DNA of 64,000 nt from Candidatus Omnitrophota bacterium (GTDB lineage Bacteria; Omnitrophota; Gorgyraeia; Zapsychrales; Zapsychraceae). Shown here piece after piece: positions 1 to 64,000 of this stretch. Location of the stretch: positions 133-64,132 of the forward strand of contig JAIORP010000030.1 of assembly GCA_021108075.1 (NCBI GenBank). The letters run 5' to 3'. The notes beneath the pieces are model-generated. The model did not search any database and was not told the DNA's origin. It worked only from the letters and a program-made list of their open reading frames with translations. Position numbers and translations under genes: made by a program. Every line of letters begins with the position of its first letter. The stretch's first letter is position 1.

Positions 1-150
1 TAAATAGCTCTGATGTTTATGTTTAAGGATTTTTGCGTGAAGGGGAATTAAGCGACGGCAAGACAGGTCGTATCAATGTTACTTTGTTCCGGTGGAAATA
101 TGCGGTCTGTATGATGACGCCCCGTAAAAATGGACTGAAAATTGAAGGGA

Positions 151-783
151 TTACTCCACGAGGTTATTTTTTATGGCGTAATGGGTGATTTCAGCATTAT
201 TTTTCATGTTCGTTTTTTCAAGAATGCGTGCCCGGTAGGTGCTGATGGTTTTGACGCTTAAGGCCATCTCATTGGCAATCTCGGAAACGGTCTTCCCGGA
301 CGCGATTTTGCAAAACACTTCGTATTCGCGGTCAGAAAGTGTTTCATGCAAAGGCCGTTTTTTATCCAGCCCAATATCGTAAGCTAACCGTTCCGCCAAT
401 GTCTCGCTGATATATTTCCGTCCCGAAGCCACCTTTTCTATGGCACCGATTAACTTGCTTGTTTCAGAAATTTTTGTGATATAACCGGCTGCCCCGGCCC
501 GAATAGAGCGGATAGCGTATTGTTCTTCCGGGTGTGTGCTGATGATTAAGACGGGGGGATGCTTTTTCATATCAGAGATTTGTTTAAGGGTGTCAATTCC
601 GCCTTTTCCGGGCATTGAGATATCTAAGAGAATAACATCAAATATTTTTTTTTTGATTAAGGCAAGGACCTCTGAACCATTGTCTGCTTCGGCTGTTACT
701 TGAATGTGGCCAGCATCATTCAGGATTTGTTTTAGACCTGCTCGAACAATAGGGTGGTCATCAGCAATGAGTATTTTAATCAT
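151..783 (-). CDS. Two-component response regulator, NarL/FixJ (LuxR-type HTH) family
   Basis: The N-terminus has a receiver motif (IADDHPIVRAGL, phospho-acceptor D in LLDISMPG). The C-terminus is a LuxR-type HTH (LSDREYEVF...GKTVSEIANEMALSVKTISTYRARIL). It sits immediately downstream of a HisKA_3-type kinase on the same strand. Confidence 0.85.
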   Translation of the reverse strand: MIKILIADDHPIVRAGLKQILNDAGHIQVTAEADNGSEVLALIKKKIFDVILLDISMPGKGGIDTLKQISDMKKHPPVLIISTHPEEQYAIRSIRAGAAGYITKISETSKLIGAIEKVASGRKYISETLAERLAYDIGLDKKRPLHETLSDREYEVFCKIASGKTVSEIANEMALSVKTISTYRARILEKTNMKNNAEITHYAIKNNLVE

Positions 784-789
784 AGTATT

Positions 790-2451
790 TTAATATATCT
801 GTTTATTCAGCTCCATGTTCTCGGAGATGGGTATTGATATTGAAATGAGAGTACCTTCTTTTTCTGACCCAACGATGGAGATTGTGCCTGAAAGGAATGT
901 CACGCGTTCGTTCATCCCGATCAGCCCAAATGATTTTTTGTTTTCAATATTGTTTTTTTTGATGCCGATGCCGTTATCCTGAATTGTTAAAGAAATATAT
1001 TTTCTCCCGATGCGTAACGTTGTCGATACCTTTGTCGCTTGTGCATGCCGGGCAATATTTGTCAGGGATTCCTGGTACAGGCGAAATATATTTGTTGCCA
1101 GATCCTTAGTCGGAAGGTCAGGACCTTGGATTGTTAATTCGAAATGGACGTTATTCCTTTTTCTGAATTCTTCTGTGTACCATTCAATGGCGGCAAACAA
1201 CCCCAGATCATCAAGAATACGGGGTCTTAATTCTTTTGTTAATCGTTGAGTGGTCGTAATCGTATTGTTCACAATTTTCATCGATTCTCGAATTTTTTTC
1301 TTTATCGTCTTTTGACCGAATATCCTTTTATGAATCCATTCCAGGTCAAAATGTAATGCGGTAAGGGCGTTGCCTAATTCGTCGTGAATATCACGGGCGA
1401 CATTTGTTCGTTCTTCCTCGCGAATTTTCATCAAGTGTTGGGCTAATGACCGGAATTGTTCTTTGGAATTTTCGAGGGCTTTTGTTCGATTGAGGATCGT
1501 TTTTTCTAAGTCCCGATGATACCGTTCAAGTATTTGTTCATTATTAACACGATCATTGATGATTCTGGCGATGGCTAAGATCGTTTTATTGTCAGGTTGC
1601 CTGCTCAAAACCCATTCGATCCAGCCGTAGTTTCCCTCGCTTCCAAGGCAATGGCCCTGAAAATTAGCCGGAGTTTCTCCCTGCATCAGTTTTTCGAATT
1701 GGTTTTGTAGACGTAAGCGGTCTTCAGGGTGCATGAAATCAAATAACGTTTTATTAAAAATATCATCTAATTTAAATCCTAATTCTATTTCACAGGCTTT
1801 GTTGATTTTAATAAACCGTCCTTTAGGGTCGACCTCCATTATGGCGAGGTTAGACCGTTTGATGATATCATTGAGCCTGAGATTGACATGATTGGAGATT
1901 AAGTTATGATGTTTATGTGTTTTTAATGTTAAATGTTGTCCCAGAAAATTAGCCATGATTTCGATGCTATAAATATCCTTGTCTGTGAAATCAGATGTTT
2001 TTGATCCTGTTGAAGCAAAGCATAATGTGCCGTAAAGTTTTTCTCTGACATATATAGGTGTGCCGATGTATGTTATGAGACCTAATTGTTCAAAGTAGTT
2101 TTGCTTTTCAGACTTAAAGGTGTTTGATTTGCGAGTGAACCAAACGGTTTTGCTTCCTCTGATAATTTCAGCACAATAGGTCTGATCGAGTACCAGGATA
2201 TTATTTGTCTGAAAGTGGATGTGTGGGCTTTGCACGGCAAGTATTTTATAGTTTTGACCATTGACTTTGCTGAGTAATCCATTCTCCATCCCAAATAGTT
2301 GAATCCCGGTTTTCAAGTAAGCATTAAACATCTTCGATGAATGAGTAAAATTTTGCTGAGTCAGGGAGTGTATCGCGTGAAGCGCTGTGTTGTTTGATTC
2401 CTTATGGCGAGTTTTCTTTGTTTTGGTGTGATAGATGTTTTTCATAAACAT
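790..2451 (-). CDS. Cytoplasmic sensor histidine kinase with GAF-like and PAS-like modules plus HisKA_3/HATPase
   Basis: It has an H-box (RDIHDELGNALTALHFDLEW), an N-box (LYQESLTNIARHA) and a G-box (DNGIGI...FGLIGMNER). No transmembrane segment is visible. It pairs with the adjacent LuxR-type regulator. Confidence 0.75.
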   Translation of the reverse strand: MFMKNIYHTKTKKTRHKESNNTALHAIHSLTQQNFTHSSKMFNAYLKTGIQLFGMENGLLSKVNGQNYKILAVQSPHIHFQTNNILVLDQTYCAEIIRGSKTVWFTRKSNTFKSEKQNYFEQLGLITYIGTPIYVREKLYGTLCFASTGSKTSDFTDKDIYSIEIMANFLGQHLTLKTHKHHNLISNHVNLRLNDIIKRSNLAIMEVDPKGRFIKINKACEIELGFKLDDIFNKTLFDFMHPEDRLRLQNQFEKLMQGETPANFQGHCLGSEGNYGWIEWVLSRQPDNKTILAIARIINDRVNNEQILERYHRDLEKTILNRTKALENSKEQFRSLAQHLMKIREEERTNVARDIHDELGNALTALHFDLEWIHKRIFGQKTIKKKIRESMKIVNNTITTTQRLTKELRPRILDDLGLFAAIEWYTEEFRKRNNVHFELTIQGPDLPTKDLATNIFRLYQESLTNIARHAQATKVSTTLRIGRKYISLTIQDNGIGIKKNNIENKKSFGLIGMNERVTFLSGTISIVGSEKEGTLISISIPISENMELNKQIY

Positions 2452-2923
2452 TTATTTTTTTATTGGTTTAAAAGATGTTCCCCCATATGAATTTATTATA
2501 ATACATAACTGTTGTTGGTCAATTATTCTTTATCAGAGTTTGTCTGACAAAATCCTGGTTTAAATCAAATATAGCATATGAGATCGACGTCCTTAAAGAA
2601 CAAGCATTTCTATCTTTTGATGGGGAAATGTGTCGCAACTTATAAAACCTGAAAGAATAAAAAATACTTAAACCCTATAGGTAAATTTAGCACGAATCAC
2701 GAAACTGTTTTTTTTGGGGGGTATGTGAACATGAAACGAGACAGGCCCAAAAGGAATAGTATAACCTGACGTGTCGCAATGAACCAGGGCCTTTGCGATC
2801 AATAAATGCTTATGCTAAAACAGAGGCGTGGTATGGGCCAGACTTAAGGAATGATAGTCAATAGTGACGGGGATGTCGATAATATCCGTAAAATTCGCGC
2901 ATGAAGATCACCGTTATTTTTTC

Positions 2924-2951
2924 TTGACATTTCAGAACAAGATGATATACT
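2924..2951 (+). promoter_or_regulatory. Sigma70-like promoter upstream of rplM-rpsI (TTGACA-16-TATACT)
   Basis: TTGACA at 2924-2929 and TATACT at 2946-2951, about 55 nt before the rplM start codon. Confidence 0.4.
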
Positions 2952-3004
2952 TTCATATCCATGACAATAGAGCACAATTTTTTTTAATAATAAAGTGGTG
3001 AAAT

Positions 3005-3439
3005 ATGAAACAAAAAACTTACATGGCAAAAGACTCAGACGTTGTAAAAAAGTGTTATTTGATTGACGCTACTGATAAAGTTCTTGGTCGGGTGGCAACA
3101 AAAGTCGCGACCATTCTACGCGGCAAACATAAACCCACGTATACACCGCATGTGGATACAGGGGATATGGTTGTCATTATAAATTCCGAGAAGATTAGAG
3201 TAACAGGTAACAAGACAAAAGCAAAAGAATACCAGCGTTATTCCGGTTACCCATCAGGGCAGAAAACATTGACTTTTGAGAAGCTCATGGCTAAGGCTCC
3301 TAATCGAATTATGCAATTAGCTGTCAAACGCATGATTCCGCGCGGTCCGCTTGGCTACAAAATGATCACAAAGTTGAAAATATACTCAGGAGCTGAACAT
3401 CCGCATCAAGCTCAAAAACCAATTCTATTAGAAGTATAG
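3005..3439 (+). CDS. rplM: 50S ribosomal protein L13
   Basis: It aligns along its whole length to the bacterial L13 pattern (VIDA..KVLGR.A...[17 protein letters not shown]). Confidence 0.92.
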
Positions 3440-3464
3440 TTTGAAATAGGAGAATATTAATATT

Positions 3465-3860
3465 ATGGTTGAAATGGTTAAATATGGCGCAACTGGCCGA
3501 CGTAAATGCTCTGTCGCTCGAGTCAATCTTATACCTGGAGCAGGTAGAATTCGAGTGAACAAACGTGATTTTGAATCATATTTTAAACGCGAGACAGATC
3601 GAATCAGTATTCTACAACCTTTAAAACTCACCAACACATTTGGTAAGTTCGATGTTGACGTTAAAATTATTGGTGGAGGTATGACGGGCCAGGCAGGAGC
3701 ATTCCGCCTGGGTTTATCCCGTGCCTTATCTCTTTGTGACCCAGAAAACAAAACGATTTTGAAGAAAGCTAACCTTTTAAGCCGGGATCCCAGGATGAAG
3801 GAAAGGCAGAAACCTGGTCAGAAGGGGGCTAGAAAACGATTTCAATGGGTTAAACGTTAA
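3465..3860 (+). CDS. rpsI: 30S ribosomal protein S9
   Basis: The C-terminus ends in the S9 signature ...KGARKRFQWVKR. It has the canonical position directly after rplM. Confidence 0.92.
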   Translation: MVEMVKYGATGRRKCSVARVNLIPGAGRIRVNKRDFESYFKRETDRISILQPLKLTNTFGKFDVDVKIIGGGMTGQAGAFRLGLSRALSLCDPENKTILKKANLLSRDPRMKERQKPGQKGARKRFQWVKR

Positions 3861-4032
3861 TCTGAACTATCATTTCTTTTCTTACGACCACCTTTATTTC
3901 CTGAATTGATTAAATGTAGCAAACATCATTTATTGGAAATGACTCTCTAATTAGTACAATTGAAGTATGGATAAATGTAATTTTGATATTTTTATGACAT
4001 ATCATTATGAGTCGTTTATATATATAAAAAAG

Positions 4033-4061
4033 TTGACGGACTGTTGTTTTTATTTTATCAT
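4033..4061 (+). promoter_or_regulatory. Candidate sigma70 promoter for the arg operon (TTGACG-17-TATCAT)
   Basis: TTGACG at 4033-4038 and TATCAT at 4056-4061, in the 245-bp AT-rich gap before argC. Confidence 0.35.
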
Positions 4062-4120
4062 AATCCATCATCTCTCAAGATCGTCGTGAAAAAAATATTT
4101 CTATCATGAAGAGGTTAACT

Positions 4121-5140
4121 ATGATTAAAATTGGTATTGTTGGAATCAGTGGTTATTCAGGCTTGTCCACACTGGAAATATTATTAAATCATCCGAACGT
4201 GCGTGTTATGTATGTCAGTGCGAATAACACGAGGGGAAAACTTAATGATATTTGGCCCCGGTTAAAAAGCCGGACAAAACTTTTTTGTGACAGATACAAT
4301 TCTGAGATTGCTATAAAAGAATGTGATTGTCTTTTTTTAGCTGTTCCACATACGGTGTCGATGATGATTACGCCTCAATTAATAAAGGCCGGAAAACGTG
4401 TTATTGATTTAAGTGGCGACTATCGCCTTGATCGTGTTAGCGAGTTTAAACGGTGGTATCATTCGGCACATCAAGATGGCAGGAATTTAAAGAAAGCTGT
4501 TTATGGCTTGCCGGAGTTATACCGGGCGGATATTCAGAAAGCGCAGCTGATTGCTAATCCAGGCTGTTTTCCGACAGCGGCGATACTCGGTTTGGCTCCT
4601 GTTGCCGCCATGTATGCGGATCAGATCCAGTCGATCATCATTGATGCTAAATCGGGGGTTAGTGGGGCTGGTAAGAAAGCGACATTAGGATTTAGTTATT
4701 GTGAGGTCAACGAAAATTTTAAGGCTTATCGAGTCTTGAACCATCAACACACGCCTGAAATCGATTTGTATTTATCGCAATTGAGTGGGACGAAGATGAC
4801 TGTCCATTTTGTCCCGCATTTGTTGCCGGTGAGCAGAGGGATACTTGAGACAATTTATGTGCAATTGTCCAGTAATATTAGTCCAGGTAAATTGATGACA
4901 CAGTATAAACGTTTTTATAAAACAGAACCTTTTGTGCGTGTCATGGATGCTGGGCAGCAGGTCGAGTTAAAAAATGTTCAGAATTCGAATTATTGTGACA
5001 TCAGTTTAGCTTTCAGCCCGGATAAAAGACTGCTTGTGATTACTTCCGTTATTGATAATCTTTTAAAAGGGGCCGCTGGTCAGGCTGTTCAGAATATGAA
5101 TATTATGTATGATATCGAAGAAAATACAGGTTTAAAGTGA
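4121..5140 (+). CDS. argC: N-acetyl-gamma-glutamyl-phosphate reductase
   Basis: It has the N-terminal NAD-binding motif MIKIGIVGISGYSG and the catalytic Cys motif NPGCFPTA. An alternative ATG at 4106 is possible. The preferred start has GAGGT 5 nt upstream. Confidence 0.85.
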   Translation: MIKIGIVGISGYSGLSTLEILLNHPNVRVMYVSANNTRGKLNDIWPRLKSRTKLFCDRYNSEIAIKECDCLFLAVPHTVSMMITPQLIKAGKRVIDLSGDYRLDRVSEFKRWYHSAHQDGRNLKKAVYGLPELYRADIQKAQLIANPGCFPTAAILGLAPVAAMYADQIQSIIIDAKSGVSGAGKKATLGFSYCEVNENFKAYRVLNHQHTPEIDLYLSQLSGTKMTVHFVPHLLPVSRGILETIYVQLSSNISPGKLMTQYKRFYKTEPFVRVMDAGQQVELKNVQNSNYCDISLAFSPDKRLLVITSVIDNLLKGAAGQAVQNMNIMYDIEENTGLK

Positions 5141-6288
5141 ATAAAAAGATAAAGAAAATAAAAGGAAATGTTACTGCTCCGTTAGGGTTTAAGGCTAAGG
5201 GGTTATGGTGCGGCTTGAAGCGTTCCAATCCTGATATCGCCCTCATTATGAGTGATGCTCCGGCATCTGCCGCAGGAGTTTTTACAAAGAACTCGATAAA
5301 AGCTGCGCCTTTGATCGTGAGCCAAAGACATTTAAGAAACGGCAAAGCGCGTGCTATTGTCGTCAATAGTGGTAACGCGAATTGTTTCACGGGAAGTTTC
5401 GGTCTGGTCTATGCCAACCAGACAGCGGAAATTTTCAGTCAACTGTTAGGCGTCAATAAATCAGACGTGATTGTCGCATCAACGGGCATCATTGGCAAAC
5501 CTTTGCCATTTGAGAAAATAAAGAAATCAGCGCCGCAACTTGTATCAAAACTGACAACAGCCCAAAAGAATACCGTCTCGGAAGCCATTTTAACGACGGA
5601 TAAAAAAACGAAAGAGAGCGCTGTTGAAATTGTGTTGGGTCATAAAAAGGTTACGATTGGTGCCTGTGCCAAAGGCTCTGGCATGGTTGCCCCTGATATG
5701 GCAACCATGTTGTGTTTTATCACAACAGATGCCGCTATTGAACCGGCATTACTTAAATCAGCCTTGTCGAAGGCGATTGAACTGTCGTTTAACTGCATTA
5801 CCATTGATGGTTGTATGAGTACCAATGACATGGTTGTTATCTTGGCGAATGGGCAGGCTCAAAATAAGACCATTAAGGCGAAGGATAAGGATTATGCATT
5901 GTTCACCGCCGCAGTGACGTCTATTTGTGAAGATTTAGCGAAAATGATTGTTATGGATGGTGAGGGCGCGACAAAATTGATCCAGATCAACATTCGCGGG
6001 GCAGGAACGAAACAGCAGGCCCAGAAATTAGGATTAGCCGTCGCTAATTCGAATCTGGTTAAAACGGCCGCTTTTGGCAACAATTCCAATTGGGGCCGTG
6101 TTGCTGCAGCCATAGGTTCACTGGGGATAAAGAGAATCAATGACTCAAATTTAAAAATTAGTTTTAGTCCATTTCACAAGAAAGAAATTATCATAACTGT
6201 TGACGTTCAATTGGGTGATGCCCAGGCTGTTGTCTACACGTCCGACCTTTCGTATGAGTATGTGCGGATTAATGTCGAATACAATTAA
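5137..6288 (+). CDS. argJ: Bifunctional glutamate N-acetyltransferase / ornithine acetyltransferase
   Basis: It has the ArgJ autoprocessing site ATMLCFITTDA and a GFKAKGL N-terminus. Its start overlaps the argC stop. Confidence 0.85.
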   Translation: MNKKIKKIKGNVTAPLGFKAKGLWCGLKRSNPDIALIMSDAPASAAGVFTKNSIKAAPLIVSQRHLRNGKARAIVVNSGNANCFTGSFGLVYANQTAEIFSQLLGVNKSDVIVASTGIIGKPLPFEKIKKSAPQLVSKLTTAQKNTVSEAILTTDKKTKESAVEIVLGHKKVTIGACAKGSGMVAPDMATMLCFITTDAAIEPALLKSALSKAIELSFNCITIDGCMSTNDMVVILANGQAQNKTIKAKDKDYALFTAAVTSICEDLAKMIVMDGEGATKLIQINIRGAGTKQQAQKLGLAVANSNLVKTAAFGNNSNWGRVAAAIGSLGIKRINDSNLKISFSPFHKKEIIITVDVQLGDAQAVVYTSDLSYEYVRINVEYN

Positions 6289-6305
6289 CAAAAAAGAAAC
6301 GATCA

Positions 6306-7156
6306 TGGATGAGTTTATCAAGAAAGCAAGTGTTTTAATTGAGGCTATTCCGTATATCCATTCTTTTAGACGGAAATTATTTGTCATTAAATATGGTGGA
6401 AGCATACTGGATGACGTTGAGATCCGGCGAAAAGTTTTAGAAGATATCGTCTTTTTGAGCTATGTGGGGATCCGGACGATCCTAGTGCATGGCGGCGGCC
6501 CTCGTATCAGCTCGAGGGTTAAAGAGGCGGGACTAACGCCGGAGTTTCATGATGGCATTCGAGTCACGGACGAAAGCACGTTGAGTATCGTTAGCGAAGA
6601 GTTGGACAGGCTGAATAAAAAGATCGTTGAAGAAATCACTTCGCTCAAAGGTGATGTCACCGGTTTGAAGGGAAGTGAGAATATTATCCATGTCGAAAAA
6701 AGAAAATCAGAAAGAGATTTAGGATTCGTTGGGAGGATTACGGCGATTGATCATGATCAACTTCAGGCTCATTTGCGGCAAGGACATATCACGGTTATAT
6801 CCCCTATGGGGATCAGTGTTGATCAGCAACCACATAATGTTAATGCTGATGAAGTTGCCAGTGCCATATCCGCATCCATGGGCGCTGAGAAATTGGTGTT
6901 GCTGACAAATGTCCATGGCGTCTTAAAGGAAGCTCAGGATATATCATCATTGATTTCCACCCTGCGTATCAATGAGATCAGTGATTTGATCAATAAAGAC
7001 ATTATTCATGGGGGAATGATCCCCAAAGTAACGGCCTGTGTGGATGCCTTACGCAGTGGGGTAAAGAAAACTCACATCATTGATGCCAGAATCGAGCATG
7101 CTTTGCTTCTCGAGTTTTTTACCAACCGTGGTGTGGGAACCCAAATTATTCATTAA
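6306..7156 (+). CDS. argB: Acetylglutamate kinase
   Basis: It has the amino-acid kinase motifs FVIKYGGS and LVHGGGP. The ORF-track start at 6200 runs into argJ, so the start is placed at ATG 6306 (MDEFIKK...). Confidence 0.85.
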
Positions 7157-7182
7157 TGCTGAAAGACAACAATACATTGTTA

Positions 7183-8402
7183 TGAAAAAAGACGACATCA
7201 TAAAAGATTATCAAGAGTATATTTTATCGACGTATACGCGTACTCCGGCGGTATTTGTAAAGGGCAAAGGCATGCAATTAACCGATATCCACGATAAGAA
7301 ATATTTGGATTTTTTTCCTGGCTGGGGTGTGAATAATGTTGGTCATTGTCATCCTAAGGTCATGTCTGCTGTGCGTGATCAAGTTAATAAGTTGATTCAC
7401 ATCCCTAACAATTTTTACCACCCGCAACAGGTCAAGCTTGCCAGGGAGATCATTTATCAGTCTTTTCCAGGGAAATTGTTTTTTTGTAATAGCGGGGCGG
7501 AAGGATGTGAATCCGCTATTAAATTTGCGCGGGCTTACGGGCGAGGGCAGAGATATGAAATTATCTCGATGAATAAATCTTTCCATGGACGCACATTGGG
7601 CGCATTATCGGCAACAGGTCAGGCCCAATATCAGGAAGGTTTTCATCCATTGCCGGAAGGTTTTAAGACGGTCGATTTTAATGATATTGGTGCGGTCAAG
7701 AAGGCGTTGACTGAAAAGACCGTGGCGATTATGTTGGAACTTGTTCAGGGAGAAGGTGGGATTCATATCGCAACCAGAGATTATGTCGATTCTTTGAGGG
7801 CTTTATGCGATGAGAAAGATTTACTTTTGATCTTTGATGAAGTGCAGACAGGCATGGGACGTACAGGAGAAATGTTCGCGTATAAACATTATTCTGTGAT
7901 ACCTGATGTGATGGTTTTAGCCAAGGCCTTGGGCGGTGGTTTGCCGATCGGGGCCATTGTTGTCAAGAAAGATAAGGCTGATGTTTTTAAGCCCGGGATG
8001 CACGCTTCGACGTTTGGTGGCAGCCCATTGGTCTGCAAGGCAGCTTTAGGCGTGTTTAAAGCGATTCAGTCCGACAAGATGTTGGTAAATTGTCAGAAGA
8101 TGGGACTGTATATTATAGAACAGGTTGAAGGGCTGAAGAATCAAATTGATTGCATTAAGGATGTGAGAGGATTAGGATTGATGATTGGAATTGAGTTGAA
8201 TATCCCGGGCGCAGAAATCGTCGAGGAGTGTTTTCGTTTGGGTCTCATCATCAATTGCACGCAAGGTCATATTCTGCGTTTTATGCCGGCGTTGAACGTC
8301 ACTCAGAAACAAGTCGATAAAGCGATAAATATATTGAAAAAATCGATGACAACTGTGGCGGGTCGTAAAATAATAAATAGCGTTGAACTAGAAGAGGGTT
8401 GA
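7183..8402 (+). CDS. argD: Acetylornithine aminotransferase (class III PLP aminotransferase)
   Basis: It has class III aminotransferase motifs (GHCHP, the PLP lysine in FDEVQTGMGRTG..., and the region LAKALGGGLPIGA). The start is placed at MKKDDII; the upstream ORF extension overlaps argB. Confidence 0.85.
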
Positions 8403-8404
8403 AA

Positions 8405-9331
8405 ATGAAAAGAGATTTGCTGAGCCTGCAGGATCTAACTCGTCCAGAAATATTTCGTGTTTTAGATTTAACCGAAAAGGTGAAATCTGACCGATCCGGT
8501 TATCAGACGGCTTTGCAGGGAAAATCGATCGCCCTTGTTTTTCAGAAGCCTTCTAATCGCACGCGCGTTTCCTTTGAAGTCGGCATCAATCAATTAGGGG
8601 GTAACTGTATTTACCTGGGACCGACGGAAATTAACCTGGGTGTCCGCGAGTCGGTTGAAGACGTCTCAAAAACATTGTCCCGTTATTTGGATGGGATTAT
8701 TGCGCGGACTTTTTATCATCAGGATATTGTTGAATTAAGTAAGAATTCTTCAATATCTATTGTTAATGGTTTATCCGATTTATATCATCCTTGCCAGGCC
8801 TTAACAGATATATTTTCATTTAAGGAAAAGGTTGGAACGCTTGAAGGCCGGACGCTTGCCTATATCGGCGATGGCAATAACGTCTGTCATTCCTTGTTGT
8901 TAGCCTGTTCTAAGGTCGGGATTAACATGAACATTGCCACGCCTCCGGGCTATGAGCCTGATGTTGAAATACTGAAGATTGCACAAGCATCAGCCGATTT
9001 GACAAATGCCAAATTATTTTTGACGCATGATCCCCTGGAAGCTTCGGATGGCGTTGACGTTATATATACGGATGTTTGGGTCAGTATGGGGCAGGAAGAA
9101 GAGCAAAAGAAACGTTTATCTGATTTTCAAGGATTTCAAATCAATAGCAATTTTTTTGCGCGAGCCAATTCGAACGCTATCTTTATGCATTGTTTGCCCG
9201 CTCATAGGGATCAGGAAGTTTCCGTCGAGGTTATCGATGGTCCTCAGTCAATTGTTTTTGATCAGGCCGAGAACCGTCTGCATACCCAGAAAGCAATCCT
9301 ACTGTTTTTGATGGAGGGATTGTCGTCATAA
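8405..9331 (+). CDS. argF: Ornithine carbamoyltransferase
   Basis: It has STRTR-type carbamoyl-phosphate binding (SNRTRVSFE), an HPCQ motif and HCLPAHR. Confidence 0.88.
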   Translation: MKRDLLSLQDLTRPEIFRVLDLTEKVKSDRSGYQTALQGKSIALVFQKPSNRTRVSFEVGINQLGGNCIYLGPTEINLGVRESVEDVSKTLSRYLDGIIARTFYHQDIVELSKNSSISIVNGLSDLYHPCQALTDIFSFKEKVGTLEGRTLAYIGDGNNVCHSLLLACSKVGINMNIATPPGYEPDVEILKIAQASADLTNAKLFLTHDPLEASDGVDVIYTDVWVSMGQEEEQKKRLSDFQGFQINSNFFARANSNAIFMHCLPAHRDQEVSVEVIDGPQSIVFDQAENRLHTQKAILLFLMEGLSS

Positions 9332-9445
9332 CTTTCATGCATTATTCAACAATATTATCGGATGTTTTTTGTGGGACCGTAATGTTTGAACCCCGATGAA
9401 TTATTTATCTCAATACCATTTCAATTGTTTAAAAGAGAGGAAAGC

Positions 9446-10615
9446 ATGAAAAAAGTTGTTTTGGCTTATTCCGGAGGCTTAGATACGTCTTGCATCATTC
9501 CTTGGATGAAGGATAAAGGTTATGAAACAATCGCGTTTATTGCGAATGTCGGGCAAGGTTCCGATTTCAAAGCGATTAAACAGAAGGCTTTGAAAACAGG
9601 GGCGTCGAAAGTTTATTGTCTTGATTTGCAAAAAGAATTTATTGAGGACTATGTTTTCCCAGCCTTGAAAGCAGGCGCTCTTTATGAAGAAAAGTATGTT
9701 TTGGCATGTGCTTTATCCCGTCCTTTGATCGCTAAACATCAAGTCCTGATTGCTCAAAAAGAAAAGGCTGATGCGATCGCGCATGGCTGCACCGGCAAGG
9801 GGAATGATCAGGTTCGCTTTGAGGTAACAGCCAGAATGATGTCTCCGGATATTGATATCATCGCGCCTGTTCGGACGTGGGAATTAAAGACGCGTGAAGA
9901 AGAAATGGAGTATTTGAAATCGAAGAATATTCCCATTGAAGTCACGAAGAAAAGCCCCTATAGTATCGATGTCAATATTTATGGCCGGGCGGTTGAGTGT
10001 GGTGTTTTGGAAGATCCCTGGTCCGAGCCGCCTGAAAATATTTACGCGCTGACGGTTGATCCTCGCAAGGCTCCGAATAAGCCTGCTTATATTGATATTG
10101 GTTTTGTCAACGGGATACCAAAAAAAATCGAAGGTAAGGGATATAAACCGATTGATTTAGTTCGCCAATTAAATGAGATCGGCGGGAAGAATAGTGTTGG
10201 ACGCATGGATATGATCGAAAATCGCCTCGTCGGCATTAAATCGAGAGAGATTTATGAGAATCCAGCCGGTACAATTTTGCATGTTGCCTTGAAAGAGTTG
10301 GAGAGCCTTGTTCTTGACCGTGAGACCATGCGTTTTCGGCAATTATTAGCCCAGAAATATGCGACTTTAATTTATAATGGGTTATGGATTATTCCATTGC
10401 GTGAACAACTGGACGCTTTTTTTGATAAACTGCATGAGAGAACGACTGGCACGGTTCGTTTGAAATTGTTAAAAGGAAGTTGCGTTCCTGTTGGACGAAA
10501 GTCTACCTATTCCCGCTACAAACTGAAGATGGCAACATATGGTCAAGGAGATGTTTTTGATCAGACTTTATCCGAAGGTTTTGTTAAATTGTGGGGCACG
10601 CCGTTTCAAGAATAA
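9446..10615 (+). CDS. argG: Argininosuccinate synthase
   Basis: It has the PP-loop AYSGGLDTS and the argininosuccinate synthase signature GCTGKGNDQVRFE. The start is placed at MKKVVLAYSGG with AGAGAGG upstream. Confidence 0.9.
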   Translation: MKKVVLAYSGGLDTSCIIPWMKDKGYETIAFIANVGQGSDFKAIKQKALKTGASKVYCLDLQKEFIEDYVFPALKAGALYEEKYVLACALSRPLIAKHQVLIAQKEKADAIAHGCTGKGNDQVRFEVTARMMSPDIDIIAPVRTWELKTREEEMEYLKSKNIPIEVTKKSPYSIDVNIYGRAVECGVLEDPWSEPPENIYALTVDPRKAPNKPAYIDIGFVNGIPKKIEGKGYKPIDLVRQLNEIGGKNSVGRMDMIENRLVGIKSREIYENPAGTILHVALKELESLVLDRETMRFRQLLAQKYATLIYNGLWIIPLREQLDAFFDKLHERTTGTVRLKLLKGSCVPVGRKSTYSRYKLKMATYGQGDVFDQTLSEGFVKLWGTPFQE

Positions 10616-10636
10616 TTCAAAATAAAGGATTGTGTT

Positions 10637-12010
10637 ATGACTAAACTCTGGGGAAGCCGTTTTGAGCGGGGGACTGATTCTTTGGCAGACCAATTTAGCT
10701 TCAGCATTAGCTATGATCAACAGTTAGCTTTGTACGATGTTATCGGCGGCATAGCCCATGCCCGTATGCTGGGCACGGAAAATATCATTGCTCAGCCGGA
10801 TGCGAATAAGATTGTCAAAGGATTAAAAGAGATTGCGCAAGAAATTGAAGAAGGAAAATTTAAGGTTAACCTTCGTTCAGAAGATATTCATACACATGTT
10901 CAGTCCGTTTTAAAAAATAAAATAGGCACAGCTGCTGATAAGCTGCATACAGCCAGATCGCGGAATGATTTAATCGTATTGGATATGAAATTGTATTGTT
11001 TGGTTGAGTTGACACTTATCATTAATCTTTTAGCCCGCCTGCAAAAATCTATTTTAAAATGCGCACAAGAAAATATTGAGGTTATCATACCGGCTTACAC
11101 CCATTTACAAGCCGCTCAGGTGGTATTAGCCTCGCATCATTTGCTTGCGTACATAGAGATGTTAGAGCGGGATAAAGAGCGACTGTTGGGCGCATTGGAC
11201 CGGACAGATATGATGCCATTGGGTAGTTGTGCCTTGTCGGGAACGTCTTTGCCGATCAACCGTAAGAAAGTCGCGGAGGAACTGGGATTTTCCGGAATTA
11301 CGAATAACAGTATGGATAGTGTTAGTGACCGGGATTTTATCGTTGAAGCGATCGCGAATATGGCCATCATTGTCATGCACACATCACGGATGTCTGAAGA
11401 TTTGATTGTATGGGCGACCAGTGAGTTTAATTTTGTGGATATTGACTGGGTGTATTGTACTGGTTCTTCGATTATGCCGCATAAAAAAAATCCGGATATA
11501 CTAGAACTCATTCGGGGTGAAACAGCAACTGTATATGGTTATCTGCAACAAATATTGGTCTTAAACAAAGGATTGCCATTAACATACAACCGTGATTTGC
11601 AATTAGATAAACCCCCGCTTTTCAACAGTGTTGAGAAAATTAAAGAGATTGTGACCTTGTTGGAACGTGTTTTCGCAACATTGTCTTTTAAGAAAGATGT
11701 TTTATCAAAACGCATTACCGCCGAAGCATTTTTTTCCGTTGATATAATGGAGTATTTGATAGAAAAAGGCGTTTCCTACCGTGACGCGCACGATACGATT
11801 GGACGGATGATAAAGGAGTGTGTCGACAAAGGCAAAAAGATTGCAAGCCTGACGAAAGAAGAATTGCAGGCCTATCATCCGGTTTTTGAGTTGGATGTAA
11901 AGAAGCGCTTAAATCCGTTCACATCAGTCCGTTTAAAGAAATCATTTGGTTCAACGAGTCCTCGCATGGTTAAGAGTCAAATGAAGAGGTGGCAGAAAAA
12001 GATTGGTTAG
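10637..12010 (+). CDS. argH: Argininosuccinate lyase
   Basis: It has the fumarate-lyase family signature GSSIMPHKKNPD and the N-terminus LWGSRF. Confidence 0.9.
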   Translation: MTKLWGSRFERGTDSLADQFSFSISYDQQLALYDVIGGIAHARMLGTENIIAQPDANKIVKGLKEIAQEIEEGKFKVNLRSEDIHTHVQSVLKNKIGTAADKLHTARSRNDLIVLDMKLYCLVELTLIINLLARLQKSILKCAQENIEVIIPAYTHLQAAQVVLASHHLLAYIEMLERDKERLLGALDRTDMMPLGSCALSGTSLPINRKKVAEELGFSGITNNSMDSVSDRDFIVEAIANMAIIVMHTSRMSEDLIVWATSEFNFVDIDWVYCTGSSIMPHKKNPDILELIRGETATVYGYLQQILVLNKGLPLTYNRDLQLDKPPLFNSVEKIKEIVTLLERVFATLSFKKDVLSKRITAEAFFSVDIMEYLIEKGVSYRDAHDTIGRMIKECVDKGKKIASLTKEELQAYHPVFELDVKKRLNPFTSVRLKKSFGSTSPRMVKSQMKRWQKKIG

Positions 12011-12040
12011 GTCCTTATTAAGAAGAAAGGCTGACAAATT

Positions 12041-13297
12041 ATGCATTGTTTTCAGTATAAAAAGAATCAACTGTATTGCGAAAATGTCCGTATCCAGAAA
12101 ATCGCTGATGAATGTGGAACGCCTTTATATATCTATAGCTACCATACCCTGATTGATCATTTCAATAAGATTAAGAACGCGTTTAAGAAAATTAAACCCA
12201 TAATTTGTTTCGCGGCCAAAGCCAATGATAATCTGGCGGTTCTTAAATCTTTAATTGATCAGGGTGCAGGATGTGATATCGTTTCGGAGGGTGAACTGAG
12301 AAAAGCGATGAAAGTTAATGCCGATCCCGCAAAAATTGTATTTGCGTCTGTGGGAAAGACCGATCAAGAAATCGAATTAGCGCTCCGGACAGACATTCTT
12401 TTTTTTAACGTCGAGTCATTACCTGAACTTGAACAAATCAACCGTATTGCCAAATCGATGAAGAAGCGCGCCCGGGCAGCTTTAAGGATTAATCCGGATG
12501 TTGATGCCGCGACACATCAACGGATAACAACAGGAACGTTAAAAAATAAATTTGGGATTGACTTTTCAACAGCCAGAGATATTTTACGCCAACGTGATTG
12601 TTTTTCTTTTGTCCAGATTAATGGTTTGCATATTCACATCGGGTCGCAGATCACAACGCTGGACCCTTATATCTTTTCTATCAAGAAGGTTCTGAAGTTT
12701 CTTGAAGAGTTGAGGAGTGAAAATATTGATATTGAGTATTTTGACCTGGGCGGCGGTTTCGCTATCAATTACAAGGATAGTGACGCTAAAACCGCGGATG
12801 AAATAGCTGAAGCGATTGTTCCGTTGCTGCAAGAAACCGGTCTGAAGATTATTTTAGAGCCGGGGCGTTTTATTGCCGGAAATGCCGGTGTTTTTGTGAC
12901 AAAGGTTCTTTATCTGAAAGATAATGGTTTTAAGAAATTTCTTATTGTTGACGGGGGGATGAATGATTTGATCCGTCCGACATTATATGACGCTTATCAT
13001 GAAATTGTTCCGGTTCAACGGACCACAGCAGAAAGTGTAAAGGTCGATGTTGTTGGACCTATTTGTGAGAGTGGAGATTACTTTGCGAAAGACAGGATCT
13101 TACAAGGCATGAAAAAGAATGAATTCATGGCCATTATGAGCGCCGGGGCGTATGGTTATGTCATGTCCAGCAATTACAATGTCAGAGGCCGGCCGGCAGA
13201 GGTTATGGTCAAAGGGAACAAGTTTGAAGTGATCAAAGAACGGGAAACATTTAAGGATTTGATCCGGGGTGAAAGAGTCCCGAGCTTTTTGTCCTGA
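12041..13297 (+). CDS. lysA: Diaminopimelate decarboxylase
   Basis: It has the Orn/DAP/Arg decarboxylase fold, with the PLP-binding lysine in CFAAKAN, the region HIGSQ and EPGRFIAGNAG. Confidence 0.85.
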   Translation: MHCFQYKKNQLYCENVRIQKIADECGTPLYIYSYHTLIDHFNKIKNAFKKIKPIICFAAKANDNLAVLKSLIDQGAGCDIVSEGELRKAMKVNADPAKIVFASVGKTDQEIELALRTDILFFNVESLPELEQINRIAKSMKKRARAALRINPDVDAATHQRITTGTLKNKFGIDFSTARDILRQRDCFSFVQINGLHIHIGSQITTLDPYIFSIKKVLKFLEELRSENIDIEYFDLGGGFAINYKDSDAKTADEIAEAIVPLLQETGLKIILEPGRFIAGNAGVFVTKVLYLKDNGFKKFLIVDGGMNDLIRPTLYDAYHEIVPVQRTTAESVKVDVVGPICESGDYFAKDRILQGMKKNEFMAIMSAGAYGYVMSSNYNVRGRPAEVMVKGNKFEVIKERETFKDLIRGERVPSFLS

Positions 13298-13378
13298 TAA
13301 CGTTTCTTGTCGGGCCGGTTGTTCTCTGCCCGATTGAAGATTTTTTTGTAATATCCTGAATATTGAGGAAGGGACGCA

Positions 13379-14206
13379 ATGAATAAGAAACTTGCTTTTT
13401 GCAAAATGGTAGGGGCCGGGAATGATTTTATTATTCTTGATCATCCCGCTCGGATGAATTTCAAGAAGCTCGCTCCTGTTATGTGTGATCGAACCAACGG
13501 TATCGGCGCGGACGGATTGCTGGTGCTGTCGCCATCACGAAAGACAGATTTTCGAATGCGTATCATTAATGCGGATGGGTCTGAAGCTGAGATGTGTGGC
13601 AATGGCGCAAGATGCATGGCCGCTTATATCGTTCGATATAAAAAACCTAAACAGAAGTTGTTTGGGGTCGAAACCATCGCCGGGCTTATTATGAGTGAAG
13701 CGAAAGGACAAATCGCGAATGTCCATCTTAGTGACCCTCTGGGTTACAAGGAGAGCATCAAGCTTAAAATTAATAAGCGCGTAATGCATTTGAGCTATAT
13801 TGACACAGGTGTGCCGCATGTGATTGTCTTTGTGGACAGCCTGATGCAAATCCCTGTCAATGTTATTGGTGAGCAAATCCGCTACCATAAAAATTTTTCT
13901 CCTAGAGGAACGAATGTGAATTTTGTTGAGCAATTATTGGATGATTTAGTAGCTGTCCGGACATATGAGCGCGGGGTCGAAGGTGAAACAAAGGCCTGTG
14001 GGACTGGCAGCGTTGCGGCTGCGCTTGTCAATTATTTGAAAGGATATGCGGCAGGGCGGGATAAGAAGAAGGCGAAGATGAAAGTCCTGACACAAAGCGG
14101 TGAAACATTATTCGTAACTTTTGATGTTATTAATGGTCAACCCAAAAATGTTTGGTTGAAAGGCAGCGCTAAATTCATTGCTAAAGGCGAATATTTTATA
14201 AAATAA
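13379..14206 (+). CDS. dapF: Diaminopimelate epimerase
   Basis: It has both catalytic Cys motifs (MCGNGARC and ACGTGSVAA) and the N-terminus KMVGAGNDFIILD. Confidence 0.88.
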   Translation: MNKKLAFCKMVGAGNDFIILDHPARMNFKKLAPVMCDRTNGIGADGLLVLSPSRKTDFRMRIINADGSEAEMCGNGARCMAAYIVRYKKPKQKLFGVETIAGLIMSEAKGQIANVHLSDPLGYKESIKLKINKRVMHLSYIDTGVPHVIVFVDSLMQIPVNVIGEQIRYHKNFSPRGTNVNFVEQLLDDLVAVRTYERGVEGETKACGTGSVAAALVNYLKGYAAGRDKKKAKMKVLTQSGETLFVTFDVINGQPKNVWLKGSAKFIAKGEYFIK

Positions 14207-14242
14207 TGATTAATGAAAGCATCAAATAAAAAGGAGTCTGTT

Positions 14243-15133
14243 ATGTTTAGAGGATCTATTGTCGCGTTAGTTACTCCGTTCAAGGATGGAAAGATTGATG
14301 ACGCTAAAATAAAAGAGCTTGTTCAATTTCATCTTGATCATGGTACCAACGGCATTCTACCCTGTGGGACAACGGGGGAATCCCCGACATTATCTCATGA
14401 TGAACATAAACGCGTTGTTGAGCTTTGTATAGAGGTGGCAGGGGGCAAGGTGCCGATCTTGGCAGGCACTGGATCAAATTCTACTTCAGAGGCGGTCGCC
14501 TTGACAAAACACGCGGCCAGGGCCGGGGCTGATGCGGCTTTAGTTGTGACTCCTTATTACAACAAGCCGATGCAGGAAGGATTGTATCAGCATTTTAAGG
14601 CCATTGCTGATAATGTTGATATTCCGATCATTCTTTACAATATCGTCGGGCGTACGGCTCGCAACATCGAGACTGAGACTGTGGTTCGTTTGGCGAATGA
14701 TTGCAAAAATATCATTGGTGTTAAAGAAGCCTCAGGTTCATTAGATCAAATGCAGGCCGTTAAGCTCTATTGCCCTGAGGGGTTCATTTTGTTATCAGGC
14801 GATGACGCGTTAACCCTGCCATTATTAAGCATTGGGGGCCAGGGCGTGGTTTCTGTGGTTGCGAATATCATCCCCGACCAGACCGCGAAGTTGGTCAATC
14901 TTTTTGACGCAGGTAGGATTGAGGAAGCCAGGACATTGCATTTTAAGATGTTGCCATTGGTCAAAGCCATGTTTCTGGAAACCAATCCGATTCCTGTTAA
15001 GACGGCTATGGGACTGTTAGGTCTTTGTGATGACACGTTAAGATTACCATTAACGAGTATGAGTGATAGCGATAAGGTTAAATTGCAATCGGCCATCAAA
15101 GCTTATGGTTTGGTTGAGAAAACTTTAGTGTGA
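14243..15133 (+). CDS. dapA: 4-hydroxy-tetrahydrodipicolinate synthase
   Basis: It has the N-terminus GSIVALVTPF, and GTTGESPTLS. The start is set at MFRG with AAGGAG upstream. Confidence 0.85.
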   Translation: MFRGSIVALVTPFKDGKIDDAKIKELVQFHLDHGTNGILPCGTTGESPTLSHDEHKRVVELCIEVAGGKVPILAGTGSNSTSEAVALTKHAARAGADAALVVTPYYNKPMQEGLYQHFKAIADNVDIPIILYNIVGRTARNIETETVVRLANDCKNIIGVKEASGSLDQMQAVKLYCPEGFILLSGDDALTLPLLSIGGQGVVSVVANIIPDQTAKLVNLFDAGRIEEARTLHFKMLPLVKAMFLETNPIPVKTAMGLLGLCDDTLRLPLTSMSDSDKVKLQSAIKAYGLVEKTLV

Positions 15134-15229
15134 AAATGACGATTTTTTTGATCCCGCTCGATGCCTGTTCAGGGAAAAAAGACATGAGGCGGTAACGGGA
15201 TGTTTAAAAAATTAAAAAGGAATAAAAAA

Positions 15230-15952
15230 ATGATTAAGTTAGCTGTGACGGGTGCCCGGGGGAGAATGGGGCAAAGAATAACACTCTTGGCCTTAAAAGA
15301 TGATTGTTTCACGATTGAGGCATTATTGGAACGTCCGGATCATCCTGAAATCAATGCCAAGATGCAGGGGATCGGTCTTCAGACAGATATAGCTACGGCC
15401 ATTAAGGCTGCTGACGTTTTGATCGATTTTACATCGCCTGATTCGACCATGAAAAATATCGAGCATTGTTGCGCCGCTAACGTCAAGCTGGTTATCGGTA
15501 CGACCGGTCTTACAGCTGAACAGTCAAAGACGATTAATGCCGCCGGGGCGAAAATCCCTGTCGTTTTTTCATCCAATATGTCCGTCGGAGTTAATTTGTT
15601 GTTTAAGCTGACCCAGGTGGCCGCGATGACGACGAAGGATCAATATAAGATGTCCCTCACAGAAGCTCACCATGTGCATAAAAAGGATGCTCCTTCCGGA
15701 ACGGCAAAAACATTGGCCCGGTTGGCCGAAGCCGCGTCCCGATCTGCGGTTGAGAAGATTGATTCTCTTCGAGAAGGCGAGATCATCGGAGATCATAGCA
15801 TTGTTTTTGAGAGTCCGGAAGATATTATCACAATTTCGCATCATGCCAAGACGCGGGATATTTTTGCTAAGGGGGCTCTTGTCGCCGCGAAATTTTTAGA
15901 AGATAAAAGTTCAGGTATTTATACGATGCAAGATGTTTTGGGTCTCATTTAA
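15230..15952 (+). CDS. dapB: 4-hydroxy-tetrahydrodipicolinate reductase
   Basis: It has the N-terminal NAD-binding stretch MIKLAVTGARGRMGQ and the motif EAHHVHKKDAPSGTA. Confidence 0.85.
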   Translation: MIKLAVTGARGRMGQRITLLALKDDCFTIEALLERPDHPEINAKMQGIGLQTDIATAIKAADVLIDFTSPDSTMKNIEHCCAANVKLVIGTTGLTAEQSKTINAAGAKIPVVFSSNMSVGVNLLFKLTQVAAMTTKDQYKMSLTEAHHVHKKDAPSGTAKTLARLAEAASRSAVEKIDSLREGEIIGDHSIVFESPEDIITISHHAKTRDIFAKGALVAAKFLEDKSSGIYTMQDVLGLI

Positions 15953-16057
15953 ATAAATTTCAAGCCTGTGGTTGTCAATATGTGTTTGAAGTTTTAAAGC
16001 GATACATGCCTTGACGAACACGTATGATAATTTCAAATAGAATAGAAAGGAATGGGT

Positions 16058-17224
16058 ATGTCTTTTAATATTGAATTCTCCGATAGATTAAAAAAATTAC
16101 CGCCATATCTCTTTATTGAGATTGAAAAAGCTAAGCGCGAAGCGCTTGCCGATGGCCGTGATGTGATTAATTTAGGCGTGGGGGATCCTGATATTCCGAC
16201 GCCACAACACATTATAGATGCCATGAAAGAAGCTGTTCAGGACCCGAATAATCACCACTATGCGTTGGATGCCGGTTTGGCGGCGCTAAGATCGGAGATC
16301 GCGAACTGGTTTGGGCAACGTTTTTCCGTTTCCCTGAATCCGGAAACAGAAATTTATCCGGTCCTGGGATCCAAAGAAGGGTTAGCGCATTTGCCCTTAG
16401 GTATCATTAATCCGAAAGATAAGATCCTTCTGACAGATCCTGCTTATCCTGCCTACCGTCCGACGATCACGTTTGCCGGAGGCCGAATCATGAATGTTCC
16501 TATGAAAGCGGGCAACGCCTTTTTGCCGAATATTTCAAAAATAGCCGAGTATAAGGATATCAAAATGCTGGTCATCAATTATCCTAATAATCCGACGGCG
16601 GCAACGGCGACCAAAGAATTTTATCAAGACCTTGTTGATCTGGCCAAAGAGAAGGGTTTTATTATTTGTTCGGATATGGCGTATTCAGAGGTGTATTTTG
16701 ACGGAGAAAAGCCGCCGAGTATTTTAGAAATTGACGGTGCCAGAGAGGTCGCGATAGAATTTCATTCTTTTTCAAAAACATATGCCATGACGGGCTGGCG
16801 AATCGGCTGGGCGTGTGGTAACGAAACTTTAGTTGCGGCTTTAGCTAAAGTTAAGTCAAATTATGACTCTGGAATTTTTCAGGCTGTCCAATGCGCGGGG
16901 ATCGCCGCCCTTAAAACAGATCCGGTCATATTGGATGATATGCGCGGTTTGTTCCAGGATCGCCGTGATTATCTGATTAATGGTCTCAGATCCATCGGGT
17001 GGAAGATTCCTTCGCCTAAAGCGGCTTTTTACGTTTGGGCTAAGATCCCGAAGGGCTTTAAGGATTCAATGGAAACAGCCCGAATTTTTTTAGATAAGGC
17101 TGATATCGTCATAACTCCGGGAGTCGGGTTTGGCCCTGAGGGTGAAGGCTATATCCGTATGGCCTTGACTGTTCCCGTTGACCGTATCAATGAAGCTGTT
17201 GGCCGTATAGCTAAGATATTGTAA
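16058..17224 (+). CDS. dapL: LL-diaminopimelate aminotransferase (DapL-type class I aminotransferase)
   Basis: It has the N-terminus RLKKLPPYLFIEIEKAK...VINLGVGDPDIPTP characteristic of DapL. Its genomic context is lysA-dapF-dapA-dapB, with no dapD, dapC or dapE. An alternative start at 16052 is possible. Confidence 0.6.
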   Translation: MSFNIEFSDRLKKLPPYLFIEIEKAKREALADGRDVINLGVGDPDIPTPQHIIDAMKEAVQDPNNHHYALDAGLAALRSEIANWFGQRFSVSLNPETEIYPVLGSKEGLAHLPLGIINPKDKILLTDPAYPAYRPTITFAGGRIMNVPMKAGNAFLPNISKIAEYKDIKMLVINYPNNPTAATATKEFYQDLVDLAKEKGFIICSDMAYSEVYFDGEKPPSILEIDGAREVAIEFHSFSKTYAMTGWRIGWACGNETLVAALAKVKSNYDSGIFQAVQCAGIAALKTDPVILDDMRGLFQDRRDYLINGLRSIGWKIPSPKAAFYVWAKIPKGFKDSMETARIFLDKADIVITPGVGFGPEGEGYIRMALTVPVDRINEAVGRIAKIL

Positions 17225-17227
17225 CTT

Positions 17228-17331
17228 ATACCAATTCCATTAAATAATTTTCAAAACCGATTCTGTTTTTTTCGACGTTTAAGCAAGAATATCAGAATTG
17301 AAATAGAACAATTAATGAATGGGTTTGGTAT
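17228..17331. repeat. Palindromic intergenic repeat element, copy A (about 100 bp, with an imperfect 21-nt terminal inverted repeat)
   Basis: ATACCAATTCCATTAAATAAT ... ATAGAACAATTAATGAATGGGTTTGGTAT, with an inner hairpin GATTCTG/CAGAAT. A second copy lies at 25857-25939. Confidence 0.7.
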
Positions 17332-17354
17332 TAGTTGATTTTGAGGAGTACATT

Positions 17355-17777
17355 TTGGCAATCGTATTTATTGCTTTTGGATCCAACTCAGGTAATCGAC
17401 GAAATTATATCTCTCAAGCATTAAATAGCATGGAGGAACTTGGGATTGAGCTCCTTCAGGTTTCCTCTTTTCATGAAACAGAACCTGTCGGTGGCCCCTC
17501 TGGTCAGATGAAATATCTTAACGGCGTTGCCAAAGTGAAGACATCATTAACGCCTGTTCTATTTTTGGACCGACTGCAGCAGATTGAAAAGAATTTAGGC
17601 CGTGAACGGAGTGTTCCTGACGCTCCGCGAACTATCGATCTGGATATCCTGTTATATGATGACTTGAAAGTGCAGACAGATCGTCTAACCATCCCCCATC
17701 CTCGCATGTGGCAACGCACGTTTGTCCTGAACCCTCTGGAAGAAATAGCCCCTGAAATTGTAGAAGGAGGTCCTTGA
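17355..17777 (+). CDS. folK: 2-amino-4-hydroxy-6-hydroxymethyldihydropteridine pyrophosphokinase (HPPK)
   Basis: It has the HPPK core ...IAFGSNSGNR...ETEPVGGP...RTIDLDILLY...PHPRMWQRTFVL. The ORF-track ATG at 17319 lies inside the repeat element. A likely TTG start at 17355 has GAGGAG 7 nt upstream. Confidence 0.75.
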   Translation: MAIVFIAFGSNSGNRRNYISQALNSMEELGIELLQVSSFHETEPVGGPSGQMKYLNGVAKVKTSLTPVLFLDRLQQIEKNLGRERSVPDAPRTIDLDILLYDDLKVQTDRLTIPHPRMWQRTFVLNPLEEIAPEIVEGGP

Positions 17778-18640
17778 TGCTGATCATAAAAAATATTAAA
17801 TCGATTAATAGCAAAATAAATAGTTTGAAACGTTCCGGAAGGTCAATTGGTTTTGTGCCGACGATGGGGGCATTGCACGAAGGTCATTTATCTATCATGC
17901 GAAGAGCTCGTCGACAAAACGACATTGTTGTTGTGAGCGTTTTTGTAAATCCGAAACAGTTCGGCCTGAATGAGGATTTTGCCCGATATCCCCGTCAAGA
18001 AAAAAAAGATCATTTGTTGGCAAAAAAAGAAAAAGTTGATATAATATTTTATCCGTCGATAGAAGAAATCTATCCGACCAGATATTTGACATACATTAAC
18101 GTTGAAGGTATCAGCCGCATTCTTTGTGGTCATGACCGCCCCGTCCATTTTAAAGGGGTAACGACAATCGTCGGAAAGTTGTTGAATCTTGTCCGTCCGG
18201 ATAATCTTTACCTCGGACAAAAAGATGCTCAACAAGTGATCGTATTAAGAAAAATGATTGTTGATTTGAACTTTCCGGTCAAAGTTCGTGTTTGTCCGAT
18301 TGTCCGTGAACCGGATGGTTTGGCCCTGAGTTCGCGCAATAAATATTTAACAAATCAACAACGTCTTGAATCACCGGTTTTGTTTCAGGCTTTAAAAAAA
18401 GCGAAAATCAAAGCCTTGAAAGAAAACGTTTCTGTTAAAGGTGTCCTCAACCTAATGAAATCAAATATAACAAAAAATAGTTCTGGTTCTATTGATTATA
18501 TTGCATGTGTTGATGCTGATTCATTAGTCCCGCTCGACGTCATTAAAGGTCGGGTGATGATCGCATTAGCCGTGAAGTTTGGTAAAACCAGGCTGATTGA
18601 TAATATCGTTTTTAGAAAAGACGATGGCAAAAAAAAATAA
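17774..18640 (+). CDS. panC: Pantoate--beta-alanine ligase
   Basis: It has the motifs GFVPTMGALHEGHLSIM and ...GKTRL. Confidence 0.85.
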   Translation: MMLIIKNIKSINSKINSLKRSGRSIGFVPTMGALHEGHLSIMRRARRQNDIVVVSVFVNPKQFGLNEDFARYPRQEKKDHLLAKKEKVDIIFYPSIEEIYPTRYLTYINVEGISRILCGHDRPVHFKGVTTIVGKLLNLVRPDNLYLGQKDAQQVIVLRKMIVDLNFPVKVRVCPIVREPDGLALSSRNKYLTNQQRLESPVLFQALKKAKIKALKENVSVKGVLNLMKSNITKNSSGSIDYIACVDADSLVPLDVIKGRVMIALAVKFGKTRLIDNIVFRKDDGKKK

Positions 18641-19448
18641 TTGGAAAATTGGTGTTCTTGGGTGCGGCGCTGTTGGTTCTCGTCTGGCAAATTTTGTCAC
18701 AACGGGACTTAAGAGTCCATGCCGTTTAACGGCCCTTTATGACGTCGATGTGGACCGTGCGAAATCCCTGGCTAAGAAATTAGCGATTCCTCATGCTGTC
18801 TGCCCTTCATTTTCTGCTTTCTTAAAGAAATCGAATTTTATTATTGAAGCCGTCAATGCTAACAATGCGCGTGCTCTCATTGAGAAGATATTAATAGCTA
18901 AAAAACATTTGCTCGTCATGAGTGTCGGGCAAATGCTTCATTCAAAAAAAATATTTGATATTGTAGAACAAAATCAACTGTCTTTATTAGTTCCTTCCGG
19001 TGCTATCGCCGGGGTTGACGCGCTAAAATCAGCGAGTCATAAGCAGATCGAACGGATCACCTTAACAACACGGAAACCACCAAAAGGATTGGCGGGTAAT
19101 CCCTACTTTGAGCAAAAAGGAATTGATTTAACAAAAATAAAGAAGGAGACAGTTGTTTTTGACGGCAATGTCAAACAGGCGGTTAAAAATTTCCCGAGGA
19201 ATATAAACGTTGCGGCAACAATCGCGTTGGCTTCACGGAAGCCAGCCAGGATGAGAGTCCGTATTATTACCTCGCCAGAGTTCAAAACAAATTCTCATGA
19301 GCTTGAAGTTGTTGGAGATTTCGGTCGTTTTGTAACACGGACGGAAAATGTCGCTTGTCCGGATAATCCCAAAACAAGCTATTTAGCGGTTTTGTCCGGA
19401 ATGCAAACATTAAAACAGTTTTTTGAAAATAGCTATTTAGGAACGTAA
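18627..19448 (+). CDS. L-aspartate dehydrogenase-like (NadX family) NAD(P)-binding protein
   Basis: It has the N-terminal Rossmann motif KIGVLGCGAVG and an aspartate-DH-type C-terminal domain. Its start overlaps the panC end. Confidence 0.5.
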   Translation, partial: AKKNNWKIGVLGCGAVGSRLANFVTTGLKSPCRLTALYDVDVDRAKSLAKKLAIPHAVCPSFSAFLKKSNFIIEAVNANNARALIEKILIAKKHLLVMSVGQMLHSKKIFDIVEQNQLSLLVPSGAIAGVDALKSASHKQIERITLTTRKPPKGLAGNPYFEQKGIDLTKIKKETVVFDGNVKQAVKNFPRNINVAATIALASRKPARMRVRIITSPEFKTNSHELEVVGDFGRFVTRTENVACPDNPKTSYLAVLSGMQTLKQFFENSYLGT

Positions 19449-19641
19449 ATGGATCTGTGGATAAAGACGGTTTCGATGATCCCTTGATGTAATAACCGTG
19501 TGAGTATGCTCGATTGATTGAGTGTATCTTGAATTCTGTCGGGGCCTTAGAGTTTGCTTCGCCTGCTTGTACTCTGGGACGACGTTCAGATTTTGATCAC
19601 ATCTACTGATTTAAATAAGTGAATAGAAAGGAGGTGAATTC

Positions 19642-20058
19642 ATGGCTAAAAAGGTTGCCAAAGTCGGTGTAAAGAAAGAAGCTGGTTTCTTGTACTTCGT
19701 TGACAAGGATGGTGATATTTCTTGTGCAAAGATGGCGCGCGGCAATAAAAAAGGGGGAAAACCTAAAAAAGCAGCTAAGGTTGGAATCACTAAGGAGTCA
19801 GGTTTACTGTACTTTATAGACAAAGATGGTGATATCTCCTGCGCAAAAATGGTTCGTGGCGGTAAGAAAAAGAAAAAAGCTGCTAAGAAAAAAACAGCCA
19901 AAAAGACAGTTGTTAAGAAAAAAGTTGCCAAGAAAAAAGTAGTCAAGAAAAAAGCAGCCAAGAAGAAAGTCGTTAAGAAAAAGGTTGTAAAAAAGAAAGC
20001 AGCAAAGAAAAAAGTCGTTAAGAAAAAACCAGCTAAGAAAAAAGCTAAAAAGAAATAG
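19642..20058 (+). CDS. Lysine-rich histone H1-like protein with a tandemly duplicated roughly 30-aa N-terminal module
   Basis: The module KVGVKKEAGFLYFVDKDGDISCAKMARG occurs twice. It is followed by a (V/A)KKK(V/A)(V/A)KK tail encoded by tandem 24-nt repeats. A strong AAGGAGG site and a downstream terminator are present. Confidence 0.6.
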   Translation: MAKKVAKVGVKKEAGFLYFVDKDGDISCAKMARGNKKGGKPKKAAKVGITKESGLLYFIDKDGDISCAKMVRGGKKKKKAAKKKTAKKTVVKKKVAKKKVVKKKAAKKKVVKKKVVKKKAAKKKVVKKKPAKKKAKKK

Positions 20059-20082
20059 TAGTATAACGACTGCTAGAAAAGA

Positions 20083-20121
20083 ATGGTCCTTATCCTTAAT
20101 TTGAATGAGGGCCATTTTTTT
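20083..20121 (+). terminator. Rho-independent terminator after the lysine-rich gene
   Basis: The stem AATGGTCCT...AGGGCCATT is followed by T7. Confidence 0.5.
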
Positions 20122-20327
20122 ATGCCGGAGGACTGCCTGCGGTTTTTCCCCAGTGACGGATATATTGTTTATTCCGACCTGTTTGTTGATATGTTGCACG
20201 GAATATGATTTGACTTTTGAGGTGAGAGCGATTATTCTGTAGTCACCTTTTTAAGAATATTACCCTCTACGATGATGACAGTTAACCGTAAGATATCAGA
20301 CTGTTTCACGACTAATTTAACAATATC

Positions 20328-23129
20328 ATGAAAAAAGAATATATTATTATCCGGAAAGCGAGAGAACATAATTTGAAGGAGATCAATCTTAAGATCCCGC
20401 GCAATCAATTCGTCGTTATTACGGGATTGAGCGGATCGGGAAAATCTTCATTAGCTTTTGATACGATCTATGCAGAAGGCCAACGCCGATATGTCGAGAG
20501 TTTGTCCGCGTATGCCCGTCAATTTTTGGAACAGCTTAAAAAGCCCGATGTTGAACATATTGAAGGTTTATCGCCAACCATATCCATCGAACAAAAAACC
20601 ACCAGCCGAAATCCCCGCTCGACAGTGGCCACACAGACGGAGATCAATGACTATCTTCGTCTTTTTTTTGCAAGAGTGGGAACGCCGTATTGTTCAAAAT
20701 GTGGCAAAAAGATTGAACGACAGACGATTGAAGAGATTATCCAGTCAATTATCCTGAACATGACCGATTCCAAGATCATTATTCTGGCACCATTCATTCG
20801 AGGGCGTAAGGGAGAATATCGTCAAATTGGACAAAAGGTTGCCAGGGCAGGTTTTTCCCGTTTACGGATTGACGGACAGATTTTTCATGTCGAAGATGAC
20901 ATCTTATTGGATCGTTATAAAGTGCATAATATCGAAGTCGTTGTTGACCGGTTGACACTCAAGGAGAAAATTTTGGGCCGTTTGACAGATTCCCTTGAGA
21001 CTGCGCTTGAGTTGGGCAAAGGGATTGTTATTATTTCCGACGTGAATGACTCTAATCACGAAACAATGTATAGTGAGAATTATGCCTGCATTGATTGCGG
21101 TCTGAATATCCCTGAAATTGAACCAAGAAATTTTTCTTTCAATTCTCCGTATGGGGCGTGCGTAGAGTGCAATGGTTTGGGAACAAAAATGGAAATTGAC
21201 CCGGATTTACTTGTGCCTGATGACAAGAAGGTCTGGATCAATGCTATCGCACCAGCACGGAGAGGACGACGCGCATTTTTAATGTATTTTCGTGCTGTTA
21301 TGCGTGAGTTCGCGAAACTGTATGATTTTGATCTGACGATCCCTTTTAACAAGCTCGGTAAATCTTTTCGGCAAAAAATGTTTTATGGCTCTGATACAGA
21401 TATGATCTGGGGTAAGTGCTATGAGGGTGTTATTCCGTATTTGGAGCGTTTATTTAGGGAAACCGATAATGATTGGCTCAAGGATGAGATATCTAACTAC
21501 ATGTCCGAGTTGCCTTGTCCGAACTGTAAAGGGACCCGATTGAAGTCCGAGTCTTTATCCGTGAAAGTTGATGGACGTAATATTGCCGAAGTTAATAGGT
21601 TTTCTATCAAACAGGCGAGGTTGTTTTTTGAAAAATTGCGTTTAAACCCATCCATGCGGATAATCAGTGAGCCTATCGTCAAAGAAATTATCCGTCGGTT
21701 GGATTTTTGTATCGATGTGGGTCTTGAATACTTAACGTTAGACCGTAAGAGCTCAACCTTATCCGGTGGTGAAGCGGAGAGGATAAGGCTGGCAACCCAG
21801 ATCGGATCCGGATTAGTGGGGGTTGTGTATATCCTGGATGAGCCGAGTATCGGCTTGCACCCCAAGGACAATGAGCGGTTGTTGCGGACGTTACACGCCC
21901 TGCGGGATTTGGGGAACACGTTGATTGTCGTTGAGCATGACGAGGAAACAATCCGGCAGTCGGATTACATTATTGATTTGGGGCCAGGCGCAGGTGAACA
22001 TGGCGGGGAGGTTCTTCATGCGGGATCTGTGGCGAGTTTGTTGCGGTCGAGAAAGTCTTTAACGGGGCAGTATTTGCGGGGCAAATTAATGATTCCGGTT
22101 CCCCGGCAAAGACGCTCCCAGACAGATAAATGTATTATAATTTATGGCGCGGCTGAGAATAATTTAAAAAAAATTACCGTTAAAATCCCTTTGCAGAACT
22201 TTGTTTGTGTCACGGGGGTCTCAGGTTCTGGTAAATCGACGCTGGTGGATGAAATTCTTTATAAGGCTTTGGCCCAAAAGATTTATAAGTCTAAGTTAAG
22301 ACCCGGAGTGCATAGAAAGATAGACGGGATTGAGCATATCGATAAGATCATTGAGGTTGACCAATCTCCGATAGGGCGAACGCCACGTTCAAATCCAGCG
22401 ACGTATACAGGTGTTTTTAGTCATATCCGCGATGTCTTCAGCCGTCTTCCCGAATCAAAAATGCGTGGATTTAAACCCGGCCGATTTAGTTTTAATGTGA
22501 AAGGTGGTCGTTGCGAGGTCTGTCGCGGTGATGGTATCCGTAAGATCGAAATGCATTTTCTTCCTGATGTGTATGTTGAATGTGAGGTCTGTAAAGGTCA
22601 ACGCTTTACAGGTCAGACCTTAGAGATAACTTATAAAGGCTATAATATCGCGCAGATATTGAGTATCTCCGTTCTTGAGGCCTTGCATGTTTTTGACAAT
22701 ATTCCCCGTATCAAGCGGGTATTAACAACATTGAATGATGTCGGCCTTGGTTATATCAGACTGGGGCAGCCAGCGACCACACTTTCCGGCGGGGAGGCGC
22801 AACGAGTGAAGCTTGCTGGCGAATTATGTAAACCTTCAACAGGGCGAACATTGTATGTCCTTGATGAACCGACCACCGGTTTGCATTTTGCTGATGTGCA
22901 TAAATTATTAAATGTCTTGCAATGTCTCGTGGATAAAGATAATACAGTATTGGTCATCGAGCATAACTTGGAAGTCATTAAGAATGCGGACTATGTTATC
23001 GATCTTGGCCCTGAGGGGGGGGATCTTGGTGGTGAAATTGTTTATGCGGGTACCCCTGAGGATCTTATGAAACAAAAAAAGTCGTACACGGGGCAATATT
23101 TAAAATCCTTCCTGTGTAAATTTTCTTAA
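20328..23129 (+). CDS. uvrA: Excinuclease ABC subunit A
   Basis: It has two ABC ATPase modules (GLSGSGKSSL and GVSGSGKSTL), LSGGE signatures, zinc-finger Cys clusters and a length of 933 aa. Confidence 0.95.
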   Translation: MKKEYIIIRKAREHNLKEINLKIPRNQFVVITGLSGSGKSSLAFDTIYAEGQRRYVESLSAYARQFLEQLKKPDVEHIEGLSPTISIEQKTTSRNPRSTVATQTEINDYLRLFFARVGTPYCSKCGKKIERQTIEEIIQSIILNMTDSKIIILAPFIRGRKGEYRQIGQKVARAGFSRLRIDGQIFHVEDDILLDRYKVHNIEVVVDRLTLKEKILGRLTDSLETALELGKGIVIISDVNDSNHETMYSENYACIDCGLNIPEIEPRNFSFNSPYGACVECNGLGTKMEIDPDLLVPDDKKVWINAIAPARRGRRAFLMYFRAVMREFAKLYDFDLTIPFNKLGKSFRQKMFYGSDTDMIWGKCYEGVIPYLERLFRETDNDWLKDEISNYMSELPCPNCKGTRLKSESLSVKVDGRNIAEVNRFSIKQARLFFEKLRLNPSMRIISEPIVKEIIRRLDFCIDVGLEYLTLDRKSSTLSGGEAERIRLATQIGSGLVGVVYILDEPSIGLHPKDNERLLRTLHALRDLGNTLIVVEHDEETIRQSDYIIDLGPGAGEHGGEVLHAGSVASLLRSRKSLTGQYLRGKLMIPVPRQRRSQTDKCIIIYGAAENNLKKITVKIPLQNFVCVTGVSGSGKSTLVDEILYKALAQKIYKSKLRPGVHRKIDGIEHIDKIIEVDQSPIGRTPRSNPATYTGVFSHIRDVFSRLPESKMRGFKPGRFSFNVKGGRCEVCRGDGIRKIEMHFLPDVYVECEVCKGQRFTGQTLEITYKGYNIAQILSISVLEALHVFDNIPRIKRVLTTLNDVGLGYIRLGQPATTLSGGEAQRVKLAGELCKPSTGRTLYVLDEPTTGLHFADVHKLLNVLQCLVDKDNTVLVIEHNLEVIKNADYVIDLGPEGGDLGGEIVYAGTPEDLMKQKKSYTGQYLKSFLCKFS

Positions 23130-23323
23130 TGCGATTCTGTCTATACGCGTGAATTCTTTTTTTGTCATATGTGAAAAAATTTATATTTTAATTGGAGTTT
23201 ATCAAATTTTTACTAAAATTATATACAACATCCAAGACAACATTTGTATAAGGTTAATATGGAGCGGTTAAATCGTGATGAGCCCATATTGAAAAAAAGG
23301 TCAGAACTGATATAATATCTCGC

Positions 23324-25840
23324 ATGAAATTAAAAATATTAATATTACTTTTTAGTGTTCTCTCATTCACTTCCATATTCCAACCTGACATGCTTTTTTC
23401 TACCGCTTGGGCTAAGAATCAGGAGAAGGAATTGTTCCTGGTTGCTCAAAAAGCATTTGAAGATGGTTTTTATGATGTCGCGATTAGATACATTGAACAA
23501 TTGATACAGGAATATCCACAGACGGAACACCTGGTGCAGTCGAAATTATTGTTAGGTCAATGTTATTTCTTCCAGAGCCAATATTTAAAGGCCTATGATA
23601 TTTTTAACAGCTTGCTTAAATATGCCGAATTTAAGGATGCGACATTATTTTGGTTGGGAGAAACTTTTTTAAAAGGCATGGATTATGGCCAGGCAGAAAA
23701 GAATTACCGGCAGTTGATCGCATTATTTCCCGAGTCATCCTATGCGCCGCAGGCGTATTATTCTTTGGGGTGGACATATTTTGAACAGGAAAAATATGCG
23801 GATTCCCAACAATCGTTTGCCGAATTCGTTGATAAATACCCGCGCCATCAGTTAGCAGAAGATGCCGCTTTTAAGGTCGGTGAGTCTTATTTTCATTTGC
23901 GGGAATATAATGACGCGATTAATGCCTTTAAGAATTATTTGCAGTATTATCAACAAACAGGCCGCCATGCTGAAGCCTATTTTTATTTGGCCGAATCTTT
24001 TTATTACCAGGATGAATATCAGCAAGCTGTTGATTATTACCGTTTGTCTGTGGATAAGGCATTAGATAAGAGGTTGATTATGATGAACAGTTTAAGCTTG
24101 GGATGGGGTTATTTAAAATTGATGAATTATGAGGACTCGGAACGCAGTTTTAGAGCGGCTTTAGAACTGTCTTATGAGAAAAAAATTCCTTCGGATGATA
24201 TTTATTTAGGGTTAGCGGGGTTATATGTTGAGCAAAAGAGGTTTAATGAAGCTTTAACAGCATATGATAAATTGATTCAGGAATATCCCCAAAGTTCAAG
24301 AATGATTGACGCTTTACTGGGCAAAGCCAATATCCATTATTTGCTTGAAGAATACGATCAAGCGATAACGACATATAAAACTGTCATTGAAAATTTTATT
24401 GCATTAAATTCAGACGGAAACACCTTGTCCGACCAAATGTATGATGACCTTTTGGAAAAAACATATTTTGGGCTTGCTTGGGCTTATTTGAAAAAGGGAG
24501 ATCTGAATCAATCGATCATAGCTTTTGAGACGATTAAAGACAAAGCCAAAAGTAAGGTTGTTAAGATTAGTGCCTTAACGCAGATTGGTGATGCTTTTCA
24601 AGATGTTGACCAGCTTGAGCGGGCCGTTGGTATTTACGATCAGATCCTAAAGGACTATACGGATAGTCCCTATGCGGACTACGTTCAATATCGTCAAGGA
24701 ATTGCTTTGTTGAAAATGGGTGAGATTGAAGCTGCAACGCTTTCTTTTCAAAGCCTGCAATTGAACTTTCCACAAAGCAGCTATCTCAATGATGTTGAGT
24801 ACTATCTTGCAGTAGCCTATTTTAAAAAAGGTGATTGGTTGACAGCAAAAGACCATATCGAGAAATTTTTAACAGACAAATCTTATAATTATGAGTTCGG
24901 AGCCGAGGCTTATTATATTTTGGCGCTGACCAATTTTAATATCCCGGACTATCAGGCGGCCTTAAAGACATTCCAGAAAATTGTTAGGGGTTATCCTCAA
25001 GAAAGAATGATTATTCGGACGTCTGAACTTAGTATTGCCAAGTGTTATTATAAATTGGGCAAGGTTAATGAAGCGTTAAAGAAATTTAAAATACTTATTT
25101 TTAAATATCCTGAAACAGAAATATCCCAGGAAGCTTTGATTTGGTTGGGGGATCATTATTTGGAAGCAGGCGATTATAATAATGCGGTTGCTTATTATAA
25201 ACAATTTATTGAGATTTTTCCCGGCAGCCCTAAAATTAGCATCATTTATTATGAGCTCGGTCAAGCTTATATCGCGTCAGAAGCCTATGACAAGGCTGTT
25301 AATGTGCTGAAGAAAGTTAGTGACCCAAAAGACGGGGATGTTTATGTCAAAGCCAAGTTAGCCATCGCCGATATTTTTGCCCGGGACTTTGAATCTGAAT
25401 CTGCCATTGAAACTTATGAAAATATTATCTATCATTCTCCAGAATTTAAGCGTGACGCCTATGTGAAAATGGCGGGTGTGTATAAAAAGATTTCCGACTA
25501 TGATAATACGCTGGTCGCGTATCAAAAAGCTTTAGAATCTAAAAGGGGGTTGAGTGCCATCAAGAACGTGCAGTTACAGTTTTTTATTGCTGAAACGTAT
25601 GAAATTTTGAATCAAAGAGACCTGGCGGTCAAAGAATATTTTAGAATTCCGTATTTATATGAAAAAAAAGTCGAATGGGTTGTGCGGTCCTACTTAAGGA
25701 TCGCGAAATTATTTGAGCACCAGGAGAGGTGGGATGATGTTAAGCTGATTTATCAGAAAATTATTGAGTTAAAGACAGATGAATCGGTTTTTGCTGAAGA
25801 ACGTATTGAATGGCTTCGTGAGCATAATCACATCAAATGA
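23324..25840 (+). CDS. Large secreted tetratricopeptide-repeat (TPR) protein (838 aa)
   Basis: It has an N-terminal signal peptide (LILLFSVLSFTSIF...AWA). More than 15 TPR-like units (YY.LG..Y, AI..Y..L...YP) run throughout. It heads the ExbBD and pilus gene block. Confidence 0.7.
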   Translation: MKLKILILLFSVLSFTSIFQPDMLFSTAWAKNQEKELFLVAQKAFEDGFYDVAIRYIEQLIQEYPQTEHLVQSKLLLGQCYFFQSQYLKAYDIFNSLLKYAEFKDATLFWLGETFLKGMDYGQAEKNYRQLIALFPESSYAPQAYYSLGWTYFEQEKYADSQQSFAEFVDKYPRHQLAEDAAFKVGESYFHLREYNDAINAFKNYLQYYQQTGRHAEAYFYLAESFYYQDEYQQAVDYYRLSVDKALDKRLIMMNSLSLGWGYLKLMNYEDSERSFRAALELSYEKKIPSDDIYLGLAGLYVEQKRFNEALTAYDKLIQEYPQSSRMIDALLGKANIHYLLEEYDQAITTYKTVIENFIALNSDGNTLSDQMYDDLLEKTYFGLAWAYLKKGDLNQSIIAFETIKDKAKSKVVKISALTQIGDAFQDVDQLERAVGIYDQILKDYTDSPYADYVQYRQGIALLKMGEIEAATLSFQSLQLNFPQSSYLNDVEYYLAVAYFKKGDWLTAKDHIEKFLTDKSYNYEFGAEAYYILALTNFNIPDYQAALKTFQKIVRGYPQERMIIRTSELSIAKCYYKLGKVNEALKKFKILIFKYPETEISQEALIWLGDHYLEAGDYNNAVAYYKQFIEIFPGSPKISIIYYELGQAYIASEAYDKAVNVLKKVSDPKDGDVYVKAKLAIADIFARDFESESAIETYENIIYHSPEFKRDAYVKMAGVYKKISDYDNTLVAYQKALESKRGLSAIKNVQLQFFIAETYEILNQRDLAVKEYFRIPYLYEKKVEWVVRSYLRIAKLFEHQERWDDVKLIYQKIIELKTDESVFAEERIEWLREHNHIK

Positions 25841-25856
25841 TGTTTTGTGCCATCTA

Positions 25857-25939
25857 ATACCAATTCCATTAAATAATGACCAAACCCAATTCTGCTTTTC
25901 AGAATTAAGATAGAACAATTTATTAATGGATTTGGTATA
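25857..25939. repeat. Palindromic intergenic repeat element, copy B
   Basis: ATACCAATTCCATTAAATAAT ... ATAGAACAATTTATTAATGGATTTGGTATA, with the inner hairpin ATTCTG-CTTTT-CAGAAT. It is homologous to copy A at 17228-17331. Confidence 0.7.
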
Positions 25940-25988
25940 ACTTTGAATGAATTGAAACCGTTGTTTGTAACCGGAGGAGGAATCGATA

Positions 25989-26645
25989 ATGAGTAATGGT
26001 ATCTGGGAAATGAATTTGTGGCAGTTAATTAAGACGGGCGGGCCGATAATGTACCCGATATTGCTTTGTTCCCTTTTTGCTTTTGCCATTATAATCGAGA
26101 AAATAGTTTATTTTTCGATTATCAGAGAAAATGTTCCTGCTTTAAAAAGACAGGTTTTTGAGCATGTGAAAAAGAATAAAATCAAAGAAGCCATAGCGGT
26201 TTGTGATAATCAACGGACACCGGTAGCAAAAATACTCAAGGCCGGGATCGTCAAATTTGGAGCTTCCCGTGACAAAATAAAAGAAAATATTGAAGATATA
26301 AGTTTGTTTGAAATACCGAAGTTAGAAAAGAGATTGCCGGCGTTGGCGACGATAGCGCATATTACCCCGTTGTTGGGATTATTAGGGACGGTAACTGGTA
26401 TGGTTTCCAGTTTTCATACGATTCAGGTCCGTGCGGCTACTATGAACCCTGTGACGCCAGGTGATTTAGCTGGAAGTATTGGGGAAGCCTTGTTTACAAC
26501 GGTTGCCGGATTAATGGTGGCTATTCCGACTTTTGTTGTTTACAACTACCTTGTTAGCCGGGTTAATGGTTTTATTTTAGAGATGGAAAGAGGCGCAACC
26601 GAGATTGTTAACCTCATCTGCCAAATTTCTGAATCGGGAGTTTAG
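25989..26645 (+). CDS. MotA/TolQ/ExbB-family proton channel
   Basis: It has three transmembrane segments and the family motif ...TPLLGLLGTVTGMVSSF... It is 218 aa with a GGAGGAGG ribosome-binding site. Confidence 0.8.
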   Translation: MSNGIWEMNLWQLIKTGGPIMYPILLCSLFAFAIIIEKIVYFSIIRENVPALKRQVFEHVKKNKIKEAIAVCDNQRTPVAKILKAGIVKFGASRDKIKENIEDISLFEIPKLEKRLPALATIAHITPLLGLLGTVTGMVSSFHTIQVRAATMNPVTPGDLAGSIGEALFTTVAGLMVAIPTFVVYNYLVSRVNGFILEMERGATEIVNLICQISESGV

Positions 26646-26687
26646 TGAAGACGACATTTCTATTGGAAAATTAAAAGTGGAGTTCCT

Positions 26688-27089
26688 ATGAGATTCAGAA
26701 GACGAACGAAGTTAGAATATGGATTGGAGCAAATTGATATCGCGCCTTTGGTCGATGTTATTTTTCAGCTTTTGATATTTTTTATGTTATCGTCCTCATT
26801 TACATATCATTCGAGTATAAACGTGAAGCTTCCTAAGGCTGTTACGAGTGACTTGATTAAACAAGAAAATTTTGTCGTTACGGTGACAGAAGATAATGTG
26901 CTCTATTTAAATGGGGATATTATTTCATTGAAAGATTTAAAAAAGTCCTTGTCGACCTACAAAAAGGATCAACCCATTCTTATCAAGTCTGATCGACGTG
27001 CATATCTCGGTAGGATCGTTGATGTATGGGATTTATGCCGTAACCTTGGAATTGACAAGATTAACATCGCGACAGATCAAAATAACTAA
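26688..27089 (+). CDS. ExbD/TolR-family biopolymer transport protein
   Basis: It has a single N-terminal transmembrane segment (IDIAPLVDVIFQLLIFFM) and is 133 aa. It is canonically placed after ExbB. Confidence 0.8.
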   Translation: MRFRRRTKLEYGLEQIDIAPLVDVIFQLLIFFMLSSSFTYHSSINVKLPKAVTSDLIKQENFVVTVTEDNVLYLNGDIISLKDLKKSLSTYKKDQPILIKSDRRAYLGRIVDVWDLCRNLGIDKINIATDQNN

Positions 27090-27520
27090 TGGCAAATAAT
27101 ATTTTAAATCATGAATGGCTACGGCCAGTTAAATTCCTTATGGTGTCCTTGGGCTGCCATCTAATCGTGATCCATTTGTTCTCGGTCTCTTTCACCGCCC
27201 AGCCAGTCATGCCGAAACCGAATTTTGTTTTTTTGGGATCGATTTTAGATTCTAAAGATATTTCTCGATATGTTTCGCAAACCCCATCGAATAGTGACGC
27301 CGTAGAAGACTCTCACATTGATTTTTTCGGTCGTCATTTATATCAATATAAGATGAGCAAGCCGTTCGTTCAGAATGTTAAGGCCCGCCACAAGCAGACA
27401 GAGATGCGGACTGTGTTTGAAATTGAATCAATCGAGCCGGAAGAAGGGGTGATGAGAGATACCGCTGAAGAAGAATTCGAGTTCAAGATTCCTGAGTATA
27501 ATCCGTTACGGTTGCAATAA
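27089..27520 (+). CDS. Hypothetical membrane-anchored protein in the TonB/TolA position, lacking a TonB C-terminal domain
   Basis: It has an N-terminal transmembrane helix followed by QPVMPKP and an acidic C-terminus. Its start overlaps the ExbD stop (TAATGG). Confidence 0.35.
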   Translation: MANNILNHEWLRPVKFLMVSLGCHLIVIHLFSVSFTAQPVMPKPNFVFLGSILDSKDISRYVSQTPSNSDAVEDSHIDFFGRHLYQYKMSKPFVQNVKARHKQTEMRTVFEIESIEPEEGVMRDTAEEEFEFKIPEYNPLRLQ

Positions 27521-27535
27521 TGGCGGGATAATTCC

Positions 27536-27769
27536 ATGATCACATTAAGTTTTTCTTTTGCCATTTCATTTTTTTTATCTTTATGGATATCCATTGTTTT
27601 TGTCATGTGGATATTATATAATGACCACGATAGTTATGTTCTGAAAGAATTATTAAAGGTTGTCCAATGTCCTTATTGCACACATGTTTTTTGGGGAATG
27701 GCTGATAAAGAACTGTCTTCCTGTCCGCATTGTAAGAGTTATGTTAACCTTGAGGAGCCGAAAAGATAA
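27536..27769 (+). CDS. Small membrane protein with a C-terminal Cys4 zinc ribbon
   Basis: It has a transmembrane segment (ISFFLSLWISIVFVMWIL) followed by CPYC...CPHC. Confidence 0.4.
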   Translation: MITLSFSFAISFFLSLWISIVFVMWILYNDHDSYVLKELLKVVQCPYCTHVFWGMADKELSSCPHCKSYVNLEEPKR

Positions 27770-28084
27770 ATGCTAAAAGTTCTGTCCGAAAATAATAAAG
27801 GCGTTGTCTTTGTGACGGTCATAATGATCATTATGGTGATTATGGTGCTGGCCGTCAGTATTGTGAGTGTGAATTTAAACCAAGTGATAGCAACGGAAGA
27901 AGAATATAAGAGGGCTCAAGCGGAGATTCTTGCTATGGGGGCTTTCAGGTATTTTCACGCGAACTATGTGGACAGTGCTTCAGCCAACTCTTTGGTGTAT
28001 TTAAGAACCATTGATGATGTGACCTACACCGTTAATTCGATTTTGTCCGCATCCGGACAATTAAATATTGTTGTTACATACTAG
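27770..28084 (+). CDS. Hypothetical single-pass membrane protein, possibly pseudopilin-like
   Basis: It has one N-terminal hydrophobic helix (VVFVTVIMIIMVIMVLAVSIV) and no G/FTLIE prepilin motif. Its start abuts the previous stop. Confidence 0.3.
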   Translation: MLKVLSENNKGVVFVTVIMIIMVIMVLAVSIVSVNLNQVIATEEEYKRAQAEILAMGAFRYFHANYVDSASANSLVYLRTIDDVTYTVNSILSASGQLNIVVTY

Positions 28085-28255
28085 ATTTTTTTAAAAATGA
28101 CATCCTGCCAATAAGTTAAATAAAATATTCGACAGAAAAAAATCACATTTGAATTGACAAAGAAGTGCCTGTATTGTCTAATATTTTTAGTATTATATTC
28201 TATTAAAAATATATATATTCTTAATCATTAAACTTAGAAGAGTGCGGGCATTAAT

Positions 28256-29875
28256 GTGGTCTTAAAAATTATTTTTAAGATGATGTTATCGCGTCAGAAG
28301 CTCTTCCAATACGACATTACACACATGGGGGAAAAAAAACAGATAGCAACTTTTTGGGGAGACAATGCCCTCTATTTTATAGAGGCAAATCAGTCTTCCG
28401 CCTCCAACGGATTCCATGTCCCGTTTGATCACAAGCGAACGTCTGCCGATGAGAATCAAGTCCTTACGTCGGATAATATGGAACTGTGTTCCCGCGTTCA
28501 AAACGCTTTCCATCAGAACAACATACAAAATGCTATTGTCAACCTGTCTTTGCCGATTAAAGACATCATTTTTCGTTCCTTTATGATCCCCATGATGCAG
28601 TCTAACGAAGTTGCCGGGGTTATCGCCTTTGAAGTGAAAAAATATATTCCGTTTTCTTTAGATGAACTTTCTTATTCTTTTCATCCGGTTGTTGTCGATG
28701 GTGCCAATGATAAGAGGATACGCATTATCTTTGTCGCTATTAAAAAGAACTCATTGGAAAAATATATAGATATTTTGGAACAAGCTTCTTTAAATGTTGA
28801 CGTGATTGAACCCGCTCCGTTGAGTTTGATACGCCTTTTAGTGCATAAAAATATCCTTTCTTCTCAAAAAGCTTTGGCCCTTGTTGAAAAAGAAGATATG
28901 ACAGGTAAGATTATTATCGTTGAGAACAATATCCCCCAGTTTGTTCGGGAATTTCATCTTCGGTCAGCTGCTGACTCTCAAGACCCGGATGAAGATCAGA
29001 CTATCAACCGTTTGATCAATGAAATTCGGATTTCTTTAGATTATTTTAACCGACACGAAAATCAAATTTCTATCGAACAGATGTATCTTTTAACCGATCA
29101 GTATGGAACCAGGATATCAGAGCAAATAAAGGATGAGTTGGAGGTTGATGTCGTGCTTGTCGATAAAGCTCAGCTTATGGAGGGGATTCCCGGACATGAT
29201 TCGGGATTTTTAAAGGCCTACGGGGCGAGCTTGGCCGGTGTCATAACGATGCCCGCTTCGTTTAATTTATCCGGTGGAAAACCGCGTTCGATTAGTCTCG
29301 ATAAAAATAGCATTAATGTTAAGGCGTTAGTCGCATCCCTGTTGAAAGTTTCTATTTGTTGTGTTCTAGTCCTTGGTTTAGCTTTTTATGCGAAGGTTAA
29401 AATTGTTAGCGGAACAAAGCAAGAGATGATTGCTTTTACGCAGAAATTGGATATGAATAAAGATTCTTTGAAGGAAAAATTGGAACAGCATAATATAACT
29501 TTACAAAATCGATTTGATAATATTAAGAGTATTCGTTCCCATAGTCAAGTCGGTTTTTTTTTGGATACGATCCCGACTTTTTTATTGGATGGGATGTGGA
29601 TCAAGTCTTTAGAAATTTATTATCCGCCTGCAATCCTTAACTCAACCGGTGGTGCCCCGCAAGACGCTGGTCCGGTGATCAATTTATCGGGCTATGCTTA
29701 CGTTGATGATAAGAAGGAACAGTTCAGCATAATAACTTTATTCCTGAAGAGCTTGAAGTCCAATAAAGATTTAAAAAAGTATTTCAATGAAATCGATTTA
29801 GAGACAGTTACGGCTCAGAAGTTTAATGAATACGATGTTACTTTTTTTAAAATTAAATTTCGGAAAAAATTATGA
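28256..29875 (+). CDS. Type IV pilus assembly PilM-like (actin-like ATPase) fused to a PilN-like transmembrane domain
   Basis: It is 539 aa. The cytoplasmic N-terminal part is PilM-like (IRIIFVAIKKNSLEKYIDILEQASLNVDVIEPAPLSL). An internal transmembrane helix (LLKVSICCVLVLGLAFYA) is followed by about 170 aa of PilN-like periplasmic sequence. PilO, PilP and PilQ genes follow. Confidence 0.5.
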   Translation: MVLKIIFKMMLSRQKLFQYDITHMGEKKQIATFWGDNALYFIEANQSSASNGFHVPFDHKRTSADENQVLTSDNMELCSRVQNAFHQNNIQNAIVNLSLPIKDIIFRSFMIPMMQSNEVAGVIAFEVKKYIPFSLDELSYSFHPVVVDGANDKRIRIIFVAIKKNSLEKYIDILEQASLNVDVIEPAPLSLIRLLVHKNILSSQKALALVEKEDMTGKIIIVENNIPQFVREFHLRSAADSQDPDEDQTINRLINEIRISLDYFNRHENQISIEQMYLLTDQYGTRISEQIKDELEVDVVLVDKAQLMEGIPGHDSGFLKAYGASLAGVITMPASFNLSGGKPRSISLDKNSINVKALVASLLKVSICCVLVLGLAFYAKVKIVSGTKQEMIAFTQKLDMNKDSLKEKLEQHNITLQNRFDNIKSIRSHSQVGFFLDTIPTFLLDGMWIKSLEIYYPPAILNSTGGAPQDAGPVINLSGYAYVDDKKEQFSIITLFLKSLKSNKDLKKYFNEIDLETVTAQKFNEYDVTFFKIKFRKKL

Positions 29876-30459
29876 ATTTATTAAAAAAATTAAACAGTAT
29901 TGATATGCAAGATCTAAAAAATATTGATGTCGGCCAACTTGTTGATCTTTTGCGGTCGCGTGTCGATCTTTTAGCTAATGTTATTGTTGTTCTGTTGACG
30001 ATCATCCTTGCCGTCTATTGGCCGATCCAAAGCCTAAAACAAAAAAAGGATAATCAATCTTCAATTAATCAATACAAAGAAAAACAGGATATTTTGGACC
30101 AGCACGCCGTGATTGAGTCTGATTACAATGCCTATGTCGAAACATTTCCTAAATCGGTTTCAAGTGATCAATTGACAAATATCATTTCGATCATGGCTGT
30201 TAAAAACAGTGTACAGATTGTATCTTTTTCTCCGGCACAAAGAAATTCAAACGATTATCGTGATATTATAAATGTTCGAATTCAAATTGCGTCAGAAGAT
30301 TATGCCAATATAATACTATTTGTGAAAGATCTGGAGGCTTCAGAATATTCGATGCGTGTCGAAAGGTGGATCAGTGACTCCGCGCGTACGATATATAACG
30401 AACAAGGGAGTATGATTAAGGCGGATTTAGAAATCGCTTCCGTGTCTTTAAAATTATGA
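29872..30459 (+). CDS. PilO-like type IV pilus assembly protein
   Basis: It is 195 aa, with a single transmembrane segment near residue 35 and a periplasmic domain. Its position is between pilM/N and pilP/Q, and its start overlaps the previous stop. Confidence 0.45.
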   Translation: MNLLKKLNSIDMQDLKNIDVGQLVDLLRSRVDLLANVIVVLLTIILAVYWPIQSLKQKKDNQSSINQYKEKQDILDQHAVIESDYNAYVETFPKSVSSDQLTNIISIMAVKNSVQIVSFSPAQRNSNDYRDIINVRIQIASEDYANIILFVKDLEASEYSMRVERWISDSARTIYNEQGSMIKADLEIASVSLKL

Positions 30460-30962
30460 AAGATTGCATTTTATTGATTATCATTTTGGGATTTTTGATG
30501 AGTTTTGATTTTGTTTGTGCGAATGAACAAACAAAAGAAGACAGTGTTTCTGATGATACGATCGAAAAAATGAGGGTAAATTATTCGATGAACCCGTTTA
30601 AACCACAGTTACCGAAAAAGACAGTTCCGCCGGTAAACACCTCTGTTCGACAACCGCCGCGACAGCTTCCGGTTAACCCTTCGAAGAAAACACCGTCGAA
30701 CAGGACGCCGTCCGCTGTGCCGCAGACAACCTCAAATCAAACGGACCCTCAGAACATCGATATCCCGATTGTTGATCCGGTGGTGACGTTGCCCCCATTG
30801 GATATTTCAGGGTTGATTTGGGATACCGATCGGCCTCAGGCTATTATTAATAATAAAATTTTGGAAATTGGTGATATTGTTGATGAATTTAAAATAATAC
30901 ACATCTATAAGCAGGGTGTTACCGGGCATTATCAGGGAAAGGATTTTACGATAACACCTTAA
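30456..30962 (+). CDS. PilP-like secreted protein
   Basis: It is 168 aa with a signal peptide, a Pro-rich linker and a C-terminal beta-domain (ILEIGDIVDEFKIIHIY). It lies immediately upstream of the secretin gene. Confidence 0.4.
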   Translation: MKDCILLIIILGFLMSFDFVCANEQTKEDSVSDDTIEKMRVNYSMNPFKPQLPKKTVPPVNTSVRQPPRQLPVNPSKKTPSNRTPSAVPQTTSNQTDPQNIDIPIVDPVVTLPPLDISGLIWDTDRPQAIINNKILEIGDIVDEFKIIHIYKQGVTGHYQGKDFTITP

Positions 30963-30978
30963 TGAGGAGTATGCAATA

Positions 30979-32586
30979 ATGAGACAAAAGCTTCCTTGCT
31001 TGGTTTTCTGGACGTTTTTATCGGTTCTCTTTTTCGTCCAGCCTGTTTTGAGTTACGACTGGGACGAATATGATTTATATTCAGGTGACAACGAAAACTT
31101 AAAGATCATTTCTATGGATTTTAAGAATGCGGCTTTAGGCGATGTGTTAAAGATTTTTTCTCAACAATCCGGCATGAATTTTATTTCTTCATCAGAAATT
31201 GCTGATAATAAAATTAATCTTTATCTGGAAAATGTTCCGGTTAAAGAAGCGCTTGAGCGGATTTTGACCGCTAACCAATTAACATATGAGTTAAAAACAG
31301 GCAGCAATATTTTTGTTGTTAAACCATTAAATGTCCCTGAACTTCAACTTGAAACAAGAATTTATCAGCTAAAACATGCAACGGTGCCTTCATCTAAAAT
31401 AAATTCGACTTTGTCTGGCTTCGGTGACGAGCAGGGCTCAGAAGAGGGGGGTGGTTCTGGCGGTGAATCGGGGGAGAGTGGCGGTAGCGGAGGGGAGTCC
31501 GATGATAGTAAGGGCATTCTTGGAATGGTTAAAAATATGTTATCAGAAAAGGGCAACATGGTTGAAGATGCCCGTACGAACAGCATTATCATCACCGACA
31601 TTTCAACGCAGTTCGCCAGGATTGAACTTGCCATCGCCCGTCTGGATGTACGCATTCCGCAAATTTTGATTGAGGTTGAGATGCTGGATATTTCATCCAA
31701 TACAGCTGATTTGATAGGGACCAAATTTGGGGATACTCCTGTTACTTTTTCCGCCGGGGAGAAAGACGGCTCGTTCCCTTTTGAAGAAGATAATATCATT
31801 GATGATGCTGGCGGTATCCGGACGACTGCCTATGAGGACGCGCAGTATCGGGTCAGTACGCTTTCTTTTAAAGGACTTACATTTTTAATGCAGTTTTTAC
31901 GCACACAGACAGATACGAACAATTTAGCCCGGCCTCGTATTTTAACGTTGAATAATGAAACAGCCGAGATTCATATTAAAACAGATGAAGCGATCGGTAT
32001 TTCTGCGAATACGACTTCCGCTGAAGGAACAGCAACGAGTGTCAATGAAGCTGAACGTGTTGCGACGGGTGTGTTTTTGACTGTGACGCCGCAAGCAAAT
32101 ACACACACCGGAGAAATAATGCTGGCGATTGAACCGAAGGTGATTCAGGCCAGGACCGGAGGAACGTTTAGCGGGCAGTCTTTCAAGGATCCTGAAGAAC
32201 GTGGCACAAAATCTATCTTACGTGTACAAAGTGGTCACACGGTTGTGATCGGCGGGTTGTTGCGCACAGACATTTCTGAAGTTAAGACGAAGGTGCCCCT
32301 GTTGGGTGATGTGCCTGTTGTTGGTAAAGTTTTTCAGCATTTGGATAAGACCGAAACGAAACGGGAGCTTATTATTTTTATTACTCCAAGTATCGTAAGT
32401 GAAGATCGAGCAAAAATTTCTTACTCAGAAAGGGAACCTATGATGCGCGAACGGTCCTTTTACAACGAGCGCAATGAATCGATCCGGGAAGACTTACAAC
32501 GTGAAGAGTTGAGAGATAACATTTTGAAGCGTGAAGACGCGACTCCGTATTATTCCATTGGTATTGATAAAGAATTAAATCATTAG
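30979..32586 (+). CDS. Secretin (PilQ/GspD family)
   Basis: It has a signal peptide and an N0-like domain (NFISSSEIADNKINLYLENVPVKEALERIL). It has the secretin C-domain motif VPLLGDVPVVGKVF...RELIIFITPSIV. It contains a Gly/Ser/Glu-rich insert. Confidence 0.85.
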   Translation: MRQKLPCLVFWTFLSVLFFVQPVLSYDWDEYDLYSGDNENLKIISMDFKNAALGDVLKIFSQQSGMNFISSSEIADNKINLYLENVPVKEALERILTANQLTYELKTGSNIFVVKPLNVPELQLETRIYQLKHATVPSSKINSTLSGFGDEQGSEEGGGSGGESGESGGSGGESDDSKGILGMVKNMLSEKGNMVEDARTNSIIITDISTQFARIELAIARLDVRIPQILIEVEMLDISSNTADLIGTKFGDTPVTFSAGEKDGSFPFEEDNIIDDAGGIRTTAYEDAQYRVSTLSFKGLTFLMQFLRTQTDTNNLARPRILTLNNETAEIHIKTDEAIGISANTTSAEGTATSVNEAERVATGVFLTVTPQANTHTGEIMLAIEPKVIQARTGGTFSGQSFKDPEERGTKSILRVQSGHTVVIGGLLRTDISEVKTKVPLLGDVPVVGKVFQHLDKTETKRELIIFITPSIVSEDRAKISYSEREPMMRERSFYNERNESIREDLQREELRDNILKREDATPYYSIGIDKELNH

Positions 32587-32603
32587 AAAAAGGAAATATT
32601 TAA

Positions 32604-34343
32604 ATGGCCCGATTAAAACTAGGTGAGATTTTAATCAATCAAGGTTTAATTTCTCAAGAGCAATTGCAAAAGGCAATTGATACTCAGAAGAGAGAGAAAC
32701 GCGGCCGGATTGGAGAAGTTTTAATGAAGCTTGGAATCATCACCGAAGAGTCCATGAATTCGGCGTTGGCATCCCAGTTGGGCATTCCGTATTATTCTTC
32801 GGATAATACGGATCTTCTCAAACCTCGCGAAGACCAGGGATTAGAGTCCATCCTGGACGGTGATTTTGCCAGAAAAAATTTGGTCCTACCCCTTTCCAAA
32901 CATATGAATTCGTTAACCTGTGCGGTCAATGATCCCCTTGATTTGCTTTTGCTAGACAATTTAAGGCGAATTGCGGGCTGTGAGGTCAATATCGTTTTGA
33001 CCACGAAGAATGCTTTGCAAAAAGCGATTGCGGATTTTTATTATTCTGATAAAGGTGATGGGAAATCGAGCATGCTTAATCAGGCCGTTGAAAAATCTTA
33101 TTCATCAAATCAATCCAGTTCCTTTGTGACATCCGGGCAGAAAGAATCGGCTTCGGCTGAATTAAGTTTAGACAAACTGATCGAGAAGGCCGGTGAGGCC
33201 CCTGTCGTAAAATTGGTCGATCTGATCATCCGTCAGGCGATTGATGAGCGGGCGAGTGATATTCATATTGAGCCCTATAACAGTAAAATCAATTTACGAT
33301 ACCGGATTGATGGCAAGTTGTATAATATCCCACCGCCTGCGCCACATTTGCATTTACCGATTGTTTCACGTATTAAGATTTTATCCAAACTGGATATCGC
33401 TGAAAAACGTTTGCCTCAAGATGGCGCGATTTCTGCCAAGCTGGAAGACAGGACGGTTGATATTCGTATCTCAACAGTTCCAACGGTCTGGGGTGAGAAA
33501 GTTGTTATGCGTATTCTCGATAAAGGGGCTGTTCCTCTGGAACTCGCCAGCTTGGGATTTTCCCCTAAGCAGATTGATATGCTGCGCAACGCGTTAAGCT
33601 CGCCTTACGGCCTGTTTTTTGTTACCGGACCGACAGGAAGTGGTAAGTCAACAACACTCTATGCGGCCTTAAACGAGACAATTGACCCATCAAAAAATGT
33701 TATGACCGCGGAAGATCCGGTCGAATATAAGATCGACGGGATTAATCAGGTCGCCATTCGAACCGAAATCGGATTGACTTTTGCGATAGCACTAAAAGCG
33801 TTCCTACGTCAAGATCCGGATGTCATTATGGTCGGGGAGGTCCGTGATATTGAAACAGCGTCTATCTGTGTCCGCGCCGCTTTGACGGGTCACTTTGTCT
33901 TGAGTACGTTGCATACGAATGATGCCGCATCAGCAATAACTCGTTTGATTGATATTGGCGTGCCGCATTATTTGTTAACGCCATCTTTGATCATGATTTT
34001 AGGGCAACGGTTATGTCGTCGATTGTGTTCAAAGTGTAAGGAACCTTATGAGCCCACACCAGACCAACACGCCGGGAATAAATTTACCAGTGATTTAATT
34101 TACAGGGGCAAAGGTTGTGAAGACTGCAACAGCACCGGCTATAAAGGCCGTCTTGTTATATCAGAGGTCCTGGCTATCGATGATTCGATTCGAGCGGCGG
34201 TTTCAAATGGAGCAACATGGGCTGAATTAAAAGAATTAGCCCGTAAGAATGGGATGGATACGATTTTTGAATCAGGACTCCGTTTAATTGAACAGGGTTT
34301 AACAAGCTACGATGAGGTTTGTCGAGTGACAATGGAATATTAA
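32604..34343 (+). CDS. Type IV pilus / T2SS assembly ATPase (PilB/GspE/MshE family)
   Basis: It has Walker A GPTGSGKSTT and a tetracysteine zinc motif (CSKCK...CEDCNSTGYKGR). Its N-terminal domain carries two tandem MshEN-type motifs. Confidence 0.9.
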   Translation: MARLKLGEILINQGLISQEQLQKAIDTQKREKRGRIGEVLMKLGIITEESMNSALASQLGIPYYSSDNTDLLKPREDQGLESILDGDFARKNLVLPLSKHMNSLTCAVNDPLDLLLLDNLRRIAGCEVNIVLTTKNALQKAIADFYYSDKGDGKSSMLNQAVEKSYSSNQSSSFVTSGQKESASAELSLDKLIEKAGEAPVVKLVDLIIRQAIDERASDIHIEPYNSKINLRYRIDGKLYNIPPPAPHLHLPIVSRIKILSKLDIAEKRLPQDGAISAKLEDRTVDIRISTVPTVWGEKVVMRILDKGAVPLELASLGFSPKQIDMLRNALSSPYGLFFVTGPTGSGKSTTLYAALNETIDPSKNVMTAEDPVEYKIDGINQVAIRTEIGLTFAIALKAFLRQDPDVIMVGEVRDIETASICVRAALTGHFVLSTLHTNDAASAITRLIDIGVPHYLLTPSLIMILGQRLCRRLCSKCKEPYEPTPDQHAGNKFTSDLIYRGKGCEDCNSTGYKGRLVISEVLAIDDSIRAAVSNGATWAELKELARKNGMDTIFESGLRLIEQGLTSYDEVCRVTMEY

Positions 34344-34365
34344 TTTATTAATAAAGGGATAAAGA

Positions 34366-35604
34366 TTGCCAAAATATTCATATATCGTTAAAAATAAGGC
34401 CGGTGTTGAAGAAAAAAATGTTGTGGATGCCGTTAGCCAACAATCTCTTATAGAGAAGTTGCAACGCGAAGGTTACTTTATTGTTCGCGTGTTAGAAATC
34501 AAAACGACGTCCCATTTAAAGAAGAAAACATCCAAAAAAAACGAAAAGAGAAAATTTAGTCGTAAAAAAACTAAGTTGGAGGATCTTTTATCTTTTTCCC
34601 GTCAGTTAGCAACGATGTTAGAAGCGGGGGTTTCACTGATCCGCAGCCTTGATGTCATCCTGATTCAGGTGCAGAGTGAAGAGCTATACAATATATTAAA
34701 AGCCTGCAAGAAAGATGTCGAACAGGGTATCGCGTTAAGTGTTTCTTTGTCCAAGTATCCGAACGTCTTTAACCAGTTTTGGGTCAGCCTTATTGAAGTG
34801 GGTGAGGCTTCGGGTACTGTCCCTGTCGTTTTAAACAAACTTTCTTTTTATTTAGAACAACAGGCTGAATTCCGGGCGACCATTATTTCGGGCCTCATTT
34901 ATCCCGCTATTTTATTTATGGTCGCTGTTGGGGCTATTGCATTTTTTGCCCTGTTTGTGGGTCCGCGTTTTCAGTCGATTTTTGATTCAATGAACGTGGA
35001 TTTACCGATGATTACGGTTGTTTTATTGGCATCCTTTTCTTTTCTTAAAAAGAACATATTTTTGATTATCGCCGGAATCGTCGCGGGTGTATTCTTTTTA
35101 AAAAAATATATCAAAACATATCAAGGTAAATTACTTTTTGAAAAAGCTATGTTCAATATGCCTGTTTTTGGTGAGGTGTACCGTTTAATTATTGTTGAAC
35201 GCTTTACATCTCAGATGTCCATCTTGATTGATGCCGGTGTACCCATTTTATACGCCTTGGATATATCCGAACGTTTAGTCGATAATAATTCTTGTGCCAT
35301 GATTATCAGCACAATTAAAGAAGGCGTCCGCGAAGGGGAATTATTGGTCGCGCCCATGACGCGCAGTGGTTTCTTTCCAGCTATGTGTTTGCAGATGATT
35401 ATGGTCGGGGAAGAAACAGGTGAATTGAGTAAAATGTTGAAACACGTGTCAGCTTATTATCAAGATCTGGTTTCAACTTTTATGAAAAGGTTTGCGACGA
35501 TTGTTGAGCCATTTATGTTGGTTTTTATGGGGGGTGTCATCGGAACCATTGTTCTGGCCATGTTTTTACCAATGTTTAATATCGCACAACTAGGGGGAGG
35601 TTGA
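34366..35604 (+). CDS. Type IV pilus inner-membrane platform protein (PilC/GspF family)
   Basis: It has two GspF repeats and about 412 aa of polytopic membrane sequence. Confidence 0.85.
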   Translation: MPKYSYIVKNKAGVEEKNVVDAVSQQSLIEKLQREGYFIVRVLEIKTTSHLKKKTSKKNEKRKFSRKKTKLEDLLSFSRQLATMLEAGVSLIRSLDVILIQVQSEELYNILKACKKDVEQGIALSVSLSKYPNVFNQFWVSLIEVGEASGTVPVVLNKLSFYLEQQAEFRATIISGLIYPAILFMVAVGAIAFFALFVGPRFQSIFDSMNVDLPMITVVLLASFSFLKKNIFLIIAGIVAGVFFLKKYIKTYQGKLLFEKAMFNMPVFGEVYRLIIVERFTSQMSILIDAGVPILYALDISERLVDNNSCAMIISTIKEGVREGELLVAPMTRSGFFPAMCLQMIMVGEETGELSKMLKHVSAYYQDLVSTFMKRFATIVEPFMLVFMGGVIGTIVLAMFLPMFNIAQLGGG

Positions 35605-35741
35605 TAATATATAAGAAGCTTCAGAATATGTTTATAAATATTAGTTATACGCATTAAAAAAAATAAGTTTTATCTATCTATTCAATAGAAAATCGGTTAA
35701 ATTATAAATGTAAAAAAAATGAAAAAATTTATCCGCTCTCT

Positions 35742-35770
35742 TTGACAACTATCGATTTATATGGTATACA
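35742..35770 (+). promoter_or_regulatory. Sigma70 promoter, TTGACA-17-TATACA
   Basis: TTGACA at 35742-35747 and TATACA at 35765-35770, about 290 nt upstream of the major pilin gene. Confidence 0.5.
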
Positions 35771-35940
35771 TTTCTTAGAAACATGTTGAGCTTTATTGTT
35801 AAATGTAAACTACTCGTAAGGGTACGACACAAAACTATAGGGCCCTGGAAGTGCGGTATTTGAGCACTTTAATTTATAGATGAAGGAATAAAACGACATC
35901 TGCAGGGGTAGCCAGTTGCCAATAAAAAAGGTTGTGTATA

Positions 35941-35974
35941 CCTATTCTACGATAGCTAGAATAGGTTTTTTTTT
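35941..35974 (+). terminator. Intrinsic terminator or attenuator inside the pilin leader region
   Basis: The stem is CCTATTCTA / TAGAATAGG (9 bp perfect) with loop CGATAGC, followed by T9. Confidence 0.6.
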
Positions 35975-36058
35975 GAGGCTTCTTGGAGAAAGGGAAATTA
36001 GAAAAAATAGAACAATAATGTCAGGAAAATCAAAAAGGAAAGTAAGTAAAAAAGGAGC

Positions 36059-36481
36059 TTGAACATGAATTTAAATAACAAAAGTGGTTTTACATTACTC
36101 GAAATTATCATTGTCATCATCATCGTTGGTGTACTCGCCAGTTTAGCATTACCTCGATTTTTCAGCACCGTGGAATTCTCCAGAAGTACAGAAGCTCTTT
36201 CAGCATCAAGTTCAATCCGTCAATCATTAGAGCGATGTTATTTAGGGAATAATGGGAATTATGTCGGCTGTACGCTAGCCGCGATTGACTTAGCTGATCC
36301 CGGCGGATCACCAGGTGCTCATTTCGCGTATGCTATTGCTGGTCAAAGCGCCACAGGATACACAATCACAGCGACAAGAAACGCTATTAATGGCGGTGAC
36401 GGCACATCAGCAATCACCCTCACTCAATCTGCTGCGGGTGTTGCAAGAGCGGGTACAGGCGTTTTCGTTGGCATTAAATAA
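36059..36481 (+). CDS. Type IV pilin (probable major pilin)
   Basis: It has the class III signal ...KSG/FTLLEIIIVIIIVGVLASLALP. AAGGAG sits 6 nt upstream. A long hairpin follows it. An alternative start at 36065 is possible. Confidence 0.85.
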   Translation: MNMNLNNKSGFTLLEIIIVIIIVGVLASLALPRFFSTVEFSRSTEALSASSSIRQSLERCYLGNNGNYVGCTLAAIDLADPGGSPGAHFAYAIAGQSATGYTITATRNAINGGDGTSAITLTQSAAGVARAGTGVFVGIK

Positions 36482-36510
36482 AACGGGTTGATTTTTTAAC
36501 CTTTTAAGGT

Positions 36511-36565
36511 CCTAAATAGCGACATCGAAGTTTTATTCATTAAGACTTCGATGTCGCTATTTAGG
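36511..36565 (+). promoter_or_regulatory. Perfect 21-bp inverted repeat (hairpin) between the major and downstream pilin genes
   Basis: CCTAAATAGCGACATCGAAGT-(13-nt loop)-ACTTCGATGTCGCTATTTAGG. There is no U-tract. Confidence 0.6.
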
Positions 36566-36591
36566 CGTCCTGAAACAAATGGTGATTGCTT

Positions 36592-36975
36592 ATGATATTC
36601 AGTCAGAAAGGTTTCACATTATTAGAGGTATTGATCACTATGATCATTATTGGGGCAATGGCTTCCATCGCCTGGCCCAGCTTTGTTGTCACAATTGAAC
36701 GGGCAAAATCGGCTGAAGGGGTTCAGATCCTGGAAGTCATAATGGGTTCCCAAAAGATATATAAATTAGAAAATGGGGTTTATTCCAATACTATGGCAAA
36801 CTTAGAAGTCTCAATCCCTGCCGCCAGTAATTTTAATGCCCCGACATTGAGCACGTCCAATCCAATCGCTTCTATTCAACGAAAAGATAATTTATATACA
36901 TTGTCCATTACGGACGCCGGGGTAATCGCCTGTTCCAATGGTACTGTAACATACTGTCAAAAGATAGGGTATTAG
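36592..36975 (+). CDS. Type IV pilin or minor pilin
   Basis: It has the leader MIFSQKG/FTLLEVLITMIIIGAMASIAWP. Confidence 0.8.
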   Translation: MIFSQKGFTLLEVLITMIIIGAMASIAWPSFVVTIERAKSAEGVQILEVIMGSQKIYKLENGVYSNTMANLEVSIPAASNFNAPTLSTSNPIASIQRKDNLYTLSITDAGVIACSNGTVTYCQKIGY

Positions 36976-36978
36976 AAC

Positions 36979-37404
36979 ATGAAGAACTTAAAGGGTTTTA
37001 CATTGCTGGAAATTATTATTGTTGTCATTTTGCTGAGTATTATCGCGGGATTTGCTATTCCCTCGTATAACAAATCCATGCGCCGCACGCATGAACAGGA
37101 TGCTGTTGTTCAATTGACAGCCCTGCATGTGGCAAATGAATTATATGAAGCTCAGGCTGATCAATATTTACAGGGTGCGGGACTATCGTTGACGCAGGTT
37201 AACAATGGACTCCACATCAGTATCATGGCCAATGAGATGACTTATAGCTATACGTCAGGGGCTGGCAGTTATGCCGCAACATCTTCGTGGAACGAGACAG
37301 GAACAAGCCATGACTTCACTTTACGGGTGAATCAAACAACGATTTCTTCGTCCAATCCCTGTTGTTCAGCGGGTACTTGTCCAACGGTTGCTAATTGTTC
37401 TTAA
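36979..37404 (+). CDS. Type IV pilin or minor pilin
   Basis: It has the leader MKNLKG/FTLLEIIIVVILLSIIAGFAIP. Confidence 0.8.
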   Translation: MKNLKGFTLLEIIIVVILLSIIAGFAIPSYNKSMRRTHEQDAVVQLTALHVANELYEAQADQYLQGAGLSLTQVNNGLHISIMANEMTYSYTSGAGSYAATSSWNETGTSHDFTLRVNQTTISSSNPCCSAGTCPTVANCS

Positions 37405-37418
37405 AAAGAAGGTTATTG

Positions 37419-37760
37419 ATGTTACGGATAAGAAAGAAAAATGGGGTGTCTATCGTTGAAGTCGTTGTTACGGCCATTATTTTTTCCATTGCGGCTTTTG
37501 GGGTTTTTTCGACCATCGCTGTTCTGCGTCCACAGGGCCAGGATTCAATGAAAAAGCTGCAGGCGCTTTATACGGGGAAGAGTATTTTAGATGAATTGAT
37601 TATGGCTGTTGATGCTCACACGTGGGGTTCTGGTTTGAGTAATTTGGCCCTGGGACATCATAGTCGTGTGATCGGTAATTACACCATTAATTATTATGTA
37701 GCCGATGTTACCGGCCAGGGTTTGCGGCAAGTCTATATGAATGTGAGTTATCCGGATTAA
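37419..37760 (+). CDS. Minor pilin-like protein with a degenerate prepilin motif
   Basis: It has ...KKNG/VSIVEVVVTAIIFSIAAFGVF. The start is chosen at ATG 37419 with AAGAAGG upstream. The ORF track extends to 37395. Confidence 0.55.
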   Translation: MLRIRKKNGVSIVEVVVTAIIFSIAAFGVFSTIAVLRPQGQDSMKKLQALYTGKSILDELIMAVDAHTWGSGLSNLALGHHSRVIGNYTINYYVADVTGQGLRQVYMNVSYPD

Positions 37761-37761
37761 T

Positions 37762-38367
37762 ATGAAGTATATTTTTTTAAAAAATAAAAAAGGTCTGACG
37801 TTAACGGAACTGATTGTTGCCACCGTCATGATCGCGATTGTCATGGTCGGCGTTGCCGCCTTTACGTTTGCGGTGAAAAGCATTCAAGGCACAAGTAGAA
37901 AGGCGTCGATCACGTCCATGCGTTTAGCAGCTGTTATGAGCAAGCTGCGCAAGGATGCGATGCTTGCTGTCGGAGACATTAATAATCTCGGCATCGTTTC
38001 TAACAATACAGGAGATGATAGAGGATTGTGTTTCCGACATGATGCAGATAATGATCCAGCGACGTATACGGGTGATCAATGGGTCTGTTATGTGACATAT
38101 GGCACCGGAGATACCGGTTTGCGAGTTTGTGAAGGATTAGCCTCAGCAGATACCGATTGCGGCCAGGCTGGTCCACCGAACGATAAGCAGTTAATTGAAT
38201 TAACAAGCAAGAATTATTTTTCCATCTCATTGGACGGACAAGGGCGTTTAGCTGAATTGCAGATAACGCTAACTGCTCGGGATGATTCTTCTGCCGTGGC
38301 AGACCCGTTAGAAAATCCTGAGTACACACTCACCACAAAGGTCTTTCCTGTTGGGCATAGCTGGTAA
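37762..38367 (+). CDS. Minor pilin-like protein
   Basis: It has ...KKG/LTLTELIVATVMIAIVMVGVAAF. It is 201 aa. Confidence 0.6.
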   Translation: MKYIFLKNKKGLTLTELIVATVMIAIVMVGVAAFTFAVKSIQGTSRKASITSMRLAAVMSKLRKDAMLAVGDINNLGIVSNNTGDDRGLCFRHDADNDPATYTGDQWVCYVTYGTGDTGLRVCEGLASADTDCGQAGPPNDKQLIELTSKNYFSISLDGQGRLAELQITLTARDDSSAVADPLENPEYTLTTKVFPVGHSW

Positions 38368-38471
38368 TGATTTGTATATTTATTCTGTCTCTCCCCAAAT
38401 ATATGGAAATGCTTGTCATAAATCTTGTGTTTTGATAATATGAAATCTCCAAAATGAAATTTATATTAATT

Positions 38472-38544
38472 GGGTCGGTAGCTCAATTGGGAGAGCACAT
38501 GGTTCGCAATCATGAGGTTGGGGGTTCGATCCCCCTCCGATCCA
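38472..38544 (+). tRNA. tRNA-Ala (anticodon CGC)
   Basis: It folds into a cloverleaf by hand. The acceptor stem GGGTCGG/CCGATCC has the G3:U70 Ala identity pair. The D-loop is AATTGGGA and the anticodon loop is TTCGCAA. The T-loop is TTCGATC and the discriminator is A73. CCA is not encoded. A TTGTCA-17-TAATAT promoter lies upstream. Confidence 0.8.
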
Positions 38545-38571
38545 TTCTTAATAATTTTTTTTAATTTGTAT

Positions 38572-39312
38572 ATGTATCGATTTTATACTCCAAACTTAGA
38601 TTTATCAAAAGATGACGTTATTTTGGCTAACGCTAAAGAGCGCCATCACCTGCAACATGTTTTACGTTTGAAGGCAGGGACGGTCGTTTATTTGTTTGAT
38701 GGCGATGGTAATGAGGTTCAGGCTAAAATTAACCATTTTGAAGAGATGCGGATTCATTTCGATGTCGTTTCCAGGAATTTTAAGTCTTTATCTGTGCCAC
38801 AAATTATTTTAGCATGTGCGATTCCCAAAAGATCTAAATTTGAACTCATCATTGAAAAAACGACAGAGTTGGGCGTTGCTGAAATTTATCCGATGATCAC
38901 TCATCGAACAGAATTGAAAATGAAAAAGGAAGGGTTGCACAGAAAGGACGAACGCTTTTCATCTGTGGCTGTTAATGCTGCGAAACAAAGTCAGAGAGCG
39001 CATGTCCCGGTCATTCATCCGATCGAGCCGTTCAAGTCCGTTTTGCCCGTGCTTGCCGAAAGAGGTGTTACCCTTATCCCGAGCTTAATCGGTGAGCGAA
39101 AGCCATTATGGCAAGTGATCCGGCATTTAGACAAACCTGATCTGATATCGTATTTCATCGGGCCTGAAGGTGACTTTACTCCACAGGAATATGAACATGC
39201 TTTTCGTTGTGGTTGTCAATCAGTTTCTTTAGGTGAAACGATTTTGAAGGTCGAAACCGCTGCAATCTGTGTGATTTCAGCTCTGCATTTATTTTATTCT
39301 GATGACTATTGA
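38572..39312 (+). CDS. rsmE: 16S rRNA (uracil1498-N3)-methyltransferase
   Basis: It has the RsmE-type N-terminus MYRFYTP... with a PUA-like domain followed by a SPOUT methyltransferase domain (YFIGPEGDFTPQE). The start is moved to 38572 so that it does not overlap the tRNA. Confidence 0.7.
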   Translation: MYRFYTPNLDLSKDDVILANAKERHHLQHVLRLKAGTVVYLFDGDGNEVQAKINHFEEMRIHFDVVSRNFKSLSVPQIILACAIPKRSKFELIIEKTTELGVAEIYPMITHRTELKMKKEGLHRKDERFSSVAVNAAKQSQRAHVPVIHPIEPFKSVLPVLAERGVTLIPSLIGERKPLWQVIRHLDKPDLISYFIGPEGDFTPQEYEHAFRCGCQSVSLGETILKVETAAICVISALHLFYSDDY

Positions 39313-41104
39313 TAATAAAAGAATTCGCGATTTGTGTGTTGTTTTCTTTTTTGCATTATTATTACGAATAGTCTATGTCTTGTTCACCCGTCAATTTTAT
39401 TTTTTTTATCACCATCCCAGCTCAGATGTGATGTATTACCAGCATTGGGCTCAAGAATTAGCCCGGACGAATTTTGTAGGACTGCGGGTTTTTTCAGGAT
39501 TGCCGCTTTACCCGTATTTTCTCGCTGTCCTGTACCGCTTGTTTCTAGCTTCTGTACCTTTAATCCGGTTTGCGCACCTGGTGCTAGGGGCCGTGAATTG
39601 TTTGCTTGTCTACCTGATATCGGCACAGCTATTTGGCCGAAAGGTGGCCATGGGATCGGCCCTTTTAGTCGCGGCGCATTTTTCATTCATTTACTATGAT
39701 TGCCTGATGATGCCGGTGGGTTTAAATATTTTTTTTAGTCTTTTGATTGTATTGTTTGTTTTACGGTCCAATCAATTGCAGACGAAACGCAGTATGTTTT
39801 TTCTTGGTCTTGTTATCGGATTGGCGTGTCTAGGTGATGGCAAGATGATATTGTTTTTAGTTTTTTTAGTTTTGAAGTTCCTGCACGGTTGTCTATTTAA
39901 GAAAAGTTATAAACGTCAATGCTTTCGTGTGATGTGTTTCGTCATTGGTTTTTGGGTCATTATGATATCCGTTGGTCTGAGAAACTGGATAGTCAGCGGA
40001 GAATGGGTTTGGATCAGTGCGCAGAAGGGATTAAGCCTCTATGTCGGGAACAATATCAATGCCAAAGGATATTATAAGCATCCAGATTTCTTGCGGCCGG
40101 ATCATCATGGACAAGATGAAGATATGGTTCTCAATGTTTCCCGGGCATTAAACCATCCCGTCTCCGTCAAGCAAGCTTCTCAGTATTGGCAAGATCAAGC
40201 TTTTATCTATATCCGGCAACATCCTAAAGGTTTTTTCAAGTTGCTGGGTAAGAAATTTTCCCTTTTTTTTACAGATACACAAGAAGCCTACGACCTGGAT
40301 TTGATTCTTCAAGGTGAATGGAAGAATCGGCTGGAATGGAATCATTTTTGGATCATTTTCCCTCTAGGGGGATTGGGCCTGTATTTTGCCCGTAAGAAAA
40401 AAGGGGTGTTGATGATTGCCGTTCTCATCGTATGCCAATTGTTATTTACGTTGGTATTTTTTTTACAGCATCGGCATCGCATGACAATTATTCCGTTTTT
40501 CATCATGTTTGAGGTCTTTGCCTTTTTAGAAATTTATCAGTCTGTCAGAAAGCGGGAATGGAAGCTTCCTATTTTGGCTTGTGTTCCTATTTGTTTATAT
40601 ATCGTAATTTTCCCCACACAGAAAATATCTGGCCAAATGTTGGAATATATTCATGCCACAAAAGCAGGTAATGTTTATGAGGGGCGTCAGGATTTTCTAC
40701 AAGCGAAAAAATCCTATCAAAAGGCTTTGCGGATTCATCCTCAGGATACAAATGCCCTTTATAATTTGGCTAATGTTCATTTTTCTCTTGGGGATACTAA
40801 TGAGGCTGTTCGTTTGTATCAGAAGGTTTTAAGGATTAATCCGTATCATGCTGACGCTTTGTATAACCTCGCATTTCTTTATAAAATGACCGGTTCTACG
40901 GAGAATGCCCTGGAAGTTTTTTTGACCTTACATCAGTGGCAACCGCAGAGTCCGGATGTGAACCTTCAGCTAATACTGATTTACCGTTCACAAGATAACT
41001 GCGCTGAAACCCTAAACTACTATCATTTTTTAAAGCATAAGAATGTCAATTTAGGTGAAGAACTTGAAATTTTTATAAAATCTTGTACTGATAATGGCTT
41101 TTAA
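39302..41104 (+). CDS. Polytopic membrane GT-C-like glycosyltransferase (ArnT/PMT-2-like) with C-terminal TPR repeats
   Basis: About 11 predicted transmembrane helices run over the first roughly 430 aa. They are followed by three or four TPR units (ALYNLANVHFSLGD..., ALYNLAFLYKMTG...). Confidence 0.45.
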   Translation: MTIDNKRIRDLCVVFFFALLLRIVYVLFTRQFYFFYHHPSSDVMYYQHWAQELARTNFVGLRVFSGLPLYPYFLAVLYRLFLASVPLIRFAHLVLGAVNCLLVYLISAQLFGRKVAMGSALLVAAHFSFIYYDCLMMPVGLNIFFSLLIVLFVLRSNQLQTKRSMFFLGLVIGLACLGDGKMILFLVFLVLKFLHGCLFKKSYKRQCFRVMCFVIGFWVIMISVGLRNWIVSGEWVWISAQKGLSLYVGNNINAKGYYKHPDFLRPDHHGQDEDMVLNVSRALNHPVSVKQASQYWQDQAFIYIRQHPKGFFKLLGKKFSLFFTDTQEAYDLDLILQGEWKNRLEWNHFWIIFPLGGLGLYFARKKKGVLMIAVLIVCQLLFTLVFFLQHRHRMTIIPFFIMFEVFAFLEIYQSVRKREWKLPILACVPICLYIVIFPTQKISGQMLEYIHATKAGNVYEGRQDFLQAKKSYQKALRIHPQDTNALYNLANVHFSLGDTNEAVRLYQKVLRINPYHADALYNLAFLYKMTGSTENALEVFLTLHQWQPQSPDVNLQLILIYRSQDNCAETLNYYHFLKHKNVNLGEELEIFIKSCTDNGF

Positions 41105-41208
41105 TAAAGATAATTATTTAAATCGCATTACGGTTACCGCCAGATTGCGGCAAGCATATAAAGGTTTGGGAAATAATAATTTATGTCAATGGTGAATTTT
41201 ATGTTTTA

Positions 41209-41237
41209 TTGACAATAAATATATACTCATGTATAAT
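41209..41237 (+). promoter_or_regulatory. Consensus sigma70 promoter for recA (TTGACA-17-TATAAT)
   Basis: TTGACA at 41209-41214 and TATAAT at 41232-41237. Confidence 0.55.
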
Positions 41238-41315
41238 TCCATTCCACATAAACATTTACCCTTTTGATTTATTCCCCTAGAAATCAATGTAAACCTAGGA
41301 ATGGCGAGGTAGCTC

Positions 41316-42335
41316 ATGGCAGAACAAAAAAAGACAGTTGAGGTCGAACAAAAGAAAAAAGCTTTGGAATTAGCCTTAGCGCAAATCGAAAAACAATTTG
41401 GCAAGGGATCAATTATGAAAATGGATAGCGGAGCAATACAAGATATTCCTGCCATTCCAACCGGTTCTTTATCCTTAGACTCAGCCTTGGGTATTGGCGG
41501 AGTTCCGCGTGGAAGAGTTACTGAGATTTATGGTCCTGAGTCTTCAGGAAAGACGACATTGACGTTAAGTATCATTTGTGAACTTCAGAAGCTGGGCGGA
41601 ACGGCCGCATTTATAGACGCTGAGCATGCCTTCGACGCTGTTTACGCACAGAAAGTCGGAGTCAAATTAGAAGAGCTGTTGATCTCTCAACCGGACACAG
41701 GCGAACAAGCTTTAGAAATCGCGGAAACACTGACCAGATCGAGTGCCGTGGATTTGATCGTTATCGATTCTGTTGCCGCGTTAACGCCACGCGCCGAGAT
41801 TGAAGGGGATATGGGTGATTCCCATATGGGCCTGCAAGCGCGCTTGATGTCTCAAGCCTTGCGTAAATTGACAGCGGCCATCAATAAGTCAAAAACCTGT
41901 GTTATTTTTATCAACCAAATCCGTATGAAGATCGGCGTCATGTTTGGTTCTCCGGAAACAACAACAGGTGGACGGGCCTTAAAGTTTTATTCTTCTGTGA
42001 GAATTGATTTAAGGCGGATAGAGACGCTGAAAAAAGGGGATCAATTTATTGGAAACCGGGTCAGGGCTAAAATTGTTAAGAATAAAGTCGCGCCGCCTTT
42101 TAAAGAAGCAGAATTTGAAATCCATTTTAGTGAAGGCATTTGCCGCTCTGCTGATGTTTTAGATTTAGCTATCAAGCAAGACATTGTTCAAAAGGCCGGT
42201 TCATGGTTTTCATATGAAGGGGAGAAAATCGGACAGGGAAAAGAGAATTCCCGTAGGTATCTCGTTGATAATCCCAAGCTTTATAATAAAATTGAGAAGC
42301 AAATTAGGACGAATTTGTCTAAATTGAATTCTTGA
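41316..42335 (+). CDS. recA: Recombinase A
   Basis: It has Walker [11 protein letters not shown] and L2-loop motifs, and is 339 aa. Confidence 0.95.
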
Positions 42336-42345
42336 TCAAAAAAAT

Positions 42346-42813
42346 ATGCAGGACGCTTCCGTTCATAAAGCCAAGGCTTATGTTTATCGACTGCTGAATA
42401 TCCGTTTGCGTAGTGAGCAAGAGATCAGGGATCGGTTGATCCGCAGGGCTTATTTGCCTGATTGCGTTGAGCGTGTCATTCAGTATTTTTCAGAACTGCG
42501 TCTCATAGATGACTATGAATTCAGTTGTCAATGGGCAACATGCCGATTCGTACGTCATTATGGTATACAGCGTGTCAAGTATGAGCTTATTCAAAAAGGC
42601 ATTGCCAAAGAGGTCATCGATACTGTTTTGGCTCAAACGTACGACGCCCAAAAAGAAGGGGAAGTGATTCGGGCGTTGCTGAGTAAATGTTTACTGAAAT
42701 ACTCTATCAGTGATTTGCCGAAGAATAAGCGACGAGTCTATGACTACCTGAAGAGGAGAGGTTTTAATACTAACACAATAAACAGAGTGTTTGATCAATA
42801 TGACTGGAAATGA
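42346..42813 (+). CDS. recX: RecA regulator RecX
   Basis: It is a 155-aa helical-repeat protein directly downstream of recA, with the RecX-like pattern A..YLLRLL..R.RSE.E...L. Confidence 0.7.
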   Translation: MQDASVHKAKAYVYRLLNIRLRSEQEIRDRLIRRAYLPDCVERVIQYFSELRLIDDYEFSCQWATCRFVRHYGIQRVKYELIQKGIAKEVIDTVLAQTYDAQKEGEVIRALLSKCLLKYSISDLPKNKRRVYDYLKRRGFNTNTINRVFDQYDWK

Positions 42814-45451
42814 GATTCGATCAAAATTTTTAACATATTTTCAATCAAAAGCGCACACGATTGTTAAAAGTGATTCTTTGGTGCCCAAAGAGGATCCAAC
42901 CGTGCTCTTTACAACGGCAGGGATGCAGCAGTTCAAACGTCAATTTTTGGGTGATATCGAAAATTATACACGGGCAGCAACATCCCAAAAATGCATGCGT
43001 ACCGATGATTTGGAGGAGGTCGGGCAAACGGATTTTCACCATACTTTTTTTGAAATGTTGGGGAATTTTTCTTTTGGAGATTATTTTAAAAAAGAAGCCA
43101 TTAATTGGGGCTGGGAATTTTTGACCAAAGAATTGGATATTTCTGCTGACCGATTATGGGTTTCTGTTAATAAAGATGATACGGAAGCACGGGACATCTG
43201 GCTCAATGACATAGGTATTCCTGAGAAAAAAATATTTTTATTAGGTGATAAAAGCAATTTTTGGCCCTCAAACGCTCGGGAGGCCGGCCCAAATGGTCCC
43301 TGCGGGCCTTGTTCAGAGATTTTTTATGACTATGACCCTGATGATCAGACTGTTCCCAAAGACCCGGATGACATCCCCGGGCGCTTTTCAGAAGTTTGGA
43401 ACCTGGTGTTCACGCAGTCTGAGCGCAAAGAGGGTGGGCAGCTAGACCCCTTGCCCAACAAAAATATCGATACTGGTATGGGTTTAGAACGTTTGTGTGC
43501 CGTGATTCAGGGGAAAAAAAATAATTTTGAGACAGACCTTTTTACTTCAATTTTGAAAAGAATTGATCGGATTGTCGGAGCCAATATTAGTTTGAAACAG
43601 AAGAGGATCATTGCCGATCACATTCGCGCGATTACTTTTGGGATCAATGATGGGGTGGTTCCATCCAATGAAGGTCGCGGTTATGTTATTAAGAAATTGA
43701 TTATTATCATCTCAGATATCGCCCAATCCCTTGGCTTAACTGAGCCATGCATTTATAAGTTGGTTCCGAGTGTGCTTGAGGCCATGGAACAACCTTATCC
43801 GGAACTCAAAAAAACGGCAGACAATGTGTCTCAAGTTATCAAGGGGATTGAGGAAGCGTATATCAGTGTCCGCGCTCAACGCATTCCTGAGCTAGCACAA
43901 GAGGCCCTAAAAATCAAAAAAGAATCTCATCCGGATACTGATTTAGCCCAACGTTTGGGCGAGTTGATTTTCAAGTATCGCGATACATACGGATTGACAT
44001 TGGATACGATCGACAACGTTATTAAGCGCAATCCCGTCGATATCTCAGGGGAAATATTAAAGATAGCTTATGAGCGTTTTAATGCCCTTCTGAAAGAGCA
44101 ACAAGATCGTGCGCGTGCTTCCAGTAAGATGACCGGCGATGTGTTTACAGACGCTGAGATTGATTTGAACGTACCGAAAACAGTATTTATGGGCTACAAG
44201 CATAGCCGCACAACAAATACGATATTAAAGATTTTTATCGGCAATGAAATGACCAATGAAGTTAAACTTGGGGATGAGGTTAAGATCATTTTAGATAAGA
44301 CCCCTTTTTATGCCGAGTCCGGAGGGCAGGCCGGCGATACGGGTTGCATTCGAACCGAATCTGGCGTTGCGCGGATAACCGATACGAAGAAGGTTGCGGA
44401 TGTCTTTATTCACATCGGTTTCATTGAAGAAGGAATCATGAAGCGTAATGAGCAGGTCCATGCAGAAATAGATATTGACAGACGGCTTTCGATTATGCGC
44501 CATCATACGGCCACGCATTTATTGCAAACCGCTTTAAGAGCAGTTTTGGGTTCGCATGTTCAGCAGCAGGGTTCATATGTTGATGCCGACCGGTTACGCT
44601 TTGATTTTACCCATCCAAAGGCCCTTAATCAGGATGAGATCATCAAGGTTGAAGACTATGTCAATCGGCTGGTCCTCGCTTGCGACACCGTGACCAAGGA
44701 ATATCTTTCGATTGAAGAAGCACAGCATACGGGCGCATTAGCGTTTTTTGCGGAGAAGTATGGGGATGTTGTGCGCGTTGTTTCGGTCGGGGATTATTCA
44801 AAAGAATTCTGCGGGGGCACACATTTAGATATTACAGGGCAGATAGGCTTATTTAAAATCGTTCAGGAAAGTGCGATCGCTCAGGGGATAAGACGGATCG
44901 AAGCAAAAACAGGCTATTCTGCTTTGAGCCTCGTCCATGAGAAACAGAATACGTTAGAATCATTATCTAAACTATTAAAGGTGCCTGAAACAGAGATACT
45001 TGACCGGATTAAAGTTCAGTCTAAAAAAATAAAACAGTTGCAGAAAGATATTGAGCAATACCGCTTCATGGCGATTAAGGATGATGTCGCTCAAGTGATT
45101 GAACAAGCCGCGCAGCTTAAAGGGTTTAACCTCATAACAGCCTATTTCAAAGACGTTGATATGGCCTTACTGCGCCGTATTTCTGATTTAATTCGACGAA
45201 AGGTTCAAGATTCAATTATTGTGCTTGGCGGAAGTACAGATGAAAACGCGTCATTGCTTATCGCTGTTACAGACTCTTTAGTTGAAAGGGGAATTAAGGC
45301 GAATGAATTAATCAATCTGATAGCACCGATTATGAATGGCAAAGGTGGCGGCCGACCACAATTAGCCCAAGCTGGCAGTAAAGAGATTACGAAAATCGAA
45401 ACGGCTATTAAACAAAGCAATCAGATAATAAAGGAAAAAGTGTCGTTATGA
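42800..45451 (+). CDS. alaS: Alanine--tRNA ligase
   Basis: It has class II aaRS motifs (FTTAGMQQFK, HHTFFEMLGNFSFGDYFK), an editing domain HxxxH/CxxxH (HHTATHLL...C) and a C-terminal DHHA1 domain. Confidence 0.92.
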   Translation: MTGNEIRSKFLTYFQSKAHTIVKSDSLVPKEDPTVLFTTAGMQQFKRQFLGDIENYTRAATSQKCMRTDDLEEVGQTDFHHTFFEMLGNFSFGDYFKKEAINWGWEFLTKELDISADRLWVSVNKDDTEARDIWLNDIGIPEKKIFLLGDKSNFWPSNAREAGPNGPCGPCSEIFYDYDPDDQTVPKDPDDIPGRFSEVWNLVFTQSERKEGGQLDPLPNKNIDTGMGLERLCAVIQGKKNNFETDLFTSILKRIDRIVGANISLKQKRIIADHIRAITFGINDGVVPSNEGRGYVIKKLIIIISDIAQSLGLTEPCIYKLVPSVLEAMEQPYPELKKTADNVSQVIKGIEEAYISVRAQRIPELAQEALKIKKESHPDTDLAQRLGELIFKYRDTYGLTLDTIDNVIKRNPVDISGEILKIAYERFNALLKEQQDRARASSKMTGDVFTDAEIDLNVPKTVFMGYKHSRTTNTILKIFIGNEMTNEVKLGDEVKIILDKTPFYAESGGQAGDTGCIRTESGVARITDTKKVADVFIHIGFIEEGIMKRNEQVHAEIDIDRRLSIMRHHTATHLLQTALRAVLGSHVQQQGSYVDADRLRFDFTHPKALNQDEIIKVEDYVNRLVLACDTVTKEYLSIEEAQHTGALAFFAEKYGDVVRVVSVGDYSKEFCGGTHLDITGQIGLFKIVQESAIAQGIRRIEAKTGYSALSLVHEKQNTLESLSKLLKVPETEILDRIKVQSKKIKQLQKDIEQYRFMAIKDDVAQVIEQAAQLKGFNLITAYFKDVDMALLRRISDLIRRKVQDSIIVLGGSTDENASLLIAVTDSLVERGIKANELINLIAPIMNGKGGGRPQLAQAGSKEITKIETAIKQSNQIIKEKVSL

Positions 45452-46671
45452 AAGTTTTGACACAAAAAGGTCAAGGAATTCAAAAACTCTATCATCGTCA
45501 CCTTTACGCCTACAAAGATCATATTTACGAAAAAGTTCGACGAATCATCAACGATGTGCGGCTGCATGGTGATGATGCCGTTATTAGATATACCCGGAAA
45601 TTTGATAAAGCTAAATTAACTCCGAAGGAATTACGTGTGCCTGAACGTGAGATAAGCGGGGCGTTTCAAAATATCACCAGTGATTTTGTCTCAACATTGA
45701 AAATCATTTTGAATAATGTTTCTCAGTTCTATAAAAAACAAATCCCAAAAGGGTGTTGCGTCCGGAACAAAGATGGTGTTTTATTAAAAGAACACATTAC
45801 GCCTTTGGATTCTGTCGGTGTTTATGTCCCCGCGGGAACTGCGCCACTGGTTTCGACTGTGTACATGACCGTGTTGCCAGCAAAAGTCGCGGGTGTGAAG
45901 CGTATCGTTATTGCGACACCGCCGGATATGAATGGACATATCAATTCGCATATACTGGCTGTCGCGAATTTGTTAAAAGTAAATGAGATCTATAAGATGG
46001 GCGGTGCTCAAGCGATTGCGGCTCTGGCATTAGGAACAAAGACCGTTACGAAGGTTGATAAAATAATTGGTCCAGGCAATTTGTATGTTACTGAGGCGAA
46101 GCGTCAAATGTTTGGTTTTGTTGATATCGATATGTTAGCCGGTCCATCTGAATTGGCGATTATAGCCAATAGACACAGTAACCCGGATTTTGTGGTTGCG
46201 GATATGGAAGGGCAGATCGAGCACTTAGGTGGCATATCTATTCTTGTAACGACGTCAAAGCAGTTATTAAAACAGGTTCGCAAGCGTTTAACGAAAGGAT
46301 ACGGTATCTACGCCAAGAATATTGATGAAGCCGTTGATATCGTTAATAAGATAGCGCCGGAACACTTACAAATTATGACAAACAATCCGCGTACGGTCGC
46401 CAACAAGATCAGGAACGCTGGTGCGATTTTTTTAGGGCCCTACAGCCCGACCGCTCTTGGCGATTATGCTGCCGGGCCAAGTCACGTTCTCCCGACGATG
46501 GGGTCGGCCCGGTTTTTTTCTGGATTAAGTACCTCGGATTTTGTTAAGAAAAGTCATATTATATCCTACTCTAAGCGAGCCCTGGAAAAAGTGCGTGAGC
46601 CGATTGAAAAAATCGCTTTGCTGGAGGGATTACAAAAGCATTATGAATCGGTTGTCGTTCGTTTTGATTGA
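45448..46671 (+). CDS. hisD: Histidinol dehydrogenase
   Basis: It is 407 aa with HisD motifs (GPGNLYVTEAKR, AGPSELAIIAN). Its start overlaps the alaS stop. Confidence 0.85.
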   Translation: MKVLTQKGQGIQKLYHRHLYAYKDHIYEKVRRIINDVRLHGDDAVIRYTRKFDKAKLTPKELRVPEREISGAFQNITSDFVSTLKIILNNVSQFYKKQIPKGCCVRNKDGVLLKEHITPLDSVGVYVPAGTAPLVSTVYMTVLPAKVAGVKRIVIATPPDMNGHINSHILAVANLLKVNEIYKMGGAQAIAALALGTKTVTKVDKIIGPGNLYVTEAKRQMFGFVDIDMLAGPSELAIIANRHSNPDFVVADMEGQIEHLGGISILVTTSKQLLKQVRKRLTKGYGIYAKNIDEAVDIVNKIAPEHLQIMTNNPRTVANKIRNAGAIFLGPYSPTALGDYAAGPSHVLPTMGSARFFSGLSTSDFVKKSHIISYSKRALEKVREPIEKIALLEGLQKHYESVVVRFD

Positions 46672-46695
46672 GTTATGGAAAGATAAGGGGTGATT

Positions 46696-47319
46696 ATGTC
46701 AGATAATCGTGAAGCACAGTTTGAGAGAAAAAGTAAAGAGACGCATATTACTGCCAATTTGAATATTGACGGAACAGGGCAAACGTCGATTAAGACAAAT
46801 ATCGGTTTTCTTGATCATATGCTTGAATTGTTTGCGTTTCACGGATATTTTGATCTTTCATTGGAAGTCAAGCGGGGTGATTTTGAAATTGATATCCATC
46901 ATACCAATGAGGATATCGGTATTGTGTTAGGCAAACTTTTTAAAAAAGCTTTGGACGAGATGATGGGTATTAGACGGTACGGTACGGCTTCAGCCCCGAT
47001 GGAATCCACATTAGGGACAGCTGTTGTGGATATCTGTGGCCGTGGTCATGACCATTTATTGATCGGAGATCAGGGTGTTTCTTATCCCAACATACGGGAT
47101 GAAGATGGTTATAATATTCATTATTTGGAACACTTTTTAGAATCTTTTGCGAAGAACCTTGGAGCGACAATTCATTTATATATTAAAAATCCAACCGAAG
47201 ATTTACATACTGATGTTGAGTGCTGTTTTAAAGCATTAGGCCTGGCATTAGATCATGCCACTCAAATGGATCCAAGACGTCAGTCGGAAGTTCCTTCGAC
47301 CAAAGGAATTATTGACTAA
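46696..47319 (+). CDS. hisB: Imidazoleglycerol-phosphate dehydratase
   Basis: It has IGPD motifs (DHMLELFAFHG, HHTNEDIGIVLG, HYLEHFLES). A GTG start at 46690 is also possible. Confidence 0.85.
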   Translation: MSDNREAQFERKSKETHITANLNIDGTGQTSIKTNIGFLDHMLELFAFHGYFDLSLEVKRGDFEIDIHHTNEDIGIVLGKLFKKALDEMMGIRRYGTASAPMESTLGTAVVDICGRGHDHLLIGDQGVSYPNIRDEDGYNIHYLEHFLESFAKNLGATIHLYIKNPTEDLHTDVECCFKALGLALDHATQMDPRRQSEVPSTKGIID

Positions 47320-47434
47320 CAAATTTTTTTTATTTTGTCGTAAAGACTATACTAATATAAGCAGAATGACCGTTAAAAGAAATAGGGTGGGTGTGTATCT
47401 TTCTCGATTTCTTTAAAGGTTTAGGGGCTTTTGA

Positions 47435-48043
47435 GTGATAGCAGTTATTGACTATGGTATTGGCAACTTACACAGTGTTCAAAAGGCTTTAGAACGGGTC
47501 GGGGCAGACGTGTGCGTGACGCATGATGTCGAGACCATCAGAGCCGCTGATAAAATTGTTCTTCCAGGCGTCGGGGCGATGCAGCCGGCCATGGAGAAAT
47601 TGAGTCGTTTGAATTTGATACCCGTGCTAGATCAAGCGGTGCAGGACCAAAGACCATTTTTAGGTATTTGTTTGGGGTATCAGCTTTTATTTGAATACAG
47701 TGATGAAGGTGGACAGGTTAAGGGGCTTGGTTTTCTTCAGGGCCGTGTCGAAAAGTTTTCGTCTCAATCCGGACTTAAGATTCCTCACATGGGTTGGAAT
47801 CGAATCGTGATTGAACAAGAGGCCTGTCCGATATTTCAGGACATCACAGACGGAGCGGATGTGTATTTTTGTCATTCGTATTTTGTTAATCCCACCCAAC
47901 AGGATATCCGGGCAACCAAAACAGACTATGGGATTGATTTTGCGTCTTCTGTCGCTAAAGATCATCTGTTTGGCGTTCAGTTTCATCCGGAGAAAAGTCA
48001 GGTCGTAGGTCTGAAAATATTAAATAATTTCAATAATATGTGA
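47435..48043 (+). CDS. hisH: Imidazole glycerol phosphate synthase, glutaminase subunit
   Basis: It has the class I GATase triad context (GICLGYQLL, ...HSY). It uses a GTG start. Confidence 0.85.
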   Translation: MIAVIDYGIGNLHSVQKALERVGADVCVTHDVETIRAADKIVLPGVGAMQPAMEKLSRLNLIPVLDQAVQDQRPFLGICLGYQLLFEYSDEGGQVKGLGFLQGRVEKFSSQSGLKIPHMGWNRIVIEQEACPIFQDITDGADVYFCHSYFVNPTQQDIRATKTDYGIDFASSVAKDHLFGVQFHPEKSQVVGLKILNNFNNM

Positions 48044-48061
48044 TAATAGCAGGAGGACAAT

Positions 48062-48787
48062 ATGATTATCTATCCGGCGATTGATATTAAAGATGGAAAA
48101 GTCGTAAGGTTGTTGCAGGGTAAATTTGATCAGGTTACCGAGTATTCGCAAACTCCTGTCGATGTGGCTCAACATTGGAAAGATGAAGGGGCCCAGTGGT
48201 TGCATGTTGTTGATTTAGACGGCGCGCGTACGGGTGAGGTGGTGAATATGGATTTGATTCATCAGATTGCCAGGGAGGTTTCCATCTCTGTACAGATGGG
48301 CGGGGGCGTGCGTCAGCTAGAAGATATCCAACGCCTGTTAGAGGGGGGTGTCTCGCGGGTTATTCTCGGCACAAAGGTTGTCCAAGACCTGGCATTTTTA
48401 AAAGAAGCCCTTTCAAAATGGGGGGAACAGATCGCGGTCAGCTTGGATTGTTCGAACGGTTTCATCGCAACCATGGGCTGGACACATACCTCGGAGTTGA
48501 AAGTGATCGACTTTATTAAAGAAATTGACGCGATGGGAGTAAAGAATATCATCTATACGGATATCGCGCAAGATGGCATGTTGTCCGGACCAAATTACAC
48601 GGCGATAAATGAGTTGCTCAGTTGCACCAATATCCCTGTGATTCTGTCAGGCGGTGTCGCAACGATAGATGACGTTAGAAAAATAAAACGAATGTCTGAG
48701 AACAGCGTTAAGGGTATTATTATTGGAAAAGCTCTGTACGAAAAGAAACTTGACTTAAAAGAGGCATTAGCCATAGCGAGATTGTAA
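48062..48787 (+). CDS. hisA: ProFAR isomerase
   Basis: It has the N-terminus MIIYPAIDIKDGKVVRL and a (beta/alpha)8 fold. Confidence 0.85.
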   Translation: MIIYPAIDIKDGKVVRLLQGKFDQVTEYSQTPVDVAQHWKDEGAQWLHVVDLDGARTGEVVNMDLIHQIAREVSISVQMGGGVRQLEDIQRLLEGGVSRVILGTKVVQDLAFLKEALSKWGEQIAVSLDCSNGFIATMGWTHTSELKVIDFIKEIDAMGVKNIIYTDIAQDGMLSGPNYTAINELLSCTNIPVILSGGVATIDDVRKIKRMSENSVKGIIIGKALYEKKLDLKEALAIARL

Positions 48788-49543
48788 ATGTTGAAGAAAA
48801 GAATCATTCCTTGTTTGGATGTCAAAGACGGACGTGTTGTTAAGGGAACAAATTTTGTCAATCTGCGGGACGCAGGTGACCCGGTAGCTATTGCTGAGAT
48901 TTATGATCAACAGAAAGCAGATGAAATTGTTTTTTTAGATATCACGGCCAGTTATGAAAAAAGAGGCATCATCCTTGATATCGTTCGCAAGACATCTGAG
49001 AAAGTTTTTATGCCTTTGACGGTTGGCGGTGGGATTAAAAGTGTTGAAGATATTCGCGCATTGCTTAACGCAGGAGCTGATAAAACCTCGATGAACACGT
49101 CGGTTGTTCAAAACCCAAAACTAATCCAGCAAGGCGCTCAACGGTTTGGTAATCAGTGCATTGTCGTCGCTGTTGACGCGAAATGGCAGGACGATCATTT
49201 CGAGGTTTATATTCACGGTGGACGCACTCCGACGGGTAAGGATGCGATTGAGTGGGTCAAAGAAGCGGAGTCTCTTGGCGCGGGAGAAATATTGTTGACG
49301 AGCATGGACGGTGATGGGACGAAAGATGGATATGATTTGCCATTAACAGACGCGGTCTCAAAGGCCGTAAATATTCCGGTCATCGCTTCTGGCGGTGCTG
49401 GTAAGTTGCAAGATTTTTATGATGTGTTCGCTGAAACAAAAGCGGATGCCGCTTTAGCAGCGTCCGTTTTTCATTATAAAGAATTTTCTGTAGGAGATGT
49501 GAAACAATTTTTATCAGAGAAAGGAATTATGGTTCGATTATGA
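48788..49543 (+). CDS. hisF: Imidazole glycerol phosphate synthase, cyclase subunit
   Basis: It has the N-terminus [17 protein letters not shown] and the motif ...SGGAG. Confidence 0.88.
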
Positions 49544-49902
49544 AGAAAGAAGAAATTACAATAACGTTAGATAATTTGGCGGACCTAACTTTTAACAAAG
49601 ACGGCCTTATCCCTGCCATAGCGCAGGATTATGAGACACAGGAAGTTTTAATGATGGCTTATATGAATATCGATTCATTAAGAGAGACCATCACGGGCGG
49701 AAAGGCTTGTTATTGGTCCCGTTCTCGACAGGAATATTGGGTCAAGGGCATGACCTCGGGACATTTTCAACACGTTAAAGGAATTTTTTATGATTGCGAT
49801 TGCGACACACTACTTATAAAGGTTGAACAAATAGGTTCAGCCTGCCATACGATGAAGCGTAGTTGTTTTTATCGCTCGATAGACCTGCCTAAGAACGAGT
49901 AA
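49540..49902 (+). CDS. hisI: Phosphoribosyl-AMP cyclohydrolase
   Basis: It is 120 aa. It has the metal-binding motif CDCDTLL and the motif ...AYMN....T. Confidence 0.8.
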
Positions 49903-49922
49903 CTATAAAGAATATATAAAAT

Positions 49923-51440
49923 ATGATCTATCCAACAAAAAAAGAATTTTTGGCACTAACAAAGAAAGGTAATTTGATCCCGGTTTACAAAGAGATCCTC
50001 GGTGATCTTGAAACACCGGTTTCGGCTTATTACAAGTTGGCGGCGAAAACAAAATTTTCTTTCCTATTAGAGTCGGTTGAAGGGGAGGAGAAAATCGCGC
50101 GGTATTCTTTTTTAGCCAGTGAGCCTGAACTGGTTCTGAAGACCAAAGGTCTGCAGGCGAGCATTCTCCGCCGGAAAGGCCGGAAGTTTACAAAAGAGAA
50201 TATTTCGTTTAACAATAATCCGTTAAATCTCATTCGGGATATCATGAGTCAATATCAATTTGTTCCGGTTAAAGGTCTTCCGCGCTTTTGCGGCGGGATG
50301 GTAGGATTTATGAGCTATGATACCGTTCGTTTTTTTGAGCGGTTACCACAGAAGACTGAGGATGATTTGAAGCTGCCGGACAATTTGTTTATCTTGGCAA
50401 AGAATATTCTTATTTTTGATCATTTGTCGCATAAGATTAAGATTGTGAAGTGTGTGGATATTCCCGGAAACAGTACTCGAGCGGACAAAATGAAAATTTA
50501 TGATCAAGCGCAGGCCTATTTCAATGATATGCGGTTGATATTAAAAAAACCTTTGAGGATGAATAAGCGTGATAAAAAAGTGACAGATAAGAAAAAAATA
50601 TCTTTGCGGGTCACTTCAAATTTTGACGAGAAAGAATTTAAGCATATTGTTCAGAAGGCGAAGAAAGAAATTCGTGCCGGTGAGATTATTCAGGTTGTTC
50701 TTTCGCAACGTTTCGAAGTTTCCTTGCACACGGACCCTTTTAATATTTATCGAATGCTGCGGGCCTTGAACCCGTCTCCGTACATGTACTATTTGAATTA
50801 CGATGACATTCAAATTATCGGATCTTCTCCGGAATTGCTTGTCCGTTGTGAAAACGGTATTGTCGAAACCCGCCCCATTGCAGGCACCCGTCCGCGCGGG
50901 CGTGATGACAAACATGACCAGGAATTGGCTGAGGATTTATTGCAGGACCCCAAAGAGCGTGCGGAACACATTATGCTCGTTGATTTAGGCCGAAATGACC
51001 TCGGTCGCGTTTCAGAGGCGGGCAGTGTCAAACTCACTGAATTTATGAAAATCGAGAAATATTCCCACGTCATGCACATCGTTTCCAATGTCCAGGGTCA
51101 CTTGAAGAAATCCTATGATGATTTTGATGTGCTCCAGTCCGCATTCCCGGCGGGGACCGTATCAGGGGCTCCTAAAATTCGTGCGATGGAGATCATTGAC
51201 GATCTCGAAAAAACGGCACGCGGCCCTTATGCTGGATGTATCGGTTATTTTAGTTTTTCCGGTAATCTGGATACCTGTATTACGATTCGAACGATCGTCG
51301 CGCATAAAGGTAAGGCTTATGTGCAAGCTGGCGCAGGGATAGTGGCTGATTCTAAACCCCAGAAGGAATACCAGGAGACAGTCAGTAAGGCCAAATCGCA
51401 AATTCTTGCGATTGAAATGGCCCATAGAACGGATTATTAA
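49923..51440 (+). CDS. Anthranilate synthase component I family (TrpE/PabB)
   Basis: It has a chorismate-binding fold (LLESVEGEEKIARYSFL..., ...GAPKIRAMEIIDDLE...). No adjacent trpG or trpD is present. Confidence 0.65.
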   Translation: MIYPTKKEFLALTKKGNLIPVYKEILGDLETPVSAYYKLAAKTKFSFLLESVEGEEKIARYSFLASEPELVLKTKGLQASILRRKGRKFTKENISFNNNPLNLIRDIMSQYQFVPVKGLPRFCGGMVGFMSYDTVRFFERLPQKTEDDLKLPDNLFILAKNILIFDHLSHKIKIVKCVDIPGNSTRADKMKIYDQAQAYFNDMRLILKKPLRMNKRDKKVTDKKKISLRVTSNFDEKEFKHIVQKAKKEIRAGEIIQVVLSQRFEVSLHTDPFNIYRMLRALNPSPYMYYLNYDDIQIIGSSPELLVRCENGIVETRPIAGTRPRGRDDKHDQELAEDLLQDPKERAEHIMLVDLGRNDLGRVSEAGSVKLTEFMKIEKYSHVMHIVSNVQGHLKKSYDDFDVLQSAFPAGTVSGAPKIRAMEIIDDLEKTARGPYAGCIGYFSFSGNLDTCITIRTIVAHKGKAYVQAGAGIVADSKPQKEYQETVSKAKSQILAIEMAHRTDY

Positions 51441-51599
51441 ACTTTTGATGAAAATACGCTGACAGGTTTGGTTATAACTGTCTGTGATAGATCGTTTTTT
51501 GATCAAAATATATTTTTCTTGCATTATCATGCTTATTGATATAAACTTCTACATTATTGTTAATATATTAATATGGTTAGAGTTAAGGAGAACGATTTA

Positions 51600-51872
51600 A
51601 TGGAAGTAAGATTACGGTTACAAAAATCAGGAAAGCCTGCCAAGGGAAGATACAATTATCGAGTCGTTGCGATCGCTCGTTCGAAGGGGCGCGATGCTCG
51701 TCATTTGGAAATTCTGGGGCATTATGATCCAGCAAAAGAACCGGCTAATTTATTTATCAATCTTGAAAAAGCGGATAAATGGATTCAGAGCGGGGCTCAA
51801 ATGAGCGATACCGTTAAAAGTCTTGTTAACCAAGAACGTGATAGACAAGCATCTGAAGCGGTACAATCATAA
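51600..51872 (+). CDS. rpsP: 30S ribosomal protein S16
   Basis: It has the N-terminus MEVRLRLQKSGKPAKGRYNYRVVA with AAGGAG upstream. The start is set at 51600, not the ORF-track 51573. Confidence 0.88.
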   Translation: MEVRLRLQKSGKPAKGRYNYRVVAIARSKGRDARHLEILGHYDPAKEPANLFINLEKADKWIQSGAQMSDTVKSLVNQERDRQASEAVQS

Positions 51873-51989
51873 GATATAAAAAATGCTTAGTGCTATAGCT
51901 CGAGGATTAGTCATCTTGAAGGATTACATCTATAGTTTTAAGCATTATTTTATGTATATCCTATAAACCTCAATGAAAGGATATTTTAT

Positions 51990-52292
51990 ATGCCTACGGA
52001 ACAAGCTGCAAATTCAGTGTTTTTTTCTAACCTGATTCCCATGCTCCTCGTTTGTCTTGTTTTTTATTTTGTGCTGATTAAACCAGAAAAGCAGAAGAAA
52101 AAAGACAAAGAGTCGATGCGGGATTCTATAAAGAAATCAGATAAAATAGTGACAGCCGGTGGGATTCATGGAACAGTTGTGATGGTTAAAGACAAGACTG
52201 TCATATTGCGATTAGATGATAATGTGCGCGTTGAATTTGATAAGGAAGCTATATCGACAATCACGAAAGCGAAAAATAAAACGGAAAGTTAA
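51990..52292 (+). CDS. yajC: Preprotein translocase subunit YajC
   Basis: It is 100 aa with a single transmembrane segment plus the conserved region KGDKIVTAGGIHGTV. It lies upstream of secDF. Confidence 0.8.
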   Translation: MPTEQAANSVFFSNLIPMLLVCLVFYFVLIKPEKQKKKDKESMRDSIKKSDKIVTAGGIHGTVVMVKDKTVILRLDDNVRVEFDKEAISTITKAKNKTES

Positions 52293-52315
52293 AAATATAT
52301 ATTTGTGGGGGGCTC

Positions 52316-54520
52316 ATGAATAAAAAACTTCGTAATAAAGTGTTAATTATCATAGGTGTTATTATTGGCTCGCTCCTGCTCACCTTTCCTCCTGAGAAAC
52401 ATATTAATTTAGGGCTTGATTTAAAGGGCGGGATGCATCTTGTCCTCAGGGTTGAACTGGAGAAACTTGATGCTAATGCTAAGAAAGATGCGGTTGACAG
52501 GGCCATCGAAATCCTGCGCAATCGAATCGATGAATTGGGGGGGCGGGAAGTTGTTATTCAAAAACAGGGCGTATCAAAAATACTCGTCCAAATTCCAGGT
52601 GTTGTTGACAGGCAGGAAGCACAGAAATTAATTGTTGGTGTGGCCCAATTGAATTTTCATCTTGTGCATGATGATAACAAAATGTTGGAACAAGCCTTGA
52701 ACAATGAAGCGATTCCTGAAGGATTTATTTTCAAACGGCTCGAGAAAGAAGATGATGAGGCCTTGATTCTGGAGGCGACGCCAGCCATGACAGGTGAAAA
52801 TGTCACCGATGCCCGTGTCGATTTCAATTCTTCCGGTTTTAATGAACCGCAGATTTCCCTTCAGTTTAACTCTAAGGGGGCGAAAGAATTTGCCAAGGTG
52901 ACTCGAGACAATGTCAACCGCCGTTTAGCGATTGTTTTGGACGATACCGTTTTATCCGCTCCGAATATTAAAGAAGCCATCCTGGGTGGCCGCGGACAAA
53001 TCACGGGCCGTTTTAGTTTTGAAGAAGCAAATCTGCTCGCCTTATCTTTGCGTTCGGGTGCTCTTCCAGCGCCGATGAAGATTGAAGAAGAACGGACAGT
53101 CGGACCATTGTTAGGAAAAGATTCGATTGATGCGGGTATTCGCGCAACCATTATTGCCGGTATTTTAGTTTTTATTTTCATGCTTGTTTATTACCGGAAA
53201 GCAGGGGTTATCTCCGATTTGGCATTGGCCATCAATTTGCTGCTGATCTTTGGAGTCATGGGCTTTTTTAACGCGATGATGCCTGACTCTCAACTCACAT
53301 TAACCCTGCCGGGTATTGCCGGTATTATCTTGACGTTAGGTATGGCCGTCGACGCCAATATTCTGATCAATGAACGCATTCGAGAGGAATTAAATTCCGG
53401 CCGGCCGTTGCAAACAGCGGTTAGCAATGGATTCAGCAAAGCGTTGAAGGCGATCGTCGATTCGAATACGACAACTCTTATTGCCGCGTTGATGCTGTTT
53501 ATTTTTGGTTCAGGCCCGATCAAAGGTTTCGCGGTAACACTCTCCATCGGTTTGGCCGCCAGTTTGTTTACAGCTTTGTTTGTAACAAGGACATTGTTTG
53601 AGGTGTTGATCAGTAACAAAATGCTGAAAACTCTGCCCATGAGGAGCTTCTTTGATAAATCCAATATAAATTTTATTTCCAAACGCTGGGTTTGTTTTGT
53701 CCTGTCTTTGATCCTGGTTGGTGCTAGTGTCTTTGTTTTTTTACAAAAAAAATCGGATGCTTATGGTATCGATTTTGCTGGTGGTCAGATTCAGGAATAT
53801 CGTTTTAATAAGGAAATTCCCGTGGACAGTATTCGCCAAACTTTAAAGTCTGTTGGATTAGACGAGGTTGTTATTCAGCAATTCAAAGAAAGTCCTGAGA
53901 GTGTTATGATCCGCTCTGCAGATGAAACCGATAAAATCGTCGTTGAAGCCTTTAAGAAATCGTATCCGGAAAATCCTTTTGATGTATTAAGGGTTGAACT
54001 CGTTGGTCCTGTCGTGGGTAAGGATTTAAGGAATAAGGCTTTAGCATCAATCATTTGTGCTGTCGGGGCCATTCTTCTTTATGTTGGATTTCGTTTTAAG
54101 CACTTCGATTTTGGAACGGCGGGTGTTATCGCCTTGTTGCACGACGTTATTGTCACGACGGGAATTATTGTCTTTATGGGTCGGCAAATTGATCTGCTTG
54201 TTGTAACCGCTATGTTGACGATCGCTGGTTACTCGATTAATGATACGATCATCATTTATGATCGTGTTCGCGAGAACATGGTCAATCACCAAAAGAAAAG
54301 GTTAGCGGACATTATTAATATCAGCATTAATCAAACATTAAGCCGGACGCTTTTAACAACATTAACGACCTTTATCGTAGTGGTAACTTTGTTTATTAAA
54401 GGTGGCGAGGTTCTCAATACATTCGCATTATGTTTGATGGTCGGTGTCTTAGCCGGTACCTATTCGACTATTTTTATCGCGTGTCCTCTGGCTTTGGTCT
54501 GGGATAAAAAGAAAAAGTAG
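52316..54520 (+). CDS. secDF: Fused protein-export membrane protein SecDF
   Basis: It is 734 aa with two SecD/SecF transmembrane bundles and large periplasmic domains. Confidence 0.88.
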   Translation: MNKKLRNKVLIIIGVIIGSLLLTFPPEKHINLGLDLKGGMHLVLRVELEKLDANAKKDAVDRAIEILRNRIDELGGREVVIQKQGVSKILVQIPGVVDRQEAQKLIVGVAQLNFHLVHDDNKMLEQALNNEAIPEGFIFKRLEKEDDEALILEATPAMTGENVTDARVDFNSSGFNEPQISLQFNSKGAKEFAKVTRDNVNRRLAIVLDDTVLSAPNIKEAILGGRGQITGRFSFEEANLLALSLRSGALPAPMKIEEERTVGPLLGKDSIDAGIRATIIAGILVFIFMLVYYRKAGVISDLALAINLLLIFGVMGFFNAMMPDSQLTLTLPGIAGIILTLGMAVDANILINERIREELNSGRPLQTAVSNGFSKALKAIVDSNTTTLIAALMLFIFGSGPIKGFAVTLSIGLAASLFTALFVTRTLFEVLISNKMLKTLPMRSFFDKSNINFISKRWVCFVLSLILVGASVFVFLQKKSDAYGIDFAGGQIQEYRFNKEIPVDSIRQTLKSVGLDEVVIQQFKESPESVMIRSADETDKIVVEAFKKSYPENPFDVLRVELVGPVVGKDLRNKALASIICAVGAILLYVGFRFKHFDFGTAGVIALLHDVIVTTGIIVFMGRQIDLLVVTAMLTIAGYSINDTIIIYDRVRENMVNHQKKRLADIINISINQTLSRTLLTTLTTFIVVVTLFIKGGEVLNTFALCLMVGVLAGTYSTIFIACPLALVWDKKKK

Positions 54521-54627
54521 TTTGCTGAATATTATGAATGATATAGAGTTGCAGCATCCCTTTTGGCGGAAACGGATTAACGATGATTTTGTTTTCGCAA
54601 TAACATATAGTAACGATATATGATGAA

Positions 54628-54670
54628 ATCACCATAAGACCAGGGCCTGGGACTATGGTGATTTTGTTTA
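54628..54670 (+). terminator. Rho-independent terminator after secDF
   Basis: The stem is ATCACCATA / TATGGTGAT. The loop contains the CCAGGGCCTGG palindrome. TTTTGTTT follows the stem. Confidence 0.5.
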
Positions 54671-56625
54671 TAGGGAGAATGGCAGTGGATTCAGTTTTTC
54701 ATTCCATGGAACTATTTGTTGGTCAGGATATTGATCTTGAAATTGTTGTTCAACGGTTGGCAGCGTTTCAATATGTGCGGGATAAGAAGGCCCTTGCCGA
54801 GGGAACGTTTAGCGTCCGCGGCGGCATTCTCGATGTTTATCCGATTAATTTTGAAGGGCCGATTCGGATTGATTTTGATGATGATCAAATTATGCGGATT
54901 GCCTCGGTCAATATGAAGACCGGTAAATCTATCTGGCAACATAAGATTGTTATTGTTCTGCCGAAGAAACAAGATGGCCGACAAATATTCTCAGCCGATA
55001 TTCCTTTGAACAATTTTGTGGACATTCAAAAAGGTGATTATGTCGTTCACAACCATCATGGCATTGGTAAATTTCTTGGTATTAAAAGCATTGAGGTTGG
55101 AGAACAGAAAAAGAAACATCTGGTTATCGAATATGATGGGGGTGACCGCTTATATGTTCCGCAACATGATATGCGCATGATCCAGAAATATGTAAGTTTT
55201 AATAAAAAACCACCGCGAATTTATCGACTTGGCAGTAAGGAATGGAAACGTGTTCGGGCTTTAATTCAAAAAAAGATTCAGCGTTTGGCTGCTGAATTAT
55301 TACATACCCAGGCCTTAAGGGCCTCATTGCAGGGATACCGTTTTGATTCTGACTCCCCGTGGCAAAAAGACATGGAGGAAAAGTTTCCTTATGAAGAAAC
55401 GCCTGACCAGGTTATCGCGACAGAAGCCGTGAAGAAGGATATGGAAGAGGGCCAACCCATGGACCGTTTGTTGTGCGGTGATGTTGGTTATGGGAAGACA
55501 GAGGTCGCTTTGCGGGCCGCCTTTAAGGCGGTTATGAGTGGAAAGCAGGTCGCCATCTTGGTGCCGACGACAATTTTAGCGGAACAACACTTTATTAACT
55601 TTTCAAACCGTATGCGGGATTTTCCTGTGAATGTGTCAATGTTAAGCCGATTTCGAACAAAGTCGGAACAAACCAAAATCATTGAAGAGGTACATAAGGG
55701 GGCCGTGGATATTATTATCGGCACACACCGGTTGTTATCCGGTGATATTGGTTTTAAGGATTTAGGTTTAATCATCATAGACGAGGAGCAGCGTTTCGGA
55801 GTTAAATCGAAAGAGCGTCTTAAGCGTTACCGTTTACTCGCCGATGTCTTAACCTTAACCGCTACGCCGATTCCTCGTACATTGCATATGGCATTGACGG
55901 GCGCGCGGGATATGTCTGTGATATCCACACCTCCGCAAAATAGGTTGCCTGTTAAAACAGAAGTGATCAGTTTCGATGAAGATATCGTCCGTAAGGCTCT
56001 TCATCGGGAATTAAGGCGGAAAGGCCAAGTGTTTTTCTTGCATAATCGCATTGAAGATATTGAACAAATTGGTACAATAATAAATAAGTTGGTCAGTAAG
56101 GCCAGAGTGGCCGTTGCTCATGGCCAAATGTCTGGTCGCTTGCTAGAAGATATCATGTTGAAATTTTTGAACAAAGATATTGATGTCCTTGTATGCACGA
56201 CGATTATCGAATCAGGAATTGATATACCGAACGCGAATACGATCATCGTTAACCGGGCCGATTTATTTGGCTTAGCAGACCTGCATCAGTTGCGTGGACG
56301 TGTCGGCCGAGAAAACAAAAGAGCTTACGCTTATTTTGTTGTTCCAGACCGAAGAACCATATCCGCCCTCGCGCAAGCAAGGATAGATGCCATTGAGAAA
56401 TATTGCGGTCTGGGTGCGGGTTTTCATATCGCTTTTGAAGATTTGCAGATTCGCGGTGCAGGAAATTTATTAGGAAAAGAACAACATGGTTTTATCACCA
56501 CGATCGGGTTTGATCTTTATTGCCGTATGTTGAAAGAATCTGTGGAAAATTTAAAAAAGACAGGGTTTGAGCAATATTTAAAAGAGAAAGTTAAGGTTGA
56601 GCAGAAGGAGGAATTAGTTCGATGA
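54655..56625 (+). CDS. Mfd-like transcription-repair coupling factor lacking the N-terminal UvrA-binding region and the C-terminal D7 domain
   Basis: It has the RNAP-interacting CarD/TRCF domain (GDYVVHNHHGIGKFLGI...GDRLYVP). It has the SF2 translocase motifs GDVGYGKTEVALRAA and DEEQRFG, and the TRG motif LRGRVGR. It is only 656 aa. The true start is probably downstream of 54655, since the annotated start lies in the terminator stem. Confidence 0.7.
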   Translation: MVILFIGRMAVDSVFHSMELFVGQDIDLEIVVQRLAAFQYVRDKKALAEGTFSVRGGILDVYPINFEGPIRIDFDDDQIMRIASVNMKTGKSIWQHKIVIVLPKKQDGRQIFSADIPLNNFVDIQKGDYVVHNHHGIGKFLGIKSIEVGEQKKKHLVIEYDGGDRLYVPQHDMRMIQKYVSFNKKPPRIYRLGSKEWKRVRALIQKKIQRLAAELLHTQALRASLQGYRFDSDSPWQKDMEEKFPYEETPDQVIATEAVKKDMEEGQPMDRLLCGDVGYGKTEVALRAAFKAVMSGKQVAILVPTTILAEQHFINFSNRMRDFPVNVSMLSRFRTKSEQTKIIEEVHKGAVDIIIGTHRLLSGDIGFKDLGLIIIDEEQRFGVKSKERLKRYRLLADVLTLTATPIPRTLHMALTGARDMSVISTPPQNRLPVKTEVISFDEDIVRKALHRELRRKGQVFFLHNRIEDIEQIGTIINKLVSKARVAVAHGQMSGRLLEDIMLKFLNKDIDVLVCTTIIESGIDIPNANTIIVNRADLFGLADLHQLRGRVGRENKRAYAYFVVPDRRTISALAQARIDAIEKYCGLGAGFHIAFEDLQIRGAGNLLGKEQHGFITTIGFDLYCRMLKESVENLKKTGFEQYLKEKVKVEQKEELVR

Positions 56626-57566
56626 AAATAGTTTGCCGAATGATTCACGTGATGATGTTATTATCATTTTTGTGCGTTGCCGTGCCATCCAGTTGGGCTG
56701 TCGTTGACGCAATCATTGCTATTGTTAATGACGAGTTGATCACCCTTAAGGACCTAAAAGATTATTTGCGCAATACATTTGTCAGTCTTAATGCCGAAGG
56801 AATGCCGGAGAGAAAAATTAGAGCCATTATGGCCGATTTAGAAAAGGATGGTATCCGAAGTTTAATTGAAGATAAATTGATTTTAAGCCGTGCCAATGAA
56901 ATGGGTCTGGAGGTCAGTGAAAAAGCCATTGCAGGCCGGTTAGCCAAAATCAAAGAGAAGTATCCGTCGGAAGAAGAATTCCTAAAAGGTTTAATTGATA
57001 ATGGTGCAAGTGTAACGGATTTGCGCAACAAGATCACCGAGCAGTTGAAAATTAAGTATGTCGTCGAGCATGAGGTCCGTTCAAAAATTTATGTGAATCC
57101 CCAAGAGGTGACCAATTATTATGAGCAAAATAGGCAACAGTTTAAACGCAAAGAACGGATCAATTTGGATTCCATTTTTATCAGCCTCGTAGAAGGCAAA
57201 AAGCGTGCGAGAGAGAAGGCCCAACAGGCTTATGATTTGATTGAGAGCGGAAAAGATTTTTTGGAAGTTGCCCGGGTTTATTCAGACGCCCCTTCAATTG
57301 GAGTCATTGAAAAAGGTCAATTGATTCTTGAGATTGAACGGGTCATTTTTGGTTTGAAAGACAGTCAGCTCTCTGAAATTATTGAGGTTGATGCCGGTTT
57401 TTATATTCTAAAGCTCAGAGGCCGTATCGCATCTCAAATTGCGGGTCTGTTGGAAGTCAAAAAAGAAATTTACGATTACATCTATGAAGAGAAATTTAAG
57501 AGAAATCTCACCCGATGGCTAGCCCAGTTGAAAGCAGAGGCTTTTATTGATATAAAGGAACAGTAG
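56622..57566 (+). CDS. SurA-like periplasmic chaperone with one parvulin PPIase domain
   Basis: It has a signal peptide, a SurA N-terminal domain (DAIIAIVNDELITLKDL) and a PpiC-type PPIase domain. It forms a surA-pdxA-ksgA arrangement. Confidence 0.7.
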   Translation: MKIVCRMIHVMMLLSFLCVAVPSSWAVVDAIIAIVNDELITLKDLKDYLRNTFVSLNAEGMPERKIRAIMADLEKDGIRSLIEDKLILSRANEMGLEVSEKAIAGRLAKIKEKYPSEEEFLKGLIDNGASVTDLRNKITEQLKIKYVVEHEVRSKIYVNPQEVTNYYEQNRQQFKRKERINLDSIFISLVEGKKRAREKAQQAYDLIESGKDFLEVARVYSDAPSIGVIEKGQLILEIERVIFGLKDSQLSEIIEVDAGFYILKLRGRIASQIAGLLEVKKEIYDYIYEEKFKRNLTRWLAQLKAEAFIDIKEQ

Positions 57567-57571
57567 GGTTT

Positions 57572-58540
57572 ATGATGCAGCGCATCCGTGTAGGGATAAC
57601 GATGGGGGATCCGGCCGGAATCGGTCCTGAGGTCATTTCCAAATCACTTGCTCACGATGATATCCGCGAACAAGCGGATTATATTATTGTCGGTGATCGG
57701 CGTTTTTATCATAAGCATGCGTCCTCGATTGATCCTTCTGTGCAATTTGTCGACATGGCGAATGTTCCCGCGGGTATTCGAACGGGCATGGTTAGTCGAG
57801 AAGCGGGTCTCGCTTCATATCAATATCTTGAAAGAGCCGTTCGTTTGATAAAGGATGGTGACATCCAGGCGCTTGTCACAGCACCTGTTTGTAAGGAGGC
57901 CATTTCTTTAAATCAAATTCCATTTCAAGGCCATACAGAATTCCTCGCGCAATCGTTTAACGCCAACAACATCGGCATGCTTTTCGTCGCGGGAGAAATG
58001 AGAACAATTATCGTGACACGTCACCTGCCTTTATGTGAAGTGCCTCGAGCCATCACGACGGAAAGTGTTTATCAAACTATTCAGATAACAAATCAGGGCT
58101 TAAAGTGTTTGTTTAATATTGAAAAACCTGTGATCGGTGTGTGTGGATTAAACCCGCATGCCGGTGAAGGGGGTCGACTGGGTGATGATGAAAGGAATAC
58201 GATTATTCCTGCTATTGAACAATCCTTAAAAAATGGTCTCGATGTCCACGGGCCGTTCGCTTCAGATACATTGTTTCAACCTTCCTGGGAAAAACGCTAC
58301 GATGCTATTGTCGCCATGTATCATGATCAAGGATTAATTCCCATAAAGACATTGTCCATGCATCGTCTGGTTAATTTGACCCTTGGTTTGCCTTTTATCC
58401 GCACGTCTCCCGCTCATGGGACAGCCTTCGATATCGCCGGCCAGAACAGAGCTCATTCTGATTCGATGGTGGAGTCGCTTAAACTTGCGGTCCAACTAAC
58501 ACAACTTCAACTTCCCGGTAACTCGCAGAAAGAGGGCTGA
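57572..58540 (+). CDS. pdxA: 4-hydroxythreonine-4-phosphate dehydrogenase
   Basis: It has the N-terminus ITMGDPAGIGPE and metal-binding His motifs (HTEF, ...MYHDQG...). Confidence 0.85.
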   Translation: MMQRIRVGITMGDPAGIGPEVISKSLAHDDIREQADYIIVGDRRFYHKHASSIDPSVQFVDMANVPAGIRTGMVSREAGLASYQYLERAVRLIKDGDIQALVTAPVCKEAISLNQIPFQGHTEFLAQSFNANNIGMLFVAGEMRTIIVTRHLPLCEVPRAITTESVYQTIQITNQGLKCLFNIEKPVIGVCGLNPHAGEGGRLGDDERNTIIPAIEQSLKNGLDVHGPFASDTLFQPSWEKRYDAIVAMYHDQGLIPIKTLSMHRLVNLTLGLPFIRTSPAHGTAFDIAGQNRAHSDSMVESLKLAVQLTQLQLPGNSQKEG

Positions 58541-59340
58541 TGACATTTATAGCGAAGAAATCATTAGGCCAGAATTTTTTAGTCAATTCACATTACAGAA
58601 ATAAAATACTTGAGGCCTGTTGTTTGGGTCCAGATGATATTGTTTTAGAAATAGGACCGGGACGGGGTGCTTTGACTTTTGAGTTGGCTAAAAGAGTCAA
58701 GAAGGTTATCGCTGTCGAAGTCGATGACGAGTTGTTTGCCTGGCTTTCCCAACAGCAAGCGGATTCCAATATAGAATTTATCCACCAATCGATATTGGAT
58801 TTTCCTTTAGATCGATTGCCTGAGGGAACGATTGTTGTCAGCAACCTGCCGTATAATATCGCCACCCCAATTATTGAAAGAATTTTAGCTTGCCGAAATA
58901 GGATAAAGAAATTTTATATGACTGTTCAATTAGAATATGGTCAGCGGATTGTTGCGAGCCCGGGAAGCAAGAAATACGGATCGTTCAGTTGTTTTGTTCA
59001 ATATTACGCGTCAACACGGTTTCTTTTTAAAATACCTCCAGCAGCTTTCCGTCCTGTCCCAAAAGTATACTCCTGTTTTTTATGTTTAAATATTTCTCCT
59101 TCAAAAGGTCATGCGCAAAAAGATGAAGACTTTTTGTTTCGATTGATTCGAACAGCCTTTCAGCAAAGGCGAAAAAAGTTGGCTAATGCCTTATGCGCCA
59201 TTATGTCTAAAGACGATATGGAAAAAATTTTATTGCAAACAGAGATCCCTTTAGATTTTCGGGCGGAAAGCGTTTCATTAGAACAGTATATGCAGATTGC
59301 GGTACGTGCACAGCAGGGGATGGACAGCCAAAGGGATTAG
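58540..59340 (+). CDS. rsmA: 16S rRNA (adenine1518/1519-N6)-dimethyltransferase
   Basis: It has SLGQNFL and the SAM motif EIGPGRGALT, and NLPYNI. Confidence 0.88.
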   Translation: MTFIAKKSLGQNFLVNSHYRNKILEACCLGPDDIVLEIGPGRGALTFELAKRVKKVIAVEVDDELFAWLSQQQADSNIEFIHQSILDFPLDRLPEGTIVVSNLPYNIATPIIERILACRNRIKKFYMTVQLEYGQRIVASPGSKKYGSFSCFVQYYASTRFLFKIPPAAFRPVPKVYSCFLCLNISPSKGHAQKDEDFLFRLIRTAFQQRRKKLANALCAIMSKDDMEKILLQTEIPLDFRAESVSLEQYMQIAVRAQQGMDSQRD

Positions 59341-59346
59341 GCCGTA

Positions 59347-59811
59347 TTAATTTGTTTGATCATCCGGAACTTCGGGGGTTTTTATCTCCGTTGAAACAGA
59401 TTCTCCGATAGACGTCCATCCGTTAAACCATTTATTGACCATGTCTGATTTATTGATTTCAAACGCATGCTCGTAAATGAGATTACGATCTGGATCACTG
59501 ATATACTTGAATCTGATGCCCAACTTTTTTTCTTTACCGTTTATGCTTGTCCAAATAACTTGTCCTTTGATGTATATGGATTTCGCCGGGGCAAGCAAGA
59601 TTTTGAGCCAGAGAATGTCAGATGTGGGATTTTGGGTGTCTGTAATGACACAGGTTCCTACATAATTGAGGTCTTTTGTGAATGCGGAATAAAGCGTCGT
59701 ATCCTGGGGGAGATGGTAATGGACATGATTACGGGCCAGCCATCGGGGGAGATATCTAGCATCCGAAGGTTTTAAATTGTTAACAGTACCATTTGTTTCA
59801 GGCAGAATCAT
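59347..59811 (-). CDS. Hypothetical protein, possibly PilZ-like
   Basis: It is 154 aa. It has an RxxxR-like motif (RYLPR) ahead of a beta-rich region. The assignment is weak. Confidence 0.25.
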   Translation of the reverse strand: MILPETNGTVNNLKPSDARYLPRWLARNHVHYHLPQDTTLYSAFTKDLNYVGTCVITDTQNPTSDILWLKILLAPAKSIYIKGQVIWTSINGKEKKLGIRFKYISDPDRNLIYEHAFEINKSDMVNKWFNGWTSIGESVSTEIKTPEVPDDQTN

Positions 59812-60217
59812 TCTCCTTAATCATGCCTAATTTTATAAGCATTGTATATAAGAAATAAATCTAACTGATATTTGTTCAGATAGAATTAAATTACCATATT
59901 TAGTATGAATGTAACATGGATGAAATTAGACATCAAGTTATATTTAATTTTTTAAAATAGCTATAAAAATGTTTGTTCTTTAGTAAAAATCATTTTGGAC
60001 ACTATGATGGAGATATTTATTTCCAGCGGGAATACCCCGCCTATGAATGCGGGGATGAGAGATACGCTCAGAAACGAAGTTTCCGGACAATGATTAGCGC
60101 CAATAACGCTTGTAACAGTAAGTCCAACGGGTGTGAACCCGTGGGAATCTATTTAACAATCAGTGTGATAAGTGCTAGAAATTTTTTTCAATTAATTATT
60201 ATTTTAGGAGAAGACCT

Positions 60218-60601
60218 ATGGAAAAAACAATTTTTTATCATGATACAGATGCCGGTGGTGTTGTCTATTATGCTAATTATTTGAAATATATGGAAGAGGC
60301 CCGGACGGTTTTTTTTATTCAGAAGGGGATAGCTTTAGAAGATTTAAAGGATGGTCAATTTTTTTATGCTGTCCGCAAGTGCTCCGTCACGTATCAAAGT
60401 CCGGCCAGATATGGTGATACGATAATATGTGAGACTCAACTGGAAAAAATCACGGCCGCTCAAATATTTTTCAAGCAAAATATTTATAATAAACAGGACA
60501 ATCGGATACTCGTAACAGCGGATGTGACACTCGTTTGTTTAACGGCTGATTTTAAGGCCACAACAGTCTCCGAAGAAGTGAAACAAAAGTTATCAGCTTA
60601 A
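60218..60601 (+). CDS. Acyl-CoA thioesterase, YbgC/4HBT family
   Basis: It has the N-terminus YHDTDAGGVVYYANYLKYMEEAR, a hotdog fold and a length of 127 aa. Confidence 0.8.
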   Translation: MEKTIFYHDTDAGGVVYYANYLKYMEEARTVFFIQKGIALEDLKDGQFFYAVRKCSVTYQSPARYGDTIICETQLEKITAAQIFFKQNIYNKQDNRILVTADVTLVCLTADFKATTVSEEVKQKLSA

Positions 60602-60700
60602 TTTTTAATGCCGAGTAAATGATTTAGGTCTTGTCAATGGATGTGTTTAATGGTACTATAAAATTTCAATTTTTTATTAAATTAATGAACAATAATAACT

Positions 60701-60985
60701 ATGCTGTCAGAAAAACAAGTCCAACAGATAGCGTCTTTAGCGCGAATTCATTTAAATCCAAATGATATCAGCTTTTTGCAAAAGGATTTAGAGAAAATAC
60801 TGGATTACATTGACCAATTAAACAATTTGGATGTTAAGGATATTGAGCCGACCAGTCATGTCTTGCCGCTTAAGAACGTCTTTCGGGATGATGTGCTCAA
60901 GGAATCTCTCGATCAAAATACCGCCTTGAGTATCGCTGTAGAGAAGAAAAATGGTTCATTTAAAGTCCCCAAAATCATTGAATAA
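60701..60985 (+). CDS. gatC: Glutamyl-tRNA(Gln) amidotransferase subunit C
   Basis: It is 94 aa with a GatC pattern (ARI.L...D......L..IL.Y...L). It lies upstream of gatA. Confidence 0.85.
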   Translation: MLSEKQVQQIASLARIHLNPNDISFLQKDLEKILDYIDQLNNLDVKDIEPTSHVLPLKNVFRDDVLKESLDQNTALSIAVEKKNGSFKVPKIIE

Positions 60986-61003
60986 TGAAACTCTGTCTTT
61001 CTT

Positions 61004-62443
61004 ATGGAATTATATGAATTAACAGCGCATGAATTGCTGGATCAAATAAAAAATAACGCAACAACTCCGCGGGATATTCAACAATCGCTTAAAGAACAAA
61101 TTGAGCGGGTTGATCAGAAGGTTCATGCCTATGTGCGCCTGTTTGCTGATGGTTTGAATGCAATTCCTGATCCCCAGAATGCTTGTCCGATTCCCATTGC
61201 GATTAAAGATAATATGTGTGTGTCGGGGCAAGAAACGACATGCGCGTCAACCATTCTGGCCGGTTTTGTCCCGCCGTATGATGCCACGGTTATTCAAAGG
61301 ATTAAGACACAGGGTTGTCCGCTTATCGGCCATGTGAATATGGATGAATTTGCCTTCGGATCATCAACAGAAACGTCTTGTTACGGTCCGACGTCTAATC
61401 CCTGGAATTTGGAATGTGTGCCAGGTGGTTCGAGCGGTGGATCAGCTGCTGTTGTCGCGTCCAGTGAATCGGTCTGGGCGATTGGCTCTGATACAGGCGG
61501 ATCGATTCGTCAACCAGCTGCTTTATGTGGAATCGTCGGGATGAAGCCAACCTACGGACGTGTCTCCCGTTATGGTCTGATCGCCTTTGCCTCTAGCTTG
61601 GACCAGATTGGACCCTTAACTAAGGATGTGCGCGACTCCGCGTTATTGCTGAATATTATCGCCGGACCTGATCCGATGGACTCGACTTGTATTGACCGAC
61701 CGGTTCCAGACTATACACAATCTTTGGTCAATGATGTCAGGGGATTGAAAATCGGCATTCCCAAAGAATATTTTATTGAAGGAATGCAACCTGACGTCAA
61801 GGCCCGCGTTTTAGACGCGATTAAATTGTTGAAAAAGCAAGGGGCAGAATTTGTCGATATCACCCTGCCCCATACTGAATATGCGGTCGCAACATATTAT
61901 ATCATTGGTACGGCTGAAGCGAGTTCAAACTTAGCCCGTTATGATGGTGTTCAATACGGTTTACGCAAACAACCGGATCACTTGCGAAAGTCCACATTAG
62001 TCGATATGTATGAAGAAACCCGTTCGCGTGGTTTTGGCAAGGAAGCGAAACGTCGGGTGATGTTAGGTGCGTATTCTCTATCGGCCGGATATTATGATGC
62101 TTATTATTTAAAGGGTTTAAAGGTCCGCACATTGATCAAGCAAGATTTTGATAAAGCTTTTGATATTGTTGATGCGATTATTACACCGACATCTCCGACG
62201 ACAGCGTTTAAAATCGGGGAAAAGATTGATGACCCATTAGCGATGTATTTATCGGATATTTATACCATTTCAGCAAATCTAGCCGGTATCCCCGCGATCT
62301 CAATCCCGTGCGGTTTTGGGAATGATGGCTTGCCGGTTGGTCTACAAATTATGACGAAACCGTTTGACGAAGAAATGATGTTTCGTGTTGCTTACGCGTA
62401 TGAACAAAACACAGAGTGGCATAAGCAGCGTGTCCAACTATAG
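61004..62443 (+). CDS. gatA: Glutamyl-tRNA(Gln) amidotransferase subunit A
   Basis: It has the amidase signature [13 protein letters not shown]...GSDTGGSIR. Confidence 0.92.
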
Positions 62444-62460
62444 AAGGCATGACATAACAG

Positions 62461-63906
62461 ATGAATCAATTAAAACAAGAATTTGAAACAGTTATTGGAT
62501 TGGAAGTCCACTTGCAGCTTAACACAGCAACAAAGATTTTTTGTGGTTGTGCAAACGTGTTCGGCGATGATCCCAATACGAATACGTGTCCGGTTTGTCT
62601 GGGATTGCCGGGTACGTTGCCTGTCTTAAATAAACAGGCCTTGTTCTCTTCGATCAAAATCGGTCTGGCTTTGAATTGTCAAATCAATCCTTATATTAAA
62701 TTTGACCGCAAGAACTATTATTATCCTGATCTTCCCAAAGGTTATCAAATTTCTCAATTTGATTTGCCGGTTGCATGGGATGGGCATATTGATATCAGCG
62801 TTGGGAACGGTCAAAAGAAGACGATCCGGATCAAGCGCGCGCATATGGAAGAAGATGCGGGAAAGCTGATCCATGACAATAATGCTGACTGCAGTCTCGT
62901 TGATTATAACCGGACGGGAACACCTCTGATGGAGATTGTGACCGAACCGGATTTGCGCTTCTCACAGGAAGCTTATGATTATTTACATATCCTTAAATTG
63001 ACGTTGCAGTACTTAAACATTTCTGACTGCGACATGGAAAAAGGAAGCTTGCGTTGTGATGCCAATATTTCAATCCGTCCTAAAGGGCAAACAACACTCG
63101 GGACTAAGACAGAATTGAAAAATATGAATTCTTTTAAAGCTGTAAAAGCTGCTTTGGAGTATGAAGAAAAACGGCATCGCAAGGTCATTCTTGACGGCGG
63201 TCAAATTAGTCAAGAGACGTTGTTGTGGGATGAGAACCGACAACGGACTTTAACGATGCGTACAAAAGAAGACGCCCATGATTACCGTTATTTTTCCGAA
63301 CCGGATTTAGTACCATTTGTCGTTGATGAGAAGGCAATCCAGGATATTAAGAATTCATTGCCGGAAAACCCGGACGAGAAATTAGAGAGATTTATTCGTG
63401 ATTATGAATTGTCATCATATGACGCGGGCATCCTGGTCGCGGACTTATCTTTGGCCAATTTTTTTGAGGACTGCGCGAAAATGTATCCCGACACAAAGAA
63501 AATTTGTAACTGGATCAACGGAGCCTTGTTACAGGAACTAAATGCCCGCAAGCTCAACCTAAAAGACATTGATCTGTCGGTCAACGATTTTATTGCGATC
63601 ATTAAGAAAGTCGATGGAAATATTTTAAGCAATTTAGCGGCAAAGGACGCTTTGCGGTATGTTATTGATACAGGCAAAAGTACGGAGGAGATTATTAAGG
63701 AAAAAGGATTGGCCCAGGTTTCTGATGAGGGGTCGTTGCTGGTAGTTATCGATGAAGTTATAAAGGAAAATGAAACGGTGGTTCAAGAGATTAAGTCCGG
63801 TAAAGAAAGCGCAATCGGTTTTCTGATCGGGCAGGCCATGCGCAAAACTAAGGGGAAAGCCAATCCTAAAAAAGTTGGCGATTTGATCAAACAAAAATTA
63901 CTATAA
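62461..63906 (+). CDS. gatB: Glutamyl-tRNA(Gln) amidotransferase subunit B
   Basis: It has the N-terminus ETVIGLEVHLQLNT...KIFC and a GatB/YqeY C-terminal domain. Confidence 0.92.
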   Translation: MNQLKQEFETVIGLEVHLQLNTATKIFCGCANVFGDDPNTNTCPVCLGLPGTLPVLNKQALFSSIKIGLALNCQINPYIKFDRKNYYYPDLPKGYQISQFDLPVAWDGHIDISVGNGQKKTIRIKRAHMEEDAGKLIHDNNADCSLVDYNRTGTPLMEIVTEPDLRFSQEAYDYLHILKLTLQYLNISDCDMEKGSLRCDANISIRPKGQTTLGTKTELKNMNSFKAVKAALEYEEKRHRKVILDGGQISQETLLWDENRQRTLTMRTKEDAHDYRYFSEPDLVPFVVDEKAIQDIKNSLPENPDEKLERFIRDYELSSYDAGILVADLSLANFFEDCAKMYPDTKKICNWINGALLQELNARKLNLKDIDLSVNDFIAIIKKVDGNILSNLAAKDALRYVIDTGKSTEEIIKEKGLAQVSDEGSLLVVIDEVIKENETVVQEIKSGKESAIGFLIGQAMRKTKGKANPKKVGDLIKQKLL

Positions 63907-63947
63907 ATTTTATGTTTTACTCATTTTTCAATAAGGAGGATGATATA

Positions 63948-64000
63948 TGAAAAAGAAGTTTCTTACTTTCTTGTCGGCATCTGTTATCTTATTTTCATTA
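63948..64000 (+). CDS. 5' fragment of a secreted protein (signal peptide only; truncated by the window end)
   Basis: MKKKFLTFLSASVILFSL follows GGAGGA. Confidence 0.3.

Follow-up and report, generated by a model that had tools for sequence, protein, structure and literature searches.

A GEMM-I leader upstream of the major pilin gene in an Omnitrophota bacterium, probably an OFF-type riboswitch for c-di-GMP

The window analyzed here is a 64,000-nucleotide stretch of DNA from a Candidatus Omnitrophota bacterium. Omnitrophota are uncultivated and mostly ultra-small bacteria, among which the type IV pilus locus is conserved. On the + strand, the window carries in order a secretin gene, pilB (T2SSE and MshEN domains), pilC (T2SSF), a 460-nt gap, the major prepilin gene, further pilin-like genes, and tRNA-Ala. 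The gap runs from the pilC stop at 35604 to the pilin ATG at 36065, and is slightly longer than the 455-bp leader described in an earlier note on this DNA. The AAGGAG site of the pilin gene lies at 36052-36057. The close relatives of PilC all come from Omnitrophota metagenome-assembled genomes (MAGs), and the search found no relative of the window closer than 71% PilC identity. A Logan assembly (run SRR32473237) contains a contig identical to that of the window, and the exact PilC protein is also present in an NCBI Omnitrophica MAG. The features of the locus are collected in Table 1.

Table 1. Features of the pilin locus and its leader. Positions are those of the window; RNA elements are predicted.
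Feature	Position	Strand	Basis or remark
PilB/MshE-type assembly ATPase, same pilus system	32604..34343	+	Pfam T2SSE, MshEN
Sigma-70-type promoter: -35 TTGACA 35742-35747, 17-nt spacer, TGn 35762-35764, -10 TATACA 35765-35770	35742..35770	+	Sequence, conservation
c-di-GMP-I (GEMM-I) type aptamer	35792..35926	+	Rfam RF03167, R1 model, covariation
P1	35792-35798 with 35920-35926	+	7 bp
J1/2, UUAAAU	35799-35804	+	
Position 20 (Vc2 numbering), U	35804	+	Alignment: G 27, A 1 (L082), C 1 (L005), U 1 (window)
P2	35805-35806 with 35829-35830; 35810-35815 with 35820-35825	+	
P2 tetraloop, GUAA	35816-35819	+	
Start of J2/3, A35831	35831	+	
Position 47 equivalent, A	35831	+	A in 30/30 leaders
P3	35833-35845 with 35906-35917	+	
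P3-tip branched insertion, about 60 nt, two hairpins	35846..35905	+	Alignment insert, predicted folds
J3/1, G35918 and C35919	35918-35919	+	
Position 92 equivalent, C	35919	+	C 25/30, U 5/30 leaders
Putative antiterminator, aptamer strand (C35815 as last base of the P2 5' strand, tetraloop, P2 3' strand, J2/3)	35815..35832	+	Duplex energy, minimum free energy (MFE) fold
Putative antiterminator, downstream strand (UUGUGU toehold 35932-35937, UACCU 35939-43, UACG 35948-51)	35932..35951	+	Duplex energy, MFE fold
Intrinsic terminator: stem 35940-35949 with 35957-35966, loop 35950-35956, T9 35966-35974	35940..35974	+	Sequence, conservation
Major type IV prepilin (MNLNNKSG/FTLLE...), the gene predicted to be regulated	36065..36481	+	Pfam N_methyl, ComP_DUS

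The PilB encoded in the pilin operon is predicted from its sequence to be activated by c-di-GMP. Its N-terminus contains two 24-residue c-di-GMP-binding motifs, at residues 5-28 and 35-58 (matched to the consensus by eye). These motifs, KLGEILINQGLISQEQLQKAIDTQ and RIGEVLMKLGIITEESMNSALASQ, agree with the published MshEN consensus, which is quoted for comparison in PMC11731258. A crude motif scan of the 64-kb window found no GGDEF, EAL, HD-GYP, or PilZ proteins; this says little about the genome.

The near-consensus sigma70 promoter described in the earlier note, TTGACA-17-TATACA, is present as reported. The TGn motif gives it an extended -10 element, and transcription of the leader is predicted to start near A35777. 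Of 23 leaders examined, 21 have TTGACA-17-TATAC[ACT] with an upstream TGn as their top-scoring candidate, always equally far from P1. This pattern has one exact match in the window, which is the leader promoter itself. The promoter is missing from the list of the scan tool solely because the tool requires a T at position 6 of the -10 hexamer. We also considered TGnTATAC...TAGA as a general promoter feature and rejected it, as it is not general among the promoters of the window.

The intrinsic terminator was reported earlier as a 9-bp stem followed by T9 at 35941-35974. The T9 run stands, while the stem begins at 35940 and comprises 10 bp, with the arms ACCUAUUCUA and UAGAAUAGGU enclosing a 7-nt loop. 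The calculated energy of the hairpin is -11.4 kcal/mol. Its placement ahead of the AAGGAG site is also as described, with a spacing from the end of the T-run of 78 nt rather than about 85 nt. Every one of the 28 main-family leaders has this terminator. In an alignment that includes two outliers, 96% of the cells of the terminator helix are paired, with both-sided changes at 7 of its 10 pairs. The 5' arm sequence CCUAUUCUAC is almost invariant across the leader family and is usually preceded by UGUG. Such near-invariance is unusual for a plain terminator. The window contains seven terminator-like sites against 2.9 expected. Single consensus matches to a promoter or a terminator are not beyond chance by themselves; it is conservation that gives them significance. 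One of the outliers, L019, has an unrelated terminator; the 5' strand of its own P1, again an aptamer strand, has its complement in the region of the terminator 5' arm.

The earlier note also held that a motif downstream of the terminator, ATAGAACAATAATG (36007-36020), resembles the core of an intergenic repeat. This is not supported, as the window contains no other copy at up to two mismatches. At three mismatches there are nine matches, against 11.7 expected by chance. We also considered re-pairing of AACAAUAA, which lies within this motif, with the P1 5' strand. The idea was dropped; inspection by eye found no equivalent in the spacers of the homologs.

At the gathering score, an Rfam scan of the whole window reported tRNA-Ala alone and no aptamer match in the leader. 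A scan at a permissive E-value, limited to 35550-36150, returned a match to RF03167 at 35795-35924 (35.2 bits, E 1.5e-6). This match covers the full length of the model, with around 55 nt inserted at the tip of P3. The gathering cut-offs are 35 bits for RF01051 and 59 bits for RF03167, both of which belong to the c-di-GMP-I clan CL00126. The window aptamer scores under every Rfam gathering cut-off, the best clan member being RF03167 with 35.2 against 59 bits. The low score is attributed mainly to the P3 insertion, together with a few substitutions. The Rfam scan suggested in the earlier note is thus negative at the gathering score and positive for the c-di-GMP-I clan at permissive settings.

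The relatives of the leader score higher. A search with nhmmer, using the window leader as query, found a homologous leader directly 3' of pilC in 21 Omnitrophota loci. Sixteen of these loci were scanned with Rfam at the gathering score, and 15 gave hits, 13 of them with RF01051 (42-64 bits) and two, L015 and L009, with RF03167 (around 60 bits). We then built our own covariance model of the entire leader from P1 through the T-run, called R1. The window matches the whole of this model (104 bits, E 5e-23). The R1 search recovered 23 further leaders, which include the divergent Omnitrophota copy L019 and a copy from Atribacterota (L041) that also sits upstream of a pilin gene. Six more leaders were added, namely one metagenome hit and those of the five nearest PilC relatives. 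The final set comprises 29 further contigs, or 30 leaders when the window is counted. The earlier note had made conservation in related genomes a touchstone for its proposal, and the leader is conserved accordingly. A near-identical pilin N-terminus follows 80-350 nt 3' of the terminator in all 22 leaders examined.

Across the alignment of 30 leaders, 93.6% of the cells of P1, P2, P3, and the terminator helix are paired. Both-sided changes are found at 24 of the 36 pairs in the aptamer and terminator helices (81 cells). Such values arise in 0 of 500 shuffles, and slid controls are paired at 35-47%. When the window leader was folded by itself, its MFE structure did not reproduce the GEMM fold; comparative data were needed. 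The covarying P1/P2/P3 fold, the Rfam scores of the homologs, and the R1 match place the leader, as judged from sequence, in the GEMM-I structural class. The proposal of a candidate riboswitch, possibly of a c-di-GMP family, in this leader is therefore supported, with a GEMM-I aptamer lying between the promoter and the terminator.

In the window, every pair assigned to P1, P2, P3, and the terminator is standard but one: 35810 and 35825, the basal pair of upper P2, form a C·C mismatch, where the relatives have C-G. L014 (AUAA) and L023 (GUUAA) depart from the P2 tetraloop sequence G[U/C/A][A/G]A, which nearly all leaders share. P3 has conserved internal loops (AUA at 35837-39 and AG at 35910-11), which could be a tetraloop receptor.

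The terminator 5' arm is complementary to the tetraloop and the P2 3' strand (GUAAGGGUAGG). The UGUG that precedes it is complementary to CACA at the P2a 3' strand and J2/3, A47 included. A helix made of these pairings is incompatible with P2 and with the terminator alike, and was on these grounds assigned as the putative antiterminator. Most of its downstream strand lies within the terminator 5' arm (35940-35949), and the family-wide counterpart of this strand is UGUGnCCUAUUCUAC. The mean energy of the antiterminator duplex is -13.5 kcal/mol, compared with -7.1 kcal/mol for shuffled arms and -5.9 kcal/mol for the P2 hairpin. When transcripts are cut before the terminator 3' arm, the antiterminator is the MFE structure in 10 of 22 leaders. 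When the aptamer is enforced, the unpaired probability of the arm nucleation site rises from 0.15 to 0.47, with an increase in 22 of 24 leaders.

In the window, the pairing register is shifted relative to the canonical antiterminator of the relatives. It joins 35815-18 with 35948-51, 35820-24 with 35939-43, and 35827-32 with 35932-37, and the duplex has an energy of -14.2 kcal/mol. For the nascent transcript 35777-35953, the antiterminator is the MFE structure, at -40.4 kcal/mol versus -31.0 kcal/mol for the aptamer fold. In predicted folds of the full-length window leader, the terminator state is favored. Accessibility in the canonical register does not differ between the two states in the window (0.50 versus 0.48). 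Structure prediction thus gives a terminator and an aptamer-overlapping antiterminator that are mutually exclusive, in the window as in its relatives; a check for such folds had been suggested in the earlier note.

The antiterminator core is around 90% paired, and its one-sided changes, from G·U to A-U, preserve the pairing. A test of 14 antiterminator pairs, including the four UGUG:CACA pairs, found only five cells changed on both sides. Column covariation is scarce, since the two strands hardly vary and UGUG does not keep to one register across the leaders. The proposed antiterminator is therefore supported by conservation and energetics rather than by covariation.

We infer an OFF switch, in which ligand would lead to termination and its absence to read-through. 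Without ligand, the downstream strand (UUGUGU...UACCU...UACG in the window, UGUGnCCUAUUCUAC in the relatives) would pair with J2/3 and then invade P2, where it would pair with the 3' strand and the tetraloop. The antiterminator would sequester the terminator 5' arm, and the polymerase would read into the pilin gene. Ligand bound at the P1/P2/P3 junction would lock J2/3 and P2 and leave the 5' arm free. The terminator would then form, and a transcript of around 198 nt would be released. We consider it probable, with due reserve, that the leader is a class I c-di-GMP (GEMM-I) riboswitch of the OFF type, controlling transcription of the major pilin gene through the intrinsic terminator, with c-di-GMP as its likeliest ligand. 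The conserved terminator and the predicted antiterminator support the idea of the earlier note that a conditional terminator governs read-through into the pilin gene. In C. difficile, all seven functional class I switches are OFF terminators; the direction of switching is, however, not to be extrapolated between species (PMC6366702).

An ON switch would reverse this logic. In most leaders, a (G/U)UAGAA motif is found 6-10 nt past the -10 box (UAGAA at 35776-35780 in the window). It may pair with the UUCUA(C) of the arm, forming an outer helix that encloses the aptamer, so that a P1 stabilized by ligand would favor antitermination. UAGAA is absent at two other promoters of the window. Longer complementarity between leader and arm is present in L003 (GUAGAAUAG), L004 (GUGGAAUAG), L024 (GAGUAGG), and L012, where UUAGGAU meets the arm variant UCUAG. 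For transcripts starting at the G, the motif would compete for the arm, and the probability of arm-leader pairing exceeds 0.5 in 12 of 22 leaders. ON logic would also fit with c-di-GMP promoting pili and with the predicted activation of PilB by c-di-GMP. Bc2 is an example of a class I ON switch, and in C. difficile the switch of pilA1 also works in the ON direction (PMC6366702). However, the distance of UAGAA is fixed to the -10 box and not to P1, which suggests a role at the start site. With the usual start 7 nt past the -10 box, just AGAA (4 nt) would be in the RNA. The core in the window is 5 bp and leaves the CC(UA) of the arm unpaired, where the 3' arm could gain a toehold. Formation of the outer helix, which has to bridge internal loops of 10-60 nt, would not depend on the ligand. 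Neither the conserved UGUG:CACA pairing nor the match of the arm to P2 is explained by the ON model. The fixed promoter distance and the short part of UAGAA likely to be transcribed place the ON model below the OFF model, and we regard it as unlikely.

The ligand of the OFF switch proposed here is most likely c-di-GMP. The c-di-GMP-I fold, A47, C92, and the MshEN motifs of PilB make it the default ligand. In Vc2, G20 contacts the Hoogsteen face of G-alpha, and C92 forms a Watson-Crick pair with G-beta (PMC6140456). A47 intercalates between the two ligand bases and is more conserved than G20 and C92 (PMC9049102). The guanine expected at position 20 is replaced in the window by U35804, which lowers the confidence in the ligand but not in the fold. 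Among the 30 leaders, U20 is found in the window alone. G20 is present in each of the five nearest relatives, whose PilC identity is 69-71%. A scan of metagenomes for variants other than G20 found one locus, L082, with A20. It did not recover sequences like those of the window or L005, so the scanned collection lacks them.

With U instead of G at this contact position, binding is probably weaker than in typical members of the class. Wild-type Vc2 (GEMM-I) binds c-di-GMP with a Kd of 0.011 nM (quoted in PMC9049102), and the G20A mutant still binds it at 53 nM and accepts cGAMP (PMC6140456). Given the picomolar affinity of the wild type and the binding retained by G20A, the simplest reading of the U20 copy is a weakened yet working c-di-GMP sensor. 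Our literature search, which fell short of several primary papers, turned up no affinity measurement for either G20U or G20C.

A change in specificity was also considered. Uracil can pair with the Hoogsteen face of adenine. U20 might therefore read an adenine in this way while C92 pairs with guanine, and the aptamer would then sense 3',3'-cGAMP or a different A-containing cyclic dinucleotide. The alpha site takes its specificity from position 20, and a G20A change makes GEMM-I accept cGAMP (PMC6140456). The leader family varies at positions 20 and 92, with A20 in L082, C20 in L005, and U92 in five leaders. A check by eye showed that the conserved positions of the aptamer and platform are intact save U20 and the C·C pair in P2, which argues for continued selection. 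However, the proposal concerns a single sequence, and its five nearest relatives have G20. Since U, a pyrimidine, is shorter than the purine usual at this position, the geometry of the pocket may not allow the contact. No cGAMP synthase is known for the organism of the window, and a weakened c-di-GMP sensor is the simpler explanation. A switch to another ligand therefore appears quite improbable.

The same substitution could also mark a decaying riboswitch that no longer binds a ligand. The leader would then act as a constitutive attenuator or yield a terminated RNA of around 198 nt, possibly an sRNA. The score below Rfam gathering, the uniqueness of U20 among the 30 leaders, and the C·C mismatch in P2 are consistent with decay, and nonfunctional class I copies do exist in C. 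difficile (PMC6366702). Against this, every assigned pair other than that mismatch is standard, and A47, C92, the promoter, and the terminator are all kept. A strong predicted antiterminator has been maintained in its shifted register through changes specific to the lineage, namely a linker UAUA and a toehold of 6 bp. Moreover, a dead aptamer with the antiterminator as its MFE structure would read through, and a dead antiterminator would silence the major pilin. We consider decay very improbable. The stand-alone sRNA of around 200 nt, which the earlier note offered as an alternative to a conditional terminator, found no specific support.

A cyclic-dinucleotide riboswitch before the major pilin gene across the sampled Omnitrophota would provide a regulatory link that can be tested. 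An OFF switch on the pilin gene beside a PilB predicted to be activated by c-di-GMP is counter-intuitive. Under the OFF model, high c-di-GMP would halt new pilin synthesis yet activate the ATPase, an unusual form of split control. The natural variants at position 20 (G, A, C, and U) and position 92 (C and U) could help in studying the specificity and affinity tuning of GEMM-I. Should U20 indeed have changed the specificity, pilin expression in Omnitrophota would depend on a second messenger different from c-di-GMP, and the pilin leader family would form a natural series of specificity variants. Our literature search found no papers on Omnitrophota riboswitches.

The leader shares with RF01051 (V. 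cholerae Vc2 and C. difficile Cd1, the latter upstream of flgB) the three-helix junction of P1, P2, and P3, the GNRA tetraloop on P2, and the AAA/GAC internal loop in P2. It also has the invariant A47 and a junction C at position 92. Unlike RF01051, the window has U at position 20, a U-A rather than a C-G pair in P2a, the C·C mismatch in P2, and the 60-nt branched insertion at the tip of P3. The usual partner of the antiterminator in riboswitch expression platforms is the P1 3' strand, whereas the antiterminator proposed here would use the P2 3' strand and J2/3. The best-scoring Rfam family for the window is the c-di-GMP-I-GGC variant, RF03167, whose name we take to refer to three contact positions. 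Its consensus has G after P2, at the place of position 47, which is A throughout the 30 leaders.

The downstream intrinsic terminator and the proposed OFF logic are like those of Cd1 (PMC6366702). The 3',3'-cGAMP riboswitches of Geobacter (GEMM-Ib) likewise combine the GEMM-I fold with a position 20 other than G. They have A at this position, which sets the choice of ligand (PMC6140456), whereas the window has U and the relative L082 has A. In C. difficile, the leader of the major type IV pilin gene pilA1 likewise carries a terminator and a c-di-GMP riboswitch, Cdi-2-4 (PMC6366702). This riboswitch has a class II fold and is an ON switch, whereas the window leader is of class I and probably OFF. 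A GEMM-I riboswitch with a terminator platform before a pilin gene is of a known kind, and the host phylum is new as far as our literature search shows. The atypical features are position 20 and the use of a P2 rather than a P1 strand in the predicted antiterminator; the known picture of riboswitch classes is unchanged.

The two base-reading contacts of the c-di-GMP-I (GEMM-I) aptamer correspond to positions 20 and 92 in Vc2 numbering. Position 92 is U rather than C in one-sixth of the leaders (5 of 30, counting the window; contigs L008, L027, L085, L086 and L087; column 325 of leader alignment A6). Position 20 is C in L005 and A in L082. Both base-reading positions vary naturally inside one orthologous leader family. 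The L027 aptamer also carries an insertion of approximately 70 nt (~5470-5545) within the P2 internal-loop region, which splits the GAC/AC segment. This aptamer is otherwise typical.

A conserved motif lies at the predicted transcription start (see the table below). Its complement, UUCUA(C), is present in the 5' arm of the terminator, and in some relatives the match between motif and arm grows to 7-10 nt. The motif is missing at two other promoters of the window.

Features of the pilus locus and of homologous leaders
Feature	Position	Location
Two near-consensus 24-residue MshEN c-di-GMP-binding motifs, 6 residues apart	window 32616-32777 (PilB residues 5-58)	PilB N-terminus
Conserved (G/U)UAGAA motif	window 35776-35780; also at the matching site in L003, L004, L005, L006, L008, L014 and others	predicted transcription start
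Perfect 21-bp inverted repeat, CCTAAATAGCGACATCGAAGT ... ACTTCGATGTCGCTATTTAGG	window 36511-36565	30 nt past major pilin stop codon
tRNA-Ala(CGC)	window 38471-38545	just 3' of pilin gene cluster
GAAATATCGAAAnCTGGTTCGG block	L007 ~5380-5460; also L014, L003, L006, L032	spacer from terminator to pilin ATG

The long-spacer leaders hold a second conserved block, GAAATATCGAAAnCTGGTTCGG...ATACG...AGAGT..CGGGA..GATAC..GCGACTT, 3' of the riboswitch terminator. A different block, GAAATCTCGCGATATATAGCGGATGC, is common to L008, L017 and L015. Neither block matched Rfam at the gathering score, and both are absent from the window.

The inverted repeat that follows the major pilin gene has no T-run. It may form a stabilising or attenuating hairpin, with the major and minor pilin genes on either side. 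Beyond the pilin cluster, a tRNA gene occupies the equivalent place, ~2.5-3 kb 3' of the riboswitch, in five relatives (L003, L005, L006, L012 and L024).

The MshEN motifs are in the assembly ATPase of the same pilus operon, and the same messenger may be read by pilus motor and pilin mRNA alike. In the Atribacterota contig L041, a GEMM-I aptamer at 7380-7535 scores 49 bits to R1, the covariance model built from the leader family, and lies 5' of a type IV pilin gene (7757-8188). This combination, a class I c-di-GMP aptamer together with a pilin gene, is thus seen again in another candidate phylum.
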